Shown here: positions 1 through 64,000 of the stretch, in pieces | Numbering within the stretch: position 1 is the stretch's first letter | Layout of the letters: each line of letters begins with the position of its first letter | NCBI GenBank assembly: GCA_963727525.1 | Contig: CAVSGO010000005.1 | Span: forward strand, 352,001 to 416,000 | Direction: 5' to 3' | Source: an uncultured bacterium | Lineage (GTDB): Bacteria; Krumholzibacteriota; Krumholzibacteriia; LZORAL124-64-63 | DNA: 64,000 nucleotides | Notes under the pieces: model-generated | Database searches by the model: none | What the model saw: only the letters and a program-made list of their open reading frames with translations | What the model was told of the DNA's origin: nothing | Program-made: the position numbers and the translations under genes

Positions 1-788
1 AAGGGTTTGTGCAGTACGTGCCACCAATGGAAGAGGTCCCGGACGAGGTTGAAGAAGAACATACGGCGCGAGAGCAACACCCACCGACGTGCCGTGGCGA
101 ATCCGCGTGGTCCCAGGTCCATCCCAATTCCTAGTAACCAAGTTCGCAATTGTCGGGCCAACGTGGCATTGACGAATGGCAGACTCAGGAGGGCGAGAAT
201 GGACGGACGGCCCTCCAGCTGGCCCATTGCCACCCGCTCGAGTCCGGCAAGGGCCCGGTCATCCATCCCGTGCTCGGTGGACAGCGCCACGAGCATCGAC
301 TCGCCGCGCTCTTCGACCTCGGACAGGGTCAACGCGTCTCCGAGCACGTTGCGCGGGATCTGCTGGTAGAGAAACCGCCCGATGACCCCGCTCGCGGCCA
401 CGGCGATCATCGACCAGTAGCTGACGGCCACGAGGCCATCCACCTTGAACGCCGTGTGCAGGGTGATCAGCACCGGCCCCGCGACACCAAGGAAAATATG
501 ATACCGCAACCAGATACGCAGATTGCCCCAGTGTTGCATAGCGCGCACGCGCTTGCGCAGCGAGTACAGCAGCAAGAGCAGGATCATCGCGCTGCCGATG
601 ATGCCCAGCCCGTGCCCCACGTCGCCGGCGGAGCGATAAAGGAGGTAGCCGGAACTCCGTGGCCGCTCGAGAAGAGGCGTCCGGTAGTAGTCGAAGGCGT
701 GCCAGACGGTATGGAAGACGACGAGCCCGACGGCCAGGCTCAGGATCGCGATGATCGTCCGATGAACGATGTCCGCGGTTCGGTTCAT
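1..788 (-). CDS. Multi-pass membrane protein with His-bearing helices (cytochrome b / ferric-reductase-like TM family); runs off the window edge
   Basis: Not in the ORF track because no stop falls in the window. Manual translation from ATG 788: MNRTADIVHRTIIAILSLAVGLVVF...GHGLGIIGSAMILLLLLYSLRKR...WLRYHIFLGVAGPVLITLHTAFK...DLFHWWHVLHKP, open to position 1. Confidence 0.8.
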   Translation of the reverse strand, partial: MNRTADIVHRTIIAILSLAVGLVVFHTVWHAFDYYRTPLLERPRSSGYLLYRSAGDVGHGLGIIGSAMILLLLLYSLRKRVRAMQHWGNLRIWLRYHIFLGVAGPVLITLHTAFKVDGLVAVSYWSMIAVAASGVIGRFLYQQIPRNVLGDALTLSEVEERGESMLVALSTEHGMDDRALAGLERVAMGQLEGRPSILALLSLPFVNATLARQLRTWLLGIGMDLGPRGFATARRWVLLSRRMFFFNLVRDLFHWWHVLHKP

Positions 789-901
789 GCTTCGCATTGC
801 TCCCGACGTTCACCCCCGGCACCAGGTCGGGAGCGGGAATCCGCATCGCAAGCATCGGACCGACTAAAGAGATCTTGAGCTTCAACTGCCAATCGACGCG
901 C

Positions 902-2053
902 CTATTCGCGGATCGCCCCCGCGACGCCGATGTCCCCCGGGTTCGACACGATGGCCCCGACATCCAGCCCTCGCCGCACAATCTGGTAGACTCGCTCGGT
1001 GGCCACCACCTGGGCCTCGTGGGTGAAGCAGGCTGCGACCCTGACACGGCCGCGGGCGCCGAGTTCCAGCCGCAGCGCTCGATCGGAGAGGATCCGACGC
1101 AGGGCGCGGGCAAGGGCTCGCGCGTCGTCGGGAGGCACGAGCAGGCCCTCGCGGCCATCGCGGATGATCTCCCGGCTGCCGCCCGACACCGTGGCCACGA
1201 CCGGGACACCACGGGCCAGCGCCTCGATGGTGACCAGCCCGAAGGGCTCCGCGCGGGAAGGCACCACCTGCACATCGAACGCCGCCGACAACCGGTCCGC
1301 GCCATGCCGGTAACCGAGGAAGCACGCCACGTCGTTCAGTCCGAGACGTGCCACGAGGCCCTCGAGCTCCCGCCGGTAGGCGCCGCCGCAGGAATCGGCG
1401 CCCACGATCGCCAGGCGCAGGCCAGGCAGGAGCCCATGGATTGCCGCCACGGCCTCGACGAGCGTCGCCACCCCCTTGCTCGGGCACAGTCGCCCCACGT
1501 AGCCGATCACGAGGTCGTCCGCTGCGAGGCCGAGTTCGGCGCGTATTGCCGCCGGAGCCACCACAGGCGGGGTCCCGACGCCATTGGGAATGGTGACGAC
1601 GCGGCACGCCGGCCATCGCGTGGCCAGCAGACCGTCGCTCACGGCCTGGCTCACGGCGATCATGGCGCGCACGCGGTGCAGGAATGGGGCCTTGAGACGC
1701 GGAAAGGCGATCGGTTCCAGCCGGTGCCGGGTGCCGACGAGCGCGCTGGGCATGCCCAGCGTGGCCATGGCGGCCATGTAGTAGTCTCGGGGGCTGTGTG
1801 CGTGCAGGATATCCGGCTGCAACCGGCGCAGGGCACGCCGCAGCGCGAACATGCCCCAGGGCTCGTACCAGTCGCGGAGCCGGATCGTGCTCGTAGCCAC
1901 CCCGGCCGCCGCCAGTTCACGCGCCAGGGCGCTACCCGGCATGGCGATGACATGCACCACGTGGCCCCGGTCGCGCAGCGCCACGGCGAGATCGCGAAGG
2001 TGCACCTCGCCGCCGTAGAAGGCTCGCTGGGAACTCAGATGTACGATACGCAT
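902..2053 (-). CDS. Glycosyltransferase family 4 (GT-B)
   Basis: N-terminal YGGE motif, PDILHAH, IPNGV, GYVGRL..KG, VPSRAEPFGLVTIEALARGVPVVAT (EX7E). Confidence 0.93.
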   Translation of the reverse strand: MRIVHLSSQRAFYGGEVHLRDLAVALRDRGHVVHVIAMPGSALARELAAAGVATSTIRLRDWYEPWGMFALRRALRRLQPDILHAHSPRDYYMAAMATLGMPSALVGTRHRLEPIAFPRLKAPFLHRVRAMIAVSQAVSDGLLATRWPACRVVTIPNGVGTPPVVAPAAIRAELGLAADDLVIGYVGRLCPSKGVATLVEAVAAIHGLLPGLRLAIVGADSCGGAYRRELEGLVARLGLNDVACFLGYRHGADRLSAAFDVQVVPSRAEPFGLVTIEALARGVPVVATVSGGSREIIRDGREGLLVPPDDARALARALRRILSDRALRLELGARGRVRVAACFTHEAQVVATERVYQIVRRGLDVGAIVSNPGDIGVAGAIRE

Positions 2054-2230
2054 GAGTCGACAATATGCCTCAATGAACGCCGCGCGCGGCCGAAAACCAC
2101 GGCATCTCTCCCGAAATTGACAGTCCGGGAATCATAGACTAGCGTGGCCCAAGCCACCATCGGGAAGATCCCTACCTCGCTCGCGTCCTGCAACGTCACG
2201 GCCACAGGCCGCACAGGATCGGGAGGCCCC

Positions 2231-3787
2231 ATGTTCGTCGCTGTCATTCGCCGCCATCGGTGGTTGCCGCTGCTGCTCTTGCTGGGCTTGATGCTGCTCT
2301 GCAGCTTGCCCATCGCCGCACTTGCCGCCCCGCACTCGTCGGCACAACCGACGACCGAGGCCGACGTGTCGTTGCCGCTGGACACCGAGCACGCGGGACT
2401 CCACGTCGACCCGGTGGGCAAGATGCCGCTATGGACGTGCCTGCCATTCGTGGGCATCCTCCTGAGCATCGCGATCTTTCCCCTCGTGGCCCCGCATTTC
2501 TGGCACCGCCACTTTCCCAAGGTGAGCGCCTTCTGGGCCCTGCTATTCGCCATACCCTTCGTGTTCGTGCTGAAGGAGGCGGCGTGGCAGTCGATCATCC
2601 ACATCTACCTGATCGACTACATCCCATTCATCATCCTGCTCTGGTCGCTGTTCACGATCAGTGGCGGCATCGTACTCGAGGGCGACCTGCGCGGCACGCC
2701 GGGCGCGAACCTGGTCGTGCTCGCCATCGGGACCTTCCTTGCGTCCTGGATCGGCACGACCGGCGCGGCCATGCTCATGATCCGGCCCATCCTGCGCGCG
2801 AACGCCTGGCGCCGCAGCCAGGTACACATCGTCTGCTTCTTCATCTTCCTGGTGGCGAACGTTGGCGGTAGTCTCACGCCGCTCGGCGACCCGCCGCTGT
2901 TTCTCGGCTTCCTGCACGGGGTGCCGTTCTTCTGGGTCACCCGCGGCCTCTTCGAGCATCTGCTCGTCACGGCCGGGATCCTGCTCATCATCTTCTACCT
3001 CGTCGATCGGCGCGCGTACCGGCTCGAGCCCGACAAGCCCGTCGCCACAGCCGGCAAGGGCGCCGGCATCCGGCTGCGCGGCACGCACAACTTCCTGTTC
3101 CTGCTGGGTGTGATGGCCGGCGTGGTCTTCTCCGGCAGCGGCGCGGCGAAGGCCATGCCCATCATCCCGATCTACGGCCACGTGGCGGTGCCTCTGGCCA
3201 ACTGGATCAAGGACGTCGTGCTCATCCTCATGGGTGTGCTCAGCCTCGCGACCACGCGCAAGGATCTGCGGGTGGCCAACGGCTTCAACTGGGAACCGAT
3301 CAAGGAAGTCGCCTACCTGTTCGCAGGCATCTTCATGACGATCATCCCGGCCCTGGCGATCCTCAAGGCCGGCACCGAGGGCGCCCTGGCCGGTCTGGTG
3401 ACGGCCGTGCAACATCCGTGGCAGTACTTCTGGGTCGCCGGCGGTCTCTCGTCGTTCCTCGATAACGCGCCCACCTATCTCACGTTCTTCAACGCGGCGC
3501 TCGGTCAGATCGGCGCCGACGAGTCGCAGGTGGCCGGCATGCTGGGCCACGGGGCCGAGATGCTGCGCAATCCGGCGTTCATCAAGACGCTGACGGCGAT
3601 CAGCGCCGGCGCGGTGTTCATGGGTGCCAATACCTACATCGGCAATGCCCCGAACTTCATGGTCAAATCCATCGCCGAGGAGTCGGGCGTCCCCATGCCG
3701 AGCTTCTTCGGCTACATGATCAAGTACTCGTTGGTCTACCTTGTCCCGGTGTTCGTCCTCGTGACGCTGGTCTTCTTCATCTTCTAA
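2231..3787 (+). CDS. Putative Na+/H+ antiporter / anion permease (DUF1646, CitMHS_2-like, IT superfamily)
   Basis: Many TM helices; motifs IGTTGAAML, ANVGGSLTPLGDPPLFLGFL, LSSFLDNAPTY, GANTYIGNAPNFMVK; GGAGG RBS before ATG 2231. Confidence 0.88.
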   Translation: MFVAVIRRHRWLPLLLLLGLMLLCSLPIAALAAPHSSAQPTTEADVSLPLDTEHAGLHVDPVGKMPLWTCLPFVGILLSIAIFPLVAPHFWHRHFPKVSAFWALLFAIPFVFVLKEAAWQSIIHIYLIDYIPFIILLWSLFTISGGIVLEGDLRGTPGANLVVLAIGTFLASWIGTTGAAMLMIRPILRANAWRRSQVHIVCFFIFLVANVGGSLTPLGDPPLFLGFLHGVPFFWVTRGLFEHLLVTAGILLIIFYLVDRRAYRLEPDKPVATAGKGAGIRLRGTHNFLFLLGVMAGVVFSGSGAAKAMPIIPIYGHVAVPLANWIKDVVLILMGVLSLATTRKDLRVANGFNWEPIKEVAYLFAGIFMTIIPALAILKAGTEGALAGLVTAVQHPWQYFWVAGGLSSFLDNAPTYLTFFNAALGQIGADESQVAGMLGHGAEMLRNPAFIKTLTAISAGAVFMGANTYIGNAPNFMVKSIAEESGVPMPSFFGYMIKYSLVYLVPVFVLVTLVFFIF

Positions 3788-3798
3788 GGAGTGCCGAG

Positions 3799-4410
3799 AT
3801 GACCTCGAATCAGCCCGCACCTACCACCACCCCGACCTTCAGCGAGGTGACCCTCAAGGGCTCGCCGAAAGTGGTACGCGGCTTTCTGGCCGGCGTCGCC
3901 CTCGGCAGCGGCGAGTGCCTGCCCTACTGGTTCCATCACGACGAGGACATCATCAGCGACTCCGGAGCTTCAACAGCCCACCGTGCCGCGGCTCTGCTGC
4001 ACCTGCAGACCGGGGACGTGCAGTTCGTCGCGACCGGCCCGCTGGTGAAGCTGCTACGCAAGGTGCAGCGCGAGGCGGCGGATCGCGGGATCTGCGAGCT
4101 GAACTCGATCGTGAAGATCAAGTCGGCGTCGTGCCACCTCAGCTACCGCGCCTTCGCCACCCGCTACGACGAAGAGATCCAGGCGCTCCTGCGCGATCTA
4201 CCGCGGGGCGTGAAGCTGGTCGACGTCGAACGCGAGGTGCACACCGATCCGTCGGCAAAGGGTGTCGAGGCCTACGCGCCGGCACACGACTACGAGGCGC
4301 AGGGCTCCGCGCGGTTGCAGGGACGCTTCGATCTGGTACGAGCGAAGCGGTTACAGCTGCGCGATCATCCCCTCGTCGAGGTCAAGGAACTCGTGCTGGA
4401 ACTCGTCTGA
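3799..4410 (+). CDS. Hypothetical protein, co-transcribed with the transporter
   Basis: AAGGAG RBS, host-like codon usage, 11 bp after the upstream stop, followed by a terminator. Confidence 0.75.
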   Translation: MTSNQPAPTTTPTFSEVTLKGSPKVVRGFLAGVALGSGECLPYWFHHDEDIISDSGASTAHRAAALLHLQTGDVQFVATGPLVKLLRKVQREAADRGICELNSIVKIKSASCHLSYRAFATRYDEEIQALLRDLPRGVKLVDVEREVHTDPSAKGVEAYAPAHDYEAQGSARLQGRFDLVRAKRLQLRDHPLVEVKELVLELV

Positions 4411-4427
4411 AACCAGCTACCCTCATG

Positions 4428-4468
4428 ACGACGCGGCGCAGGATCCTCCCTGCGCCGCGTCGTTTTTT
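4428..4468 (+). terminator. Rho-independent terminator between convergent genes
   Basis: Perfect 15-bp stem ACGACGCGGCGCAGG / CCTGCGCCGCGTCGT, 6-nt loop, followed by a T run. Confidence 0.88.
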
Positions 4469-4483
4469 CGGCAAAATACGAGG

Positions 4484-5095
4484 TCAGTCGAAGAGCGCCT
4501 TGACGTGGCCCCACGAGCTCGGAGCGGCGGCCACAGGCTGGCTGTTGACGCCGAACACCGGCGACGTGAACGCGTCGTTCGCGGAATAGGGCACCATCGA
4601 CTGCAGCACGCCGGCATCGGCGAGATCGATGTACGCCATCTGGCCGGGCAGCGACGGATTCAGATTATTGGGCCGCAGGTAGAGGTTTGTGACACCCGGA
4701 GCACTCAGGAAGGCGAGGGTGATCGAGCAGATCACTACATGGTCATTGGACATCGGGACGCCACTGCCATACCCGATGATCGGGTCATGGTCGGTGCCGA
4801 TGTTGATGAAGGACACGGGTGCGGAAAAATCGATCACGAAGTGACCCGGATCCGGGCTGAAATCCCAGCCGAAGTCGCAGGCCGCCAGCAGGCCCGACGG
4901 CAGGGTCGGGTGATACAGCACGAAGTAGACGGTGAACGGCGTCGTCGCCCCGACGCCGTTGATGAAGTTGTCCGCCGGCGCGTCGGCCGCCGTCAGAACG
5001 CAGAGCACGCCGTCGCCATCGTCCGGAGGCGGCGGTACCGCCAGCGCCGACGTTGCGAGAACCAGGAAGAGCAGGCACGATACCGCGTTGCGCAT
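4484..5095 (-). CDS. Secreted protein (cohesin/Ig-like beta fold?) with C-terminal SWGxVKALF tail
   Basis: AAAGGAG RBS before ATG 5095; signal peptide MRNAVSCLLFLVLATSALA; ends VAAAPSSWGHVKALFD. Confidence 0.8.
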   Translation of the reverse strand: MRNAVSCLLFLVLATSALAVPPPPDDGDGVLCVLTAADAPADNFINGVGATTPFTVYFVLYHPTLPSGLLAACDFGWDFSPDPGHFVIDFSAPVSFINIGTDHDPIIGYGSGVPMSNDHVVICSITLAFLSAPGVTNLYLRPNNLNPSLPGQMAYIDLADAGVLQSMVPYSANDAFTSPVFGVNSQPVAAAPSSWGHVKALFD

Positions 5096-5166
5096 GAGGT
5101 CTCCTTTCGAGTCTATCGGCGCGCCGCCGTCCATGGCCGGCAGCGCGCCTGATGAAAGACGCCGCG

Positions 5167-8100
5167 CTATTTCAGCAGCAGCATCTTGTTCGTGAGCGTC
5201 TTGCCGTCGGCCACGAGGCGATACACATAGAGGCCGCTGCCCACGGTGCGGCCACTGTCGTCGCGGCCGGTCCAGGTGATGGCATGCCGACCCGCCGGCA
5301 AGACATCGCTGACCAGCGTTGTCACCTTCTGGCCGCGCAGATCGTACACGCCCAGATCCACCCGCTGCGTCCGCGGCACGGAGAAGCGGATCACCGTCTG
5401 CGGATTGAACGGGTTGGGGAAGTTGCCCTCGAGCGCGACCACGGCCGGTACGGCAGCATCCTCGACGGGGGTGGCGCCCTCCGGGAAACCGAGACGCACG
5501 CACCACGAGTTCACCGTGCCGGCGTCGTACGCGCCCGAATCCACGACATGCAATGTCCACACGCCCTGGATGCTCTCGCCCACGAGCGGCGCAAGCAGTT
5601 CGTACGGCGTGAGGTCATCGGGATACCAGCCGACGATGTCGTCGTCGGTGCCGCCCTGGCCGTGGTTGTGCAGCCGCACGACGATGCCCGCCGGGCTGAC
5701 CAGGTCGACATCGAGGTCGCCGATGTACGGATGCGTGATATCCACGTACACCGCGATGTTGCTCAGCTCGCCCTGAGCATTGACGGTGATAGGGCAGGAG
5801 ATACCCGTCGTATTGTTGTCGGGGATCGCCAGTCCGGGATCGTCGCAGAAGTCTTGCGTCACGAACGGCAGGAGAGTGAAGTCCACACCCGTGACGTCGG
5901 CGCCGCTCGGCACGACCACATCGGCCGCCGCGCTCGTGTACCCGTCGCATGTGGCCACCACGTGGTAGGTAGCCGCGAAGAGACCCGGGAACGAATAGTG
6001 GCCGGTACTATCGGTCGTGGTGGTGACGTTCCCTGGAGTCAGCGTGATCACGGCACCGCCATTGTCGCCGCTTCCCGAGAGGTCCACCGCGCCGCTCAGG
6101 GAGCCGTCGCCGACCTCGGGCGTGATCAACCAGTTCACCGCGTTGTGCAAAAGCGCCTTGCGCCCCGCCGTTTCAGCGGCGCTGTAGTTCCACGAGAAGA
6201 ACACGGCCTGGCCGCCCACTGGCGACGAATTCTCGTCGTAACAGATGACGCTGGCGTCGGTCGGGAAGTTGGTCCAGTTGCCGACCATTGCCGCGCCGCT
6301 CGCGGGAATGGCTGCGTCGCTGTCGCCGTAGCCCGAGTAGCTGAGCGTGACCGGGCCCGCGATGAGGTTGGGTACGCTCATCACGTAGTGGTTCGCGTCG
6401 GCCACGCCGACGTGGCCCGCGCTGTCGTGGGTCCAGCTGGCGCAGTGCAGCACTGACTGGAAGAACGTGGCATCGGTGTACTGCATGTCGTACGCCAGTT
6501 CGCCACCCTCGAGAAGCACATGGCCACCGTTCGCCACGAACGCGAGCAGGGCGGAGCGCAGCGTGGCGTCGCTGAGCGGGCTCAGATTGTTGCCACAGGT
6601 GACGATGAGGGCGTCGTACTGGCTCCACGCCACCGGATCGGTGGCCCCTGCAGCCTCCACCGTCGCCGTATAGCCGATGTCCTCGAGATCGGCCACGATC
6701 TCCGCCAGCGAGCGGCAGGGCGGGCTGTCGTAAGCGGGCGCGATGACGTCGCGCTCCTTGTAGAGCTTGGCCGGGAACGACGTCGACTTGGCCGCACCGT
6801 TGTCGTCGATCACCAGGAGATCGCCCTCGGTGGGATCGAGCGCGAAGTCGCGTACCAGGGAGGCCGCGTCCACCGTGACGCCCACGGTCTGCGGAATGCG
6901 GCGATACGCCCGTACCAGGAGCCGGTAGTCGAAGTACGGCAGAGCCGTCGTGGCGTAGGCGCCGGTGGCGGGATCGGTGTTCGTCTCGGCATAGACCGCA
7001 CCGGTGTCGGTACGGATCACCTTCACCGACGCATCCAGGGGCGAACCGTCCTCGCTCGCGGTGATGGTGCCATTCAGGACGCCGGCCGGCGCATTCTCCA
7101 CGGTGATGCCGTGATCGTTGGCGCCATACATCAGGAAGTACGTCTCACTATAGGGCAGATACCCGAATTTCGTGACGTACAGGTCGTAGTCGCCGACCTC
7201 GAGGTCATCGGGCACGGTGTAGGTTCCCGCAGCCGTCGTCGTCAGGTCGAAGAGCGGCGTGCCGCCGGGGTCGCTGCCGGCCACGAAGCCGGTGACGCGC
7301 GCCCCGACGAGCGGCTGGCTCGACCCGTCGAGCACGGTGCCGGCAAGCGTGCCGTAGGCGGCTACGACCGGGATCGTCGTCTCGTACACCTGGTATCCCG
7401 CGCGGACGATCGCCGCCGTCACGTCGCTGAGCTCGGTGGGCGTGACGGCGAGCGTCACCTCGGTGCCCGGATCCGAGGCCATATCGTCCACACCGCCGCC
7501 GTGCACATGCAACGTCAGACCGCTCTCGGCAGCCGACCCGGTCACCGTGCCCTCGAGGTGGGGCGTGAGGCTGCCATCCAGACCGATGCTCGGCACGCCG
7601 GCCGCGATTACCGGGTGGGTCAGCGGCGTGGCGCCGGTGACCGGCAGATCCACACCGAAGATCTCGTATCCCTCGCCCACTTCCTGGCCGTGCACGACCA
7701 GCGTCTCACCGTACTGCGGCGACACGGTGATCTGAACCTGGCCCGCCGCGTTCGTCGTCGCGGGCGCGCTCGTGAAGCCGTAACCGGTGATCCACACCGC
7801 GATGTTGGCCAGGCCGTCGCCCGTGTCCGGGTCGGTGATGGTGACGGTGACGTCTGTGTTCGTGCCCACCGGCACGGTGGCCGGCACCACGGACACGTTC
7901 GCCGGTACCACGGCCTGCAGCGTGGCTTGATAGGTGAGGGTGTTGTAACCGAAGCACGTGAGCGTGACCTCGCCCACTGAGGCGATGGGCATGGCGACAT
8001 CGATGGTCGCATGCCCCGAGGCGTCGCTCACGCCCGTGCCGTGCACCACGCCGTCGGTGTACAGCGTGCAGGTGACGCCGGGAGCGCCGCAATCGACGTC

Positions 8101-9882
8101 GAAGGACGGCTGGAACAGCGGGATCACGGGCGCGTGGCTCACGGCCAGCGCAGCCGGTGTGTCCGTGCGCACCTGCATGGAGCAATCGCCAAAGAGGTTG
8201 TACTGCTCGATGAGCTGCAGACCGGTGCCCGACTGCCCGTAATCGTCGACCACCTTCATGATACCGCCCTGCACGAGCACGCCCAGGACGTTGCTCGCGT
8301 CTGTCACGAGCAGGTTCACAACCTCGGTTTGCATGACGCACGGCGGCACCCACGGCGTGCTCGTCGACGACGCGTACATACCGACGGCGCCATATGGCGC
8401 GGCCGGCGACCCGGCCCGCAGCCAGGCCTCGGCGAAGCTCTCGCTCAGGGCGGAGATGCCGCCGTTGAGGCAGGAGACGTCGATGATCCAGGGCCAGGCC
8501 GGCGTGTTGACGAGGCTGTGGACATTGCTGTTGGTGTACGACACGCTGCCCCACGAGGTGCCCGAACCGTGTCCGATGTAGTTGACGAGGCTGCGACCCT
8601 CATTGATCGCGGCGGTGATGCCCGCCGTGGTACCGCCCTGCCCCTGATAGATCCGGTCGACGTCGCTGAACGTGTAGCCCAGGAGGTCGTCTCTCAACCA
8701 GTCGGCGCGCTCGGAGTCGGTGGGCGAGCCCTCGTTGGAAGCGATGCCGGTAGCCATGTGGTACCAGTCGGCGCCCGCCTGCGGATCGCGTTCGTACTGC
8801 ACGAACTTCGTCACCTGCGTCTGCACCTGCGTGAGATTCTGCGCCGAGATACGGCTCACCAGGGCGTCGGGATACTTGTCGTTGCCCTCGAGCCAGACGT
8901 AGCGGGTGTCGTCGTTGGCGCCCTCATAGGCACCGCTCCAGCACGGTACCTGCTGCCCGTCGCCCACGAGGATCACGAAGGCCAATCCGGCAGGGCTGTC
9001 GTACCGCGTCTGGATCGCATCGAGAATGCCGGTCGTGGTGCCGCCGCAGGAACTCGAGGCGATCATCTCGACGTCGAGGCCGCGCATCTGCTTCCACTCC
9101 ACGAAGGGCTGCATCGCGCTCATGAAGGCGTCGTAGCAGACGATGAGCATCGGCCCCTCGGAGCTATTGATCTGGTACTTGCTCGCACTGTTGAAGTTCA
9201 GGAACCGATTGCTGTATAGCGCGTGGAAGGCCGCGGATTCCTCGGCTGCGTGGCGCACCTTCGGGTTCACGCCGCCCTGGCCGCTGGTGACCACGTCCAC
9301 GGTGAGGTGCTTGAGGACGCGCAGCACGCCCCGGTCGGCATCCCATTGCACGGGGTAGATCCGCAGCGTCACGCCGCGGTAGTCGCGCACGATGTATGGA
9401 TCACCGATCTCCGTCGGCGCGGTCGGGAACACGCCGCCCTGCTGGTACGGCGCGCCAAATGCGTAGGGTACCGCCGCCGGGTCCTCGGTACGCAGGATCA
9501 CGCCCTTCGACGGTTCAATGGGGTCCGTGGCGAACTCGACGTACTCCGTCTTGACCACCTGCACCGTCGGCGTGCCTTCGTCCGCGATGAGCAGGCTAGC
9601 CGTGACGTAGGGCAGCTGCGGCAGACCGCGCTCGAGGAGTTGCACATACCCGGGTAGCACGATGCTGGCGTAAGTCTTGCCGTCGATGGTCACCGGCGCC
9701 GTGTCGTAGCCGGTGAGAGTGAGGTCCACGCGCGTGCGCTGGCCGTCGAGTTGGGTCGCCGTCAGGCGCGGGGTCGACCTGTCACCACTGTCGATCCCCA
9801 CCCAGGCCGCCTGGGCGGCAGTCGCCGCCACCATGATCACGGCCATCGTGAGCAAGAAACTCCGCTTGAACCTCGGCTCCAT
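5167..9882 (-). CDS. C25 (gingipain-family) cysteine peptidase: propeptide, C25 catalytic domain, Ig/CarboxypepD_reg-like repeats, proprotein-convertase P-domain, FlgD-Ig/T9SS-like C-terminal domain
   Basis: AGGAGG RBS; signal peptide; FVILVGD, NYIGHGS (His), IDVSCLNG (Cys), YNLFGD; P-domain VDITHPYIGDLDVDLVSPAG...GVWTLHVVD; CTD NFPNPFNPQT...YDLRGQKV...WTGRDDSG...GLYVYRL...KMLLLK. Confidence 0.92.
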   Translation of the reverse strand: MEPRFKRSFLLTMAVIMVAATAAQAAWVGIDSGDRSTPRLTATQLDGQRTRVDLTLTGYDTAPVTIDGKTYASIVLPGYVQLLERGLPQLPYVTASLLIADEGTPTVQVVKTEYVEFATDPIEPSKGVILRTEDPAAVPYAFGAPYQQGGVFPTAPTEIGDPYIVRDYRGVTLRIYPVQWDADRGVLRVLKHLTVDVVTSGQGGVNPKVRHAAEESAAFHALYSNRFLNFNSASKYQINSSEGPMLIVCYDAFMSAMQPFVEWKQMRGLDVEMIASSSCGGTTTGILDAIQTRYDSPAGLAFVILVGDGQQVPCWSGAYEGANDDTRYVWLEGNDKYPDALVSRISAQNLTQVQTQVTKFVQYERDPQAGADWYHMATGIASNEGSPTDSERADWLRDDLLGYTFSDVDRIYQGQGGTTAGITAAINEGRSLVNYIGHGSGTSWGSVSYTNSNVHSLVNTPAWPWIIDVSCLNGGISALSESFAEAWLRAGSPAAPYGAVGMYASSTSTPWVPPCVMQTEVVNLLVTDASNVLGVLVQGGIMKVVDDYGQSGTGLQLIEQYNLFGDCSMQVRTDTPAALAVSHAPVIPLFQPSFDVDCGAPGVTCTLYTDGVVHGTGVSDASGHATIDVAMPIASVGEVTLTCFGYNTLTYQATLQAVVPANVSVVPATVPVGTNTDVTVTITDPDTGDGLANIAVWITGYGFTSAPATTNAAGQVQITVSPQYGETLVVHGQEVGEGYEIFGVDLPVTGATPLTHPVIAAGVPSIGLDGSLTPHLEGTVTGSAAESGLTLHVHGGGVDDMASDPGTEVTLAVTPTELSDVTAAIVRAGYQVYETTIPVVAAYGTLAGTVLDGSSQPLVGARVTGFVAGSDPGGTPLFDLTTTAAGTYTVPDDLEVGDYDLYVTKFGYLPYSETYFLMYGANDHGITVENAPAGVLNGTITASEDGSPLDASVKVIRTDTGAVYAETNTDPATGAYATTALPYFDYRLLVRAYRRIPQTVGVTVDAASLVRDFALDPTEGDLLVIDDNGAAKSTSFPAKLYKERDVIAPAYDSPPCRSLAEIVADLEDIGYTATVEAAGATDPVAWSQYDALIVTCGNNLSPLSDATLRSALLAFVANGGHVLLEGGELAYDMQYTDATFFQSVLHCASWTHDSAGHVGVADANHYVMSVPNLIAGPVTLSYSGYGDSDAAIPASGAAMVGNWTNFPTDASVICYDENSSPVGGQAVFFSWNYSAAETAGRKALLHNAVNWLITPEVGDGSLSGAVDLSGSGDNGGAVITLTPGNVTTTTDSTGHYSFPGLFAATYHVVATCDGYTSAAADVVVPSGADVTGVDFTLLPFVTQDFCDDPGLAIPDNNTTGISCPITVNAQGELSNIAVYVDITHPYIGDLDVDLVSPAGIVVRLHNHGQGGTDDDIVGWYPDDLTPYELLAPLVGESIQGVWTLHVVDSGAYDAGTVNSWCVRLGFPEGATPVEDAAVPAVVALEGNFPNPFNPQTVIRFSVPRTQRVDLGVYDLRGQKVTTLVSDVLPAGRHAITWTGRDDSGRTVGSGLYVYRLVADGKTLTNKMLLLK

Positions 9883-10170
9883 CGTGTCCTCCTGGTTTCG
9901 GCAATGCGAACGAATCAGGCGATCCATTCTACCATCCGGGAGCGGCGCACCTCAACGCGGCCCGCGCGGCGCGAGGTTGCCGGAACGGCGCACGCCGAAG
10001 CGCCAAGCAGCAACATCGTTCCGTGCATGAGGTTAGGATGATGAATGCGTGCGATCACACGCAGGTCGTCGCCATCGCCGGCCGCGCAGTCGCGCGCTCC
10101 ATAGCCGACGATCATGCTCCGGGAAAGCTCACGAAAGGATCACGCCCGCCGACGCGGCATTCAGTCTAAC

Positions 10171-11394
10171 GTGCCACGAAGAATGTTGACGGGTCCAGCG
10201 CTTGCCTGGGCCCGTCTTCATGAACACCAAAACACTCACTTCATGCCCTACGCTTCCGCCCCACTGCCCCAACCCTAACTGCAAATACCACAAGCCTCAG
10301 CCGCAACCCTGGCCCTTCGCGCTCTTCGGCACCTTCTCCCGAAAATCCCCACCCTACACCGTCCAACGCTACCTCTGCCTGGCCTGCGGCAGGACCTGCT
10401 CAGACCAGACCTTCCGCACCACATACTGGCTCAAACGCGCCGATCTCCTGCCCAAGGTCCACAAGCACGCCGTCTCTGGCGCCGCCAATCGCCAGATCGC
10501 CAGGCTCCTCGACACCTCGCCGACGACCGTCGACAACCTCCTCGCCCGCCTCGGCCGACACTGCATCCTCTTCCATCGACACCTGGTGTCCCAGGCGTCA
10601 CCCTTCGTGGACATCGCCATCGACGGGCTCGTCACCTTCGAGCACTCCCAGTATTTCCCCTACGAGATCGTCGCGGCCGTCGATCGCCCCTCCAGCTTCA
10701 TCATCCACTTCGCCGAGGCCGAGCGACGACGCAGCGGGGCGATGACCGACGAGCAGAAATGGAAACGGTCCCTCTTTGAACAAAACTATGGCCGGCCGGA
10801 CCCCAGGTCGTTGATGCGGGCGCTGCTCGAGGTGCTCTCGGTCTCGCTCGACGGCGCCACCGAGGCCCACATCTGGAGCGACAAGCACAAGACCTATCCC
10901 TACGCGATCGCGAAGCTACGGTATTGCAAGGTGATCCACGAGACGATCGACTCCCGTGAGCCGCGGACGAGTCGCAACCCGTTGTTCGAGGTCAACTTGC
11001 TGGACATGTTGCTGCGGCATTGTCTGAAAGACCACACGCGGGAGACGATCGCGTTCGGGAAGCGACGCCAGCATTCGATCTACCGGCTGGCGATCTTCCT
11101 GGTGTGGCGCAACACGATCAAGTTGCGTCGGGAGAAGCGGTGCTGGAGCACGCCGGCGATGCAGATCGGGATCGCCACGAAGCCCCTGACCGAGGAGGAG
11201 GTGTTGTCGCGGCGGCTGTTCGTGTCGCATATCGAGTTGCCGCCGTTGTGGGATGACTACTACTGGCGACGGGTCGAGACGCGGCCATTGAAGGTGAACC
11301 GGAGGCACAAGCTGACGTACGCCGCGTAGCGGGAAAAGTCGGGCCTGGCGGGAGAGACCTCGGTGCGAAACCTCGTCAACATTCTTCTTGGCAC
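10171..11394 (+). mobile_element. Insertion sequence (IS1-like Zn-ribbon/HTH/DD(E/D) transposase) with terminal inverted repeats
   Basis: IRL GTGCCACGAAGAATGTTGAC (10171-10190) versus IRR GTCAACATTCTTCTTGGCAC (11375-11394): 19/20 match. AAC lies directly outside both ends (10168-10170, 11395-11397), a possible 3-bp target duplication. Confidence 0.88.
10220..11329 (+). CDS. Transposase, IS1-like
   Basis: CPNPNC...QRYLCLACGR Zn ribbon, HTH (NRQIARLLDTSPTTV), acidic motifs IAIDG, WSDKH, NPLFEVNLLD; homologous to 59929-61038. Confidence 0.85.
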   Translation: MNTKTLTSCPTLPPHCPNPNCKYHKPQPQPWPFALFGTFSRKSPPYTVQRYLCLACGRTCSDQTFRTTYWLKRADLLPKVHKHAVSGAANRQIARLLDTSPTTVDNLLARLGRHCILFHRHLVSQASPFVDIAIDGLVTFEHSQYFPYEIVAAVDRPSSFIIHFAEAERRRSGAMTDEQKWKRSLFEQNYGRPDPRSLMRALLEVLSVSLDGATEAHIWSDKHKTYPYAIAKLRYCKVIHETIDSREPRTSRNPLFEVNLLDMLLRHCLKDHTRETIAFGKRRQHSIYRLAIFLVWRNTIKLRREKRCWSTPAMQIGIATKPLTEEEVLSRRLFVSHIELPPLWDDYYWRRVETRPLKVNRRHKLTYAA

Positions 11395-11401
11395 AACCCA
11401 T

Positions 11402-11875
11402 TCAGTCGCCGGAATCAGCGCTGTCCAGCTCCTGTTTGACCTGGAGCTTGAGCGCGATGAGTTCTTGCTGACGCAGCTCGAGCAGGAACGCCACGCGGTG
11501 CATCAACGCATCCTCGTGGGCTTCGAGCCGGCCGTCGCTGTAGACCACGCGCCACAGCAATTCCACGATTGCCAGCTTCTGCGGCCGGGTGAAGTGATCG
11601 TTGATCACGCGGGTGAAGCTGTAGAGGTCGGTACTGTCGCGCCGGTGCGCTTCGGCCACGGCGAGCAGTTCGGTGGCATCGGTGGCCGAGAGCTGAAAAC
11701 GTCGCGAGACGAGGTCGATGAGCGTGGCGGTCTCGGCTGCATCGAGGACATTGTCGGCATGAGCCGCCTCGAGCAGCAACACGCAGGTGGCGATGCGCCG
11801 GCGGCGAAGCTCGGCGTCGGGATCGTGTTGCGCCGTACCATTGCCCACGAGCAGCTTCTTCAGCCCTTCAAGCAT
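11402..11875 (-). CDS. TerB-family (tellurite resistance-like) protein
   Basis: LLLEAAHADNVLDAAE...DLYSFTRVIN...LWRVVYSDGRLEAHEDALMHRVA; overlaps the alr stop. Confidence 0.88.
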   Translation of the reverse strand: MLEGLKKLLVGNGTAQHDPDAELRRRRIATCVLLLEAAHADNVLDAAETATLIDLVSRRFQLSATDATELLAVAEAHRRDSTDLYSFTRVINDHFTRPQKLAIVELLWRVVYSDGRLEAHEDALMHRVAFLLELRQQELIALKLQVKQELDSADSGD

Positions 11876-13079
11876 CGGGTGCCTCCACGTGTCGATGTGC
11901 CTCTTGCGGATGATCCACTTGCGGATGTGCCTCGCGTCGCCAGGTGTCCTTGGGCAGCGTGAGCACCTCGTACGGAATGGTGCCCAGCCAGTCGGCCATC
12001 TGCTCGGCCGGGATCGCGTCGTCGCCCTGGCGCCCCAGCAGTACCGCCGCATCGCCGGCCTGCGCATCGGGAATGTGGGTGACGTCCGCCATGCAGAGAT
12101 TCATGCAGATGCGGCCGCGCACGGGCGCCCGGCGCCCGCGGATCAGCACGTGCGACCGTCCCGAGAGCGCGCGGGGATAGCCGTCGGCATATCCTACGGG
12201 CAGCACGGCGATGCGGCTGTCGGTTGGCGCCACCCACGTGCGGCCGTAGCCCACGGCTTCGCCTGCCGGCACCGGCTTGACCTGCCCCACGCCGACCTCC
12301 CACGTCATCGCGGGTCGCAGGTCCAGCTCGCCCAGCCCCGCCAGGCGCGCCACCACGCGCGTCTCGCGGCTTGGCCAGATGCCGTACGCCGAGATTCCGA
12401 CGCGCGCGAGATCCCGGTGCGATTCCGTCCACAGCAGCGTCGAGGCGCTGCACGACATGTGCCGGACGAGATCCGCGTGGCCGGCCGCCGCCAGCCTCGC
12501 GATCGCCTGGTCGAATCGCGCCTGCTGGCGCCGTGCGAACGTGTGATCGGTGGTGTCCTCGACATCCGCGAAGTGGCTCGCCACACCCACCAGGACGACG
12601 CCCGGCGCTGCGATCTCGGCGAGGGCCGCGTCCAGCTCTTCCTCCCGGACGCCCTGCCGGTTGACGCCGGTCTCCACCTTGAGATGCACGCGGCACGGGC
12701 TGCCCTCCGCCGCCGCCGCCCGCATGGCCGCCGCCGCCGCGAGGCTGCCGACCATCATCTCGCAGTCCAGCGCGGCCGCGGCCGCGGCTTCCGCCCGCGT
12801 CAACGGTCCCAGAATGAGGATCGCCGCGTCCAGACCAGCGTCTCGCAATCGCCGAGCCTCGGCCAGAGCGTGCACGCCGAGCATGTCGGCTCCGCCGTCC
12901 AGGAAGGCACGCCCCGCGATCTCCAGCCCGTGACCATAGCCGTTCGCCTTGACCACGGCGAGCAGCCGCGCCGGCGGGCGTACCCGCTGGCGAAACTGGG
13001 CCACGTTGTCCCGGAGCGCTTCGGTATCGACCAGAAGGCGCAGCCAGCTCTCGGTCTTGCTCGCAAGCCGGGTGTTCAT
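11868..13079 (-). CDS. alr: Alanine racemase
   Basis: AVVKANGYGHG (PLP Lys), HLKVETGVNRQG, SHFA, VGYG, GYADGYPR, GRICMN, GTIPYEVLT. Confidence 0.96.
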   Translation of the reverse strand: MNTRLASKTESWLRLLVDTEALRDNVAQFRQRVRPPARLLAVVKANGYGHGLEIAGRAFLDGGADMLGVHALAEARRLRDAGLDAAILILGPLTRAEAAAAAALDCEMMVGSLAAAAAMRAAAAEGSPCRVHLKVETGVNRQGVREEELDAALAEIAAPGVVLVGVASHFADVEDTTDHTFARRQQARFDQAIARLAAAGHADLVRHMSCSASTLLWTESHRDLARVGISAYGIWPSRETRVVARLAGLGELDLRPAMTWEVGVGQVKPVPAGEAVGYGRTWVAPTDSRIAVLPVGYADGYPRALSGRSHVLIRGRRAPVRGRICMNLCMADVTHIPDAQAGDAAVLLGRQGDDAIPAEQMADWLGTIPYEVLTLPKDTWRREAHPQVDHPQEAHRHVEAPDA

Positions 13080-13254
13080 CCTCGACGCGTCCTTGTGCAA
13101 CCGACACATCGGCCAGATAGCCAGCCGACCCGCCACCTCGTGCCTGTCATGGTGGAAACGGTTCGCGCCCATGTCAATGGCAACGGCGGGATCCCCCCGC
13201 GAGAGGCCCCGCCGTCGACACGTCCCAACGCGCTTTCGGCTGTCGTGCAGTCGG

Positions 13255-13761
13255 TCAGCCCTGGTGCTGCTGCTCGGTCTTGGTGTGCGCGCAATCGCTT
13301 GGATCCTCGCACACGCCGTAGAGTTCGAGGCGATGCCGGAAGATCTTGAAACCGTTCTCCTCGGCCAGGCGCTGCTGGATCTCCAGGAGCCGCGGGTTGG
13401 AGAACTCGCGAATCTTGCCGCACTCGAGGCAGATCATGTGGTCATGATGCTCCACCTCGCTGCGTCCCTCGTAGCGCGCGAGACCATCGCCGAAGCGACG
13501 TTCCTCCACGAGGCCGCTCTCGACCAGAAGGTGCAGCGTCCGGTAGACGGTCGCATACCCGATCCGGGGGTTGACTCGTTTGACCTCACGCAACAGTTCC
13601 TCCACCGAGACGTGGCCGTGCATGCGAAAGAACACCTGCACGATGGTGCTTCGCTGCCGCGTCGTCTTCAGGCCCTTCGTCTGGATGAACTCCAGGAACT
13701 GGGCCTCCTTCTCCTTGATGAACTGCTCATCCGCGGGAGCTTGATTCTCCGCAGCCCTCAT
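13255..13761 (-). CDS. fur: Fur-family transcriptional regulator
   Basis: GLKTTRQR, HVSVEEL, IGYATVYRTL, HHDHMICLECGKI, LELYGVC. Metal specificity (Fur versus Zur) is not certain. Confidence 0.9.
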   Translation of the reverse strand: MRAAENQAPADEQFIKEKEAQFLEFIQTKGLKTTRQRSTIVQVFFRMHGHVSVEELLREVKRVNPRIGYATVYRTLHLLVESGLVEERRFGDGLARYEGRSEVEHHDHMICLECGKIREFSNPRLLEIQQRLAEENGFKIFRHRLELYGVCEDPSDCAHTKTEQQHQG

Positions 13762-13805
13762 TATGGACCTCGCTTCCGAGAAGCTGGTGGTACTCGACTG
13801 GTGAT

Positions 13806-13824
13806 GATAACGATAATCCGCTTT
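13806..13824. promoter_or_regulatory. Putative Fur box upstream of fur
   Basis: GATAACGATAATCCGCTTT matches 13/19 of GATAATGATAATCATTATC; AT-rich patch about 45-63 bp upstream of the fur start. Confidence 0.5.
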
Positions 13825-13939
13825 TGATATGGTACCCGTTCCGGGCATCTCGCGCAACTATTTTAGAGCAATTCAATCTTTTTTCTGGCGACTACCCAAA
13901 AATCCACGGAATCGCCAGTGGGGTCGCCAGTTACGGCGC

Positions 13940-14713
13940 TCAGAAGATGCCCACGCGTATGGCGAAACGGCCGCCAATTGGCAGAAAATAGAGATTCTGG
14001 CCATCGTAAGCCAGCAAGACATCCCTGCCGCGCATCAGGAAGCTCGCGGCATCCACGGTGGCCGACGTCGCCAGCCGCGCCCCGCTGAGACGATACATCC
14101 GACCCGTGGCGCTGTCGGTCGTCCAGATCGCCGAACCGTCGTAGGTGAGCCCGTACGGCGAGAAGGCCGGGGCCGTCACGGAACGGGTCACCTGCCCCTT
14201 CTCGGGGTCCACGCGATCGATCCGGGCGCTGTCGCGATCGCTCACCCAGACCCAGTGGCCATCGTAGCAGCAGTCGACGGGACGGTGCCCCGGCAACGGA
14301 AAGCTCTGCAGCACCTCCAGCGTTGCGGCGTCCACCTGGTAGATCAACGACCCACCCTCGGCATCGTCACCGCAGCTCCAGTAGTACTCCCCATCGTAGG
14401 CCAGGCCGCGCGCGAGCGTACCGGTGACGTCCTGACGCGCGAGAACCCGGCCAGAACTGTCCTGCACCACGAGGAACGTGGCCTGGCTGCCGGTGGTCGC
14501 GGCCGAGTCGGCATCCGTGGTGAGCACGGCCAGCACGTCGGGGCCCACCCACGTGATTCCGGTCACCGTCCCCGGCGGCATCGCGAGGCTGTCGATGGGA
14601 GCGATGGTCAGTTCCGCACGCGCCAGCGCGGCGGGACCCAACACGATCAAGCTGAGTGCGATGAAACGCGACACGCGGCAAACCTCCGAATCCCGTCCAA
14701 AAAGTTCCAGCAT
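13940..14713 (-). CDS. Secreted beta-propeller protein (YncE / glutaminyl-cyclase-like fold); start uncertain
   Basis: Signal-like segment ending ALARA; repeated GL(A/T)YDG..W blades. Confidence 0.7.
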   Translation of the reverse strand: MLELFGRDSEVCRVSRFIALSLIVLGPAALARAELTIAPIDSLAMPPGTVTGITWVGPDVLAVLTTDADSAATTGSQATFLVVQDSSGRVLARQDVTGTLARGLAYDGEYYWSCGDDAEGGSLIYQVDAATLEVLQSFPLPGHRPVDCCYDGHWVWVSDRDSARIDRVDPEKGQVTRSVTAPAFSPYGLTYDGSAIWTTDSATGRMYRLSGARLATSATVDAASFLMRGRDVLLAYDGQNLYFLPIGGRFAIRVGIF

Positions 14714-14738
14714 TCTCGAGGATCACTGCTCTCGAGAA

Positions 14739-15818
14739 TCATTGCTCTCGACGCCGCGCACAGAGGACGCCGGCGCGCTGCAGCAACACCAGCAGACGCG
14801 GCAGGTCGAGAGGTTTGGTGCACATGAAATCAATTGCCGGATCGTCGGCCATCCCGGAGGCGGCCTCGCTGCCCCAGCCCGTCATCAGGATCACCGCGAC
14901 GGCAGGATCGCACCGGCGTAGCTCGGCTGCCACCTCGAGTCCCGAGCGCCCGGGCAGGCGCAGATCCACGAGCACGACGTCGGCGCTACCCGCATCGTAG
15001 CCGGCGAGGGCGTCTGCGGCCGCGCTGGCCACGACCACGGTGTGTCCCTCGGCCTCCAGGCAATCGCGGAGCATATCCCGGACGCTCACCTCGTCGTCCA
15101 CCGCCAGCACGCGCAACCGGCGCGAGTTGATCGCCTCGCCCACGAGAGGCAGAGTCAGGCGGAAGACCGTCCCTTTCGCTCCCGCGCGTACCAGGGTCAG
15201 GTCGCCACCGTGATCGCGCGCTAGCTGACGACAGCCCGCCAGGCCGATGCCATGTCCCCCGCCCTTTGTGCTCACCCCCGCGGTAAAGATCGACGCCGCC
15301 AGGTCCGGGGCCATGCCGGGGCCATCGTCGGCCACGTCGAGCATGACGTCACCCTCATGTTCGCGCCATGAACAGACCACGTGCGCCTGCGCCCCGCCGG
15401 CCTCGAGTGCATTCGTGAAAAGGTTGGCCAGGATCCTGCGGGCCACGAGCTCCGGCACCGCCAATCGCGACGGCGGGCCGTCGCCCGACGCCAGGGTCCC
15501 GACCACAGACGCCCCGGTGCGAGCCGCGACGAGGTCGTGACTCTGTCGCCAGGCCAGCCTCACGACGTCGCCGACGTCGCAGGCTCCGGGATCGGCCACG
15601 ATCGCCTCGTCGCCCAGCAATCCGCGCAGCAACGCCGAGGCATCGCGCGCAGCGGCGGCGATCCTCGCCACGGCCGGTGGCGCCGCGGGGTCGTGCTCCC
15701 AGAGCGATGCCTGGCCGAGAATGACCCACAGGAGCTGATTGACGTCGTGGACGACGGTGCGCACCCGCAGGTCCGGCGCCGAAGATCCCGGTACGCGATC
15801 GGAGGTTGGCTCCGCCAT
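14739..15818 (-). CDS. Hybrid histidine kinase / response regulator with no sensor domain
   Basis: H-box HDVNQLL, N box NLFTNALEA, DDGPGM, STKGGGHGIGL, C-terminal REC (VLAVDDE, VLVDLRLPGRSG, ILMTGW, KP). Confidence 0.9.
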   Translation of the reverse strand: MAEPTSDRVPGSSAPDLRVRTVVHDVNQLLWVILGQASLWEHDPAAPPAVARIAAAARDASALLRGLLGDEAIVADPGACDVGDVVRLAWRQSHDLVAARTGASVVGTLASGDGPPSRLAVPELVARRILANLFTNALEAGGAQAHVVCSWREHEGDVMLDVADDGPGMAPDLAASIFTAGVSTKGGGHGIGLAGCRQLARDHGGDLTLVRAGAKGTVFRLTLPLVGEAINSRRLRVLAVDDEVSVRDMLRDCLEAEGHTVVVASAAADALAGYDAGSADVVLVDLRLPGRSGLEVAAELRRCDPAVAVILMTGWGSEAASGMADDPAIDFMCTKPLDLPRLLVLLQRAGVLCARRREQ

Positions 15819-15910
15819 GGTTCATGCTCCCGTGTATGCGGCATCTTCGCGTGGCAAAGCCGCAATTTACGGGCACACTAGCAAAGGCCCCACCGACCGT
15901 CCATACGCGA

Positions 15911-16996
15911 TCACGTGAGGCACGCCGCGCCACCTCGCAGGGGCACGAGCGGCACGGTGAGGCGAACGACCGGCCATGGCGAGCCGGCCTCAACGTCGAT
16001 TCGACCACCGAGCACGTCGAGAAGACCCGGCGCGACCATGAACCCTATCAGCCGCTGTAGCTCGTCGGCATCGTCGACGGGGTCGCTCAGGCCGGTGCGA
16101 TTGACCCGGTGGCTAGATTCCGCCACACCTTCGAGGCGTAGGTCGAGCGCCAGGCGGGTCAGCTCGGAATCGGCGGCCGCAATCTCGCTCGCGGCGACGG
16201 CAACGGTGAGGTCCGATTGGAAGTAGTGGATCGCGTGGAGCGTTTGACGTAGCAAGCGTCGCCATTGCTCGCGCGCGATGGCGACATTCTTGCCCCAATC
16301 GCCCATCTCCGCGGACCACTCCACCACCACCGCGCTGACGAGCTCATCGATGTCCTGCACGAGTTCGCCGGTCGTCGCGATCGCCGGCGCCGCGTCATTG
16401 TCGACCATCGTCGCATCGATGAAATCGCCGGCCCATTCCACCGTATGCTCCAGGCGCTTGAGATTGCGAAGCGCGATGTCCAAGAGATCGAGCTCTCCAT
16501 TCACAGGCGCCAGCTCGCAACGACGCGCCAGGGTCTGCAACGCCGCGCTGGCGGCGGCGAGCGGCGTCCTCAGCTCGTGATTGAAGAAATGCAAGTGCTG
16601 GCGCAGGTCGCCGGACATCGGCAGGGCGCTGGCCGGACTCGCTTCCACGTCGACGCAGTAGGCCAGAGCCTCCCGCAGACGCGCTTCCATGTCCTCGCCA
16701 TCGGCGAGCACGGCGGCGGCCACGCGGCGCAACGCAACCGGCGCTCCCGGCGCATCGATGAGTACGAGCGGAACCAATGCGTGTTCAGGCAGGGTGACGG
16801 CAGCACCGTTGATCCACGACGTCTCCTCGCTCCACGCCACGATGACGGCCGCGGCTCGCTCCCGGGTCTGTGCCGCGGGGTGACCGCCGGCCGCGGTGAG
16901 AGGCGCGGCCACGAGGCCCCACCCGGAAAGCCAGGAGGACAGACGTCGCATCTGCGTGGGGTCGGCTACGATGAGAACGCGATTCATCGGCACCAT
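15911..16996 (-). CDS. Atypical HisKA protein (pseudo-receiver, HisKA, degenerate ATPase domain)
   Basis: FNHELRTPL H-box; REC-like start MNRVLIVAD; no recognisable N/G1/G2 boxes. Confidence 0.65.
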   Translation of the reverse strand: MVPMNRVLIVADPTQMRRLSSWLSGWGLVAAPLTAAGGHPAAQTRERAAAVIVAWSEETSWINGAAVTLPEHALVPLVLIDAPGAPVALRRVAAAVLADGEDMEARLREALAYCVDVEASPASALPMSGDLRQHLHFFNHELRTPLAAASAALQTLARRCELAPVNGELDLLDIALRNLKRLEHTVEWAGDFIDATMVDNDAAPAIATTGELVQDIDELVSAVVVEWSAEMGDWGKNVAIAREQWRRLLRQTLHAIHYFQSDLTVAVAASEIAAADSELTRLALDLRLEGVAESSHRVNRTGLSDPVDDADELQRLIGFMVAPGLLDVLGGRIDVEAGSPWPVVRLTVPLVPLRGGAACLT

Positions 16997-17198
16997 CCGG
17001 TTGCGGATCGCCCGCGGTGAAGACTGACGGGGAACGATCGGCAAGGGACATGCCATGGGTACGGCCGCGGAATTCCGCGCCCGCCGTTCGCCCCGCCGCG
17101 GCGTTATCGGGTACGACAGGGAATCCCCGCGACGCCTCGTGCACGCGCACGGGTCGCGCCAACCGGATCGGCACTGGCAAAATGCCGTGGCCGTCGCG

Positions 17199-18104
17199 TC
17201 AGCGTCGCTGCGCCGACGGCGGCGCCGGCGGTGTGCCGGCGAATCGCCAGAACACGGCCACCTCGTCGGTGCCCGCCCGGTCGGAGCGCTCGCCGAGATC
17301 GCGCGTGTACGCGACGCCGCACATGTGGCGCGTATGCAGCGGAAACCAGCAGGCCGCGGTGATACGTCGTGTGGCATGACCGCCGAAGCTGCGCTCGAGG
17401 AAGGACACATGGAACGACCGGCCTGTCCGCGGTTCCCAGATCGCTTCCGCGCCGAAGCGGTGGCCATCGGGAAACGCGTCCGGCGCGAGCGCGTCGCCGG
17501 CGGCATCGAGTGTGCTCTCGATACCCGCGCGAAGCGCGATCTCGACCGCGGGCGTCACCCGCCAGCCGCGTCGCAGATCGAGGACGAGGGGCAGACTGGT
17601 CGAGCCGAACGGGTACAGTTCCTCCTTGCCCACGGGCAAGCCGACCAGGATTCCCATGCGCGCGTGCCCCACGAGGGGTAACCGCGCCGGCATGACGATC
17701 CCGATCTGCATCTGGCCCCAGCTCGTGATGTAGCGCGCGCGTGGCCAGGTCGGGTCATCCGCCGTGGATTCCCCCGCGACTTGCGGCCAGCGTTCGAGGG
17801 CCGGCAAATCGTCGCGATCGAAGTGGACGAGGTGCACGCGCAGGAACACGGCGCCTTCGCGACCCGCCGGCAAGGTCGCCATCAGGCCGAGGCGGCTGGC
17901 CGTCCAGTGGGTGAGGTTGTCCCAGGAACGATCGGCCGACACGGTGAGCGCGCGCCGGCTCGCGGTATCGGCCACGGCTGTCCACGGAAGATCGTCGAGG
18001 CGGGGAACCTGGGCCCGCGCCGCGGGTGCCGCGAAGAGCCCGATCAGGATGACGCACGCGGCGCCGGCCCACGCGCAACGCGCGGAACGACGGCGGTGGC
18101 ACAT
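17199..18104 (-). CDS. Hypothetical exported protein, possibly an outer-membrane beta-barrel
   Basis: Signal peptide ending AARA; alternating beta strands, C-terminal EVAVFWRF; start overlaps the upstream stop. Confidence 0.65.
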   Translation of the reverse strand: MCHRRRSARCAWAGAACVILIGLFAAPAARAQVPRLDDLPWTAVADTASRRALTVSADRSWDNLTHWTASRLGLMATLPAGREGAVFLRVHLVHFDRDDLPALERWPQVAGESTADDPTWPRARYITSWGQMQIGIVMPARLPLVGHARMGILVGLPVGKEELYPFGSTSLPLVLDLRRGWRVTPAVEIALRAGIESTLDAAGDALAPDAFPDGHRFGAEAIWEPRTGRSFHVSFLERSFGGHATRRITAACWFPLHTRHMCGVAYTRDLGERSDRAGTDEVAVFWRFAGTPPAPPSAQRR

Positions 18105-18682
18105 CAGTAACCGTCCGTGGTGCGCTCGATGAGGTGCGCCACGCCCACCGACTCGAAGTAGACCTTGACCGCCTTGCGGCCGCCCGGCAACGACTCGTTG
18201 GCCACGACCAGACCACAATCGTCCCAGGCGAGATGGTGAATCACATCCCCGACCGTGTACGCGTCGCTCGGGCGGTAGGGACGAGCCATGCTCACGTCGG
18301 CGGCCGCGAGCCTGGCCGCATATTCGGCGATGGGTTCCGCCGGCGCCGCGGCGGGCGCGTCGTCAGCGACATCGTCGTCAGCATCGTCGTCCGTGTCGTC
18401 GTCAGCGTCCGGCGTCGCCGCCGTGTCGCGGCGCGGCTGGGGCGGCACAGGCTGCGCCGGCACGATCGAGCCGGCGACTGCGGGTTCGGCTGTGCTGGGT
18501 TCGGCGTCCGTGGGGTCGGCGACAGCCGTGGAGGCGGCGGATTCGCCGCTGAACTTGGGCAGGAAGCCCTTGCATTCAGGGCAGCGCAACCAGATGACGC
18601 CGTCATCGCCACCGTCCTCGGTGGGGACGACGTCCATGTCCAGGTGCTGCTTGCAGACGGAACAGTACTGGTTGATCTTCAC
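18104..18682 (-). CDS. Zn-ribbon protein with acidic linker and C-terminal SH3-like (DUF3553-like) domain
   Basis: CSVC...CPEC; Asp-rich linker; YRPSDAYTVGDVIHHLAWDDCGLV...VYFE; GTG start. Confidence 0.7.
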   Translation of the reverse strand: MKINQYCSVCKQHLDMDVVPTEDGGDDGVIWLRCPECKGFLPKFSGESAASTAVADPTDAEPSTAEPAVAGSIVPAQPVPPQPRRDTAATPDADDDTDDDADDDVADDAPAAAPAEPIAEYAARLAAADVSMARPYRPSDAYTVGDVIHHLAWDDCGLVVANESLPGGRKAVKVYFESVGVAHLIERTTDGY

Positions 18683-18729
18683 ATGGTCCCTGACTATTGG
18701 CCCCTGACGATGCGCAATCCCCTGGGCGA

Positions 18730-18906
18730 TCAGGACATGATACGGCAACAATCCTCGGCGTCCGCTTTGGCAAGATAACGCATCCCGCAAACGAGGCACT
18801 TGCAGGGACCATCGATACGTCCCTCCACCTCCGCTTTGTGCAGGAGCCGCTCATATTTCACGAAACTTTCATCTCGGATCAGAATCTGTTCTTCCTTGAC
18901 TGCCAT
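18730..18906 (-). CDS. Small Cys-rich protein (58 aa), possible Zn finger
   Basis: AAGGAGG RBS; MAVKEEQ...CKCLVCGMRYLAKADAEDCCRIMS. Confidence 0.7.
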   Translation of the reverse strand: MAVKEEQILIRDESFVKYERLLHKAEVEGRIDGPCKCLVCGMRYLAKADAEDCCRIMS

Positions 18907-19049
18907 GGGCTCTCCTCCTTGAGAGGCATCGGTCGTGGGAGCGGATTCCTCCAAGTCCATTGCATGTTAGAACATACACAGATCGGAGTCAAGTCGGCTC
19001 GCTTCAACGATCCGCGGGATCCTGCCTCGAGAGTGACAAAACGCCCGAA

Positions 19050-19892
19050 CTAGGACTCTGCTGTCCGCAGCTTGGCCGCAACCGCACCGTCGATGGCCAC
19101 GACTGGCGCCTCCAACTCGAAGATCTCGCCGAGGGTCGTGCGACCGAGGCGTCGCGCCTCCTGGAGCGCCAGCTTGAGCACACCCGCCGTCGCCGTCGCG
19201 TCGTCGGCGGCGCGGTGCGGACGATCATGGCAAACGCCCAGGCTGACAGCGAGTTCCGGCAGACTGTGGCTGGCGAGATCGGGCCAGAGGGCGCGCGAGA
19301 GGCAGAGCGTACAAAGGCCGGGAACGGCGGGAAATTCGAGATCCCGGCGCATGATCTCCCAGCGGAGGAAAGGCAGGTCGAAGCGGATGTCGTGCGCCAC
19401 GAACACCGACCCGCGCAGCATGCCGAGAAGCTGCGGGGCAACCTCGTCGAGCGTCGGAGCATCGGTCAGATCGGACTCGCGCAGGCCGGTGAGTCGGCTC
19501 ACCCACGGAGGGATGGCGCGTCCGGTGCGCACGCGGCTCGAGAATCCCGGCATGATCCGCTCGCGGCGCAGGCGCGCCACGCCCAGTTCCATGATCTCGT
19601 CGACACCGACCACGCTGCCCGTCGTCTCCAGATCGACCACCGCGAACGTGATCTCACGGGTATCCCGCTGCAGGAATGGCGTCCAGCGGGCGCACCATCG
19701 CTGATCGTGGGTGCGCAGGAAGCGCGGATCGCCCTCGAGCAGCATGCGCACCACGACATGCGCCTCCGGCATCTCGTGCCGCTGGGGGCCGAAGAGTCGG
19801 CGGGCAATGCAATGCGTCTGGACAGGTCGGTCGATCTCGAGCAGATAACGGTGCGCAAGATCGCGGAGCTGTTTCAGGTCGTTGATCGGCAT
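19050..19892 (-). CDS. DEDDh 3'-5' exonuclease (DnaQ/PolC-exo-like) with N-terminal helical extension
   Basis: VVDLETTG, FVAHDIRFD, HRAADDA. Confidence 0.9.
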   Translation of the reverse strand: MPINDLKQLRDLAHRYLLEIDRPVQTHCIARRLFGPQRHEMPEAHVVVRMLLEGDPRFLRTHDQRWCARWTPFLQRDTREITFAVVDLETTGSVVGVDEIMELGVARLRRERIMPGFSSRVRTGRAIPPWVSRLTGLRESDLTDAPTLDEVAPQLLGMLRGSVFVAHDIRFDLPFLRWEIMRRDLEFPAVPGLCTLCLSRALWPDLASHSLPELAVSLGVCHDRPHRAADDATATAGVLKLALQEARRLGRTTLGEIFELEAPVVAIDGAVAAKLRTAES

Positions 19893-19923
19893 GGCGTCAT
19901 TATAGCACAGGGGTATCGCGTGT

Positions 19924-20793
19924 TCAATCAGGGCCCGGAGCCGCCCCCGTCAGCAGGGGACGGGCGTCCTGGCCATAGCCCAGACACTCGAGGGTCTCCA
20001 CCTTCGCCTGGGGCGGCGGCGGGGAAAACCGGGGGCTCGCTGGCGTCATGACCGACTCGGCGCGCATCCGCTCGGCGGCAAACGCGAGGCCCAGCAACGG
20101 GATATCGTCCGAAACCGCCGCGTTGACCTCGATCGTGGTCATCTGGACCAGGGTGCCGGTGGCGAACGTGGCAGCCTGGGTATCGGCCGCGGCGAACGCG
20201 AACTGGTGGCATGTGAGCGATCGATCCTGGATCACGCGGACGGTGGTTCCCTGATCGGCCACCGACTCGGCCTGAAAGTCCCCGCGCAACGCGTCCGTGA
20301 CCAGGGGATCGGCCCGCCACTGCGCGCCGGTCAGGTCGGTGGGGACTCCGTCCTGCCACCGCTCGACGGCCACGACGGTGTCCAGTAACTGGCCCCGTCG
20401 CATGAGGATGGTATCGGCAACCCACACCCGCACGCCCTCTCCCGGCACCGGCTCCCGCTCACCAGGTTCGGCGAGTTCCTGCACCGGGACGATCTCGAGG
20501 AGCCAGCCCGCATCGGGGTGACCCGGCCCGGGCGCGAGGCACTGGATACGCAGCAACTCTCTCTCGCGGCGACCACCCGCCAGGCTCTGGCGCTGGTATT
20601 CCACCCAGGAGCCGACCTTCAGGCGGAGCGGGATTTGCGGCTGACGCCACAGGGTGAACAGGTCGAGGGCACGGGCGGGTACCGACGCGAACAGCAACGC
20701 GGACACGAGCAGGGCCGGCAGCGCATGCCGCCGGCCCCATCGCCATGCCCGAGCCCCATTCTCAGTGTTTGATCTTCTCCCAGTAGCTCGCAT
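19924..20793 (-). CDS. Hypothetical exported protein; start uncertain
   Basis: Signal-like LPALLVSALLFASVPARA; lies directly downstream of the selenoprotein gene. Confidence 0.65.
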   Translation of the reverse strand: MRATGRRSNTENGARAWRWGRRHALPALLVSALLFASVPARALDLFTLWRQPQIPLRLKVGSWVEYQRQSLAGGRRERELLRIQCLAPGPGHPDAGWLLEIVPVQELAEPGEREPVPGEGVRVWVADTILMRRGQLLDTVVAVERWQDGVPTDLTGAQWRADPLVTDALRGDFQAESVADQGTTVRVIQDRSLTCHQFAFAAADTQAATFATGTLVQMTTIEVNAAVSDDIPLLGLAFAAERMRAESVMTPASPRFSPPPPQAKVETLECLGYGQDARPLLTGAAPGPD

Positions 20794-22150
20794 AGTCGAA
20801 ATCGGTATCCTTCGTCTTGTCGTAACACGGGCGCTTGCTGTTGTCATGGCAGCCGGAGCAGGACTCACGGGCGACCTTGAGCCACGACGCGTCACGCTCG
20901 TGCTCGGTACCGTAGCCATGGCAGGACTCGCACTGCACGTTGGTCAGGTGCTTGTTCGGACCGTTTTCCTCGTACCCGCCGTAGTACTGGTACCCCGTGG
21001 TGTGGCACGTGAGACACTGCGGCTCAGTTTCCAGGGCCTGACCACGCAGGGTATTGAACGCCTGGGCATGCTCCGTCTTGCGCCAGGACTCGTAGGCATC
21101 CGTATGGCACGAGCGGCAGTTGACCAGGCCGAGGAACTGCTCGTCCTTGGAACCCTTGTCTCGCGGCCACTTGGCGCGTTCCTCCGCCTTCGCCTGCTCC
21201 TCGTGCTCCTTGAAGGCCGTGACCTTGCCCGCCATGTCCTTGTCGTCGGCGATCTGGTCGTCCAGGCTGGTGACGTGCACCTGCACCGCCATCACCTTGC
21301 CGTCGGACGGCTCCACCTGCAGATCCGCACGCCCGATGAAGCGACCCTCGTAGACGGCGGCCAGCATGACCGCGTCCTGGACGATGCGCTCGGTCTCGTA
21401 GCTGCGGAACGTGTGGCCCACCACCACGACATCGATGCCCTTCACTTCCTTCAGGATGTTCTCGGTGCCGTTGTCGCCCATGTGGCTGAGCAGCACCACC
21501 GTGTCGCACTTCTCGCGCAACTTCGGAATGACATCCCGCAGGGCGGCGATCGGATCATCCACACGGAATTGAGCCTCGCTCGCATCCATCGTGATGATCT
21601 TCTGCTGCGGATCAAGGATACTGACGATGCCGAACCTGATGCCGTTCTTCTCCACGACGAGGTACTCCGGCAGGATGAGCTCGCCGGAACCTGGATCGTG
21701 AACGTTGGCGCTCGTGAACGGCAGCTTGTATTTCTCGATCATCTGCTTCAGAAATCCGAGACCGTAGTTCAGATCCTGCTCGCCGAGACCGATCCCGTCG
21801 TAACCGAAGGCGCCGGTCTGCTCACAGAGGAACTCCGTCTGGTTCCGTTCCTGCCGCGTACGCTTTCCAAACAGATCTCCGGCGTCAAGAGTCAGCGTCT
21901 CGACGCCTTCGTCCCAAACAGTGTTGAAAAAGGTGGCCCTCCGGGCCAACCCGCCACGCTGATGGGAGTGTCAGCCACAGGGGTCGATCTTGCCCTTGAC
22001 GTCGCTGGTGTAGATGAGCGAGACCGGCTTCCAGTTGACGTCGGCGGCGTGCGCCACACGTACGGGCAGCAGACTCGGCACGATCAGCAGCGCCGCCAGG
22101 AGCAAGCCCAGCCCCCCGCTCGCGGCAATGCGTCGGTTGGGGTGCATCAT
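20762..22150 (-). CDS. Secreted UshA-like (metallophosphoesterase-fold) selenoprotein fused to a tetraheme c554-type cytochrome; Sec at TGA 21971-21973
   Basis: ORFs 21971-22186 and 20762-21949 are in the same frame and join as ...KGKIDPCG-U-HSHQRGGLARRAT. Signal peptide, LDAGDLF, LLSHMG, VVGHTF; four CxxCH motifs (CRSCH, CLTCH, CESCH, CSGCH). Confidence 0.85.
21932..21951 (-). promoter_or_regulatory. Bacterial SECIS-like hairpin
   Basis: mRNA GG-U-UGGCCC-GGA-GGGCCA-CC starts 19 nt after the UGA; bulged U and G-initiated apical loop 28 nt from the UGA. Confidence 0.65.
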
Positions 22151-22285
22151 GCTTCCTCTTGAGCGGGGTTGTGTTTTACGGCTCAAACGGCCGCACCAGC
22201 CGCTGAACCGGCCGGCGTCGCGAAAAGTTCCAAGGAAACCGAAGTATACCCCGGCTTGCAGAGACCGGCAAGCGACGGTTCTCTC

Positions 22286-25200
22286 TCAATAGAGCCCGCC
22301 GGAGGCGAGGCCGCCGGCGCTCCCCAGCAGGTCCTCCTTGCCCTGGGTGAGCTTCAGCTCGGGGATCGCCTTGAGATAGAACCGGAAACCGAACTGTGAG
22401 TCGTTGACACCGGCGAGGACGCGGTAGAACTCGAGTCGCCAGCAGTGCAGGTCACGCTGCAGGCGATAGGTCTGCCGCGTGGTGGCGCCGGCACTCAGGT
22501 CGAAAGAGCTGCTGTAGCTCAGCTCCCAGCCATGGGTCAAGAAAGCCGACACGCTCAGATTCGCCCGCGCGGTGGACGCGCCGCCGGCCTGGCGCGAGTA
22601 GGTGAGCGATCCGTTCAGATTCCAGGGGATCAGACGTCCGCCCTCGGTGGCGTCGCGCTCGGCGCCTCCGGATTCCCCGCGCCCGGCGTTGGGCTCGTCG
22701 AAACCGCCGTAGAAATCGTCCTGCACGAACGCGTCCTGGTCGGCCGGATTGGCGAGGCTGTCGGCGACGGCGGTCGACGAATCGGGAACCATGGCCTCGA
22801 GCTGATCGATCGCCGCGTTGCGTTTCTGCTCGCGTTCCTTGCCCAGCCATCCCGTATCGAACCGCCCACGGAACCCGAAGGCGTAGTTGAGCTGGGTGCT
22901 GATGATGCGGCGGCGGTACGGGTCGATCGTATTCGACATGCCGAGATTGAGATTGCGGTTCGAACCTGGCTTGATGGTGATACGGCTGGACACATTGTTC
23001 CACATCCGCCCGCTGGGCGCCTTCGGCGTGTAACCGGTGCCCATGGTCCAATCGATCAGGCCGTCGAGCTTTTTCAGCGTCTCGCCGCTGTCGGTGGCCC
23101 CGGCGGCGTACTTCACGTCGAAACGGTTGCTCATCGAGAACGAGTAGCTCGAGCGCCGATCCTGCTTGCTGCCGAGCTGCGGCTGGAACGAGCCCGACGC
23201 CGAGAGCCCCAGCGTGTGGCGGATCGCGCGTAGGGCGCCCACGCGTGCAGGAAAGACGCCGTAGAGGGTGGTGGTCACCCCCGCATTGTAGGCGAGGCTC
23301 GGCCGTGTGACCTCGTGCACCGAATCGATGGGCGCATAGTAGCCCACAGTGTCGGTATCGGAGGTGACGGTGTAGTAATCGCGTCCGGTCACCACGTCGC
23401 GCTGCCACGACTGGCTGCCCGAGGCGCCGAAGCTCGGATTCAGGAAGCCGATCCGCGGCGGCCGCACCCGTAGCGACCAGTTACCCGAGGCCGCGTACGT
23501 GTGCAGGTCGGTTCGCTCACGCTTGCGCACGTAGTTGCGCATCGAATAGCTCTGCGTCAGGTACGTGTTGCGGGCCAGTTCGCCCAGCATGCTGCCCTTC
23601 TGCCCCGCCGGCAACGCCGGCGCCAGGGCGATCTGGTTGGGGCTGATGCTCAGCGAAGGCAGCGTCATGTTGTAGACCTCGTTGTTGGACAACGGGTCGT
23701 TGTCGTCGGCGTTCAGCTGCTCCGTGCGGTCAGCGTTGAGGCTCATGCTGGCCCAATTGAACTTACGGCTCACGAACATCGTCGACTTGCGATTCTGATC
23801 GAGGATGTCGCGCCCGACGTTTGAGTTGAGGTCGTTGCTGGTGAGCGTGCGACTCGCCATCTTCACGCTGGCCCGGAACGTGTAGTCGTCGAAGAGGTGC
23901 GGTTGGTTATGATTCGCGGCGAGCTGCCACTCCTTGAGATCCTCGCCGGCACGCAGGCTCACCCGCCGCGTGTAGTCGATGCCCCCGCTGAAGGCATAAC
24001 GCTTGTTGTAGCGGTTGCGCAGCCGTGTGGCGATCTCCGAATGCTCGTTGTAGTCGACCTCGAACGTGAAGTCCGTGTAATCGTTCGTCGCCCAGAAATA
24101 GCCAAGATCGCGGATGTAGCGCCCCGTGCGCGATGACCAGCCCACATTGAAATTCGGGAAGAGGATTCCCGAACGCCGCCCCTGTTTCAGCGACTTGAAA
24201 TAGAAGGGCAGAGCGAATACGGGTACCTTACCCACTTTCATCACGATCGGCGCCGCCACCACCTGGTCGCCGATGCGCATCTTCATCTTGTCGGCCCAGA
24301 AGTGATAGTGGGGCCGCTCGAGATCGCAGCTCGTCATCTTGCCGCCGTGGATCTTGAGACTGCCATCGGGATAGCGGTAGATCTCATCGCCGACGTAGTA
24401 GTAGTTGTCGAACGTGGTGATGCCGTGTTTCACGGCGCCGGTCTTGTTGGCGAAATCGTACCCCATGCGCTGGCCGACGATCGTCTCGTTCTGCTCGAGC
24501 AGCGGCTGGCCAGACGCATAGAGCTCGCGGGTGCGGGTATCGAGCTGAACCTCCTGGGCCGTGAGCGTCATGTCACCGTACACGAGCCGGGCGTCCTGGC
24601 TCACATCGATGGTCATGTGCGCGAGGTCGAAGGCCACCGCTTGACCGCTATAGTTCACGGCCTCCTCATGGGCCGTGAAGTCACCGCGAAGCGCGGCGGA
24701 ATCGGCGATGGCCGCGACGAGCGAGTCCGCCACCGCAGTCGTTTCGACGGCGGCGGTCGTATCGACGGCGGCGGAGTCGGACGCGGCCTTGCCCCTCATG
24801 GCGGCGATCCGGGCGAAGTGGTAGACACCGCTCATCGAGCCGCGCACGTTCACCTTGCGCACGCGGCCGCCATGGAAGTCGATGACCAGCGTATCGCCAT
24901 TCACGTCGTTGAACGCCACCTCCTCATCGACATCGGTGGGCACGTACACGCTGTGCGCGTTGCCGATCACCACGGTACTTGACACCTGCTTGTTCTGCAG
25001 ATGCACGGTGATGCTGTCTCCGTCCACCGTATCCAGGGCCGGCAAGCCGGTATAGACGGCCGCCAGGCTGTCCGGGTCGCCATCCTCCATGTGTGCATCG
25101 CCCACCAGCACCACCCGCACGAGCTGGCCGTGGAGATAGAAGAACGTGATCTCGTCCCCCCGCATGCGGCTGCCCTCGTCGAGCGACACCTCGGGGTGGC

Positions 25201-26137
25201 CGCGCAGGACCATGCGCTGCTTGCCGAACGCCACGGCGGTATCGGCCTGGGCATGCGTCCTCCCCTGTCGCAGCCGTACGGAGTCGGTCATGACCACGCG
25301 TTCCTCGGAGCGGTAGAACCGCATGCGTCCGGCCACGCTGGTCGCCGGCTCGCCCCCCTCCTCGCGCGAGGTGAGCACCGGCGACTCGTCCACCTCGGCC
25401 CAGGTGCCGTCGGCCGCGAACACGGCGTGCCGGCCGGTGACCAGTGTCGACTCCTTGGGATCGATGATCCGTACGTGGCCGAAGGCCTCGCCGTGGTCGA
25501 GCGTGCGGTCACGTACGACGGTATCGGCCATCACCGTGTATTCGGGCGCGATGACGACCGCATCCTCGAAAAGACGCATCAGACGGCCCTGCTCACGCAT
25601 TTCGCCCCGCCGCGCCGTGGCCAGTACGCCCCCCTCGAGCACATGTACGTTGTCGTAGAAGTCGGCATCCTGGGACTGGCGGCTGTAGTCAGCGCGGTCG
25701 CTCGACATCCGGGTACTGAACTGGCGCATGCGGACATGGCCGAAGAGGCGCGCGAACTCGCGGTCGCGGTACACGCGGGCCGAGTCGGCCCGCACGACCA
25801 CCGTGTCGCGATCGATGTAGACGTTACCGATGAGGTACGACACGGGTTTGCCGTTGACCGTGCGGTCGATGAAGCGATCGGCGACGATCCACGACCCCTG
25901 CCGCGCCGTGCGCGGCAGCGTGCGCGCACGCGGGGCGGGCGCGAACCCGGCCACCGCCGTGTCGGCGGCGGCGGTATCGGTGAGGGTCGAATCGGTCGCG
26001 GGTGATCCGGGCGCCTGGGGATCGGCGAATGCCGCGCGTTCGCGCAGCGACGCCGCGAGGATGAGCAGCCCGAGCAGGCCGGCGTAGAGTCCGGTCACGA
26101 CGAGGCGACCGCGACCATCGCGCCGGCCCGCGGTCAC
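22286..26137 (-). CDS. lptD: LPS-assembly protein LptD-like with multiple N-terminal OstA/LptA-like beta-jellyroll repeats
   Basis: Repeated OstA-like segments; MTSCDLERPHYHF, RSGILFP, GRYIRDLGYFW, RDLHCW. Confidence 0.85.
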   Translation of the reverse strand: MTAGRRDGRGRLVVTGLYAGLLGLLILAASLRERAAFADPQAPGSPATDSTLTDTAAADTAVAGFAPAPRARTLPRTARQGSWIVADRFIDRTVNGKPVSYLIGNVYIDRDTVVVRADSARVYRDREFARLFGHVRMRQFSTRMSSDRADYSRQSQDADFYDNVHVLEGGVLATARRGEMREQGRLMRLFEDAVVIAPEYTVMADTVVRDRTLDHGEAFGHVRIIDPKESTLVTGRHAVFAADGTWAEVDESPVLTSREEGGEPATSVAGRMRFYRSEERVVMTDSVRLRQGRTHAQADTAVAFGKQRMVLRGHPEVSLDEGSRMRGDEITFFYLHGQLVRVVLVGDAHMEDGDPDSLAAVYTGLPALDTVDGDSITVHLQNKQVSSTVVIGNAHSVYVPTDVDEEVAFNDVNGDTLVIDFHGGRVRKVNVRGSMSGVYHFARIAAMRGKAASDSAAVDTTAAVETTAVADSLVAAIADSAALRGDFTAHEEAVNYSGQAVAFDLAHMTIDVSQDARLVYGDMTLTAQEVQLDTRTRELYASGQPLLEQNETIVGQRMGYDFANKTGAVKHGITTFDNYYYVGDEIYRYPDGSLKIHGGKMTSCDLERPHYHFWADKMKMRIGDQVVAAPIVMKVGKVPVFALPFYFKSLKQGRRSGILFPNFNVGWSSRTGRYIRDLGYFWATNDYTDFTFEVDYNEHSEIATRLRNRYNKRYAFSGGIDYTRRVSLRAGEDLKEWQLAANHNQPHLFDDYTFRASVKMASRTLTSNDLNSNVGRDILDQNRKSTMFVSRKFNWASMSLNADRTEQLNADDNDPLSNNEVYNMTLPSLSISPNQIALAPALPAGQKGSMLGELARNTYLTQSYSMRNYVRKRERTDLHTYAASGNWSLRVRPPRIGFLNPSFGASGSQSWQRDVVTGRDYYTVTSDTDTVGYYAPIDSVHEVTRPSLAYNAGVTTTLYGVFPARVGALRAIRHTLGLSASGSFQPQLGSKQDRRSSYSFSMSNRFDVKYAAGATDSGETLKKLDGLIDWTMGTGYTPKAPSGRMWNNVSSRITIKPGSNRNLNLGMSNTIDPYRRRIISTQLNYAFGFRGRFDTGWLGKEREQKRNAAIDQLEAMVPDSSTAVADSLANPADQDAFVQDDFYGGFDEPNAGRGESGGAERDATEGGRLIPWNLNGSLTYSRQAGGASTARANLSVSAFLTHGWELSYSSSFDLSAGATTRQTYRLQRDLHCWRLEFYRVLAGVNDSQFGFRFYLKAIPELKLTQGKEDLLGSAGGLASGGLY

Positions 26138-27132
26138 GCGGATGTCCCGCGTTCAACGGCGAGCGCAGCCGCCCCCATGGCAGCCGCGTACGAGCCCAGG
26201 TCGGCCAAGAGGACAGGCGTGGTGCGTCCCGAGGGCGCCATCACGTGGCGCGCCACCATCTCGCGGCAGGGGGCGAGAAGCAGGTCGCCCGCCTGCGCCA
26301 CGCCGCCGCCAATAATCACACGCTCGGGCGCGAGCACGTTGACGAGGCTGGCCACCGCCTGCCCCAGGCGCCGGCCGGCGGCATGGAAGAGCGCGACGGC
26401 CGTGGTGTCGCCCGATTCGGCGACCTCGAAGAGGTCCTTCGTCGTCAGATCATGGCCGCGCCGCCCGACCCACTCGCGGAACGCCGCCGTCGAGGCCTTG
26501 TCGCCTGCCAGTTCCCGCGCGCGGCGCACGAGGCCGTTGCTGCCGCAATACGCCTCGAGGCAGCCGTGGTTGCCGCACGGACACAGCGGGCCGTCGAGCG
26601 CCAGGGTCATGTGGCCGATCTCGCCCGCGCCATGACCGTGGCCGGTGAGCAGGTTGCCATCCACGATCACACCGCCGCCCACACCGGTACCCAGCGCGAT
26701 CATCACCAGGTGACGCACGCCGCGCCCGGCCCCGTGGCAAAACTCGCCGTAGGCAGCCGCATTGACGTCGTTGGCCACGGCGGTGGCCAGCGCACCGTTC
26801 GCCAGGTTCCCCGTGCCCAGTTCGCCGAAAGCCGTCGTCAGCTCCCCGACGAGGTTCACCTCTTCCCAGCCCGGCAAGTTGGGCGAGCGGCCGAGTTGAC
26901 CGCTCTCGGGATCGACGATGCCGGCGCACGCAAGTCCTACGGCGTCGATCCCGCCCCGCGCATCGGCGAGATCGTGGGCGATGGCATCGCGCAGGCGCCG
27001 GATCGAGGCCCGCGCGTCGCGCGGATCGGTGGCGACATCGCCCTGGGCGACGCGTTCGCCTCCATGCTCTTGCACCACGTACTTGATGTTCGTGCCGCCC
27101 ACATCGGCACCCACGAGCAGCGATTTCGGCAC
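26134..27132 (-). CDS. ROK-family sugar kinase (glucokinase-like)
   Basis: GADVGGTNIK, NDVNAAAYGE, LGTGVGGG, GEIGHM, CPCGNHGCLEAY. Confidence 0.93.
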   Translation of the reverse strand: MPKSLLVGADVGGTNIKYVVQEHGGERVAQGDVATDPRDARASIRRLRDAIAHDLADARGGIDAVGLACAGIVDPESGQLGRSPNLPGWEEVNLVGELTTAFGELGTGNLANGALATAVANDVNAAAYGEFCHGAGRGVRHLVMIALGTGVGGGVIVDGNLLTGHGHGAGEIGHMTLALDGPLCPCGNHGCLEAYCGSNGLVRRARELAGDKASTAAFREWVGRRGHDLTTKDLFEVAESGDTTAVALFHAAGRRLGQAVASLVNVLAPERVIIGGGVAQAGDLLLAPCREMVARHVMAPSGRTTPVLLADLGSYAAAMGAAALAVERGTSA

Positions 27133-27159
27133 GTGTGTCTCCTCGTCGTCGCTCCCGCG

Positions 27160-28563
27160 TCAGCGGGACAGCAGTTCGACGGCCGGCCGGGGTCGCCGGG
27201 TCGCCTCGAGGCGGCCGAAACCGAGGCGATGCAGCACCTCGGCGACCATGAAGCACGATCCGGTCACCAGGACGGCGTCGTCGCGCCTCAGTTCCTGGCG
27301 CCAGTATTCCAGCGCCGCCGCCACGCTGTCCATGATGGAGTGGGCAGCCATGTCCGCGAGTCCCCACTCGCCGAACAACCCCCTCCACGCCTCACGGTTC
27401 CGCGAGCGCGGCAGACTCACCGGCGCCGCCGTCACGGCATCGAAGCGCCGCAACCATGTCCCCAGCTCCGGCGGTGCCGGCTTGTCCTGCATGGCGCCCA
27501 GCAACACGATGCGGCGACCCCGGCAAGGCCGCGCCGCGAAGGCGTCGAGTGCGATACGCAGCGCCTGGGCATTGTGGGCGGTATCGACGATCACGTCCGG
27601 CCCCGTGAGCACGGTCTGGAAACGTCCCGGCAACACGAGGTCGCTCAGCGCTCCCGCCGGATCGTCCGGCAAGCGCAGGCTCCCGCGATCCTCCAGGGTT
27701 GTCAGGGTCAGCAGCGCCAGGGCCACGTTGCGCTCGAGCACGGGCTCGGCGAGGTGGGGCAGGCCGCCAAACGTGCGGCCGGCACACTGCAGACTCCAGG
27801 TCGCGCCGGCGTCGGCGGCGCGGACACAGGCATCGAGGCCGTACCAGGGGCTGCCGACCAGGGCGGCGGCGGCGCGGGCCTGTTCGCGCAGCGCGTCGTC
27901 GTCGAGAGCACAGTACAGCGGTACGTCCGCCTTGAGGAGCCCCAGTTTTTCGGCCAGGATCTGCTCGCGCGTCTCGCCCAGGATGTGCTGGTGGTCCAGG
28001 CCGATCGAGGTGAGCAGTGTGGCGACGGCCGGCAGGGCGTTGGTGGCGTCGAGGCGCCCGCCCAGCCCGACCTCGCAGCACACCACGTCGACCGCAGCGT
28101 CGCGCAGGATCTGCATCGCCACGGCGGTGAGGCTCTCGAACCAGCTCGCCTCGTGCCGTTCCACCAGGCGGCGAACGGCGACCACGCGCGCGGCGAAGAG
28201 CGCCGGATCCACCGGCGTCTCGTCGATCATGATGCGTTCGTGCACATTCAGCAGGTGAGGGCTCGTATAAGTGCCCACGCGATAGCCCGCCGCGCGCAAC
28301 AGCCGCGTGAGGATGAGCGTCGTGCTGCCCTTGCCGTTGGTACCCGCGACCACGAGGGTGCGCAGCCCCTGTTCGGGATGGCCGAGATCGCCGAGCAATC
28401 CCTCGATGCGTTGCAGGCCGGGACGGATGCCGAAACGGTTGAGAGAGAACAGCCAGCGCGTGGCCTCGTCGGGCGGAGCGAAGGGCGGCGGCAGCTGCGG
28501 ACCGATGCCGGGTTCGCCGGGGAAGACCGCCTCCGGCGGGTGGGGTTGCCGCGGATCGGTCAT
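27160..28563 (-). CDS. folC: Folylpolyglutamate synthase / dihydrofolate synthase
   Basis: VAGTNGKGST, YTSPHL, EVGLGGRLDATN, IGLDH, DTAHN, TGSCF. Confidence 0.93.
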   Translation of the reverse strand: MTDPRQPHPPEAVFPGEPGIGPQLPPPFAPPDEATRWLFSLNRFGIRPGLQRIEGLLGDLGHPEQGLRTLVVAGTNGKGSTTLILTRLLRAAGYRVGTYTSPHLLNVHERIMIDETPVDPALFAARVVAVRRLVERHEASWFESLTAVAMQILRDAAVDVVCCEVGLGGRLDATNALPAVATLLTSIGLDHQHILGETREQILAEKLGLLKADVPLYCALDDDALREQARAAAALVGSPWYGLDACVRAADAGATWSLQCAGRTFGGLPHLAEPVLERNVALALLTLTTLEDRGSLRLPDDPAGALSDLVLPGRFQTVLTGPDVIVDTAHNAQALRIALDAFAARPCRGRRIVLLGAMQDKPAPPELGTWLRRFDAVTAAPVSLPRSRNREAWRGLFGEWGLADMAAHSIMDSVAAALEYWRQELRRDDAVLVTGSCFMVAEVLHRLGFGRLEATRRPRPAVELLSR

Positions 28564-28569
28564 CGTTCA

Positions 28570-29448
28570 CTAGTCTCGCACAGGATGGGGAACGGACACG
28601 TCACGCCCGTCGACGAACCAGTGCAGGGCGCGCGCCAGGATGGGCTTGAGTTGCCGTCGTTCGACCACCATGTCCACCTGCCCGTGCTCCAGCAGGAATT
28701 CGGCCGACTGGAATCCCGGGGGCAGATCGCTGCCGATGGTCTGCTTGATCACCCGTGGTCCCGCGAAGCCGATGAGGGCGCCGGGCTCGGCCACGTTGAC
28801 GTCGCCCAGCGACGCGAAGCTGGCCGTCACCCCGCCGTAGGTGGGATTGGCGAGCACCGAGATGAACGGGATACCCGCCTCGCGCAGCCGCGCCAGTGCA
28901 GCCGACGTCTTGGCCATCTGCATGAGCGAAAGCAGCGACTCCTGCATGCGTGCACCGCCGGAGCGCGACAGGATGAGAGCCGCGTGACGGTCGCGTAGAC
29001 TGTCCAGCAGCATGCGGGCGATCTTCTCGCCCATCACCGAGCCGAGGCTGCCGCCCATGAACGAGAAATCGAGCAGTGCGAGGTTGAGGGGTAGACCATC
29101 GATGCGCCCGGCGCCGGTGATGACAGCGTCGTCCTTCCCCGTGGCCTGCATGCTCGCCTTCACGCGATCGCGATAGCGCTTGGTGTCCTTGAACCTGAGA
29201 GGATCGGCGCTGGTGATGCCACGATGGGTCTCGCACCAGGTGCCGCCGTCGACGAGCAGCTCGATGTACCGCTCCGTATCCAGCGGCAGGTGATGGCCAC
29301 AGGCGCCGCAGACCCAGAGGTTCCGCTCGAGCTCCCGACTGTAGAGCACCTCGCCGCATCCCGGGCACTTCTGCCAGAGATTGTCGGGTACTTCGTGCTG
29401 CTTGGCCAGGGCCTGGATGCCCCGGGCGGCGCGATTGAGCCAGGACAA
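28570..29448 (-). CDS. accD: Acetyl-CoA carboxylase carboxyltransferase beta subunit
   Basis: LWQKCPGC...CGAC Zn finger, FMGGSLG, SGGARMQE, PTYGGVTAS, IGFAGPRVI; TTG start after AAGGAGG. Confidence 0.95.
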   Translation of the reverse strand: MSWLNRAARGIQALAKQHEVPDNLWQKCPGCGEVLYSRELERNLWVCGACGHHLPLDTERYIELLVDGGTWCETHRGITSADPLRFKDTKRYRDRVKASMQATGKDDAVITGAGRIDGLPLNLALLDFSFMGGSLGSVMGEKIARMLLDSLRDRHAALILSRSGGARMQESLLSLMQMAKTSAALARLREAGIPFISVLANPTYGGVTASFASLGDVNVAEPGALIGFAGPRVIKQTIGSDLPPGFQSAEFLLEHGQVDMVVERRQLKPILARALHWFVDGRDVSVPHPVRD

Positions 29449-29562
29449 CGAGCACACCTCCTTGCGCCGGCGGTCCGGCGCAGTGCCACCAATGTGACGC
29501 AAGCGGACGGGATCGACAAGTCAGTTATCCAGGGCCACCGGCAGTCGCTGCGGGCGTTGCGG

Positions 29563-30024
29563 TTACGAATCGGCGAGCGATCGTGTCAGGATCAGCGCAT
29601 CTTCCCCCGTATCCGGGTAGTAACCGCGTCGCACACCCTCCTGCTGAAAACCGAGCCTCGCGTAGAAGCGCTGGGCGCCCAGGTTGGTCACGCGGACCTC
29701 GAGGGTCACCACGCGCTGCCCCGACCGCCTGGCCACGTCCATGGCGGCGGCCAACAAGGCCGCGCCGGCGCCGCGACGGCGCGCGCGGCCGGCGACGGCG
29801 ATGTTCAGGACGTGCAGCTCGTCGGCCACGAGCCAGGCCATGAGGTACCCCACCACCTCGTCCGCCCACTCGGCGACCAGCGCCAGATGCAGCGGCGACG
29901 GCTGCAACTCGGTGAGCAGAGCCGCCCGCGACCACGGATCGCCGAAACTCTCCTGCTCGATCCGCACCACCGCGCCGAGATCGGCGATGTCGCCGGACCG
30001 GATGGCGATTGTACCATCGCTCAT
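29563..30024 (-). CDS. rimI: Ribosomal protein S18 alanine N-acetyltransferase
   Basis: FGDPWS, ELHVLNIAV, RRRGAG, LEVRVTN, RRGYY..GEDA; follows tsaB. Confidence 0.92.
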   Translation of the reverse strand: MSDGTIAIRSGDIADLGAVVRIEQESFGDPWSRAALLTELQPSPLHLALVAEWADEVVGYLMAWLVADELHVLNIAVAGRARRRGAGAALLAAAMDVARRSGQRVVTLEVRVTNLGAQRFYARLGFQQEGVRRGYYPDTGEDALILTRSLADS

Positions 30025-30824
30025 GGACGCTCCTCGTTCCGCGAGCGCGAGGCATGGAAATCGATGGCATCGCTTGGGCGCGATGGCGTGAGGTCGACCT
30101 CGCGCAGCACCTCGGCGTCGGAGGCGCGCAGGTACCGCGGCGTCAGCGCGAACGGATGCACCATCGCCGCCGACCGCAACCCGTCATCGGCGAGCGCGAC
30201 GGCGAGAGCTCGCGCCGTGGCGGGATGCGCGGCCGTCCAGGCCCGCGTCACCGGTTCGTCGAGGTGGCGCAGCTCCTGCCGCAGGTCCGCCCCCTGCCCC
30301 ACGAGCAGGCTCACACCGCTGCCGCCGTAGATCGGCGCCTGCAGCTCGGGCACGGTTTCCACGAGCCGCTGCCACCAGACATCGTAGCCCAGACAGGCGA
30401 TCTCCCGCACCGGCTCCACCCAGGCACCGGCGCGTCGGAACACGCCCGCGAAGACCTCGCCGCGCCGCGCGTCGAGCACGGGCACGGCCAGTTCGCGATC
30501 CGTATGCTCCGCCAGCAACGCCGCGGCCATCGCGGCGAGGGTGGAGACGGTGGCCAGTTCGCAGCCCAGCGCATAGGCCAGGCCCTTCGCGGTGGCCACG
30601 CCCAGGCGCACGCCGGTGAAGCTGCCAGGACCATCGGTCACGCCGAGCACCCTCACCTCGTCGAGCCGCCGGCCTGCATCGGCCAGGGTCTGGTCGATCA
30701 GCGGCAGGATGGCGTCAGCGTAGCTGCCATTGACGTTGTGCGGACGGTAGGCGAGCAGTGCGCCGGCGTCCGCGACGGCGAAACGGCCCCAGGGCGTGGC
30801 GGTGTCCAGGGTCAGGACGAGCAC
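30021..30824 (-). CDS. tsaB: t6A biosynthesis protein TsaB
   Basis: LTLDTAT, GPGSFTGVRLG, DARRGEVF, PRYLR. Confidence 0.93.
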   Translation of the reverse strand: MLVLTLDTATPWGRFAVADAGALLAYRPHNVNGSYADAILPLIDQTLADAGRRLDEVRVLGVTDGPGSFTGVRLGVATAKGLAYALGCELATVSTLAAMAAALLAEHTDRELAVPVLDARRGEVFAGVFRRAGAWVEPVREIACLGYDVWWQRLVETVPELQAPIYGGSGVSLLVGQGADLRQELRHLDEPVTRAWTAAHPATARALAVALADDGLRSAAMVHPFALTPRYLRASDAEVLREVDLTPSRPSDAIDFHASRSRNEERP

Positions 30825-31351
30825 GACGTTCCCTCCGGGGCCGGAGGCGGGAAGCTGAAGATCTCGGCAAACGCGGCCGGCAGCGCGGGCGCGCCACGAG
30901 CCAGCCAGAGCCGCGCGTCCGGATCCGCAAGCGGCGACACGAGCAGTTCGATCCGCCGCGGCAGCAGGGGTACCAGCAGCCCCGGCCATTCGGCCACGAG
31001 GATGGCCCCACCCGCGTCCAGGTCATCGAGCACAGCCTCCACACCGATATCCGCGAGATCGGCCCCCGACGCGATGCGGTAGAAGTCGAGGTGGTGCACC
31101 ACGAGCCGGCCGGTGTAACGATTGGCCAGCGTGAACGTGGGCGACGTCACCTCCTCGGCGACCCCCAGCGCGGCACACAGCCCTTGCACGAACGCCGTCT
31201 TGCCCGCACCCAGGAAGCCGTGCAACAGCAACGCCTCGCCGCCCTGGAGCAGCGCGGCGACGCGGGCGGCCAGGCGATGCGTGCCGGACACGTCGGTCAC
31301 GGCGACGCTCCCCGCGAACGCCGCGGGGGCGGGAAGATCGGCGGTGCTCAC
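30812..31351 (-). CDS. tsaE: t6A biosynthesis ATPase TsaE
   Basis: LGAGKTAFVQG, VTSPTFTL, HLDFYRI, AEW. Confidence 0.93.
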   Translation of the reverse strand: MSTADLPAPAAFAGSVAVTDVSGTHRLAARVAALLQGGEALLLHGFLGAGKTAFVQGLCAALGVAEEVTSPTFTLANRYTGRLVVHHLDFYRIASGADLADIGVEAVLDDLDAGGAILVAEWPGLLVPLLPRRIELLVSPLADPDARLWLARGAPALPAAFAEIFSFPPPAPEGTSCSS

Positions 31352-31361
31352 GCAGGCTCCC

Positions 31362-32915
31362 TCAGCGAGGCTTGAGCACGGCGAAGGGACAGACCATCTC
31401 CTCGAGACTGATCCCGCCATGCTGGAAACTGTCCCTGTACAGACGCTCGTACTCGTGAAAGTTCGTCGGGTACACGAGATAGTAGTTCTCCGTGGTGACG
31501 GCATAGGTCTCGATGGTGCTGTTCTGCGGCAGTCGATAGGCTGCCGGATCCTTGATCAGCATGACCTTCTTCTCGTCTACCGAGAGATTGTCGCCGAACT
31601 TGTAGCGCACGTTGTTGCTGGCGTCGCGATTGCCCCGCACCTGGGTGGCGCGGCGGCTGAACATCGAGCCGTGATCGGTGGTGATCACCACGGTGGATCC
31701 CCGGCGCCCCACGTCCTTGAGCAGGTCGAAGAGACTCGAGTGCTCGAACCAGCTCCGCATCAGCGTGCAGAAGGCCGCCTCGTCGGGCGCCAGTTCCTTG
31801 AGGATGTAGCTCTGGCTGCGGCCGTGCGCCATGATGTCGAGGAAGTTGTAGACGCCCGCCACCAGCCGCACGTTGCCGAGCGATCCGTAGTCGCGCCGTA
31901 GCTGGTCGGTATCGCGCGCGTCAGACACCTTGAAGTACCGGTAGCTTTCGCGCGCCGGACTGTCCAGCACGGCGAGCTGAAACCCCAGCAGCTCCGCCTC
32001 GTGGGCGTTGCGGCTGCCTTCCTCGCGCAAGCCGTCGTGCCACAGGTCGGGGTGCGCGCGCGCGATATCCAGCGGATACGTGCCGCTGAACAGCGCGTTG
32101 CGGGCGTACGGCGTGGCCGTGGGCAGGATCGACCAGTAGTGGCGCCGGTCGATGTGGAAATACGGTTCCAGCAGCGGCTCCACGATGCGCCACTGATCCA
32201 TGCGCATGCAGTCGATGATGACCCACACGACCTGGTCGCAGGCCGCCACCTCGGGCTCGACCCAGGTCCGGTACACGTCGGGACTGAGCACGGGCGCGTC
32301 GGCGCTGCCATGGATCCAGTCGTGATAGCGATCGCGCACGTACTTGCCCACGGCGAGGTTCGCGGCCGCCATCTGTTCGGCCTGCGTGGCGAGCAGACCG
32401 TGATCGCTGTAGGCGTAGAGATCCATGCCCCACGCCACGAGATCGTTGTAGATGCCGGCCCAGTCTTCCGCCGACTTCGCGGTGGCCATGCGGTCGCCCA
32501 CCGCGGCAAAGTGGCTGAGATAGTCGCGGGTGACCTGCTGCGAGGTGATGGTGCGCGCCTCGAGCTGACGTTTCAAGGCCGCCTGGATCTGCAGCGGCGA
32601 GACGGGCTTCACGAGGTAGTCGTCGATGCGCCGGCCGATGGCCTTGGTCATCAGGTCCTCGGCCTCGCTCTTGGTGATCATGATCACGGGGATGTGCTCG
32701 TTGAGCTTGCGGATCTCCTCGAGCGTCTCCAGGCCGCCCATTCCGGGCATCATCTCGTCGAGCAGTACGGCGTCGAAGTTGCTCTCGGCGAGCATCGCCA
32801 GACCATCGCGTCCATTGGTGGCGCCGGACACCGCGTAGCCCTTCTCGCCGAGGTAGAGGATGTGCGCGCGCAGGTCCTCGATGTTGTCGTCGATCCAGAG
32901 GATCCGGTGTGCCAT
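31362..32915 (-). CDS. porX: PorX-like response regulator (REC plus PglZ/alkaline-phosphatase domain)
   Basis: ILWIDD, LLDEMMPGMGG, MITKSEAED, IIDCMRMDQW, SILPTATPYARNALFSG, TTDHG, FQHGGISLEEM. Confidence 0.88.
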   Translation of the reverse strand: MAHRILWIDDNIEDLRAHILYLGEKGYAVSGATNGRDGLAMLAESNFDAVLLDEMMPGMGGLETLEEIRKLNEHIPVIMITKSEAEDLMTKAIGRRIDDYLVKPVSPLQIQAALKRQLEARTITSQQVTRDYLSHFAAVGDRMATAKSAEDWAGIYNDLVAWGMDLYAYSDHGLLATQAEQMAAANLAVGKYVRDRYHDWIHGSADAPVLSPDVYRTWVEPEVAACDQVVWVIIDCMRMDQWRIVEPLLEPYFHIDRRHYWSILPTATPYARNALFSGTYPLDIARAHPDLWHDGLREEGSRNAHEAELLGFQLAVLDSPARESYRYFKVSDARDTDQLRRDYGSLGNVRLVAGVYNFLDIMAHGRSQSYILKELAPDEAAFCTLMRSWFEHSSLFDLLKDVGRRGSTVVITTDHGSMFSRRATQVRGNRDASNNVRYKFGDNLSVDEKKVMLIKDPAAYRLPQNSTIETYAVTTENYYLVYPTNFHEYERLYRDSFQHGGISLEEMVCPFAVLKPR

Positions 32916-32916
32916 C

Positions 32917-34158
32917 TCAGGCCTCCTCGCCAGGCAGGGTGATCGCGAAAGTCGTGCCGTGCGGTCCCGTCGACTCGACGCGGATGCGCCCGTTGTGATA
33001 CTGGGTGACGATACGTTTCACGAGGGCCAGCCCCATTCCCCAGCCGCGCTTCTTGGTGGTGAAGCCCGGTTCGAAAACCTTGGCACGTGCCCGTGGCGGA
33101 ATCCCGCCCCCCGTATCGACGACGCGGACGATCACGCCCCCCTCCGGCACGTCCGCCATCCGCACGACCACCGAACCCTTGCCGTCCTTGAGGGCATCGA
33201 TGCCATTCTTGATGAGGTTCTCGAGCACCCACTCCATCAGGTCGCGATTGAACTGCACGCGGTTGCTGACGGCCCCCTCGCTGTGCAGCTCCACGCGGCC
33301 GCCCAGATGCGGCAGTCGCCGGCTGAAGTACGTCACCGTGTCGGCGATCACGCCCATCAGGTCGTGATCGTCGAGCCGCGGCTTGGAGCCGATCTGGCTG
33401 AAACGAGCCGAGACCTTCCCCAAACGATCGACATCCCGGTCGAGTTCCGCCATCACCGTATCGTCCGGCCCCAGCCGCTCCTGCAGCAGCGCGAGCCAGC
33501 CGAGGATGCTGGTGAGCGGGGTGCCGAGCTGGTGCGCCGTCTCCTTCGCCATGCCGGCGAAGAGCAGATTCTGGTCGTTCTCCTTCTTCACCTGCAAACC
33601 CCACAGGATGACGAGGAAGAACAGCACCATGATGGCCAGTTCGAGGTAGGGCATGATCTGGATCTGCTTGCTCAGAGCCGAGGTGCCGTAATGCACGGTG
33701 CCCACGCGGGCGCCATCGGGACCGAAGATGGCATAGGGCTCGTTCGCCTGATCCAGATCGAAAGCGAGGCGCAGGACCTGCCGCACCTCGGGAATCGACG
33801 GCGAGCGTGGATTCTCCGCGCGCAGCGCCGCGTAGTCGTCCACCTGGCGCACGCCGGTCACGCGATTCCACAGCATGGGACGGCCGGCCGAGTCGGTGAT
33901 GATGAATGGCACCTCGATCTCGTTGAGGATGCCGATGACCTTCCCCGCCTCTCGCAAGTCGTCGCCCGCGAGCAGCAGACGGCTCGCCATGCCCGAGAAG
34001 AGCTCGGTGGTCAGCCGGCTCTGCCGCTCCACGCTGCGCACGATATGCAGGGTGTAGGCGGTGACGGCCAGCACGATGAGCACTCCGCCGATGAGCATGT
34101 ACAGCGTGAAGAGCTGCCGTCGTTGCAGTCCGAGCAGTCCGCCGGACAGGGGATCCAT
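32917..34158 (-). CDS. Membrane sensor histidine kinase, probable partner of the PorX-like regulator
   Basis: Two TM helices; KETAHQLGTPL, ENLIKNGIDA, DTGGGI, FTTKKRGWGMGL. Confidence 0.92.
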   Translation of the reverse strand: MDPLSGGLLGLQRRQLFTLYMLIGGVLIVLAVTAYTLHIVRSVERQSRLTTELFSGMASRLLLAGDDLREAGKVIGILNEIEVPFIITDSAGRPMLWNRVTGVRQVDDYAALRAENPRSPSIPEVRQVLRLAFDLDQANEPYAIFGPDGARVGTVHYGTSALSKQIQIMPYLELAIMVLFFLVILWGLQVKKENDQNLLFAGMAKETAHQLGTPLTSILGWLALLQERLGPDDTVMAELDRDVDRLGKVSARFSQIGSKPRLDDHDLMGVIADTVTYFSRRLPHLGGRVELHSEGAVSNRVQFNRDLMEWVLENLIKNGIDALKDGKGSVVVRMADVPEGGVIVRVVDTGGGIPPRARAKVFEPGFTTKKRGWGMGLALVKRIVTQYHNGRIRVESTGPHGTTFAITLPGEEA

Positions 34159-34204
34159 GCCGGGTCTCCTTCGTGCCGGGCGGCGACCTCGCCGGACCCC
34201 GGGC

Positions 34205-35464
34205 TCAACCGATCTGGGTCTGACCGCCGAGATAGGGACGCAGGACCTCGGGCACACGGATGCGTCCGTCCGGCGTCTGGTAGTTCTCCATTACCGCCAC
34301 GAGGATGCGCGGCAGCGCGAGGCCCGAGCCGTTGAGGGTGTGTACGTAGCCCTTGCCCGACGGCCCCTTCCAGCGGATCCCGGCACGCCGCGCCTGGAAA
34401 TCGCCGAAGTTGCTGCACGACGAGACCTCGAGCCACTTGCCGACACCGCAGGCCCAAACCTCGAGGTCGTAGCAGCGCTGCGCCGCGAAGCTCAGATCGC
34501 CGCTCGCCAGCAGTACCACGCGGTAGGCCAGCCCCAGCTTCTGCAGCAACGACTCGACATCGGCCGTCAGGCTTTCGTGCGCGGCCGGCGAGGAATCCGG
34601 GAGCGTGAACTTTACCAGTTCCACCTTGTGGAACTGGTGCACGCGCAGCAGACCGCGCGTGTCCTTGCCCGCCGCCCCCGCCTCGCGGCGGAAGCACGGC
34701 GAGAACGCCGCGTACTGCCGCGGCAGGTCCACTTCGGCCAGCGTCTCCTCACGATGGATGTTGGTGACGGAAACCTCTGCCGTGGGGATGAGAAAGAGGT
34801 CGTCGACCGCGGCCAGGTACATGTCGTCTTCCAGCTTCGGAAGCTGGCCCGTGCCCGTCATGGCCTGCCGGTTCACGAGGTAGGGCACGCCTACTTCCTC
34901 GTACCCGTGCGCCCGCGCCTCGTCGAGGAACCAGTTGATGAGCGCGCGCTCGAGACGCGCCCCATCGCCCTTGAGCAGGGTGAAGCCGGAGCCGCTCATC
35001 CGCGCCGCCGTCTCGACATCGAGGATGCCCAGCTCGCGCCCGAGGTCCCAGTGTGGTAACACGGGCGCCGGCAACTCGATGGGGTTGCCCCAGGTACGCA
35101 GCACCTGGTTGCAATTCTCGCCGCCGCGCGGTACGTCCGGATCTGGCACGTTTGGAATACGCAGGTAAAGTGCCTCGACCTCGGCGTCGAGCGCCTCAGC
35201 CCGCGCTTTGAGCGCCTTCAGACGCGTCGCGACCTGCTTCATCTGGTCGATGGCGGCCGACGTGTCCTCACCCGCCTTCTTGCGCTCGGAGATCTCCCGG
35301 TTGGCGCGGTTGGCTTCCGACTGCAGCTCCTCCGCCTCCTGCAGCGCCGCGCGACGCTCCGCGTCGCGGTCGTAGTACGCCGCGATGTCCACGGTCTCCC
35401 GCTTGTCGGCGACTGCCGCCATCACGAGATCCATATGTTCGCGCAGGAACTTGCGATCGAGCAC
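34205..35464 (-). CDS. serS: Serine--tRNA ligase
   Basis: TGQLPK, LIPTAEV, FRREAG, RVHQFHKVE, EVSSCSN, TLNGSGLA. Confidence 0.97.
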   Translation of the reverse strand: MLDRKFLREHMDLVMAAVADKRETVDIAAYYDRDAERRAALQEAEELQSEANRANREISERKKAGEDTSAAIDQMKQVATRLKALKARAEALDAEVEALYLRIPNVPDPDVPRGGENCNQVLRTWGNPIELPAPVLPHWDLGRELGILDVETAARMSGSGFTLLKGDGARLERALINWFLDEARAHGYEEVGVPYLVNRQAMTGTGQLPKLEDDMYLAAVDDLFLIPTAEVSVTNIHREETLAEVDLPRQYAAFSPCFRREAGAAGKDTRGLLRVHQFHKVELVKFTLPDSSPAAHESLTADVESLLQKLGLAYRVVLLASGDLSFAAQRCYDLEVWACGVGKWLEVSSCSNFGDFQARRAGIRWKGPSGKGYVHTLNGSGLALPRILVAVMENYQTPDGRIRVPEVLRPYLGGQTQIG

Positions 35465-35625
35465 CTGACTCCCCTTCGTTGACCCGTCCGAGACGGCCGT
35501 CGTGGCCGCTGCGGATGCGGTTGCAAATGCACCTCGCGGCTGCTAGAACGGTATAAACAACGGCGTAAGCGCGAGCAAGGCAAATCGCCCCCGGCCGGCC
35601 CGCCGCTTCGCCACAGGAGTCGATC

Positions 35626-36375
35626 ATGGACCGAAGCGCCTTGCTGGCCACCCTGCGCGGCGAACCCGCGACCGACCGCATCATCACCGCCCTGGACGTC
35701 CCGTCGGCCGAGGAGGCCATGGCCCTGGCCGGGCGGCTCGGTCCGCGCGGCCGGTACGTGAAGGTCGGTCTGGAGCTGTTCAGCGCCGCCGGGCCCACGG
35801 TCGTTCAGCTCCTGCAGGGACGCGGGCAGCGCGTGTTCCTCGACCTCAAGTTCCACGACATCCCCAACACGGTGGCCGGCGCGGCCCGCATGGCTGCGCG
35901 CCTGGGCGCCGCCTTCTGCACGATCCACGCCTCCGCCGGACGCCGCGCCCTGAGCGCCGCCGCCGAGGCCCTGGCCAGCGAGCCGGCGGCTACGGACGGC
36001 CTACGCCCCGCCCTGCTGGCCGTGACCGTGCTGACGAGCCTCGGCCCCGACGAGCTGGCCGAGACGGCCCCGTCGTGGGAGACACTGCCCGATCGCGTGC
36101 TGCGCCTGGCGCGTCTGGCCTGGGATTGCGGTTGCGACGGCCTGGTATGCGCTGCACCCGACCTGGTCGCGCTGCGCGCCGCGGTGGGCCCGGAACCCCT
36201 GGTCGTCACCCCCGGTATCCGGCCGGCCGGCGCTGGCGTCGACGATCAGACCCGCGTGGCCACGCCTGGCCGCGCCATCGCCGATGGCGCCGATTTCCTG
36301 GTCGTGGGTCGCCCGGTCGCCCGCGCCGACGACCCCGCGGCCGCCCTGACCAGCCTGGCTGCCGAGCTGGCCTGA
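35626..36375 (+). CDS. pyrF: Orotidine-5'-phosphate decarboxylase
   Basis: ALD, KVGLELF, FLDLKFHDIPNTV, VTVLTS, TPGIR, VVGRP. Confidence 0.96.
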   Translation: MDRSALLATLRGEPATDRIITALDVPSAEEAMALAGRLGPRGRYVKVGLELFSAAGPTVVQLLQGRGQRVFLDLKFHDIPNTVAGAARMAARLGAAFCTIHASAGRRALSAAAEALASEPAATDGLRPALLAVTVLTSLGPDELAETAPSWETLPDRVLRLARLAWDCGCDGLVCAAPDLVALRAAVGPEPLVVTPGIRPAGAGVDDQTRVATPGRAIADGADFLVVGRPVARADDPAAALTSLAAELA

Positions 36376-36431
36376 ACTCCGCGCGCGTGGCAGGCGCGCG
36401 CCACCACCGTGAGCCAAGGAGTCGACCTGCG

Positions 36432-37004
36432 ATGCAGGAACCCGATCTGCTGAACCTGATGATCGAGCTGGGCGCCCTGCACCAGGGCCACTTCCTGCTG
36501 AGCAGCGGCCTGCACAGCGATACCTACTTCCAGTGCGCGCGCATCCTCCAGTTCCCCGAGCTGGCGCGCGAGCTGGGTGCGGCCATCGCCGCCCACTTTG
36601 AGGACGAGGCGTTCGACCTCGTGGTCAGCCCGGCCCTGGGCGGTATCCTCATCGGCCATGAAGTGGCCCGCGCCCTCGGACGACGCTTCGTCTTCACCGA
36701 GCGCCAGAACGGCGTCATGGTGCTGCGCCGTGGCTTCGCGCTCGAGAAGAGCGAGCGTGCGCTCGTGGTCGAGGACGTGGTCACGCGCGGCACGTCGGTG
36801 CGCGAGGTGGCCGCAGCCGTCGAGGAGGCCGGCGGCATCGTGACCGGCCTCGGCGCGATCATCGACCGCACCGGTGGCGACGCCGACCTGCCGCTCCCCC
36901 TGCACGCTCTGGCCAGGGTGACGGTGGCCACCTACGACCCGGCGAACTGCCCGCTGTGTCAGCAGGGTCAGCCACCGGTGAAGCCGGGCAGCCGGGGCAA
37001 CTGA
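36432..37004 (+). CDS. pyrE: Orotate phosphoribosyltransferase
   Basis: GHFLLSSGLHS, VVEDVVTRG PRPP motif, KPGSR C-terminus. Confidence 0.95.
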   Translation: MQEPDLLNLMIELGALHQGHFLLSSGLHSDTYFQCARILQFPELARELGAAIAAHFEDEAFDLVVSPALGGILIGHEVARALGRRFVFTERQNGVMVLRRGFALEKSERALVVEDVVTRGTSVREVAAAVEEAGGIVTGLGAIIDRTGGDADLPLPLHALARVTVATYDPANCPLCQQGQPPVKPGSRGN

Positions 37005-38468
37005 TTGGACGCGCGACGGAGCGGGGTCGTCGCCGCCGGCGTCGGCCTCGCCTTTGTCGGCCTGTGGCTCGCCCTTTACCCGGCCCATCCCCTTCTCCCC
37101 ACGGCCGACGCCTACGCCCACCTGTCGGTCGCCAGGCACCTCGTCCAGGGTGACGGCTTCCTCATCGACATGGCCTACCCCCTGACCACGGCATTCACGT
37201 GGGGACGCCAGATCCCTCAGCCGCTCACGTATCCCATGCCCGGTTTCGCCGTGATTCTCACGGTCCCCTACCTGCTCGCCGGCGGCGACCCGGCCGCGAC
37301 GGTCGCAATCATGCGCATCACCCTGGCGGTTCTGCTCGGCGTAGCCGTGGCGATCGGCAGCCATGGTCTCGTGCGTCGCGGCGCCACTCCCGCCCTGCCA
37401 GCCTGGATCCTCATCCTGCTCTTCAGCCCACTGCTCGCCCTCGCCACCAACTGGGGCTGGACCGAGGTCCCGGCGAGCGTGATCCTGCTCGGCCTCTGGC
37501 TGCGCTGGCGCGACCGCGCCACCACTCGCGCGACGCTGACTCGCGGCACCCTCGTGGTCGACGGCCTCGTCGCCGGCGCGTTGACGATGCTCCGCCTGGA
37601 TCTCCTGTGGATCCCGGTCCTGTGGTGGCGTGGGCGCCTTCGCGGCCTTGGCTGGGTCGCCCTGGGCTGGCTAATCGTCTGCACTCCCTGGTTCGTCCGC
37701 ACGACCATCGTGACCGGCTCCCCCGTGACCAACGTCCCCTCCCAGGCCGTCGAACTCGACATGCAGAGCCCATGGTGGACCTACCCCATGCTGCGCGGCC
37801 TGACCCCGGTCCCCCTGCTGGAGAACTTGCGGGCCCACCCCCACGAGGCCTTGGTCAAGGTCCGCCACGGCATCCGCTTCTTCGCCGAGACCCTGGGCCA
37901 GTGGCTCCCCTGGCTCTTGTGGCTCATCGCAATGGGACTGGGAATCCGCTCGATCATCCGGGGCCGGACACAGGGGGGACCGTCCGCCACCCTCACGGCG
38001 CCATTGGTCACCCTGGCCCTCACTCTCGCTTTCCTCGTCCTCCAGTACGCCCTCTTCTCGCAGGAGGTCCGCCACCTCCTGGTCCTCCTCCCCTCCCTGA
38101 GCTGGGAACTGGCTCTGGGAGCGAACGATGCACTGCCCCGCCACGGCAGACCCTGGACGACGTCCTGGAGCCGCGCCCTCATCCTCACCGCCGCGATCGC
38201 CGCCGCCCTGGTCGTCACCCCGCCCGGCATCGGCGGCGAACAGAACGGCGTCGACTCCGCCCGCCACGACGCCCCCCGCGTTGCGGCCCTCACCCGCAAA
38301 GCGCTCGCTCTTCCCCCCGGCCCCGCCTTCAGCGACAACGACGCCGTCCTCTGGTACAGCAACCGCCCCGGCATTTCGAGTCCCCGCGACACGACAATCG
38401 AGGCCGCGATCCGCACCACCGTCCCCGGTATGTCGATCGCCCCCTGGCTGCGCCTGTTCGAGCAGTAG
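37005..38468 (+). CDS. Polytopic membrane protein, GT-C (ArnT/PMT-like) glycosyltransferase fold
   Basis: TADAYAHLSVARHLVQGDG after TM1, PGFAVIL, WTE, RLD, RHLL; many TM helices. Confidence 0.7.
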   Translation: MDARRSGVVAAGVGLAFVGLWLALYPAHPLLPTADAYAHLSVARHLVQGDGFLIDMAYPLTTAFTWGRQIPQPLTYPMPGFAVILTVPYLLAGGDPAATVAIMRITLAVLLGVAVAIGSHGLVRRGATPALPAWILILLFSPLLALATNWGWTEVPASVILLGLWLRWRDRATTRATLTRGTLVVDGLVAGALTMLRLDLLWIPVLWWRGRLRGLGWVALGWLIVCTPWFVRTTIVTGSPVTNVPSQAVELDMQSPWWTYPMLRGLTPVPLLENLRAHPHEALVKVRHGIRFFAETLGQWLPWLLWLIAMGLGIRSIIRGRTQGGPSATLTAPLVTLALTLAFLVLQYALFSQEVRHLLVLLPSLSWELALGANDALPRHGRPWTTSWSRALILTAAIAAALVVTPPGIGGEQNGVDSARHDAPRVAALTRKALALPPGPAFSDNDAVLWYSNRPGISSPRDTTIEAAIRTTVPGMSIAPWLRLFEQ

Positions 38469-38590
38469 TCCGAGATCGCAGGTCGCCAGCCCATCATATT
38501 GATCGAGGCGTTCATCACGTGGTCGATCGCTCCAGACGCTCGTCGCCACCATGGCGAACAACCCCAAGGAGTTACGCGCTCCTTCGCGTG

Positions 38591-38606
38591 AGGCATGCCG
38601 GTTGCG
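38591..38606 (+). promoter_or_regulatory. Sigma54-like -24/-12 promoter
   Basis: AGGCAT-GCCGG-TTGC with exact GG-N10-GC spacing, about 110 bp upstream of the PA2779-like gene. Confidence 0.45.
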
Positions 38607-38712
38607 TATGCCGGGGTGGAGCCTCCACCGCACGATGGAGGTGTCCTGGCAGATTCCCTCCGGATGAGACCCGAAATCGGCAAACGAAAGCGAGCATAGC
38701 GTGGTCAATCAT

Positions 38713-39144
38713 ATGAAACCCACTATTGAGTACCAGAGACTGTCATTGGCGTTCATGACCCTCGTCGCCATCGGCATAGCCTTCTGCTGGTTTGCCACCG
38801 GTGCCCTGGGTGCCGACCTCTCCGGCCAACCGCAACGCCACGTGGTCGGCGACAACGAGATCCAGGCCTGCATCGATCAGCGGATCGACCAGGCCGACGC
38901 CGACCGCCAGGAGATACAGCTCCTGCTGCAACGTGCGGATGTGCGCCGCATCGCCGGTTCCGCCGGCCTGGATCTCGAGCGGGCCAGCGCCGCCGCCGCG
39001 GTCCTGTCGGGACCCTCGCTCGCAATGCTGGCGGCGCAGGCCAGAGAGATCAACACCGACGTCGCCGGCGGCGAGGGCAGGGTCGTCATCACCACGACAG
39101 GGATCATCATCATCCTGTTGATCCTCATCTTGCTCCTGAACTGA
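38713..39144 (+). CDS. PA2779-like exported protein ending in Gly-Gly plus a hydrophobic tail
   Basis: Signal peptide; helical core LLQRADVRRIAGSAGLDLERASAAAAVLS..LAMLAAQA; ends DVAGG-EGRVVITTTGIIIILLILILLLN. Confidence 0.75.
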   Translation: MKPTIEYQRLSLAFMTLVAIGIAFCWFATGALGADLSGQPQRHVVGDNEIQACIDQRIDQADADRQEIQLLLQRADVRRIAGSAGLDLERASAAAAVLSGPSLAMLAAQAREINTDVAGGEGRVVITTTGIIIILLILILLLN

Positions 39145-39156
39145 GCCCGGTAGGTC

Positions 39157-41232
39157 GTGGGAGCAAGGCTGACAATTGCGATCCTGGTAGCGGCCGCGGT
39201 GCTGAGTCGGACCACTCTGACGTCAGCGGTGGCGCCCACGCCAGGTAGGAACGATCCACGGGAATTGCGGCTTCTCGACGTCCCCTACGTTCCGCAGAGC
39301 GGGGAGCTGTGCGGCGGGGCGGCCCTCGCCATGGTTCTGCGCTACTGGGGCGAAGCGGGCGTCGTGGCTGAAGACTTCGCCACGTTGGCTGACGGGAACG
39401 ACGCCGGCATCCGCACCGGCGCCCTGGTGGGCGCGGTTGCCGACCGCGGCTGGACGGCCTTCGTCTTGCCGGGCACGTCGGTCGCCGTCGCGGACCAGCT
39501 GGTCCACCGTCGTCCCGTCATCGCCCTCTTGCGAGTGGGTGGTGCCAGCTACCACTATGTCGTGCTCGTCGCCTGGGCCAACGGTTGGGTGATCGTCCAC
39601 GACCCGAATGTAGGACCGCTGCGCGTCATGCGTGAACGGGAGTTCGTGTCGGCCTGGTCCGGGAGCGGCGCCTGGTCACTCCTGGTCCTGCCGCCGCAAG
39701 GGACCGGGAAGCGGATCGCACGCGATTCTGGGCCGACCGTCCAGGCGGCGCCCGCCGTGGCCGACGAATGCGGCCAGCTGGTGCAGGAGGGTGTTGCCCT
39801 GGCCGAGCAAGGGGACACGGCGGGCGCGGAGCGCGAGTTCCTCGCGGCGCAGGCCCTCGACCCCGCGTCCGCCGCTCCCCTGAGAGAACGGGCAGGGCTG
39901 CGGTTTCACGTCGGCGATTGGGCGGGCGCGAGCGGCCTCGCGGAACGGGCCCTGTCGCTCGATCCGAGCGATCCTCACGCCTGGCGTCTCCTGGCCGGCA
40001 GCCGTTTCCTGACCGGCGATGTGGAGGGCGCTCTCGGCGCCTGGAATCACCTTGCTGAACCGCGGAACGACCTGACGCACATCGCTGGTCTGGCGCACAT
40101 CCGCTATGCCGCCGTGGCCACGCAAATCGACCTGCCGCCGGGACGACTGATCACCCCCCAGGCTTTCCGCCGCGCGCGACGGCGCCTGGCAGAATTGCCG
40201 GCCCAGGCGGCGTACCGCCTGGACCTGAGACCGCTGCCGCGTGGCACTGCACAGGTGGAGGTGACGCTGCTGGAGCGACCCCTCGTTGCCGCAGGCCCCT
40301 GGGACATCGCCAGTATCGGCGTCAAGGCACTCACCGGTCGCGAGATCACCATCGAGGGGGCGAGTCCCACCGGGAACGGAGAACTGTGGACCGCTACGTG
40401 GAGATGGTGGAGCGAACGTCCACGTGTCGCACTGGCGGTGGCCGTACCGGCAGCCGGCGGCCGTCCAGGAATCTGGCGCGTGGAAGGCTTCTGGGAACGA
40501 CAGACCTACGTGGCCCGGGCCTATTCCGGTGCGACCGCTGTGGCCACCGATGAACTGAGCCGGGAGGAACGCCGGCGTACCGCGCTCTCGTTCGCGGACT
40601 GGCTCGGACCGGATCTCCGGGTCGAGATCGGGTCTGCACTGGACGATTGGAACGGGCGAGGCACCTATCTCGCCCTGGAAGGAAAGGTGGACACGCGATG
40701 GGCAGGTGATCGCCTGGTGGTGTCCGCGGCGTTAGCGACGTGGATGAGCCTCGACGACCACACCCCATTCACTGCCCGAAGTGCGTCGCTGCGGTGGCGT
40801 ACGGGCGGTCTGCCGGAACGCGCGGACTGGCAGGCGGGCCTCGGCATCTCCAGCGCGACGGCCGACGCGCCACTGGCGCTCTGGTCTGGCGCGGGTACCG
40901 GCTACGGCCGCGCCGCACTCCTACGCGCTCATCCCCTGCTCGACGGCGGCATCGTCAGCGGCCGCGTCTTCGGGCGCACGGTCGCCCAGGCGACCATCGA
41001 GCGTCAGGTGTGGCCGTGGCGACGGGAACCTCTGCAACTCGGCTGGGCCGTCTTCCTAGACGGTGCCAAGCCGTGGGATACTGGACGGGCCGATCGCAAC
41101 CCCTGGCAGGTGGATGGCGGCACCGGCCTGCGGATGCGGGGCATGGGGATTCGAGGCCAGCTCCGGATCGACGTGGCCCACGGATTCACTGATGGAGGTC
41201 TCGTCGCCTCGATCGCGTGGCAGAACCCCTGA
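39157..41232 (+). CDS. C39-like cysteine peptidase fused to TPRs, a POTRA-like domain and a putative outer-membrane beta-barrel
   Basis: VPYVPQSGELCGGAALAMVLRYWG (Cys), HYVVL (His), VHDP (Asp); TPR helices; IAGLAHIR...IDLPPGRLITPQAFRRARRRLAELP; C-terminal amphipathic strands VFLDGAK...GTGLRM...LRIDVAHG...SIAW. Confidence 0.78.
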   Translation: MGARLTIAILVAAAVLSRTTLTSAVAPTPGRNDPRELRLLDVPYVPQSGELCGGAALAMVLRYWGEAGVVAEDFATLADGNDAGIRTGALVGAVADRGWTAFVLPGTSVAVADQLVHRRPVIALLRVGGASYHYVVLVAWANGWVIVHDPNVGPLRVMREREFVSAWSGSGAWSLLVLPPQGTGKRIARDSGPTVQAAPAVADECGQLVQEGVALAEQGDTAGAEREFLAAQALDPASAAPLRERAGLRFHVGDWAGASGLAERALSLDPSDPHAWRLLAGSRFLTGDVEGALGAWNHLAEPRNDLTHIAGLAHIRYAAVATQIDLPPGRLITPQAFRRARRRLAELPAQAAYRLDLRPLPRGTAQVEVTLLERPLVAAGPWDIASIGVKALTGREITIEGASPTGNGELWTATWRWWSERPRVALAVAVPAAGGRPGIWRVEGFWERQTYVARAYSGATAVATDELSREERRRTALSFADWLGPDLRVEIGSALDDWNGRGTYLALEGKVDTRWAGDRLVVSAALATWMSLDDHTPFTARSASLRWRTGGLPERADWQAGLGISSATADAPLALWSGAGTGYGRAALLRAHPLLDGGIVSGRVFGRTVAQATIERQVWPWRREPLQLGWAVFLDGAKPWDTGRADRNPWQVDGGTGLRMRGMGIRGQLRIDVAHGFTDGGLVASIAWQNP

Positions 41233-41489
41233 GACCGGCCCGGCCGGACGGCGCGAGCCTCCCCATCTGTATTGATCGACGTCACATCGTATTGATGGCC
41301 TCACCAGGCCACGACACCGTCCAGATCCGCACGCAATCATCACTTATGCGCGGGCCCGATAGTCGCAATACAAGAGTGTCGTTCCTCGCTATCGTCGGTC
41401 GCCAGTTCAGGTCGTCGCTTTGGCGGTGGCCGAGGTACGAGGAATCTTGTCCGTCGAACGCTACGGCATCGTCAAACAAGGAGGGTCGC

Positions 41490-41639
41490 ATGTTGTGGAC
41501 CATCGCGGTCATATTCGTGGTTCTCTGGCTGCTAGGGCTGGTTACGTCATTCACTCTGCACGGCTTCATCCACGTGCTGCTCGTCCTCGCTATCGTCATC
41601 GTGATACTGCGCATCATCCAGGGGCGGCGAATCACCTAG
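41490..41639 (+). CDS. lmo0937 / DUF5670-family small membrane protein
   Basis: AAGGAGG RBS; MLWTIAVIFVVLWLLGLVTSFTLHGFIHVLLVLAIVIVILRIIQGRRIT. Confidence 0.9.
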   Translation: MLWTIAVIFVVLWLLGLVTSFTLHGFIHVLLVLAIVIVILRIIQGRRIT

Positions 41640-41670
41640 GCCGTTCAAGAAGCAGGAAAGGAAAGATGAA

Positions 41671-41889
41671 ATGAAAACAATTGGTGTCGTACTCCTGGTC
41701 CTGGGCATCGTGGCCCTGGTCTACGACGGCATAAGCTACAGCCGGAATCGGACGATTCTCCAGATGGGATCGATGGAGATCGCCGCCACGGAACATAGAA
41801 GCATACCGATCCCGGCCGTCGCCGGTGTGGTCGCGGTGCTCGGCGGCGTCGCACTCATGTTCGTCGGACGCCGATCCGGGAATGCGTGA
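41671..41889 (+). CDS. Small two-TM membrane protein (DUF3185-like)
   Basis: MKTIGVVLLVLGIVALVYDGISY...IPIPAVAGVVAVLGGVALMF. Confidence 0.8.
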   Translation: MKTIGVVLLVLGIVALVYDGISYSRNRTILQMGSMEIAATEHRSIPIPAVAGVVAVLGGVALMFVGRRSGNA

Positions 41890-41988
41890 GATCGACCGCG
41901 ACGGCATTCACCGACCGCGGTCGCGTGGCGCGAAGCAACCCTTCGTCGCGACCGATGTCGATCAGTGGGGCCATTGCACCGGCGCCCG

Positions 41989-42639
41989 TCAGCGGAAGAA
42001 CGGCGACGCGTCGCCAATGACCCTGCTGAAGTAGCCGGCGAAGTCGCGGCGACCCTCGGCAAAGCAGGCGGGACTGGCGACCAGGATCACGATGTCGGCC
42101 TTGACGCTGCCTCCGCTCATGCGCATGGCGACCAGGTTGCGCCCATGCAGCCAGCCCAGCTCGTAGGTCATGAGGCCGAAGCCGAGCGTTTCGGCCCACA
42201 GGGAGCGGTCGTTGGCGAGGGTCTCGTCGGCCCAGCGCCACTTCTCGAGACCGGGGTCGCCGTACAGCGTGACGAGCTCGTTCCGGTAGGTCTTGGCGTC
42301 GTCGAAGTAGTGCGACAGCTCGTCGTTGGTGTCCGAGAACTGGTAGATGCCCAGGCAGAGCCGGTCCTGGTGGAAGAAATAGCTGACGGTGCAGGGCTGG
42401 CCGCCGACGTCGGTCTGCCAGCAGACGAGCGATCCGTCGGCCTGGAACGGCGTGCCCGGTTCGGCAGCCCGGACCTCGGCAACCGTCATGCCCCAGCGCG
42501 CGTGGCGGAAATCGCAACCCGCGGCGGCCGCAAAGCGGTTGCCGGTGGGGGCGGCCATCGCCGCGGCGGTAAGGACGACGGCCCCCAGCGTGGCGAGCAC
42601 GGCGATCCGGTCGAACCGATGGTGATGGGCTGGACGCAT
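41989..42639 (-). CDS. Hypothetical exported protein
   Basis: Signal peptide; DFRHARWGMTVAEVRAAE...YFFHQDRL...LYGDP; GGAGA RBS. Confidence 0.75.
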   Translation of the reverse strand: MRPAHHHRFDRIAVLATLGAVVLTAAAMAAPTGNRFAAAAGCDFRHARWGMTVAEVRAAEPGTPFQADGSLVCWQTDVGGQPCTVSYFFHQDRLCLGIYQFSDTNDELSHYFDDAKTYRNELVTLYGDPGLEKWRWADETLANDRSLWAETLGFGLMTYELGWLHGRNLVAMRMSGGSVKADIVILVASPACFAEGRRDFAGYFSRVIGDASPFFR

Positions 42640-42689
42640 GTGGCGGCTCTCCCGTGGATCGAGACAGCGTCGCTATGCAGGATTCGCGC

Positions 42690-43052
42690 CTACTCGTAGC
42701 AGACGACGAGCCGCACCTCGCGCGGCGTCGCCTCGGGCGGGGAAGGGAAATTCGTCACGACGCGGCCCGACGCGTCGAGCCGGACGCGGCGATCCTGCCA
42801 CGACGCCTGGGGCCGTCCGTCGGCGTCGCGATACTGCACCGCCAGTTGTAGCCCCGTGTCGGGAGCGCCATCCAGGCGCACGGCGAATTCGTCGTGATCC
42901 GTCGCCAAGGGCATGATCTCGGTGCCCGCGACGATATCCACAACGGCGCGTGTCTCGAGCAGCGCGGCCGCTGCCGGCGAGGCGAGGGCCAGCGCGAGGA
43001 CACAGGTGAGGCTGACGTGGGCGCGGAACAAGAGACACCTCCGGATTCGCAT
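42690..43052 (-). CDS. Small exported protein, possibly a degenerate pilin
   Basis: Signal peptide; mature N-terminus RAVVDIVAG and C-terminus VRLVVCYE resemble the neighbouring pilins. Confidence 0.6.
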   Translation of the reverse strand: MRIRRCLLFRAHVSLTCVLALALASPAAAALLETRAVVDIVAGTEIMPLATDHDEFAVRLDGAPDTGLQLAVQYRDADGRPQASWQDRRVRLDASGRVVTNFPSPPEATPREVRLVVCYE

Positions 43053-43147
43053 TTTGCCATGCTCGACGCCCGCAGCATGCACATTGCACGCCCATGCGAG
43101 CATCTTGCAATGATAACCCCGGGGCGCGCCGGAAGGGGAGAAAATCC

Positions 43148-43162
43148 CGGTACGGGAATTGC
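43148..43162 (+). promoter_or_regulatory. Sigma54-like promoter upstream of the first pilin
   Basis: CGGTAC-GGGAA-TTGC (GG-N10-GC), 35 bp before ATG 43197. Confidence 0.5.
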
Positions 43163-43196
43163 CTAATTCATCGCCAGAGGAAGGAGAACGCGTTTC

Positions 43197-43694
43197 ATGG
43201 TCCGTCGCTGGACGATAATTGGACCACTGCTGGCGGGATTTCTGACAACCGGCGCAGCCTGCCTGTGTCCAGCTCTGGCCAAGGATGCGCCCCGCGGTCA
43301 CGAGAAGGACGCCATCGGGGTGTCGGTGACGGCCGATCTCGATTTCGGATCGCTCGCCGACTACGACGGCTACGTGGAACTGGGCGCGGCCGACAACGTC
43401 CTTGCCGATCCGCAGAACATCTTCTTCGGCGGAACGCCCTACTCCGCCATCATCTCCATCACGGGCGATCCCGACGCCGCCATCAGCGTCACGATCAATG
43501 GGGGCACGCAGAGCGGCCTCACACTGAGCACATTCCACACGGATCGCGGCACCCCGCCCCTGGTCGCCGTCAGCCTCGGCGCGGCCGGTGCGATCGAATT
43601 ACGGGTGGGCGGTCGCCTGACCGTCGACTCCGCAGCCGCCAGCCCGGGCAACGATCACAGCGTGCCCTACACGATTACCGTCAATTACGAATAG
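43197..43694 (+). CDS. DUF4402-family (chaperone-usher pilin-like) subunit
   Basis: Signal peptide, DLDFGSL, ITGDP, LRVGGRLTV...PG...YTITVNYE. Confidence 0.8.
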   Translation: MVRRWTIIGPLLAGFLTTGAACLCPALAKDAPRGHEKDAIGVSVTADLDFGSLADYDGYVELGAADNVLADPQNIFFGGTPYSAIISITGDPDAAISVTINGGTQSGLTLSTFHTDRGTPPLVAVSLGAAGAIELRVGGRLTVDSAAASPGNDHSVPYTITVNYE

Positions 43695-43720
43695 TCCCCT
43701 ATACTTTCTCGAAAAATCGC

Positions 43721-43747
43721 TAAAGGCCCACTTTGCGGGTCCGATAC
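43721..43747 (+). promoter_or_regulatory. Sigma28 (FliA)-like promoter upstream of the second pilin
   Basis: TAAA-N15-TCCGATAC versus consensus TAAA-N15-GCCGATAA. Confidence 0.45.
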
Positions 43748-43848
43748 CCCTATCCAGAAAGGGGCTGAGAAACAGTGCAAGCCAGCCCTGGAGTTGACTG
43801 CCTTGAGGAAGTTCGTGGAGCGGAAAGCTCACGTCAAAGGAGTGTTCG

Positions 43849-44355
43849 ATGCTGAACTTCACTCGTTTCTCCGTCCTGACGATCGCGATCGTCTGCATCG
43901 CCAGCACCGCGTCGGCCGTTGATCTCGCCAGCCACGCTCTGGTCGACATCGTCGAGGGTATCGTACTCACGGAAACCGCGGGCATGGACTTCGGTACGCT
44001 GTCGAAGAATGACGGTACCGTGGTGATCGCGCCCGACGGCTCGTACACCGACGCTGCCAGCCTCATGTTCGACCCCACCGGCGTGGCCGCCGGCGGCTTC
44101 ACGGTTCAGTCGGTGGCCGGCGCCGATGTCACCGTGAGCGTCGTCGCGGGTGCGATGCCGGCTGGCCTGGATCTCAATACGTTCACCGTGGACGTCGCTG
44201 GCGGCACCACGACGGGCGCGAGCCCGCAGAACCACACGATGTCGGCTGACACCGACGTGCTGCTCGTGGGTGCTTCGCTGGACGTGACGGGCGCCACCGC
44301 GACCGTGGGCGACGACACGTCGCTGCCGTTCACCGTGACCGTCGTCTTCCAGTAG
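43849..44355 (+). CDS. DUF4402-family pilin, probable major subunit
   Basis: AAAGGAG RBS, signal peptide, MDFGTL, LLVGASLDV, FTVTVVFQ; followed by a hairpin. Confidence 0.82.
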   Translation: MLNFTRFSVLTIAIVCIASTASAVDLASHALVDIVEGIVLTETAGMDFGTLSKNDGTVVIAPDGSYTDAASLMFDPTGVAAGGFTVQSVAGADVTVSVVAGAMPAGLDLNTFTVDVAGGTTTGASPQNHTMSADTDVLLVGASLDVTGATATVGDDTSLPFTVTVVFQ

Positions 44356-44377
44356 ACCACGGCCTGGTGCAGGAATC

Positions 44378-44408
44378 CAGGGCCGGCGGCGACGAGCTGC
44401 CGGCCCTG
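44378..44408 (+). terminator. GC-rich hairpin after the pilin (terminator or mRNA stabiliser)
   Basis: CAGGGCCGGCGGC-gacga-GCTGCCGGCCCTG; weak U-tail. Confidence 0.55.
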
Positions 44409-44438
44409 CTTGTCGAGACCCTCCCTACCTGACCCCCT

Positions 44439-44453
44439 TGGCATACCCATTGC
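44439..44453 (+). promoter_or_regulatory. Sigma54 promoter upstream of chaperone-usher genes
   Basis: TGGCAT-ACCCA-TTGC, near-consensus TGGCAC-N5-TTGC. Confidence 0.6.
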
Positions 44454-44534
44454 CTGAGCCTCGCTGGGCGCTGTTGCGGCAGCGCTGCTATTTCATTGTA
44501 AGGCAACGTGTTAATTGCAATGGGAGGATCGTGT

Positions 44535-45422
44535 ATGCCCGCATCCGCCATGCGACGCGGACTGGTCTTGGCCATGCTTGTCGGTCTGATAGCCCAGATT
44601 CCAGGCACCGGCCTGGCGCAGGGCGTTTCGGTGGCGCCGACGCGCATCGTGCTGGACGGCCCCACTCGCGCTGCCACCGTCTACCTGTCGAACCGGAGCG
44701 ATCGAACGGAGACCTACCGTATCGATCTCGTGCGGTACACCATGCGCGACGATGGCGCCATCGTGCCGGCCGATTCCCTCGGTCAAGAAGACGAACTGTT
44801 CGCCGACGAGCTGATCCGTTTCTCGCCGCACCGCGTGGTATTACCGCCCGGTGGCTCGCAGACGGTCCGTTTGCTCGTCCATCGCCCTGCCGGTGGTGGC
44901 CCCCTGAACGCGGAGTACCGCACCCACCTCTCGGTTCGCTCCGTGCCGGGGGTGCCGACGCTTGCGGAAGTGGAGAGACCCACCGAGTTGCCACCCGAGT
45001 ATCGCGACAAGGTGCTGGTACGGCCGGTGGCGTCGATCGAGACGCTGGTGCCGATCATCGTCCGCTTCGGTCGCCTCGAGGCGACGGTAAAGATCAGCGA
45101 GCCGCACCTGTTCCGACGAGGGCCGGGCACCGAGCCTCGCCTCGACCTCGTGCTCGAACGCACTGGTAACCGCTCGCTCTACGGCGAGTTGACCATCACC
45201 TACGTCGACCCGCGCGGCAAGGAAGCTCGGGTGAGCTACGTGAAAGGGCTGGCCGTCTATCTGCCCAACACGCGGCGTGAGATCAGACAGAACCTGGACC
45301 TCGAACCGGGCGTGCGCTTGAACGCCGGGCATCTGCGGGTGGAATTCACCGAACTCGAGGTCGGCGGCGGCAACGAGTCGGCGACCCTCGAGATTCCGCT
45401 CGGCGGAGCGACGGCGAACTGA
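44535..45422 (+). CDS. Periplasmic pilus chaperone (PapD-like)
   Basis: VSVAPTRIVLD, YLSNRS, IRFSPHRVVLPPGGSQTVRL, EYRTHL, ERTGNRSLYG. Confidence 0.88.
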   Translation: MPASAMRRGLVLAMLVGLIAQIPGTGLAQGVSVAPTRIVLDGPTRAATVYLSNRSDRTETYRIDLVRYTMRDDGAIVPADSLGQEDELFADELIRFSPHRVVLPPGGSQTVRLLVHRPAGGGPLNAEYRTHLSVRSVPGVPTLAEVERPTELPPEYRDKVLVRPVASIETLVPIIVRFGRLEATVKISEPHLFRRGPGTEPRLDLVLERTGNRSLYGELTITYVDPRGKEARVSYVKGLAVYLPNTRREIRQNLDLEPGVRLNAGHLRVEFTELEVGGGNESATLEIPLGGATAN

Positions 45423-45424
45423 CG

Positions 45425-48400
45425 ATGCGCGCGAGGTCCTGCATCCTGACCTCGCTCCTCCTCCTGGCAAGTCTCGGCTTGCCGGCCGGACCAGTGTATG
45501 CCGAGCCCGACAAACCCAGCGAACTCATCCTCGAGATCACGGTCGATCGGTTCACCGCGAGCCAGGGCATCGTCGCTTACCTGGTGGACAACCGCGTCAT
45601 GCTGCCGCTCGGCGAGCTGTCGGCCGCGCTGGGTCTGGCCATCAGTGTCGACCCTTACGGCCACCGCGCCCGCGGCTGGATCATCACGGAGAACCGCACC
45701 TTCGATCTCGAGCTGGATCAGGGACGGATCACCCTGGACGGACGACAGGACGGCGTGCCGGCCGACGCGGCCTTTGCCGACGACGCCGACATCTACGTGG
45801 CGACCAACGTGCTCTCGCAATGGCTCCCGGCGGACTTCGTCATCGACATGCGCAGCATGCGCGTGGACGTGCGGCCGCGCGAAACCCTGCCCCTCATGGC
45901 GCGGCTCAAGCGTGACAAGATCCGCGCCCAGATGCTCGCGCGTCGACCGGGCGCGATCCTCTTCCCCGAGCGTCGCGGCGAGTATCGCGCGGTGGCCTGG
46001 CCCATCCTCGACGGCGAGTTCGGCTACCATCGCGATCCCTCGGGCGACCTGTACCGCGGTTCGATTCTCGCGCGGGGCGACCTCGCCCGCCTCAGCGCCA
46101 ACGGCTTCATTGCCGCCCGCGGCGGCATCGACCACGACGTCCAGGGCTGGTTCCGCGCCGGCCGCACCGATCCCGACGGCGACCTGATCGGTCCGTTGCA
46201 CGCCACGCGCTACGACGTGGGCGACATCTTCGCCGCCGGCATGCCCTTCGTGACCAAGGGCAAGCGGGGCCGAGGATTCATGGTCTCGAATCGTCGCCTG
46301 GGCTCGAGTCAGTCCTTCGACTCCACCGACATCTTCGGCAACGCGCCGCCGGGCTGGGAGATCGAGCTCTACGTCAACGGCAACCTCTTCGACTTCGCCA
46401 CCACCGATGCCACCGGCCAGTTCGAGTTCCGCGAGGTGCCGATCTATTGCGGGACCAACGTCCTGCGCACCGTGTACTACGGTCCCCAGGGTCAGAGCCG
46501 GGAAGACGTGCGCTCGGTCTACGTGGGACCCGGCATGTCACGCAGAGGCCAGCTCTTCTTCGAGGCATACAGTCTGCAGGACGAGCGGTCGATCTTCGGC
46601 GGCAATCTCTGGAGCCATGCCACCGCTGACCATGGGATCTGGAACCATCATGTCGAGGTCGGCTACGGACTGACGTCGAGCCTGTCGGCCAATGCCTCGG
46701 TGAGTCGCGTCTCCAACAAGGGCGAGCCGCAAGACCTCGCGAACCTGACGGTGTACAAGAGCGTCGGTCCGATCGTGTTGCAATCGATCTATGCCCGCGA
46801 CCTGGCGGCCGGCAGCGCCCTGCGACTGGCTGGACAGGGCCGGGTCTTCCACCACAGCCTGTATCTCGAGCAAGACTTCTTCGACAATTTCGAGACCGAG
46901 GCCTACGACACCTACGACGGCTCGAAGAGCGAGACGAACGCGCGTGTGAGCGCCAACGTGGGCGTCATGGGGCTCCCTCTCTCGTACCAGTTTCGCTACC
47001 GCAACCGGACCTTCGACAGCGGTACGATCGACCGGGCGGTCCAGTACCAGGGGCGGCTGTCGACCAACATGCACGGCCTGATGTTCGGGCACGAGATCGA
47101 GCTTCGGCGCAACCTGGCCAGTCAGGGCGCCACCGACTACGGCACCGGCACGCAGCTCGTCAGCGGCTACTGGGGGCGGTGGCGCGTCAACGGCGATCTC
47201 GGTTACGGCTTCGCGTCGCATGCAGGACTCCAGTCGGCCGGCGCCATGCTCCAGTGGCGACCGAACGAGCGGCTCAACGCGCACGTCAGCGCGCGGCGCT
47301 ATTTCGAGGACAGGCCCTACGGCACCATCGATACGGACGTGACGTGGACTCTCGACCAGTTGCTCGCGGGCATCTCCGTCGGCTTCAACACGCGGGGCAC
47401 CTGGCAGATCGGCCTGAGCGTCGCGGTCTCGCTCACGCGCGCCCCGCGCACCGGCAAGTGGATCGTCAGTGGCACCAGAAGCTCGAACTACGGCGCGGCG
47501 ATGGCGCGCACCTTCATCGACGCGGACGGCGACGGCCGCTATTCCGCGGCCGACCAACCGCTACCCGGCGTCGCCTTCCGACGCAACCGCCGCTGGCAAG
47601 GCGTGGCCACCAGCGACGAGGGTCTTGCCTTCCTCGCCGGCCTCAGTCCCGATCGCTTCCAGAACATCGAGCTCGATCTCGATTCGGTGGCAGACCCATT
47701 CCTCATTCCGGACTACAAGGGCCTCACGACGCTGGCTCATAGCGGCGGCGTGGTCGACCTCGACTTCCCGTTCTTCTACGCCGGCGAGATCGAGGGTCTG
47801 GTGGTGCGCGACGAGGCGATGCAGCACCCCATGCGCAACATCGGCCTCGAGTTACTCGACTCCACCGGCCAGCGCGTCGCCACGGCGGTGAGCGAGTTCG
47901 ACGGCTACTACCTGCTGCAGCGGGTGCGACCCGGTAGCTACACGCTGGGCATCGTCGAGGCCACCGTGCCCGGCGACGACTACATCATCCCCCCGCCACA
48001 GAAGGTAGGCGTGCCGTTGCTCGGCGACTTCGTCCAGGGCCCCACCTTCATCCTCAAGCGTATCGGCAAGGAGACCGAGGTCGTGGCGGCGCCTGTGGAC
48101 ACGGCGAAGGCGAAGGAGACCGTGGTGGCGACGGTGACACCGGCGAAACTCACGCCGCAAGATACCCGGCCACCGGCAACACCGAAGCCCAGCATCGCGG
48201 AGCCCGAGCATACCCCGGCGCCGGTCGTCACCACGCCGCCCGACACCACGGTTACCACGCCGCCGGCGACGCTCACGCCGAAGCCGGCTCCCATCACGCC
48301 GCCGCCCACCCGGACGACGACGCCGGAACTCGCCGAGCCGGCCTTCCGCGCGAACGTCGAGCCCGACTACAATCGCACCATGCACCTGATCTACGAGATC

Positions 48401-48436
48401 CTGTTCGCCGGCGAGCTGTTCCCCGACGAGGACTAG
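45425..48436 (+). CDS. Usher-like outer-membrane protein with CarboxypepD_reg-like C-domain and Pro/Thr-rich tail
   Basis: MLPLGELSAAL, GNAPPGWEIELYVNG, YGPQGQ, FIDADGDG, SEFDGYYLLQRVRPGSY; follows the chaperone. Confidence 0.85.
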   Translation: MRARSCILTSLLLLASLGLPAGPVYAEPDKPSELILEITVDRFTASQGIVAYLVDNRVMLPLGELSAALGLAISVDPYGHRARGWIITENRTFDLELDQGRITLDGRQDGVPADAAFADDADIYVATNVLSQWLPADFVIDMRSMRVDVRPRETLPLMARLKRDKIRAQMLARRPGAILFPERRGEYRAVAWPILDGEFGYHRDPSGDLYRGSILARGDLARLSANGFIAARGGIDHDVQGWFRAGRTDPDGDLIGPLHATRYDVGDIFAAGMPFVTKGKRGRGFMVSNRRLGSSQSFDSTDIFGNAPPGWEIELYVNGNLFDFATTDATGQFEFREVPIYCGTNVLRTVYYGPQGQSREDVRSVYVGPGMSRRGQLFFEAYSLQDERSIFGGNLWSHATADHGIWNHHVEVGYGLTSSLSANASVSRVSNKGEPQDLANLTVYKSVGPIVLQSIYARDLAAGSALRLAGQGRVFHHSLYLEQDFFDNFETEAYDTYDGSKSETNARVSANVGVMGLPLSYQFRYRNRTFDSGTIDRAVQYQGRLSTNMHGLMFGHEIELRRNLASQGATDYGTGTQLVSGYWGRWRVNGDLGYGFASHAGLQSAGAMLQWRPNERLNAHVSARRYFEDRPYGTIDTDVTWTLDQLLAGISVGFNTRGTWQIGLSVAVSLTRAPRTGKWIVSGTRSSNYGAAMARTFIDADGDGRYSAADQPLPGVAFRRNRRWQGVATSDEGLAFLAGLSPDRFQNIELDLDSVADPFLIPDYKGLTTLAHSGGVVDLDFPFFYAGEIEGLVVRDEAMQHPMRNIGLELLDSTGQRVATAVSEFDGYYLLQRVRPGSYTLGIVEATVPGDDYIIPPPQKVGVPLLGDFVQGPTFILKRIGKETEVVAAPVDTAKAKETVVATVTPAKLTPQDTRPPATPKPSIAEPEHTPAPVVTTPPDTTVTTPPATLTPKPAPITPPPTRTTTPELAEPAFRANVEPDYNRTMHLIYEILFAGELFPDED

Positions 48437-50508
48437 CGGCCGACCCAGAGGAGGTGCGCGTCGCCGGCGGCATCGGCTGCGGCCGGTACGGCGTGGACGA
48501 CGTACTGGCGTCGCTCGAGCACGCGGGCGAAGGCCGCAAGCCGGGTATCGGCGCCGGGTGGCGCGATGATCGTGAGCGAGGGCGACGTCGCCGTCGCCGG
48601 CGCGATGCGGTCGGCCAGCCCCGCGATGTCTGCGCCGGGCCAGGGATCCAGCGGGCCATCCGGCAGCAGACGCACCGCGTCGGCAAGCACCGGCCGCGAG
48701 AGCATGGCGCGCAGCACCGGGGCGCCAGCCTGGCGCCAGGCGCACACCGTCACCTCCGGCGCCCGGCAGAGCTGCGCCAGCCACGCCGTGGCCGCGGCCA
48801 CGACCTGCCGAGCATATTGCGGATCGGCCGGTTGCGGCAGGTTGCCCACCACCAGGACGACGGGCTCGTCACCGCCGGCGAAGGCCCACGGCGTCGGCCG
48901 CTGGGGCGGCGCGTCGACGGCGGCGTCGGACCGCGCGGTCGGGTCGTCGGTCAGCCCCACGCGGGTGGCCACCGTGGCGTCGGTGGGAGCGAACAGCACG
49001 AGGCCGTGGGCCGCCGCGCCCGGCCGGTAGTTCGGCGGCACGTGCAGCACCGCGGCGTGGAACGTGTCGCCGCCCACGGGGAAGGCCACATCGAGACGCG
49101 TGCCGGACACCAGCACGGACCCGCTACGCTCCGCTCGCGCCAGCAACGAGTCGGCGATCGCCATCGGACGGGCGATCACTCGGGGGTCCTCCCGAGGGTC
49201 AAGCCGCGGCAGCGACCGCAACACGAAGAAGAGCCAGCGATCGACGATACTCTGTTCCGCTGGCGGCACGTGCGCGAGCCGCACCCGCGTGCGCACGAAC
49301 CAGTCGGGCTCCAGGCGCACGCCGGTGGTCGTCCAGGTCGCGGTCTGGCCGCTGGCGTCGCACAGTTCGACGCCGAGTCGGTAGCACGACGACGATAGGT
49401 CGCCCAGGGCAATCGACGTATCGAGGAAACTCAGGTCGGGTTCGAGCACCACCTCGCGCGTGTCCACGATGCCGTCGGCGCCAGCGGCGGGCGCCCAGCC
49501 CGCGGTCGCCCGCAGCGTCAGGCGCGCGGTGCCCTCCGCGAGCCCCTGCTCGGCCAGGTCCACCCGAAGGGTGTCGCCCACGAGAACCGTCGTGTTCAGG
49601 CGACCGCGCAGCGCCGGTGCGGCATCGAAGGCCGGCATCAGCGTGAGGAGCGCGAAACGCCGCCAGGGTACGTGCCACGAGCCCACGTACGGGTCGGGCA
49701 CCAGCGCCGCCCCATCGACGACGAGATTGAGGCCCACCTCCGCGTCGAGCGGTGGGCCGAGCGGATCGAGGTCGCCCCAGGGGATCGCCAGCCGCCAGCC
49801 GTGCGCGTCATCCTGGATCGCCCGCACCGGCCCCGGATCGGCGCGGCCATTGCGACGGGTCCGCCGCAGGGTCCCGCCCCCCGCCATCTCGAAAGTCCTG
49901 GTGCGATCGGACTCGACAGCATCGGGATCGGTAGGTACGGCCACGACGACGCGCCCCTCGCTGAGCGCGCCCGCCGGGCGCCGCACCTCGACGCGGAGCA
50001 ACGCATTCGTGAAGCAGAACCGCGCCTCGGTGAGCGAGGGCGCCTCGCTGCAGGTTCCGTCCAGGGCGACCAGCGCTATCCAGTCGCTCCACTGACCCTC
50101 GTCCAGCACGCGCGAAGCGCGGTCGCGCCTGGCCAGCAGCGTGTCGCGGTGGGCGCTCAGCAGTGCGCTGAAGCGCGGGTCGCCGGCGAGCGAAGCGAGG
50201 TCGGGATCGCGCCGGACAGCCTTGAGGTCGCGGTAGCCCAGCGCGAGCGCCCGCGCCAGGTCCGTCAACGCCGCGTCCGATTGTTGCAGGCGGTTCTCCA
50301 CGCACGCCAGGTTGTACTGCATGGTGGCATCGCAGGGATGGTCGACGAGGTAGGCGCGCAGCCCGACCACCGCGGCCGCCAGATCCCCCCCACTCAGCTG
50401 GGCCGCGAGTTCCCGCAGGGCGGGCAGCCGTATGGCCTCGTAACCGGTCTGGGCCCTACCGCCGGCCGCCATCAACGCCAGCACGATCACCAAGAACAAA
50501 CGTCGCAT
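48433..50508 (-). CDS. Exported TPR-containing protein
   Basis: Signal peptide MRRLFLVIVLALMAAGGRA; YNLACVENRL...ALALGYRDLKAVRRDPDLASL TPR-end motif; remainder unassigned. Confidence 0.72.
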   Translation of the reverse strand: MRRLFLVIVLALMAAGGRAQTGYEAIRLPALRELAAQLSGGDLAAAVVGLRAYLVDHPCDATMQYNLACVENRLQQSDAALTDLARALALGYRDLKAVRRDPDLASLAGDPRFSALLSAHRDTLLARRDRASRVLDEGQWSDWIALVALDGTCSEAPSLTEARFCFTNALLRVEVRRPAGALSEGRVVVAVPTDPDAVESDRTRTFEMAGGGTLRRTRRNGRADPGPVRAIQDDAHGWRLAIPWGDLDPLGPPLDAEVGLNLVVDGAALVPDPYVGSWHVPWRRFALLTLMPAFDAAPALRGRLNTTVLVGDTLRVDLAEQGLAEGTARLTLRATAGWAPAAGADGIVDTREVVLEPDLSFLDTSIALGDLSSSCYRLGVELCDASGQTATWTTTGVRLEPDWFVRTRVRLAHVPPAEQSIVDRWLFFVLRSLPRLDPREDPRVIARPMAIADSLLARAERSGSVLVSGTRLDVAFPVGGDTFHAAVLHVPPNYRPGAAAHGLVLFAPTDATVATRVGLTDDPTARSDAAVDAPPQRPTPWAFAGGDEPVVLVVGNLPQPADPQYARQVVAAATAWLAQLCRAPEVTVCAWRQAGAPVLRAMLSRPVLADAVRLLPDGPLDPWPGADIAGLADRIAPATATSPSLTIIAPPGADTRLAAFARVLERRQYVVHAVPAAADAAGDAHLLWVGR

Positions 50509-50935
50509 GGTCCCTCCCTGGAGCGATGCCGGCATCGTCGCAGAATCGCGGGCGTCCGGCCAGAGGAATCCGCGGCCGGTGGGTGGAAGGCGAGGTGCGT
50601 TCGCCCCGCTGATCAGCCCAGGGGCACCTGATGCATGGTCGACCATATGCGCGCGGCGAGCGGGGCGGTCCTATCGGCGTGACGGCATCCCGCCCAAGTG
50701 GATGGACGAAGTTGCAACGAAGCGACGATTCAAATCTCCAGTTTGCGGATCGGCCTGCATCCCCTTCTTCCACCGCGAGATCAAGTTGCCGTGGATGCCG
50801 TGCATCTTGGCCAGTGCGGCCGGCGTGCAGGCGCCGCCAAGAGCCATCATTCACAATGATTGGCCGGGCTTCATTCTGATGGAGCCGCCGAGGGCCCGTC
50901 TCGGCTTATTCCTTATCCCACATACACTTATGGGG

Positions 50936-50950
50936 TGGCATGGTTCTCGC
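50936..50950 (+). promoter_or_regulatory. Sigma54-like promoter
   Basis: TGGCAT-GGTTC-TCGC (GG-N10-GC) upstream of the small genes at 51111 and 51439. Confidence 0.4.
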
Positions 50951-51110
50951 CTCATGTGGCCACCGGCCGGGAAGCGACCATTCATCAACAATCAGGGATG
51001 GCGCTTGGTTCGCCGCGGTGTGTGGCGAAGATCCCCGGGGCCATCGAATACGCGCTCGTGGACATCGGATTGGGCTCCCTTTCGACCCAAGATACCCGGA
51101 AGGGTGAACC

Positions 51111-51362
51111 ATGAAGTTACATCGACCACTCATTGCGACGATCGCGTGCGTGGTCGTCCTGGCCGCCGTTCGGGCCACTGGTCAGCAGGTCAGCATCGCG
51201 GCGAAGATCGCTTCCGGGGAATGGGACAGAGCCAAGGGAACGATGCACGACGCCGATCGCGAACTGAAGCGTGCCGAGCCCGTCCGCAGCTACCGACCGC
51301 GAACATGGCCGGGGACGAGGCACGCCTATCGACGAGTTGAACGCCTTGTACGCGTTCCATAA
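51111..51362 (+). CDS. Small hypothetical exported protein, possibly a relic
   Basis: Signal-like N-terminus; GEWDRAKG weakly recalls CsbD. Confidence 0.4.
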   Translation: MKLHRPLIATIACVVVLAAVRATGQQVSIAAKIASGEWDRAKGTMHDADRELKRAEPVRSYRPRTWPGTRHAYRRVERLVRVP

Positions 51363-51438
51363 CGCGCGCTGGGTCGGGGCGACGGCATACACAGGCGCCG
51401 CCCCACGAGCTACCTGGCGCTCCATCGGGAGGTTTCTC

Positions 51439-51588
51439 ATGTTGTGGACGATTGCCGTCATACTCTTCATCCTCTGGCTGTTGGGCCTGGTCACGTCCTT
51501 CACGGTCCACGGGTTCATCCATGTGCTCCTCGTCATCGCCATCGTTGTTGTGCTGCTCCGTATTATTCAGGGGCGCAGGGCGATCTAG
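51439..51588 (+). CDS. Second lmo0937 / DUF5670-family small membrane protein
   Basis: GGAGG RBS; MLWTIAVILFILWLLGLVTSFTVHGFIHVLLVIAIVVVLLRIIQGRRAI. Confidence 0.9.
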   Translation: MLWTIAVILFILWLLGLVTSFTVHGFIHVLLVIAIVVVLLRIIQGRRAI

Positions 51589-51756
51589 AGCACACGGCGA
51601 CAAGAGGTGTGTGGATATTCCGGATACACATTGTTGGTTCTCCAGCGGCCCGGCCCCAGGACGGCTGTGGGAATTGCCAATGACCATATCGCGAGAGCTA
51701 AGGTGTTCTCGCCTCATGAGCGATCGACAGGGATCTAATCCTGAGGGGAGCAATTC

Positions 51757-52293
51757 ATGGAAGCCCATAGACATTGGGAACGAGATGGCGACGAAGAGGT
51801 GGCGATGTATCACTACCTGAACTTTACCAGGAAGGCGAAACGCCTCACCTTGAAGGACGAGAAGCAGCTGCTGGCGCGGTCCCGGTCTGGAGGGAGACAG
51901 GCCACGGAAGCGCTGGTCGACGCCAATCAGATCATGGTCCTCGCCTTGTCTGAGTCCTACGACGACGATCGTCTGACTCTCATGGATCGCATCGCCGAAG
52001 GGAACGTGGCCCTGATATCGGCTTGCCGAACCTATCTCCCGCAGCTGGGCGGCTCGTTTCGACGCTATTGCCAGCAGGAGATCCGCAAGGCCATCGAGCA
52101 TGCACTGGCGGACGTCGCGAATCTTCGAGTCGTCGTGTGGGAAAGCGCAACGGGTCACGCGGCCGTCTCGAACGGTCGCGTGGCTTCAAGGCTTCGATTT
52201 GGACCCAGGTGCCGCGCGCGCGCAACGCCTTCGGCCTCGCCGGTAGCTATCGCGACTGAAACCCGATCGTACCTGGCCAGGAAAGCCCCATGA
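51757..52293 (+). CDS. Truncated sigma70-like protein (regions 1.2 and 2 only)
   Basis: YL...RLTLKDEKQL...EALVDANQIMVLALSESY...LMDRIAEGNVALISAC...F..Y...IRKAI; no region 3 or 4. Confidence 0.65.
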   Translation: MEAHRHWERDGDEEVAMYHYLNFTRKAKRLTLKDEKQLLARSRSGGRQATEALVDANQIMVLALSESYDDDRLTLMDRIAEGNVALISACRTYLPQLGGSFRRYCQQEIRKAIEHALADVANLRVVVWESATGHAAVSNGRVASRLRFGPRCRARATPSASPVAIATETRSYLARKAP

Positions 52294-52299
52294 CTTGAC

Positions 52300-52765
52300 T
52301 CTACGCTCAGCGGCGAGACCGCGAATTGGGGACTCGAGATCGTCAGGACGGAATTGAAGGAAATCGACCCACCCCAGCGATGTGCAGGAGACGATGAACA
52401 AGGTGGTGAAAGCCGAGAACGAAAAGGTCGCCGCGATTGATTTTGCAACGGCCACGGAAACGCTGGCAGACGGCGCACGGAGGGCGGAGATCAAGAAAGC
52501 TGAAGGAGTCAGACAGGCGAGCATTCTGGCAGCAGAGGGCGAAACACAGGCAATCAAACTCGTCAATGAAGCTGCCGACAGGTATTTCGTGGGCAACGCC
52601 CAGTTGCTGCGCAAACTGGAGACTGTGGAACGATCCCTTGCCCAAAATGCCAAGGTCGTCATTCCGGCCAATTCCGAACTGGTCAACGTGATCGGGGAAC
52701 TGGCCGGGGTACTGCCGCTGACCAGGAACCGGGGCGACCCGAAAATCGGGCCAGCTGGAGATTGA
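52300..52765 (+). pseudogene. 5'-truncated, frameshifted SPFH/band-7 (QmcA-like) gene
   Basis: WGLEIVRTELKEIDPP then +1 shift in a C-run (about 52368-52375) to DVQETMNKVVKAENEK...AEGETQAIKLVNEAA; N-terminal half absent. Confidence 0.75.
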
Positions 52766-52789
52766 GATTCCGGCGAGCGGCTTCAGGGT

Positions 52790-53104
52790 CAACGGCATTT
52801 CACCACAAGCTCCGGCCGGTCGCCCGCTTGCGACTGATTCCGCGCCGCTACGAATCGCATGCGCGACTTGCTCGAACGCGAAGTCCACGATGGGCGGGCG
52901 GCCGAAGCGGTCGCGTTGTTCTGCGACCAGGTGAAGAAATTGATCGGCGCATTTGCGGCGGCTCTCGCGGCAAACGAAAGCGTGATCCCCGACCCAACCG
53001 GTCCGATCGTGGTCCGCGTGATTCGCACGGACGAAGAACAGATGATGGCCAAGACGATGTGCCGGGTCTCGGTCTCGGCGGGAAGATGGAGAGTTGAACC
53101 ATGA
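52790..53104 (+). pseudogene. ackA: Acetate kinase relic with internal deletions
   Basis: TAFHHKLRPVARLRLIPRRYES | MRDLL...[23 protein letters not shown] | AANESVI...[13 protein letters not shown] match three non-adjacent segments of the intact ackA at 58479. Confidence 0.82.
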
Positions 53105-53650
53105 CGACAGAAGCCCTGGCCCCGGAGACGCTCAGGAGGATGGACGCTTACTGGCGCGCCGCGAATTATCTGTCGGTCGGCCAGATCTATCTTCGCGACA
53201 ACCCGCTGCTGAGACAGTCACTGACATCTGCAGATGTGAAGCACTTGCTCCTGGGGCACTGGGGCACGACCCCCGGGCAGAACTTCATCTATGTGCATCT
53301 CAACCGAATCATCAAGAAATTCGACCTGGATATGATCTACGTCTCAGGCCCCGGGCACGGCGGCCCGGCTGTCGTGGGCAACACGTACCTCGAGGGTACG
53401 TACAGCGAGGTCTATCCCGATATCAGCCGGGACGAGGCAGGACTGCGCAAGCTCTTCAAGCAGTTCTCCTTCCCCGGCGGCATACCGAGTCACGCGTCAC
53501 CGGAATGCCCGGGCTCGATACACGAGGGAGGCGAGCTGGGGTATTCGCTCAGCCACTCGTTTGGGGCCGTGTTCGACAATCCCGATCTCATCGTCGCCTG
53601 CGTCGTCGGCGATGGCGAGGCGGAAACCGGGCCGCTGGCCACGTCGTGGC
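53101..53650 (+). pseudogene. xfp: Phosphoketolase N-terminal fragment
   Basis: [54 protein letters not shown]; homology breaks off after about 183 aa. Confidence 0.88.
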
Positions 53651-53653
53651 AGC

Positions 53654-54211
53654 GCATATATGCAAGGCGTTGAACGGCGTATCGCCGCGGGTCTGAAACC
53701 CGACGTCTTCTCCGTTGCATCGATATTCATCAGCCGTTGGGACGTCGCCGTGGCAGGGAAGACACCCGATAAGCTGCGTGACCAGCTCGGCATCGCAATC
53801 GCCAAGCGAACCTACAAGGCCTATCGCGAGCTACTCGACTCGCCACGTTGGCAGCGCCTCCTGAACACTGGCGCTCAGCCCCAGCGTCTCTTGTGGGCGA
53901 GCACCGGCACCAAGGATCCAAAAGCTTCCGACGTGCTTTACATCAAGTCGCTTGCCGCTCCGTTCACGGTCAACACCATGCCCGAGGACACGTTGAAAGC
54001 CCTGGCGGAACATGGCAAGTTCCGTGCGGTTCTACCGGCCGACGGTGGTGACTGCGAGGAGACGCTCGCGAGGTTCGCCAAGGCGGGCGTCGATGTCGAC
54101 GCTTTGGCCGCCCGACTTCAGGACGAAGGGGCAGTGTCGTTCGTGAAGTCCTGGAACGAGCTGATGAATCGTGTCGCGTCCAAGGGCGAGGCGCTCGAGA
54201 TGGCTGATTGA
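53654..54211 (+). pseudogene. tal: Transaldolase C-terminal fragment joined out of frame to xfp
   Basis: SVASIFISRWD, PQRLLWASTGTKDP, TVNTMPE, LQDEGAVSFVKSW; the N-terminal half is absent. Confidence 0.85.
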
Positions 54212-54272
54212 GCCCGCGACCGATCAAGACCGCGTATCCCGCTACGCGCCGGTATACGATGGAGGTGGACAG

Positions 54273-54430
54273 CATGCCTGAGGAATGGTCTCATCGCCGG
54301 TGAAACGCAACGCGTCGCGGAGTTGGGGAGTCAGCTCAGGATGGACAGCATCCGATGCGCGACAGCGACCGGCTGATCTTCTCCGAGGGTCATGCGAGCC
54401 CGCGACTCTACGCGATGTACAAAGCGGCTC
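54273..54430 (+). pseudogene. Transketolase N-terminal relic
   Basis: AELGSQLRMDSIRC followed after a deletion and frameshift by [21 protein letters not shown]. Confidence 0.7.
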
Positions 54431-54454
54431 GCGCACAGCGAAGGAAGGACACCT

Positions 54455-56098
54455 ATGACGACAGTCATCCCGCCGCTCACCGGGCGCCCGGCATGGAAGA
54501 CCCTCGAGGTCCATTCCCAGAAGGTCCGGGAGCTGCATCTGCGCGAGCTCTTTGCCGACGATCCCACGCGCGGCGAGCGCATGGCCGCCGAAGCCGTCGG
54601 CATCTATCTCGACTATTCGAAGAACCGCATCACTGACGAGACCCTGAGCCTCCTTCTGCAATTGGCGGACGAATCTGGTCTGCGGTCCCGTATCGACGCG
54701 ATGTTCCGCGGGGAAGAGATCAACGTCACCGAGCAGAGGGCCGCCTTGCACGTTGCATTGCGCACCCCGCGAGACCAATCAATCCTCGTGGACGGCGAGG
54801 ATGTGGTGCCCCAGGTCCATGCCGTACTCGATCGAATGGCCGACTTCTCCGAACGGGTGCGCAGCGGGAAGTGGTTAGGCCACACCGGCAAGCCGATCCG
54901 CAACGTCGTCAATATCGGCATCGGAGGTTCCGATCTGGGGCCGGTGATGGCGTACGAGGCACTGCGACACTACAGTCGGCGCGACCTGACCTTCCGTTTC
55001 GTCTCCAACATCGACGGCACCGACTTCGCGGAAGCCACACACGACCTCGACCCCGCCCAGACGTTGTTCATCATCGCGTCGAAGACCTTCACGACTCTGG
55101 AGACAATGACCAATGCGCATACGGCGCGCACCTGGGCCCTCGAGACCTTGAAACATCCTGCCGCCGTTGCCAGGCATTTCGTCGCCGTCTCGACCAACGC
55201 GGCGGAAGTGGCGAAATTCGGCGTAGACGCCGCCAACATGTTCGAGTTCTGGGACTGGGTCGGAGGGCGTTACTCGCTGGACTCGGCAATCGGGCTCTCG
55301 ACGATGATCGCCATCGGGCCCGAGCATTTCCGTGCCATGCTCGGCGGACTCCACGAGATGGACGAGCATTTCCGCACGACCCCTTTCCAGCGAAACCTGC
55401 CCGTGCTCATGGGGCTCCTGGCCGCTTGGAACAGCAACTTCCTTGGCGCGCAGACCGTCGCGGTCTTGCCCTACGAGCAGTACCTGACGCGCTTCCCGGC
55501 ATACCTCCAGCAATTGGCGATGGAGAGCAACGGCAAACACGTCACGGTTGCTGGAGAGGAGGTCACCTACCAGACCGGGTCGATCTACTGGGGGGAGCCC
55601 GGCACCAATGGCCAGCATTCTTTCTACCAATTGATCCATCAGGGAACCCAGCTCGTCCCCTGTGATCTCATCGCGTTCATCCAACCGCTCAACCCGATCG
55701 GTCGCCACCATGACCTGTTGCTGGCCAACGTCTTTGCCCAGGCCGAGGCCCTGGCCTTTGGCAAGACCTCACAAGAGGTCGAAGCTGAAGGGACGCCGCC
55801 GTGGCTGGCGCCACACCGTACCTTCGAGGGCAACCGTCCCACCAACACGATCTTGATGGACCGACTGACCCCGGCGGCGCTCGGAAGGCTCGTCGCGCTG
55901 TACGAACACAGCGTCTTCACTCAAGGCACAATCTGGGATATCGATTCTTTCGATCAATGGGGAGTCGAGCTGGGCAAGGTGCTGGCGAAGCAGACGGCCC
56001 AGGAACTTGAAAGCAGGGACGAACCGCACCCCACACATGACAGCTCGACCAACGCGCTCATAAGGAGGTACTGCCGACTCAGGAATGCCGATCCATGA
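54455..56098 (+). CDS. pgi: Glucose-6-phosphate isomerase
   Basis: [67 protein letters not shown]. Confidence 0.97.
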
Positions 56099-56453
56099 GC
56101 AGCTCTCTCTGCATCGTTTACAAACCGACACTCGCGCCTTCGCCTGCGACATCGACCACGACCTCGCCGTCGCCATCGACGAACTCCTCCAGCACCGGCG
56201 GAAATGGCGCGCGGAAGCCGCGGTCGGCAAGACCGTGGTAAGCAGCCGGATGATCGATCGCATCATCGGGAAGCGGAGGCGCAAGCTCTACGGGGTGCCG
56301 GTCGGTTTCAAATGGTTCGTGGAAGGCCTGCTCGGCGACCCGCTCGGTTTCCACGGCTGGACCGCGGTTGTGCCGCGGGAGGGAACCAAGCTCGCGAACC
56401 ATCATTTCCGCGACATCAGACGGTTCGCCATGGTCGGCAAAAGGGAATGGTAG
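56085..56453 (+). pseudogene. Chimeric relic: phosphoglucomutase fragments fused to a SpoIIAA-like (STAS/SEC14) fragment
   Basis: AFACDIDHD | LAVAID...[13 protein letters not shown]...[15 protein letters not shown] (pgm), then FHGWT...[17 protein letters not shown] (SpoIIAA-like). Confidence 0.72.
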
Positions 56454-56487
56454 GAAGAGCAGAACACTCCCGGCAGGAAAGTCGGCG

Positions 56488-57105
56488 ATGAAGAGCAAAA
56501 ATTCAATCACCTGTGTCTTCCTGGATATCGGTGGCGTATTGCTCACCGCCGGATGGGACCATCATGCCCGCAGACGGGCGGCGACAAACTTCAACCTTGA
56601 ATTTGACGAGATGGAAGATCGGCATCACTTGTTGTTCGAAATCTTCGAGGAGGGGAAGCTCACACTGGACGAGTATCTGGATCGGCTGCTCTTCTACCAC
56701 AAACGGCCGTTCACCCGGGCTCAGTTTCTAAGCTTCATGTTTTCCCAGTCGAAACCCCATCCCGAGATGATCGCGTTGATGACAAAGCTCAAGGTCCGAC
56801 ACGGGCTGAAGGTCGTCGTCGTCAGCAACGAAGCGCGCGAGCTGAATGCGTATCGGATTCGAACGTTCAAACTTACCGACCTTGTAGACTCCTTCATTTC
56901 GTCCTGCTTCATCCACATGCGCAAGCCAGACGCGGACATCTTTCGTCTCGCGCTGGACGTCGCCCAGGTCACGCCGGATCGTGTCGTGTACATCGACGAT
57001 CGCGCCATGTTCGTCGAGGTCGCCGATAGCCTCGGCATCCAAGGCATCCATCACCAAGGCCTGGAGACCACCCGCGCCTCGCTCGAGGCGATGGGGTTGA
57101 AATGA
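56488..57105 (+). CDS. HAD-superfamily phosphatase (YihX-like)
   Basis: FLDIGGVL, VSN, RKPDADIF, YIDDR. Confidence 0.9.
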   Translation: MKSKNSITCVFLDIGGVLLTAGWDHHARRRAATNFNLEFDEMEDRHHLLFEIFEEGKLTLDEYLDRLLFYHKRPFTRAQFLSFMFSQSKPHPEMIALMTKLKVRHGLKVVVVSNEARELNAYRIRTFKLTDLVDSFISSCFIHMRKPDADIFRLALDVAQVTPDRVVYIDDRAMFVEVADSLGIQGIHHQGLETTRASLEAMGLK

Positions 57106-57193
57106 AGAACGCAACCGCCCGATCATTGCCCCGAACCGGAGCTGAGAACGCCGGACAGGGGCATCGACGGAACGAACGGGAGGCAGACCGCAG

Positions 57194-58486
57194 ATGAAGA
57201 GAGCCGGCGACGGTAAGCTTGGTCTGTGGGCGGTTGTTGCCATCGGCGTCGGCGGGATGGTCGGCGGCGGCATCTTCGCAGTGCTGGGTTTGGCGGTGGA
57301 ACTGGCGCATGGCGGCACGCCCGTCGCCTTTGCGCTTGCGGGCGCGGTCGCGCTGCTGACAGCGTATTCGTACGCCAAGCTGTCCGTCGCGTACCCCAGC
57401 CGCGGTGGAACGGTCACCTTCCTCGATCGCGCATTCGGTGCGGGCATGTTGACCGGCAGCTTGAACGTCTTGTTGTGGCTGAGCTACGTGGTGATGCTTT
57501 CCCTTTACGCGTTCGCCTTCGGGAGCTACGGAGCGAGGTTCCTGCCGCAGGCATGGCAGGCGACCGGCACGCACGTGCTGATCAGCCTCAGCGTGGTCCT
57601 GATTGCCGGGTTGAACCTGCTCAACGTCGGGCTTATCGGCAAGGCGGAAGAGTGGATCGTGGCATTGAAGCTGGCGATCCTGCTGTTCTTTGTCGCGGTC
57701 GGCGTTGCCAGCATCAAGACATCTCACATCGCGCTGGCCTCGTGGTCGCCACCGCTGCAGCTGGCGGCGGGCGGGATGATCATCTTCGTGGCCTATGAGG
57801 GGTTCGAGCTGATCGCCAACACGGACCAGGACGTGCGGAACGCGGCACGTACGCTGCCGCGCGCGTACTACACGGCGGTCGGGTTCGTGATTGCGCTGTA
57901 CGTTTCTGTTGCCCTCGTCGCGGTGGGCAACCTTTCGGTGCACAAAATCGTGGCGGCCAAGGACTACGCGCTGGCCGAAGCGGCTCGACCCTTTCTCGGA
58001 CAAGCCGGCTTCGCGCTTATCGCCGTGGCGGCGATGCTGTCGACCGCCTCCGCGATCAACGCTACGCTCTACGGCACGGCACGGCTCAGTTACTGCATCG
58101 CGCGCGACGGCGAACTGCCGGCTGCTCTGGAACGGAAGGTGGGGGGTAAGCCGGTGGAGGGTCTGTTGATCACTGCCGGCCTGACGCTGTTCGTGGCCAA
58201 CGCACTTGACATGACCAGCATCGCGACCCTCGGAAGCGCCGGGTTTTTGCTGATCTTCGCCGCGGTCAACGCCGCCAACGCGCGGCACGCGTCACACACG
58301 AACAGCCACGCCTCGATTTCGGCCACCGGCGCGGGCGCTTGTGTTGCGGCATTCGGAGCGTTGGTGTGGCAGACGGCGCGGACGGGGCCGGGCAAGTTGT
58401 GGGTGCTGGCGTCGATGGTCGCTCTGGCGGTGATGATCGAGAGCGGGTACCGGCTGGCAAAGCGGGAGATTCGGTTGCATGACTGA
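57194..58486 (+). CDS. APC-family amino acid permease
   Basis: IGVGGMVGGGIF, SYAKLS..YPSRGG, AYEGFELIAN, TASAINATLYG; about 12 TM helices. Confidence 0.92.
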   Translation: MKRAGDGKLGLWAVVAIGVGGMVGGGIFAVLGLAVELAHGGTPVAFALAGAVALLTAYSYAKLSVAYPSRGGTVTFLDRAFGAGMLTGSLNVLLWLSYVVMLSLYAFAFGSYGARFLPQAWQATGTHVLISLSVVLIAGLNLLNVGLIGKAEEWIVALKLAILLFFVAVGVASIKTSHIALASWSPPLQLAAGGMIIFVAYEGFELIANTDQDVRNAARTLPRAYYTAVGFVIALYVSVALVAVGNLSVHKIVAAKDYALAEAARPFLGQAGFALIAVAAMLSTASAINATLYGTARLSYCIARDGELPAALERKVGGKPVEGLLITAGLTLFVANALDMTSIATLGSAGFLLIFAAVNAANARHASHTNSHASISATGAGACVAAFGALVWQTARTGPGKLWVLASMVALAVMIESGYRLAKREIRLHD

Positions 58487-59714
58487 ACTACAGACCCACC
58501 GGTTTTCGGCCCCACCACTCATCCTGACGATCAACGGCGGGTCGTCGAGCATCAAGTTTGCGCTTTTCGAGGCCGGTGACTCGCTCCGCCGGCTTCTGGT
58601 GGGCGAGATCGAACGGATCGGCCGGCCGGAGGCCGTCCTGCGGGTGGAAGGCGTCAGCGAGGAAGATACCTTTTCGCGGTCGGTGCCGGCGGCGGACCAC
58701 AACGCTGCCGTGGACTCGCTGATGGATTGGATCGAGACACGTAGCGGGGGTGGTCCATTGACCGCCGTGGGTCATCGCGTGGTTGATGGCGGGCCGAAGT
58801 ACAGCGACCCGCAGCAAATCACTCCGGACATGGTCCACGAGTTGCGCAGCTTGAGCCCATTCGATCCCGAGCACATGCCTGAAGAGCTCCGCCTCGTCGA
58901 GGCGTTTCAACGCCGATTTCCCGAGTTGCCCCAGGTGGCGTGCTTCGACACCGCGTTTCACCACAACCTGCCGCGCGTAGCCCGCTTGTTGCCGATTCCG
59001 CGGCGCTACGAGGCTCGGGGCGTGCGGCGGTACGGCTTCCACGGGTTGTCATATGCGTTTCTGATGGAAGAACTTGGACGTCTGACCGGGACGAAAGCGG
59101 CGCAGGGGCGGGTCATCCTCGCGCACCTCGGCAGCGGCGCGAGTCTGGCGGCGGTGCGCGACGGCAGGTCCGTGGACACGAGTATGGGCTTCACCCCGGC
59201 CGCCGGCGTGCCGATGGGCACGCGCTCCGGAGATCTCGACCCCGGATTGGTCTGGTATCTGGCGCGCACCGAGAAGGTGAGCGCGAAGCAATTCAACGAA
59301 ATGGTGAATTCGCAATCCGGGCTCCTCGGAATATCCGAAACCAGCTCCGACATGCGTGACCTGCTCGACTGCGAAACGCACGACGTGCGGGCGGCCGAAG
59401 CCGTCGCGCTGTTCTGCTACCAGGTCAAGAAGTGGGTCGGCGCATTCGCCGCCGCGTTGAGGGGACTCGACACCCTGGTGTTCGCGGGTGGTATCGGGGA
59501 GCGAGCGCCTACGGTCCGCGCCCGGATCTGCGACGGGCTGGGGTTCCTCGGCGTCGAGCTCGACGAGAACCGAAACGCCGCCAGTGAAGGCGTGATTTCC
59601 ACGGCAGTCAGCCGGGTCGTGGTCCGCGTCATCCGCACGGACGAGGAACGCATGATCGCCCAGGGCGTGTGCCGCGTTCTCGACGTTGGTTGTGCAAGGA
59701 AAATGAGACCATGA
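58479..59714 (+). CDS. ackA: Acetate/propionate kinase
   Basis: [62 protein letters not shown]. Confidence 0.93.
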
Positions 59715-59876
59715 AGACGAGAACTCTATCCCGAGAACTCCCCCACAAGGACGATGCCTACTCGCGCGCCGCGAACTATCTGTCGGTCGGCAAGATCTTT
59801 CTCAACGACAATCTGCTCCTCGAGCATCCGCTGAAGCTAAAGCACATCGATTTCGCCAACGCCGGCGCCAAGGCAA
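59711..59876 (+). pseudogene. xfp: Second phosphoketolase 5' relic, cut near the IS
   Basis: [32 protein letters not shown] matches the xfp N-terminus and ends just before the IS left end. Confidence 0.78.
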
Positions 59877-61106
59877 GGGTTGTACCTGCGAAATTGTGCA
59901 TGGCCCGGTGCTTGCCTGACCCGAGGCCATGTGCTCACCGACTTCGCCCTCAGCTCAACCCTGGTCCCCGCCTCACTGCCCCAACCCCAACTGCCACCAC
60001 CACCACCACATGCACGGCCCCTGGCCCTTCCTCAGGCGCGGGTACTTCCGACGACTCAACCCGCCCCACCTCGTCCCCCGCTTCCAGTGCCGACACTGCG
60101 GCCGATCCTTCTCCAAACAGACCTTCTCCACCACCTACTGGCTCAAGAAGCCGCTTCTGCTGCCCCTGATCCTCGATCTCTCCGTCAACGCCATGGCCAA
60201 CCGCCAGGCGGCCCGGACGCTCAAATGTGCTCCCGCGACCGCCGATCTCCAGCTCGCCCGCCTCGGCCGCCACTGCCTGCTCTTTCAGCGACACATGCTC
60301 ACCGGAGCGTCTCCTCCCGCTGACATCGCCATCGATGGCTTCGTCACCTTCGAGTACAGCCAGGACTACCCGTTCGAGTTCCTGGTCGCCGTCAACCGGG
60401 ACAACAGCTTCGTCGAGCACTTCACCGAGGCGCCGCAGCGGCGTAGCGGCCGGATGACCGGGGCCCAGAAGAGGCGCCGAGCGGCGCTCGAAGCCGCGTT
60501 CGGGACGCCTGACCCGAAAGCTGTCGAGCAAGGGATGCGCGAGGTGCTCGAGGTCACCCTGGCGGGGGCCACCGTGGCGACGGTGCATAGCGACGAGCAT
60601 CAGGCCTATCCGCGGGCGATGCGGGGACTGGCCGTTGAAATCGACCACCAGACGATCAGTTCGCGGGCGAAGCGGGATGCTCGCAATCCGCTGTTCGAGA
60701 TCAACGCGCTGGATGCATTCATCCGGCACAGTCGGGCGGATCATCGGCGGGAGACGATCGCGTTCGCACGGCGCCGCCAGGCTGCGGCGGAGCGATTCGC
60801 GGTGTTCGTGGTGTGGAAGAACTTCGTGAAGAAGCGCTGGGAGAAGCGGTGCTTGTCGACGCCGGCGATGTTGCGGGGGCTTGTGGCGCGGCGGTTGACG
60901 GTGGCAGACATCCTGGAGACGCGGTTGTTTCCGGGGCGGATCGGGTTGCCTGAGAGATGGCGGGAGTACTACTGGGGTCTGGTGGAGACGCCGGTGGTGG
61001 GGGTGAATCGGCGGCACGAGCTGAAGTACGCGTTCTAGAAGCGGATGCCGCGGTCGGTGAATTCCGACCGTGGAACCAGGCATGCACAATTTCGCGGGTA
61101 CAACCC
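59877..61106 (+). mobile_element. Insertion sequence, same family as 10171-11394
   Basis: IRL GGGTTGTACCTGCGAAATTGTGCATG (59877-59902) versus IRR CATGCACAATTTCGCGGGTACAACCC (61081-61106): 25/26 match; no target duplication visible. Confidence 0.9.
59929..61038 (+). CDS. Transposase, IS1-like
   Basis: CPNPNC...[48 protein letters not shown]. Confidence 0.85.
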
Positions 61107-61123
61107 ACGGGTCGCGAACGCCG

Positions 61124-62203
61124 TCACCCTTCGCTTCCTCGAAATTCCTCGATCAACTCCTGCTGTCTCCGCGTCAAGTGCTCGGGCACGACGACCATGA
61201 CCCGCGCGACATGGTCCCCGCCGGGAATACCTTGGCCTCGAAGCTTGAGCTGGACGCCGGACGAGGTTCCGGCAGGGATGGTCAGATTGACTCGGCCGCG
61301 CAGGGTCGGCAGTGGCACCTTGCCGCCGAGCACGGCGGTGACCATGGGAACCGCGACATCGGAGTGAATATCATTCCCCTCGCGGCGGAGGACCGGATCG
61401 GGGCGCACATGCAGGTGAACCATGAGATCTCCCGGTGGTCCGCCACCGGTCCCGACTCCACCGAGTCCCGCCAGACGGAGAACCGTTCCCTCGTCGCTGC
61501 CTTCGGGGACGGTGATCTTGAGCTTGCGCGCCCGCTCGACAGTGCCTTCGCCACCGCATTCTGGACAGACCTTCGCCGGGTCGAAACCGGTGCCGTGACA
61601 GCGCGAGCACGGACGAGTCACGGTGAAGAACTGGCCCTTGTCGCGGGACTGCGCCGTGACCCGCCCGCTTCCTTGACACGTCGGACACGCCGGCTCGTCC
61701 CCAATTGCACCCCGCCCGCCGCAGCGCGCACAGGCAACGGCGGCGGTGAGGGAAACCGACACCTTCCCGCCAAGTGCGGCCGTGCGGAAGTCGACCTCGA
61801 GTTCGACCTCGGCATCGTGCCCCGGGCGCGCCGCGCCACGTGAGCGATGGACCTCCTGCCCGAATTCGCCGCCGAAGATGCCACCGAAACGGCACAGGAT
61901 CTCGTCCATCGACATCGATTCGCCTTCGGCCGCGAATGGCGTGGGTCCCCCGGGTCCGGCAGGCCCATGCGGCGTGGACGTCGACGACGCGGCAGTCGCC
62001 ACCGCGTCGTCGTACTCCCGTCGCTTGTCGGCATGTGAGAGGACCGCGTAGGCGCCGGCCAGATCCTTGAATTTCTCCTCGGCTTTCCGGTCGCCGGGGT
62101 TCCGATCGGGATGGAACTTGAGGGCGAGGGTACGGAATGCCTTCTTGATCTCCGCGGACGTCGCCGAAGGCTGGACGCCAAGGATCTCGTAGTAGTCCTT
62201 CAT
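61124..62203 (-). CDS. dnaJ: DnaJ-class chaperone (J domain, four CxxCxGxG repeats, C-terminal domain)
   Basis: [27 protein letters not shown] / CPTCQGSG / CSRCHGTG / CPECGGEG; probably an accessory paralogue. Confidence 0.88.
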
Positions 62204-62556
62204 CGCGGTATCCTGCGCTGGACCCGCCGGATCCGGACCTCCAGCGTCTCCTCCGCATACAGAATCGCCACCGGCTCGGTATCGAATCCTGGCGGCACGG
62301 GAAGGATGCTCACCAGGACCGCGGGGTCGGGCCAGGACCGGCTGGCACGAACAATGAGAACCTCGTCCAGGATCTCGACGTCGATGTCGGCCTCGACCAC
62401 GTCCTCCAGCGGCACGAACCAACGCAGGCCAGTCACCTCGACGGCCCACCGGGCACACGCTTCCCGCGAGTTCGGCCATTCGCGCAAAGCCGTCGCGTAT
62501 CGGCGCCGCAACCGCTGGATCTCTCTCTCGATCTCGTCGACTGCCGGTGGCTGCAT
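62200..62556 (-). CDS. Degenerate Hsp20/alpha-crystallin-like protein
   Basis: [20 protein letters not shown]...[25 protein letters not shown]; overlaps the dnaJ start. Confidence 0.6.
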
Positions 62557-62591
62557 ACGAGTTCTCCCGCTGCTCCTGGTGGCGGCAAGCG

Positions 62592-63236
62592 CTAGTTGCT
62601 TGCCAGGACCTGGATACTCGTGGACGAAGTCATATGGACGTTCATCTTCTGACCCGCCGCGAGTTCCAACTCGTCACTCTGCGTCGCGATCATGACGACG
62701 ATCCCCACGCCCGCGCCGGTACCAGCACCGATCGCTGCACCCTCCGCGCCACCGGCGATGCCGCCGACGACAGCGCCCAGCACGGTTCCCGCCGCGATCC
62801 GCTCCAAGTCCGTGCCTGTGCCGGAAGCCGCGTCGAGTTCGAGCGGCTGTGCGGAGATCGTGTACTTTTTGCCCGTCGGGTCGACGATCTCCTGGTAAGC
62901 GAGCGTCATCCGCGCGCGACCACTTGTTCGGCCCGAGGCCTGGACATCGCACAGAACGCCGGCGATCCGGGCACCGGCCGGAACCGCAGTCCGGCCGTCG
63001 ACGACGATCGGAGCGAGCGTCGTCAAGGCGAACGTGTCACCGTTATGGCCCGTGCCCGACGAGATCGGCGCGTTGAGCGTCCCGACGACATCGGTGCCGT
63101 CAGGGATGATGAGTGTCGCGAATTGGGTCGACTGGGCGCCGGTGTCGCTGGCGGTGTCCAGCGTCTTGTTGCAGCCATCGGCGATGGCAGCGATGGTCAA
63201 GACCATGATTCCGATCCCGAGTGTTGAGCGTTTCAT
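62592..63236 (-). CDS. Lipoprotein with TrbI/VirB10-like beta domain and glycine zipper
   Basis: Signal ending [46 protein letters not shown]. Confidence 0.78.
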
Positions 63237-63334
63237 GATGGATAGCCTCCCGTTTCCTGGATCAACAGTGACAGACCCACTTGCCGATAATTGAAGAATT
63301 CTCTATTCCCGATGCCGAGGGACGCGAGGGTCCG

Positions 63335-63634
63335 TCACTCGCTCAGCCACTTCCCCGCCGGCGGCGGCGGTCGTTTCTTCTTCATGGCGGCGGCCAGATC
63401 ATTCCACGCGTTCGTCAATTCGATCTTGAGCCCCGCCCGCTGCGATGCGTCGGCCGTCCGATACTCGTCGTATCTTGAACGTGCGATGACGTGGAGCGCC
63501 TGGAGTTCGTCGACGTATATGTGAGTTGCGAAGTCGGTGGCGGCACCCTGCATCCTGGTTCTGGTCGCCAACCGATTGATCCGGTCACCCCACGCCGTGA
63601 GTTGCGCCTCGATCTTGTCCAGGTCCACGTCCAC
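63335..63634 (-). CDS. Small coiled-coil protein (sll1863-like stress protein)
   Basis: GGAGG RBS, GTG start; KIEAQLTAWGDRINRL...LKIELTNAWNDLAAAM. Confidence 0.7.
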   Translation of the reverse strand: MDVDLDKIEAQLTAWGDRINRLATRTRMQGAATDFATHIYVDELQALHVIARSRYDEYRTADASQRAGLKIELTNAWNDLAAAMKKKRPPPPAGKWLSE

Positions 63635-64000
63635 GATACCGTCCTCCCGGTGCCGCCCACTCCACTCCGGCCGCGCCAGGAGTCACGAGGATCGAAGCAA
63701 CGACGTTCATGACACTGGTGTGGCGATCCCGCCCAGCAGTGGGAGGTGCTACCGTTTTCCCGGCCCGATGCGTCCTGCCGCAAACGCCGAGTGCACCGAC
63801 CCCACGCCAATCCGCGGTGGATTTCCCGAACCGTGGCTACATTGGTTCGTAACCGCTCCCAGGCAGCCGACCGCAAGATTCGGGCCTTCTCGTAGGTGAT
63901 TGCGGGGCAAGGGTTGGAGATGGTAGCACGATTGCCTGGTACCATCATAACGACGCAGGTCCCGCCAAAACGAGAGAGTAGACGATGCGACTCGAAGATT

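Follow-up and report, generated by a model that had tools for sequence, protein, structure and literature searches.

UshA-like proteins carrying a CxU motif have been listed as predicted selenoproteins since 2008, and the family is tabulated as such under COG0737 (PMC2398784, PMC9312934, PMC13188914); a function was not found in the literature searched, which held no functional study of this family. DUF1573 is likewise a listed selenoprotein family, with a U-G-C motif. The best experimental analogy for the protein described here is MccSep, whose Cys-ligated heme 2 acts together with Sec in the cleavage of S-S bonds (PMC13510729). As for disulfide pathways, it has been shown experimentally that MauE replaces DsbB by means of a CGC redox loop (bioRxiv 10.64898/2026.03.05.709764). 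The main text of that preprint mentions neither UshA, nor DUF1573, nor cytochromes, and our literature search returned no paper connecting the UshA-like family with DUF1573 or MauE.

We analysed a window of 64,000 nucleotides, that is, the whole stretch of DNA considered here, from an uncultured bacterium of the class Krumholzibacteriia (GCA_963727525.1, contig CAVSGO010000005.1, positions 352,001 to 416,000), in which a first-pass annotation had pointed to a hidden selenoprotein gene. With Cys in place of Sec, the window protein scored 277.3 bits against the model NF041198 (UshA_like_PCGU, UshA-like (seleno)protein; cut-off 275), and this agrees with the earlier statement that it falls in a recognised yet functionally uncharacterised selenoprotein family. 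In a six-frame search the two pieces of the gene were scored separately, each under the NF041198 cut-off. The model of the UshA-like family 2, NF049981, gave 48.1 bits, under its cut-off of 140, and has the motif CxxU where the window protein has CxU. The closest named relatives are labelled Candidatus Krumholzibacteria, and the family is present throughout the host class. The window protein belongs, then, to an already catalogued family and is not new; as a gene call it is an ordinary case of a family that gene callers mis-split. The same holds for the fusion to hemes: selenoprotein nature and UshA-like identity stood as first proposed, and the fusion is no novelty, since positions 346–513 of NF041198 align with the heme domain, which is therefore already within the family model.

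The internal TGA codon and its decoding

Translation of the gene gave one frame of which the TGA at codon 60 is the sole internal stop (sequence context DPCG*HSHQRGGLARRAT); the two open reading frames first noticed on either side of it are thus the parts of a single 462-codon frame (Table 1). Both the hydrophobic N-terminal leader and the YTSD strand lie 5' of the TGA in the translation, where they had been placed initially; translation may in fact begin at a second ATG, at 22147. Standard ORF calling yields a 395-aa product that starts 3' of the TGA. The expectation that annotation would split such genes is borne out by the databases: 117 of the best 120 proteins are fragments of 351–402 aa beginning after the UGA, and a motif test found the N-terminal C-x-C absent from 118 of these 120.

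Table 1. Positions, in the window, of the features of the UshA-like gene.
Feature	Position	Strand	Basis
Full gene, 462 codons and stop, internal TGA read through	20762..22150	-	translation of the window
Probable signal peptide, residues 1–35, A-H-A at its end	22046..22150	-	read by eye
Cys58-Gly59-Sec60, TGA at 21973-21971	21971..21979	-	60 loci and 98-row alignment
SECIS hairpin, apical loop CGGAG at 21943-21939, 27 nt past the UGA	21932..21952	-	folding, conservation, consensus criteria
5'-nucleotidase-type metallophosphoesterase fold and linker helix, about residues 40–322, motifs remodelled	21185..22033	-	alignments, model, structure match
Candidate single-metal ligands D92, E124, H223, H246 (span)	21413..21877	-	120 close relatives
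Cytochrome c554-like tetraheme domain	20765..21154	-	PF13435; 1bvb by sequence and fold
Match to a sigma-70-like promoter, in the interval that follows lptD	22243..22271	-	consensus match only

Homologues use a very restricted set of codons at this position. Among 60 motif-bearing loci, a count that takes in the window itself and near-duplicates, we found TGA in 37, TGT in 17, TGC in 6 and no other codon, so that the proposed comparison with Cys-containing homologues returned only TGA or Cys (23 loci); a 61st locus examined was fragmentary and lacked the motif, and we excluded two heme-only loci. In the 98-member alignment (A2), Cys58 was present in 95 members and Cys or Sec at position 60 in 97. 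A quick tree, for which 35 of the 98 alignment rows were used, placed the TGA forms in two lineages.

The hairpin that had been noticed 19 nt past the TGA does begin its upper stem at the 19th base. The four published consensus criteria for bacterial SECIS elements are a loop of 3–9 nt with G in the first two places, a stem of 4–16 bp, a spacing of 16–37 nt and an MFE of at most −7.5 (PMC13188914); the hairpin, with the loop CGGAG, a spacing of 27 nt and an energy of −13.9 kcal/mol, agrees with all four. The stability of the hairpin, considered over 84 nt, was within chance (z = −1.25): of 400 ordinary TGA stops sampled in the same genome, 22 were followed by an equally stable one. Stability was therefore dropped as stand-alone evidence. 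Conservation of the hairpin exceeds chance. It is kept in 35 TGA-bearing relatives with a pairing of 87%, compared to 23–62% in slid controls, and two-sided changes were observed in 11 cells, a count that 0 of 500 shuffles reached (shuffled mean 4.0) and that is not to be read as a probability because the 35 sequences share kinship. Moreover, the arginine codon AGG is used in the loop of 20 of the 35 sequences, compared to 3% of the Arg codons in eight genes of the window: synonymous choices at the SECIS loop are constrained. An Rfam search gave no family-level match.

A check of the host for the sel genes, suggested at the outset, found selA, selC and selD all intact. On the other hand, selB, which scores above its profile cut-off, is frameshifted as assembled, its 3' half being split over three reading frames (host genome G000, G000:C5:675400-677600, minus strand), and we read these frame changes as candidate assembly indels. 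SelA was found in 100 of 101 genomes of the host class. The state of selB would fit an alternative in which the TGA genuinely ends translation, or arose by a sequencing error, and the host has only a split or dead gene. Against it stand the identical TGA in 24 of 24 same-family genomes sampled, the occurrence of nothing other than TGA or Cys at this codon, the co-variation of the SECIS and the presence of in-frame TGA codons in selD itself and in other genes, and we regard it as extremely improbable. The in-frame TGA is almost certainly read as selenocysteine, yielding one secreted four-heme protein.

Two side observations concern the same elements. A run of T behind the SECIS hairpin makes window 21948-21934 (minus strand) the sole terminator-like site within 19000-23000; most relatives have fewer T at this place. 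Further candidate in-frame Sec codons of the host genome lie at G000 C5:627511, C6:186092, C7:314977/312762/310558, C7:1825073 and C8:245333, and they comprise two U-x-x-C cases, three tandem W-U-V-Y-C genes and one preceding an eight-heme cytochrome; one more candidate is found in a G-F-G-U-S-G-P protein, which is presumably HesB-like.

Two domains, a remodelled metal site and four hemes

The AlphaFold2 model of residues 40–462 (pLDDT 93, pTM 0.88) has an N-terminal domain that superimposes on the 5'-nucleotidase-type structure 2z1a with Z 34.2 (rmsd 2.5, 279 aligned residues), the value for the 5'-nucleotidases, compared to Z 32.0 for SoxB; the structure search also assigned a calcineurin-like fold. 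Alignments with 5'-nucleotidases revealed altered catalytic motifs, DxH being changed to DxK and, as noticed from the start, GNHE to GEQD, and in the 98-row alignment the seven most frequent residues at the catalytic position do not include His. A Pfam search gave no match of the window protein to the 5'-nucleotidase C-terminal domain PF02872, the SoxB model TIGR04486 scored 79.3 bits, far under its cut-off of 550, and the score with the UshA profile was also far under the cut-off. The candidate metal ligands D92, E124, H223 and H246 are kept in 114, 120, 120 and 119 of the best 120 relatives, and, since they are near-invariant in this set, one metal site may survive and is probably retained in the clade of the window protein, as judged from residue conservation. 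Across the wider family the same ligands are kept in 59–65 of 98 members, where the Cys pair is near-invariant. Thus, the initial description of a probably non-hydrolytic scaffold is supported by the DxK and GEQD changes, with the refinement that the metal site is only half lost in this clade.

The four CxxCH motifs announced downstream were located at 21118, 21016, 20932 and 20860, corresponding to residues 345, 379, 407 and 431. Residues 294–423 of the model match chain residues 1–179 of cytochrome c554 (1bvb) with Z 11.5 (rmsd 2.7, 128 aligned). Distal-type histidines His361, His417 and His462 are conserved in 98, 96 and 91 of 98 members; as three distal His serve four hemes, the sequence leaves one heme apparently open, without a sixth His ligand, which on the c554 ligand map we take to be heme 2. 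The literature search returned no passage with the ligand residue numbers of c554.

A subclade carries a short insert with a cysteine, Cys442 (window 20827-20825), which sits past the last heme motif and co-occurs with Cys215 in the closest 120 relatives (44/46 vs 7/74). The two cysteines may form a disulfide between the domains, Cys442 may ligate a heme, or the co-occurrence may stem from common descent. Hemeless members, with either Sec or Cys, are common, so hemes are optional for the UshA-like domain, and the wiring of Cys/Sec to four hemes, as first described, stays a putative feature. The host itself has two hemeless paralogues, C-H-C and C-D-C (G000:C7:2326616-2327575 and G000:C6:135760-136701); the former terminates at a TAG, behind which stands a short remnant similar to the beginning of the heme linker. 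A stand-alone exported c554-like tetraheme gene (G000:C5:719119-719673) is a possible partner of these paralogues.

Gene neighbourhood, candidate partners and disulfide pathways

The gene order lptD, UshA-like gene, unknown exported protein and DnaQ-like gene is kept across the taxonomic family, and the housekeeping neighbours (lptD, folC, dnaQ-like) do not form a respiratory cluster; the local order offers no functional hint. Neighbours were compared by targeted searches, all-against-all clustering of the ORFs being too noisy. The exported-looking protein has 289 aa, no known family and lies at window 20793-19924 (minus strand); it adjoins the UshA-like gene in 24/24 same-family loci, and its inferred start overlaps the end of that gene by 32 nt. 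Four other loci (L014, L017, L057, L072) have a gene judged by eye to be HU-like between lptD and the UshA-like gene, which is absent from the corresponding interval here (22150-22286). Elsewhere in the window (14739-17506, minus strand) a hybrid histidine kinase is apparently divided between two ORFs, the first with the HisKA domain and the second with ATPase and receiver, which may be due to a frameshift.

More information came from fusions and from other loci. In a sample of 24 long or two-stretch homologues chosen from 150 matches, a fusion to DUF1573 was seen in 7 and one to a DsbA-like domain in 6, of which 3 score under the Pfam DSBA cut-off. In 22 of 23 Cys-type loci, which come from about four lineages, the gene immediately upstream encodes a DUF1573 protein whose C-x-C is invariant, compared to 0 of 7 TGA-type loci of the same set (one of them with a short flank), and DUF1573 is not adjacent to the UshA-like gene in the window either. 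In many members of the host class the DUF1573 gene itself contains a TGA. The host has an operon (G000:C7:272421-274363, minus strand) of DUF1573 (C-G-C), a rhodanese-like gene and MauE, whose order is kept in most of the class loci inspected, and a second MauE fused to a DsbA-like thioredoxin domain (G000:C6:257581-259143, minus strand); hemeless UshA-like members were found directly upstream of MauE in 2 of seven outside loci inspected. Homology between DUF1573 and the UshA-like domain was ruled out (probability 1%) and, because the domains are not homologous, their C-x-C loops are separate inventions.

Complex prediction was carried out with a natural Cys-type pair from another host (locus L021), with our own alignments and the hemes included, unlike the calibration set. 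The pair scored 0.37 with DUF1573, compared to 0.16 for the best control, with at least 92% of contacts in agreement between runs and a partner pLDDT of at least 85. Among the calibration pairs, 116 of 157 solved ones and 2 of 215 mismatched ones attained the mark set for the complex score, those at 0.60 or under being only 18 solved pairs and both mismatches. The prediction gives weak support to a putative UshA-like/DUF1573 complex.

In the 101 genomes of the host class we found DsbB in 0, VKOR in 2, MauE in 100 and DUF1573 in 90; in one family of the class, the full UshA-like protein was present in 10/10 genomes and DUF1573 in only 3/10. Among 151 genomes of Acidobacteriota, in which kin are not independent and the thresholds were our own choice, MauE occurred in 22 of the 26 with the heme-fused form, picked by eye among the matches listed (22 weaker ones outside), vs 75 of the 125 others. 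VKOR was found in 4/26 vs 54/125, so that the heme-fused form tended to accompany MauE and to avoid VKOR, and DUF1573 showed a weak association (17/26 vs 56/125). Without the unpublished genomes G250, G128 and G153, the figures were 21/25 vs 73/123 for MauE, 4/25 vs 54/123 for VKOR and 17/25 vs 55/123 for DUF1573. The idea that the UshA-like protein itself replaces DsbB was dropped, given MauE in 100/101 genomes and its published role; with MauE and the MauE-DsbA fusion already in the genome, there is no pathway gap to fill. A crude even-cysteine test, carried out two times on gene calls of our own with signal peptides filtered heuristically, counted 170 even and 185 odd among exported proteins of the host genome, vs 361 and 385 among cytoplasmic ones. 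There was no bias, and general oxidative folding is thus not evident.

Proposed function and comparison with known systems

We propose, with a probability of about one half, that the window protein is a thiol-disulfide oxidoreductase of the periplasm, coupled to hemes and built on a non-hydrolytic 5'-nucleotidase fold, and that it probably shuttles electrons between its hemes and protein thiols outside the cytoplasm. The exported selenoprotein would couple two-electron thiol chemistry to one-electron heme chemistry: Cys58/Sec60 would exchange thiols with partners, the likeliest being DsbA-like domains and the Ig-like DUF1573, whose loop is C-x-C or U-G-C, and electrons would then enter the heme chain at the heme that has no sixth His ligand. 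The preferred direction would be oxidation, from a partner dithiol to the selenosulfide, the hemes and finally periplasmic cytochromes, and the UshA-like protein may provide the MauE-type CGC pathway with a soluble arm linked to hemes. The oxidising direction, which we favour only slightly, is the weakest step. We counted in favour of thiol redox chemistry the Cys/Sec pair, kept while the metal ligands decay family-wide, and in favour of exchange with protein partners the fusions to DUF1573 and DsbA-like domains together with the upstream DUF1573 genes. Also on this side we placed the recoding, the MauE genes next to two hemeless members, the distribution of DsbB, VKOR and MauE in the host class and of VKOR and MauE in Acidobacteriota, and the complex score; the hemeless members, the non-adjacent DUF1573 at TGA-type loci, its rarity in one family of the class and weak association in Acidobacteriota, the missing even-cysteine excess, the frameshifted selB and the existing MauE were counted against the oxidoreductase. 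The partner evidence makes the function concretely testable.

The main rival is an MccSep-like reductase of small-molecule S-S bonds or Se-oxyanions, in which Cys58 (or Cys442) would ligate the open heme 2 and Sec60 would attack the substrate, be it polysulfide, selenite or a small disulfide, with electrons supplied by the hemes. MccSep does pair a His/Cys heme 2 with Sec (PMC13510729), the heme-domain profile matches it weakly (E 7e-4), and a rhodanese-like gene stands in the DUF1573-MauE operon; nevertheless, the gene has housekeeping neighbours instead of a respiratory cluster around it, some members lack hemes and the fusions indicate protein substrates, so we judge this reductase unlikely. 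In a second rival, Cys/Sec and D92/E124/H223/H246 would bind or pass a soft metal, Cu or similar, together with DUF1573, with the hemes setting its redox state. C-x-C pairs can bind Cu(I), and the four residues are near-invariant in the 120 close relatives, but about a third of the wider family has lost them and kept the Cys pair, and neighbour scans of the window found no recognisable metal transporter or copper gene, which makes metal handling quite unlikely. We consider very unlikely a still-active hydrolase of phosphoesters or, like SoxB, of S-sulfonates, with Cys/Sec and the hemes as a redox switch: the fold is nearest to the 5'-nucleotidases and SoxB and part of the metal site is kept, but both DxH and GNHE are altered, the catalytic His is not among the commonest residues, the C-terminal domain is missing and the UshA and SoxB scores are far under their cut-offs.

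The oxidoreductase might also belong to something larger. A rather unlikely extension is that the family is the hub, connected to hemes, of an as yet undescribed redox relay of the envelope built on C-G-C/U loops, core to uncultured classes in which DsbB was not found, whose members would be the UshA-like/c554 protein, the Ig-fold DUF1573, MauE and DsbA-like proteins. If so, periplasmic dithiols would give their electrons not to quinone but to c-type hemes, via Cys/Sec over an open c554 heme, and a heme-based route of thiol-disulfide control would be added in bacteria without DsbB and VKOR.

Compared with known systems, the window protein resembles MccSep (ExtKL), the Geobacter polysulfide reductase, in being a periplasmic multiheme selenoprotein with Cys and Sec; by contrast, MccSep has five hemes, its Sec in a C-terminal Ig-like domain and no phosphoesterase fold (PMC13510729), and the window protein has four hemes and Sec at residue 60. 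With the MauE pathway it shares the C-G-C redox loop and the co-occurrence where DsbB was not found, but MauE is a membrane protein and predicted quinone user (bioRxiv 10.64898/2026.03.05.709764) and is not homologous to the window protein. Cytochrome c554 of Nitrosomonas europaea (1BVB; PF13435) has four similarly spaced CxxCH motifs and the same fold, whereas here the heme domain is fused to a Sec-bearing one; the c554 CycA profile gave 48.6 bits, far under its cut-off of 400, and no link to ammonia oxidation was seen. UshA and SoxB share the N-terminal fold and the linker helix, with the differences that the catalytic motifs are changed and that hemes replace the substrate-binding domain. 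With the NF041198 family, finally, the window protein has in common the score above the cut-off, by a margin of only 2.3 bits, the P-C-G-U motif and both domains within the model; there is no difference in kind, and what distinguishes the subclade that includes the window protein is the short insert with Cys442.
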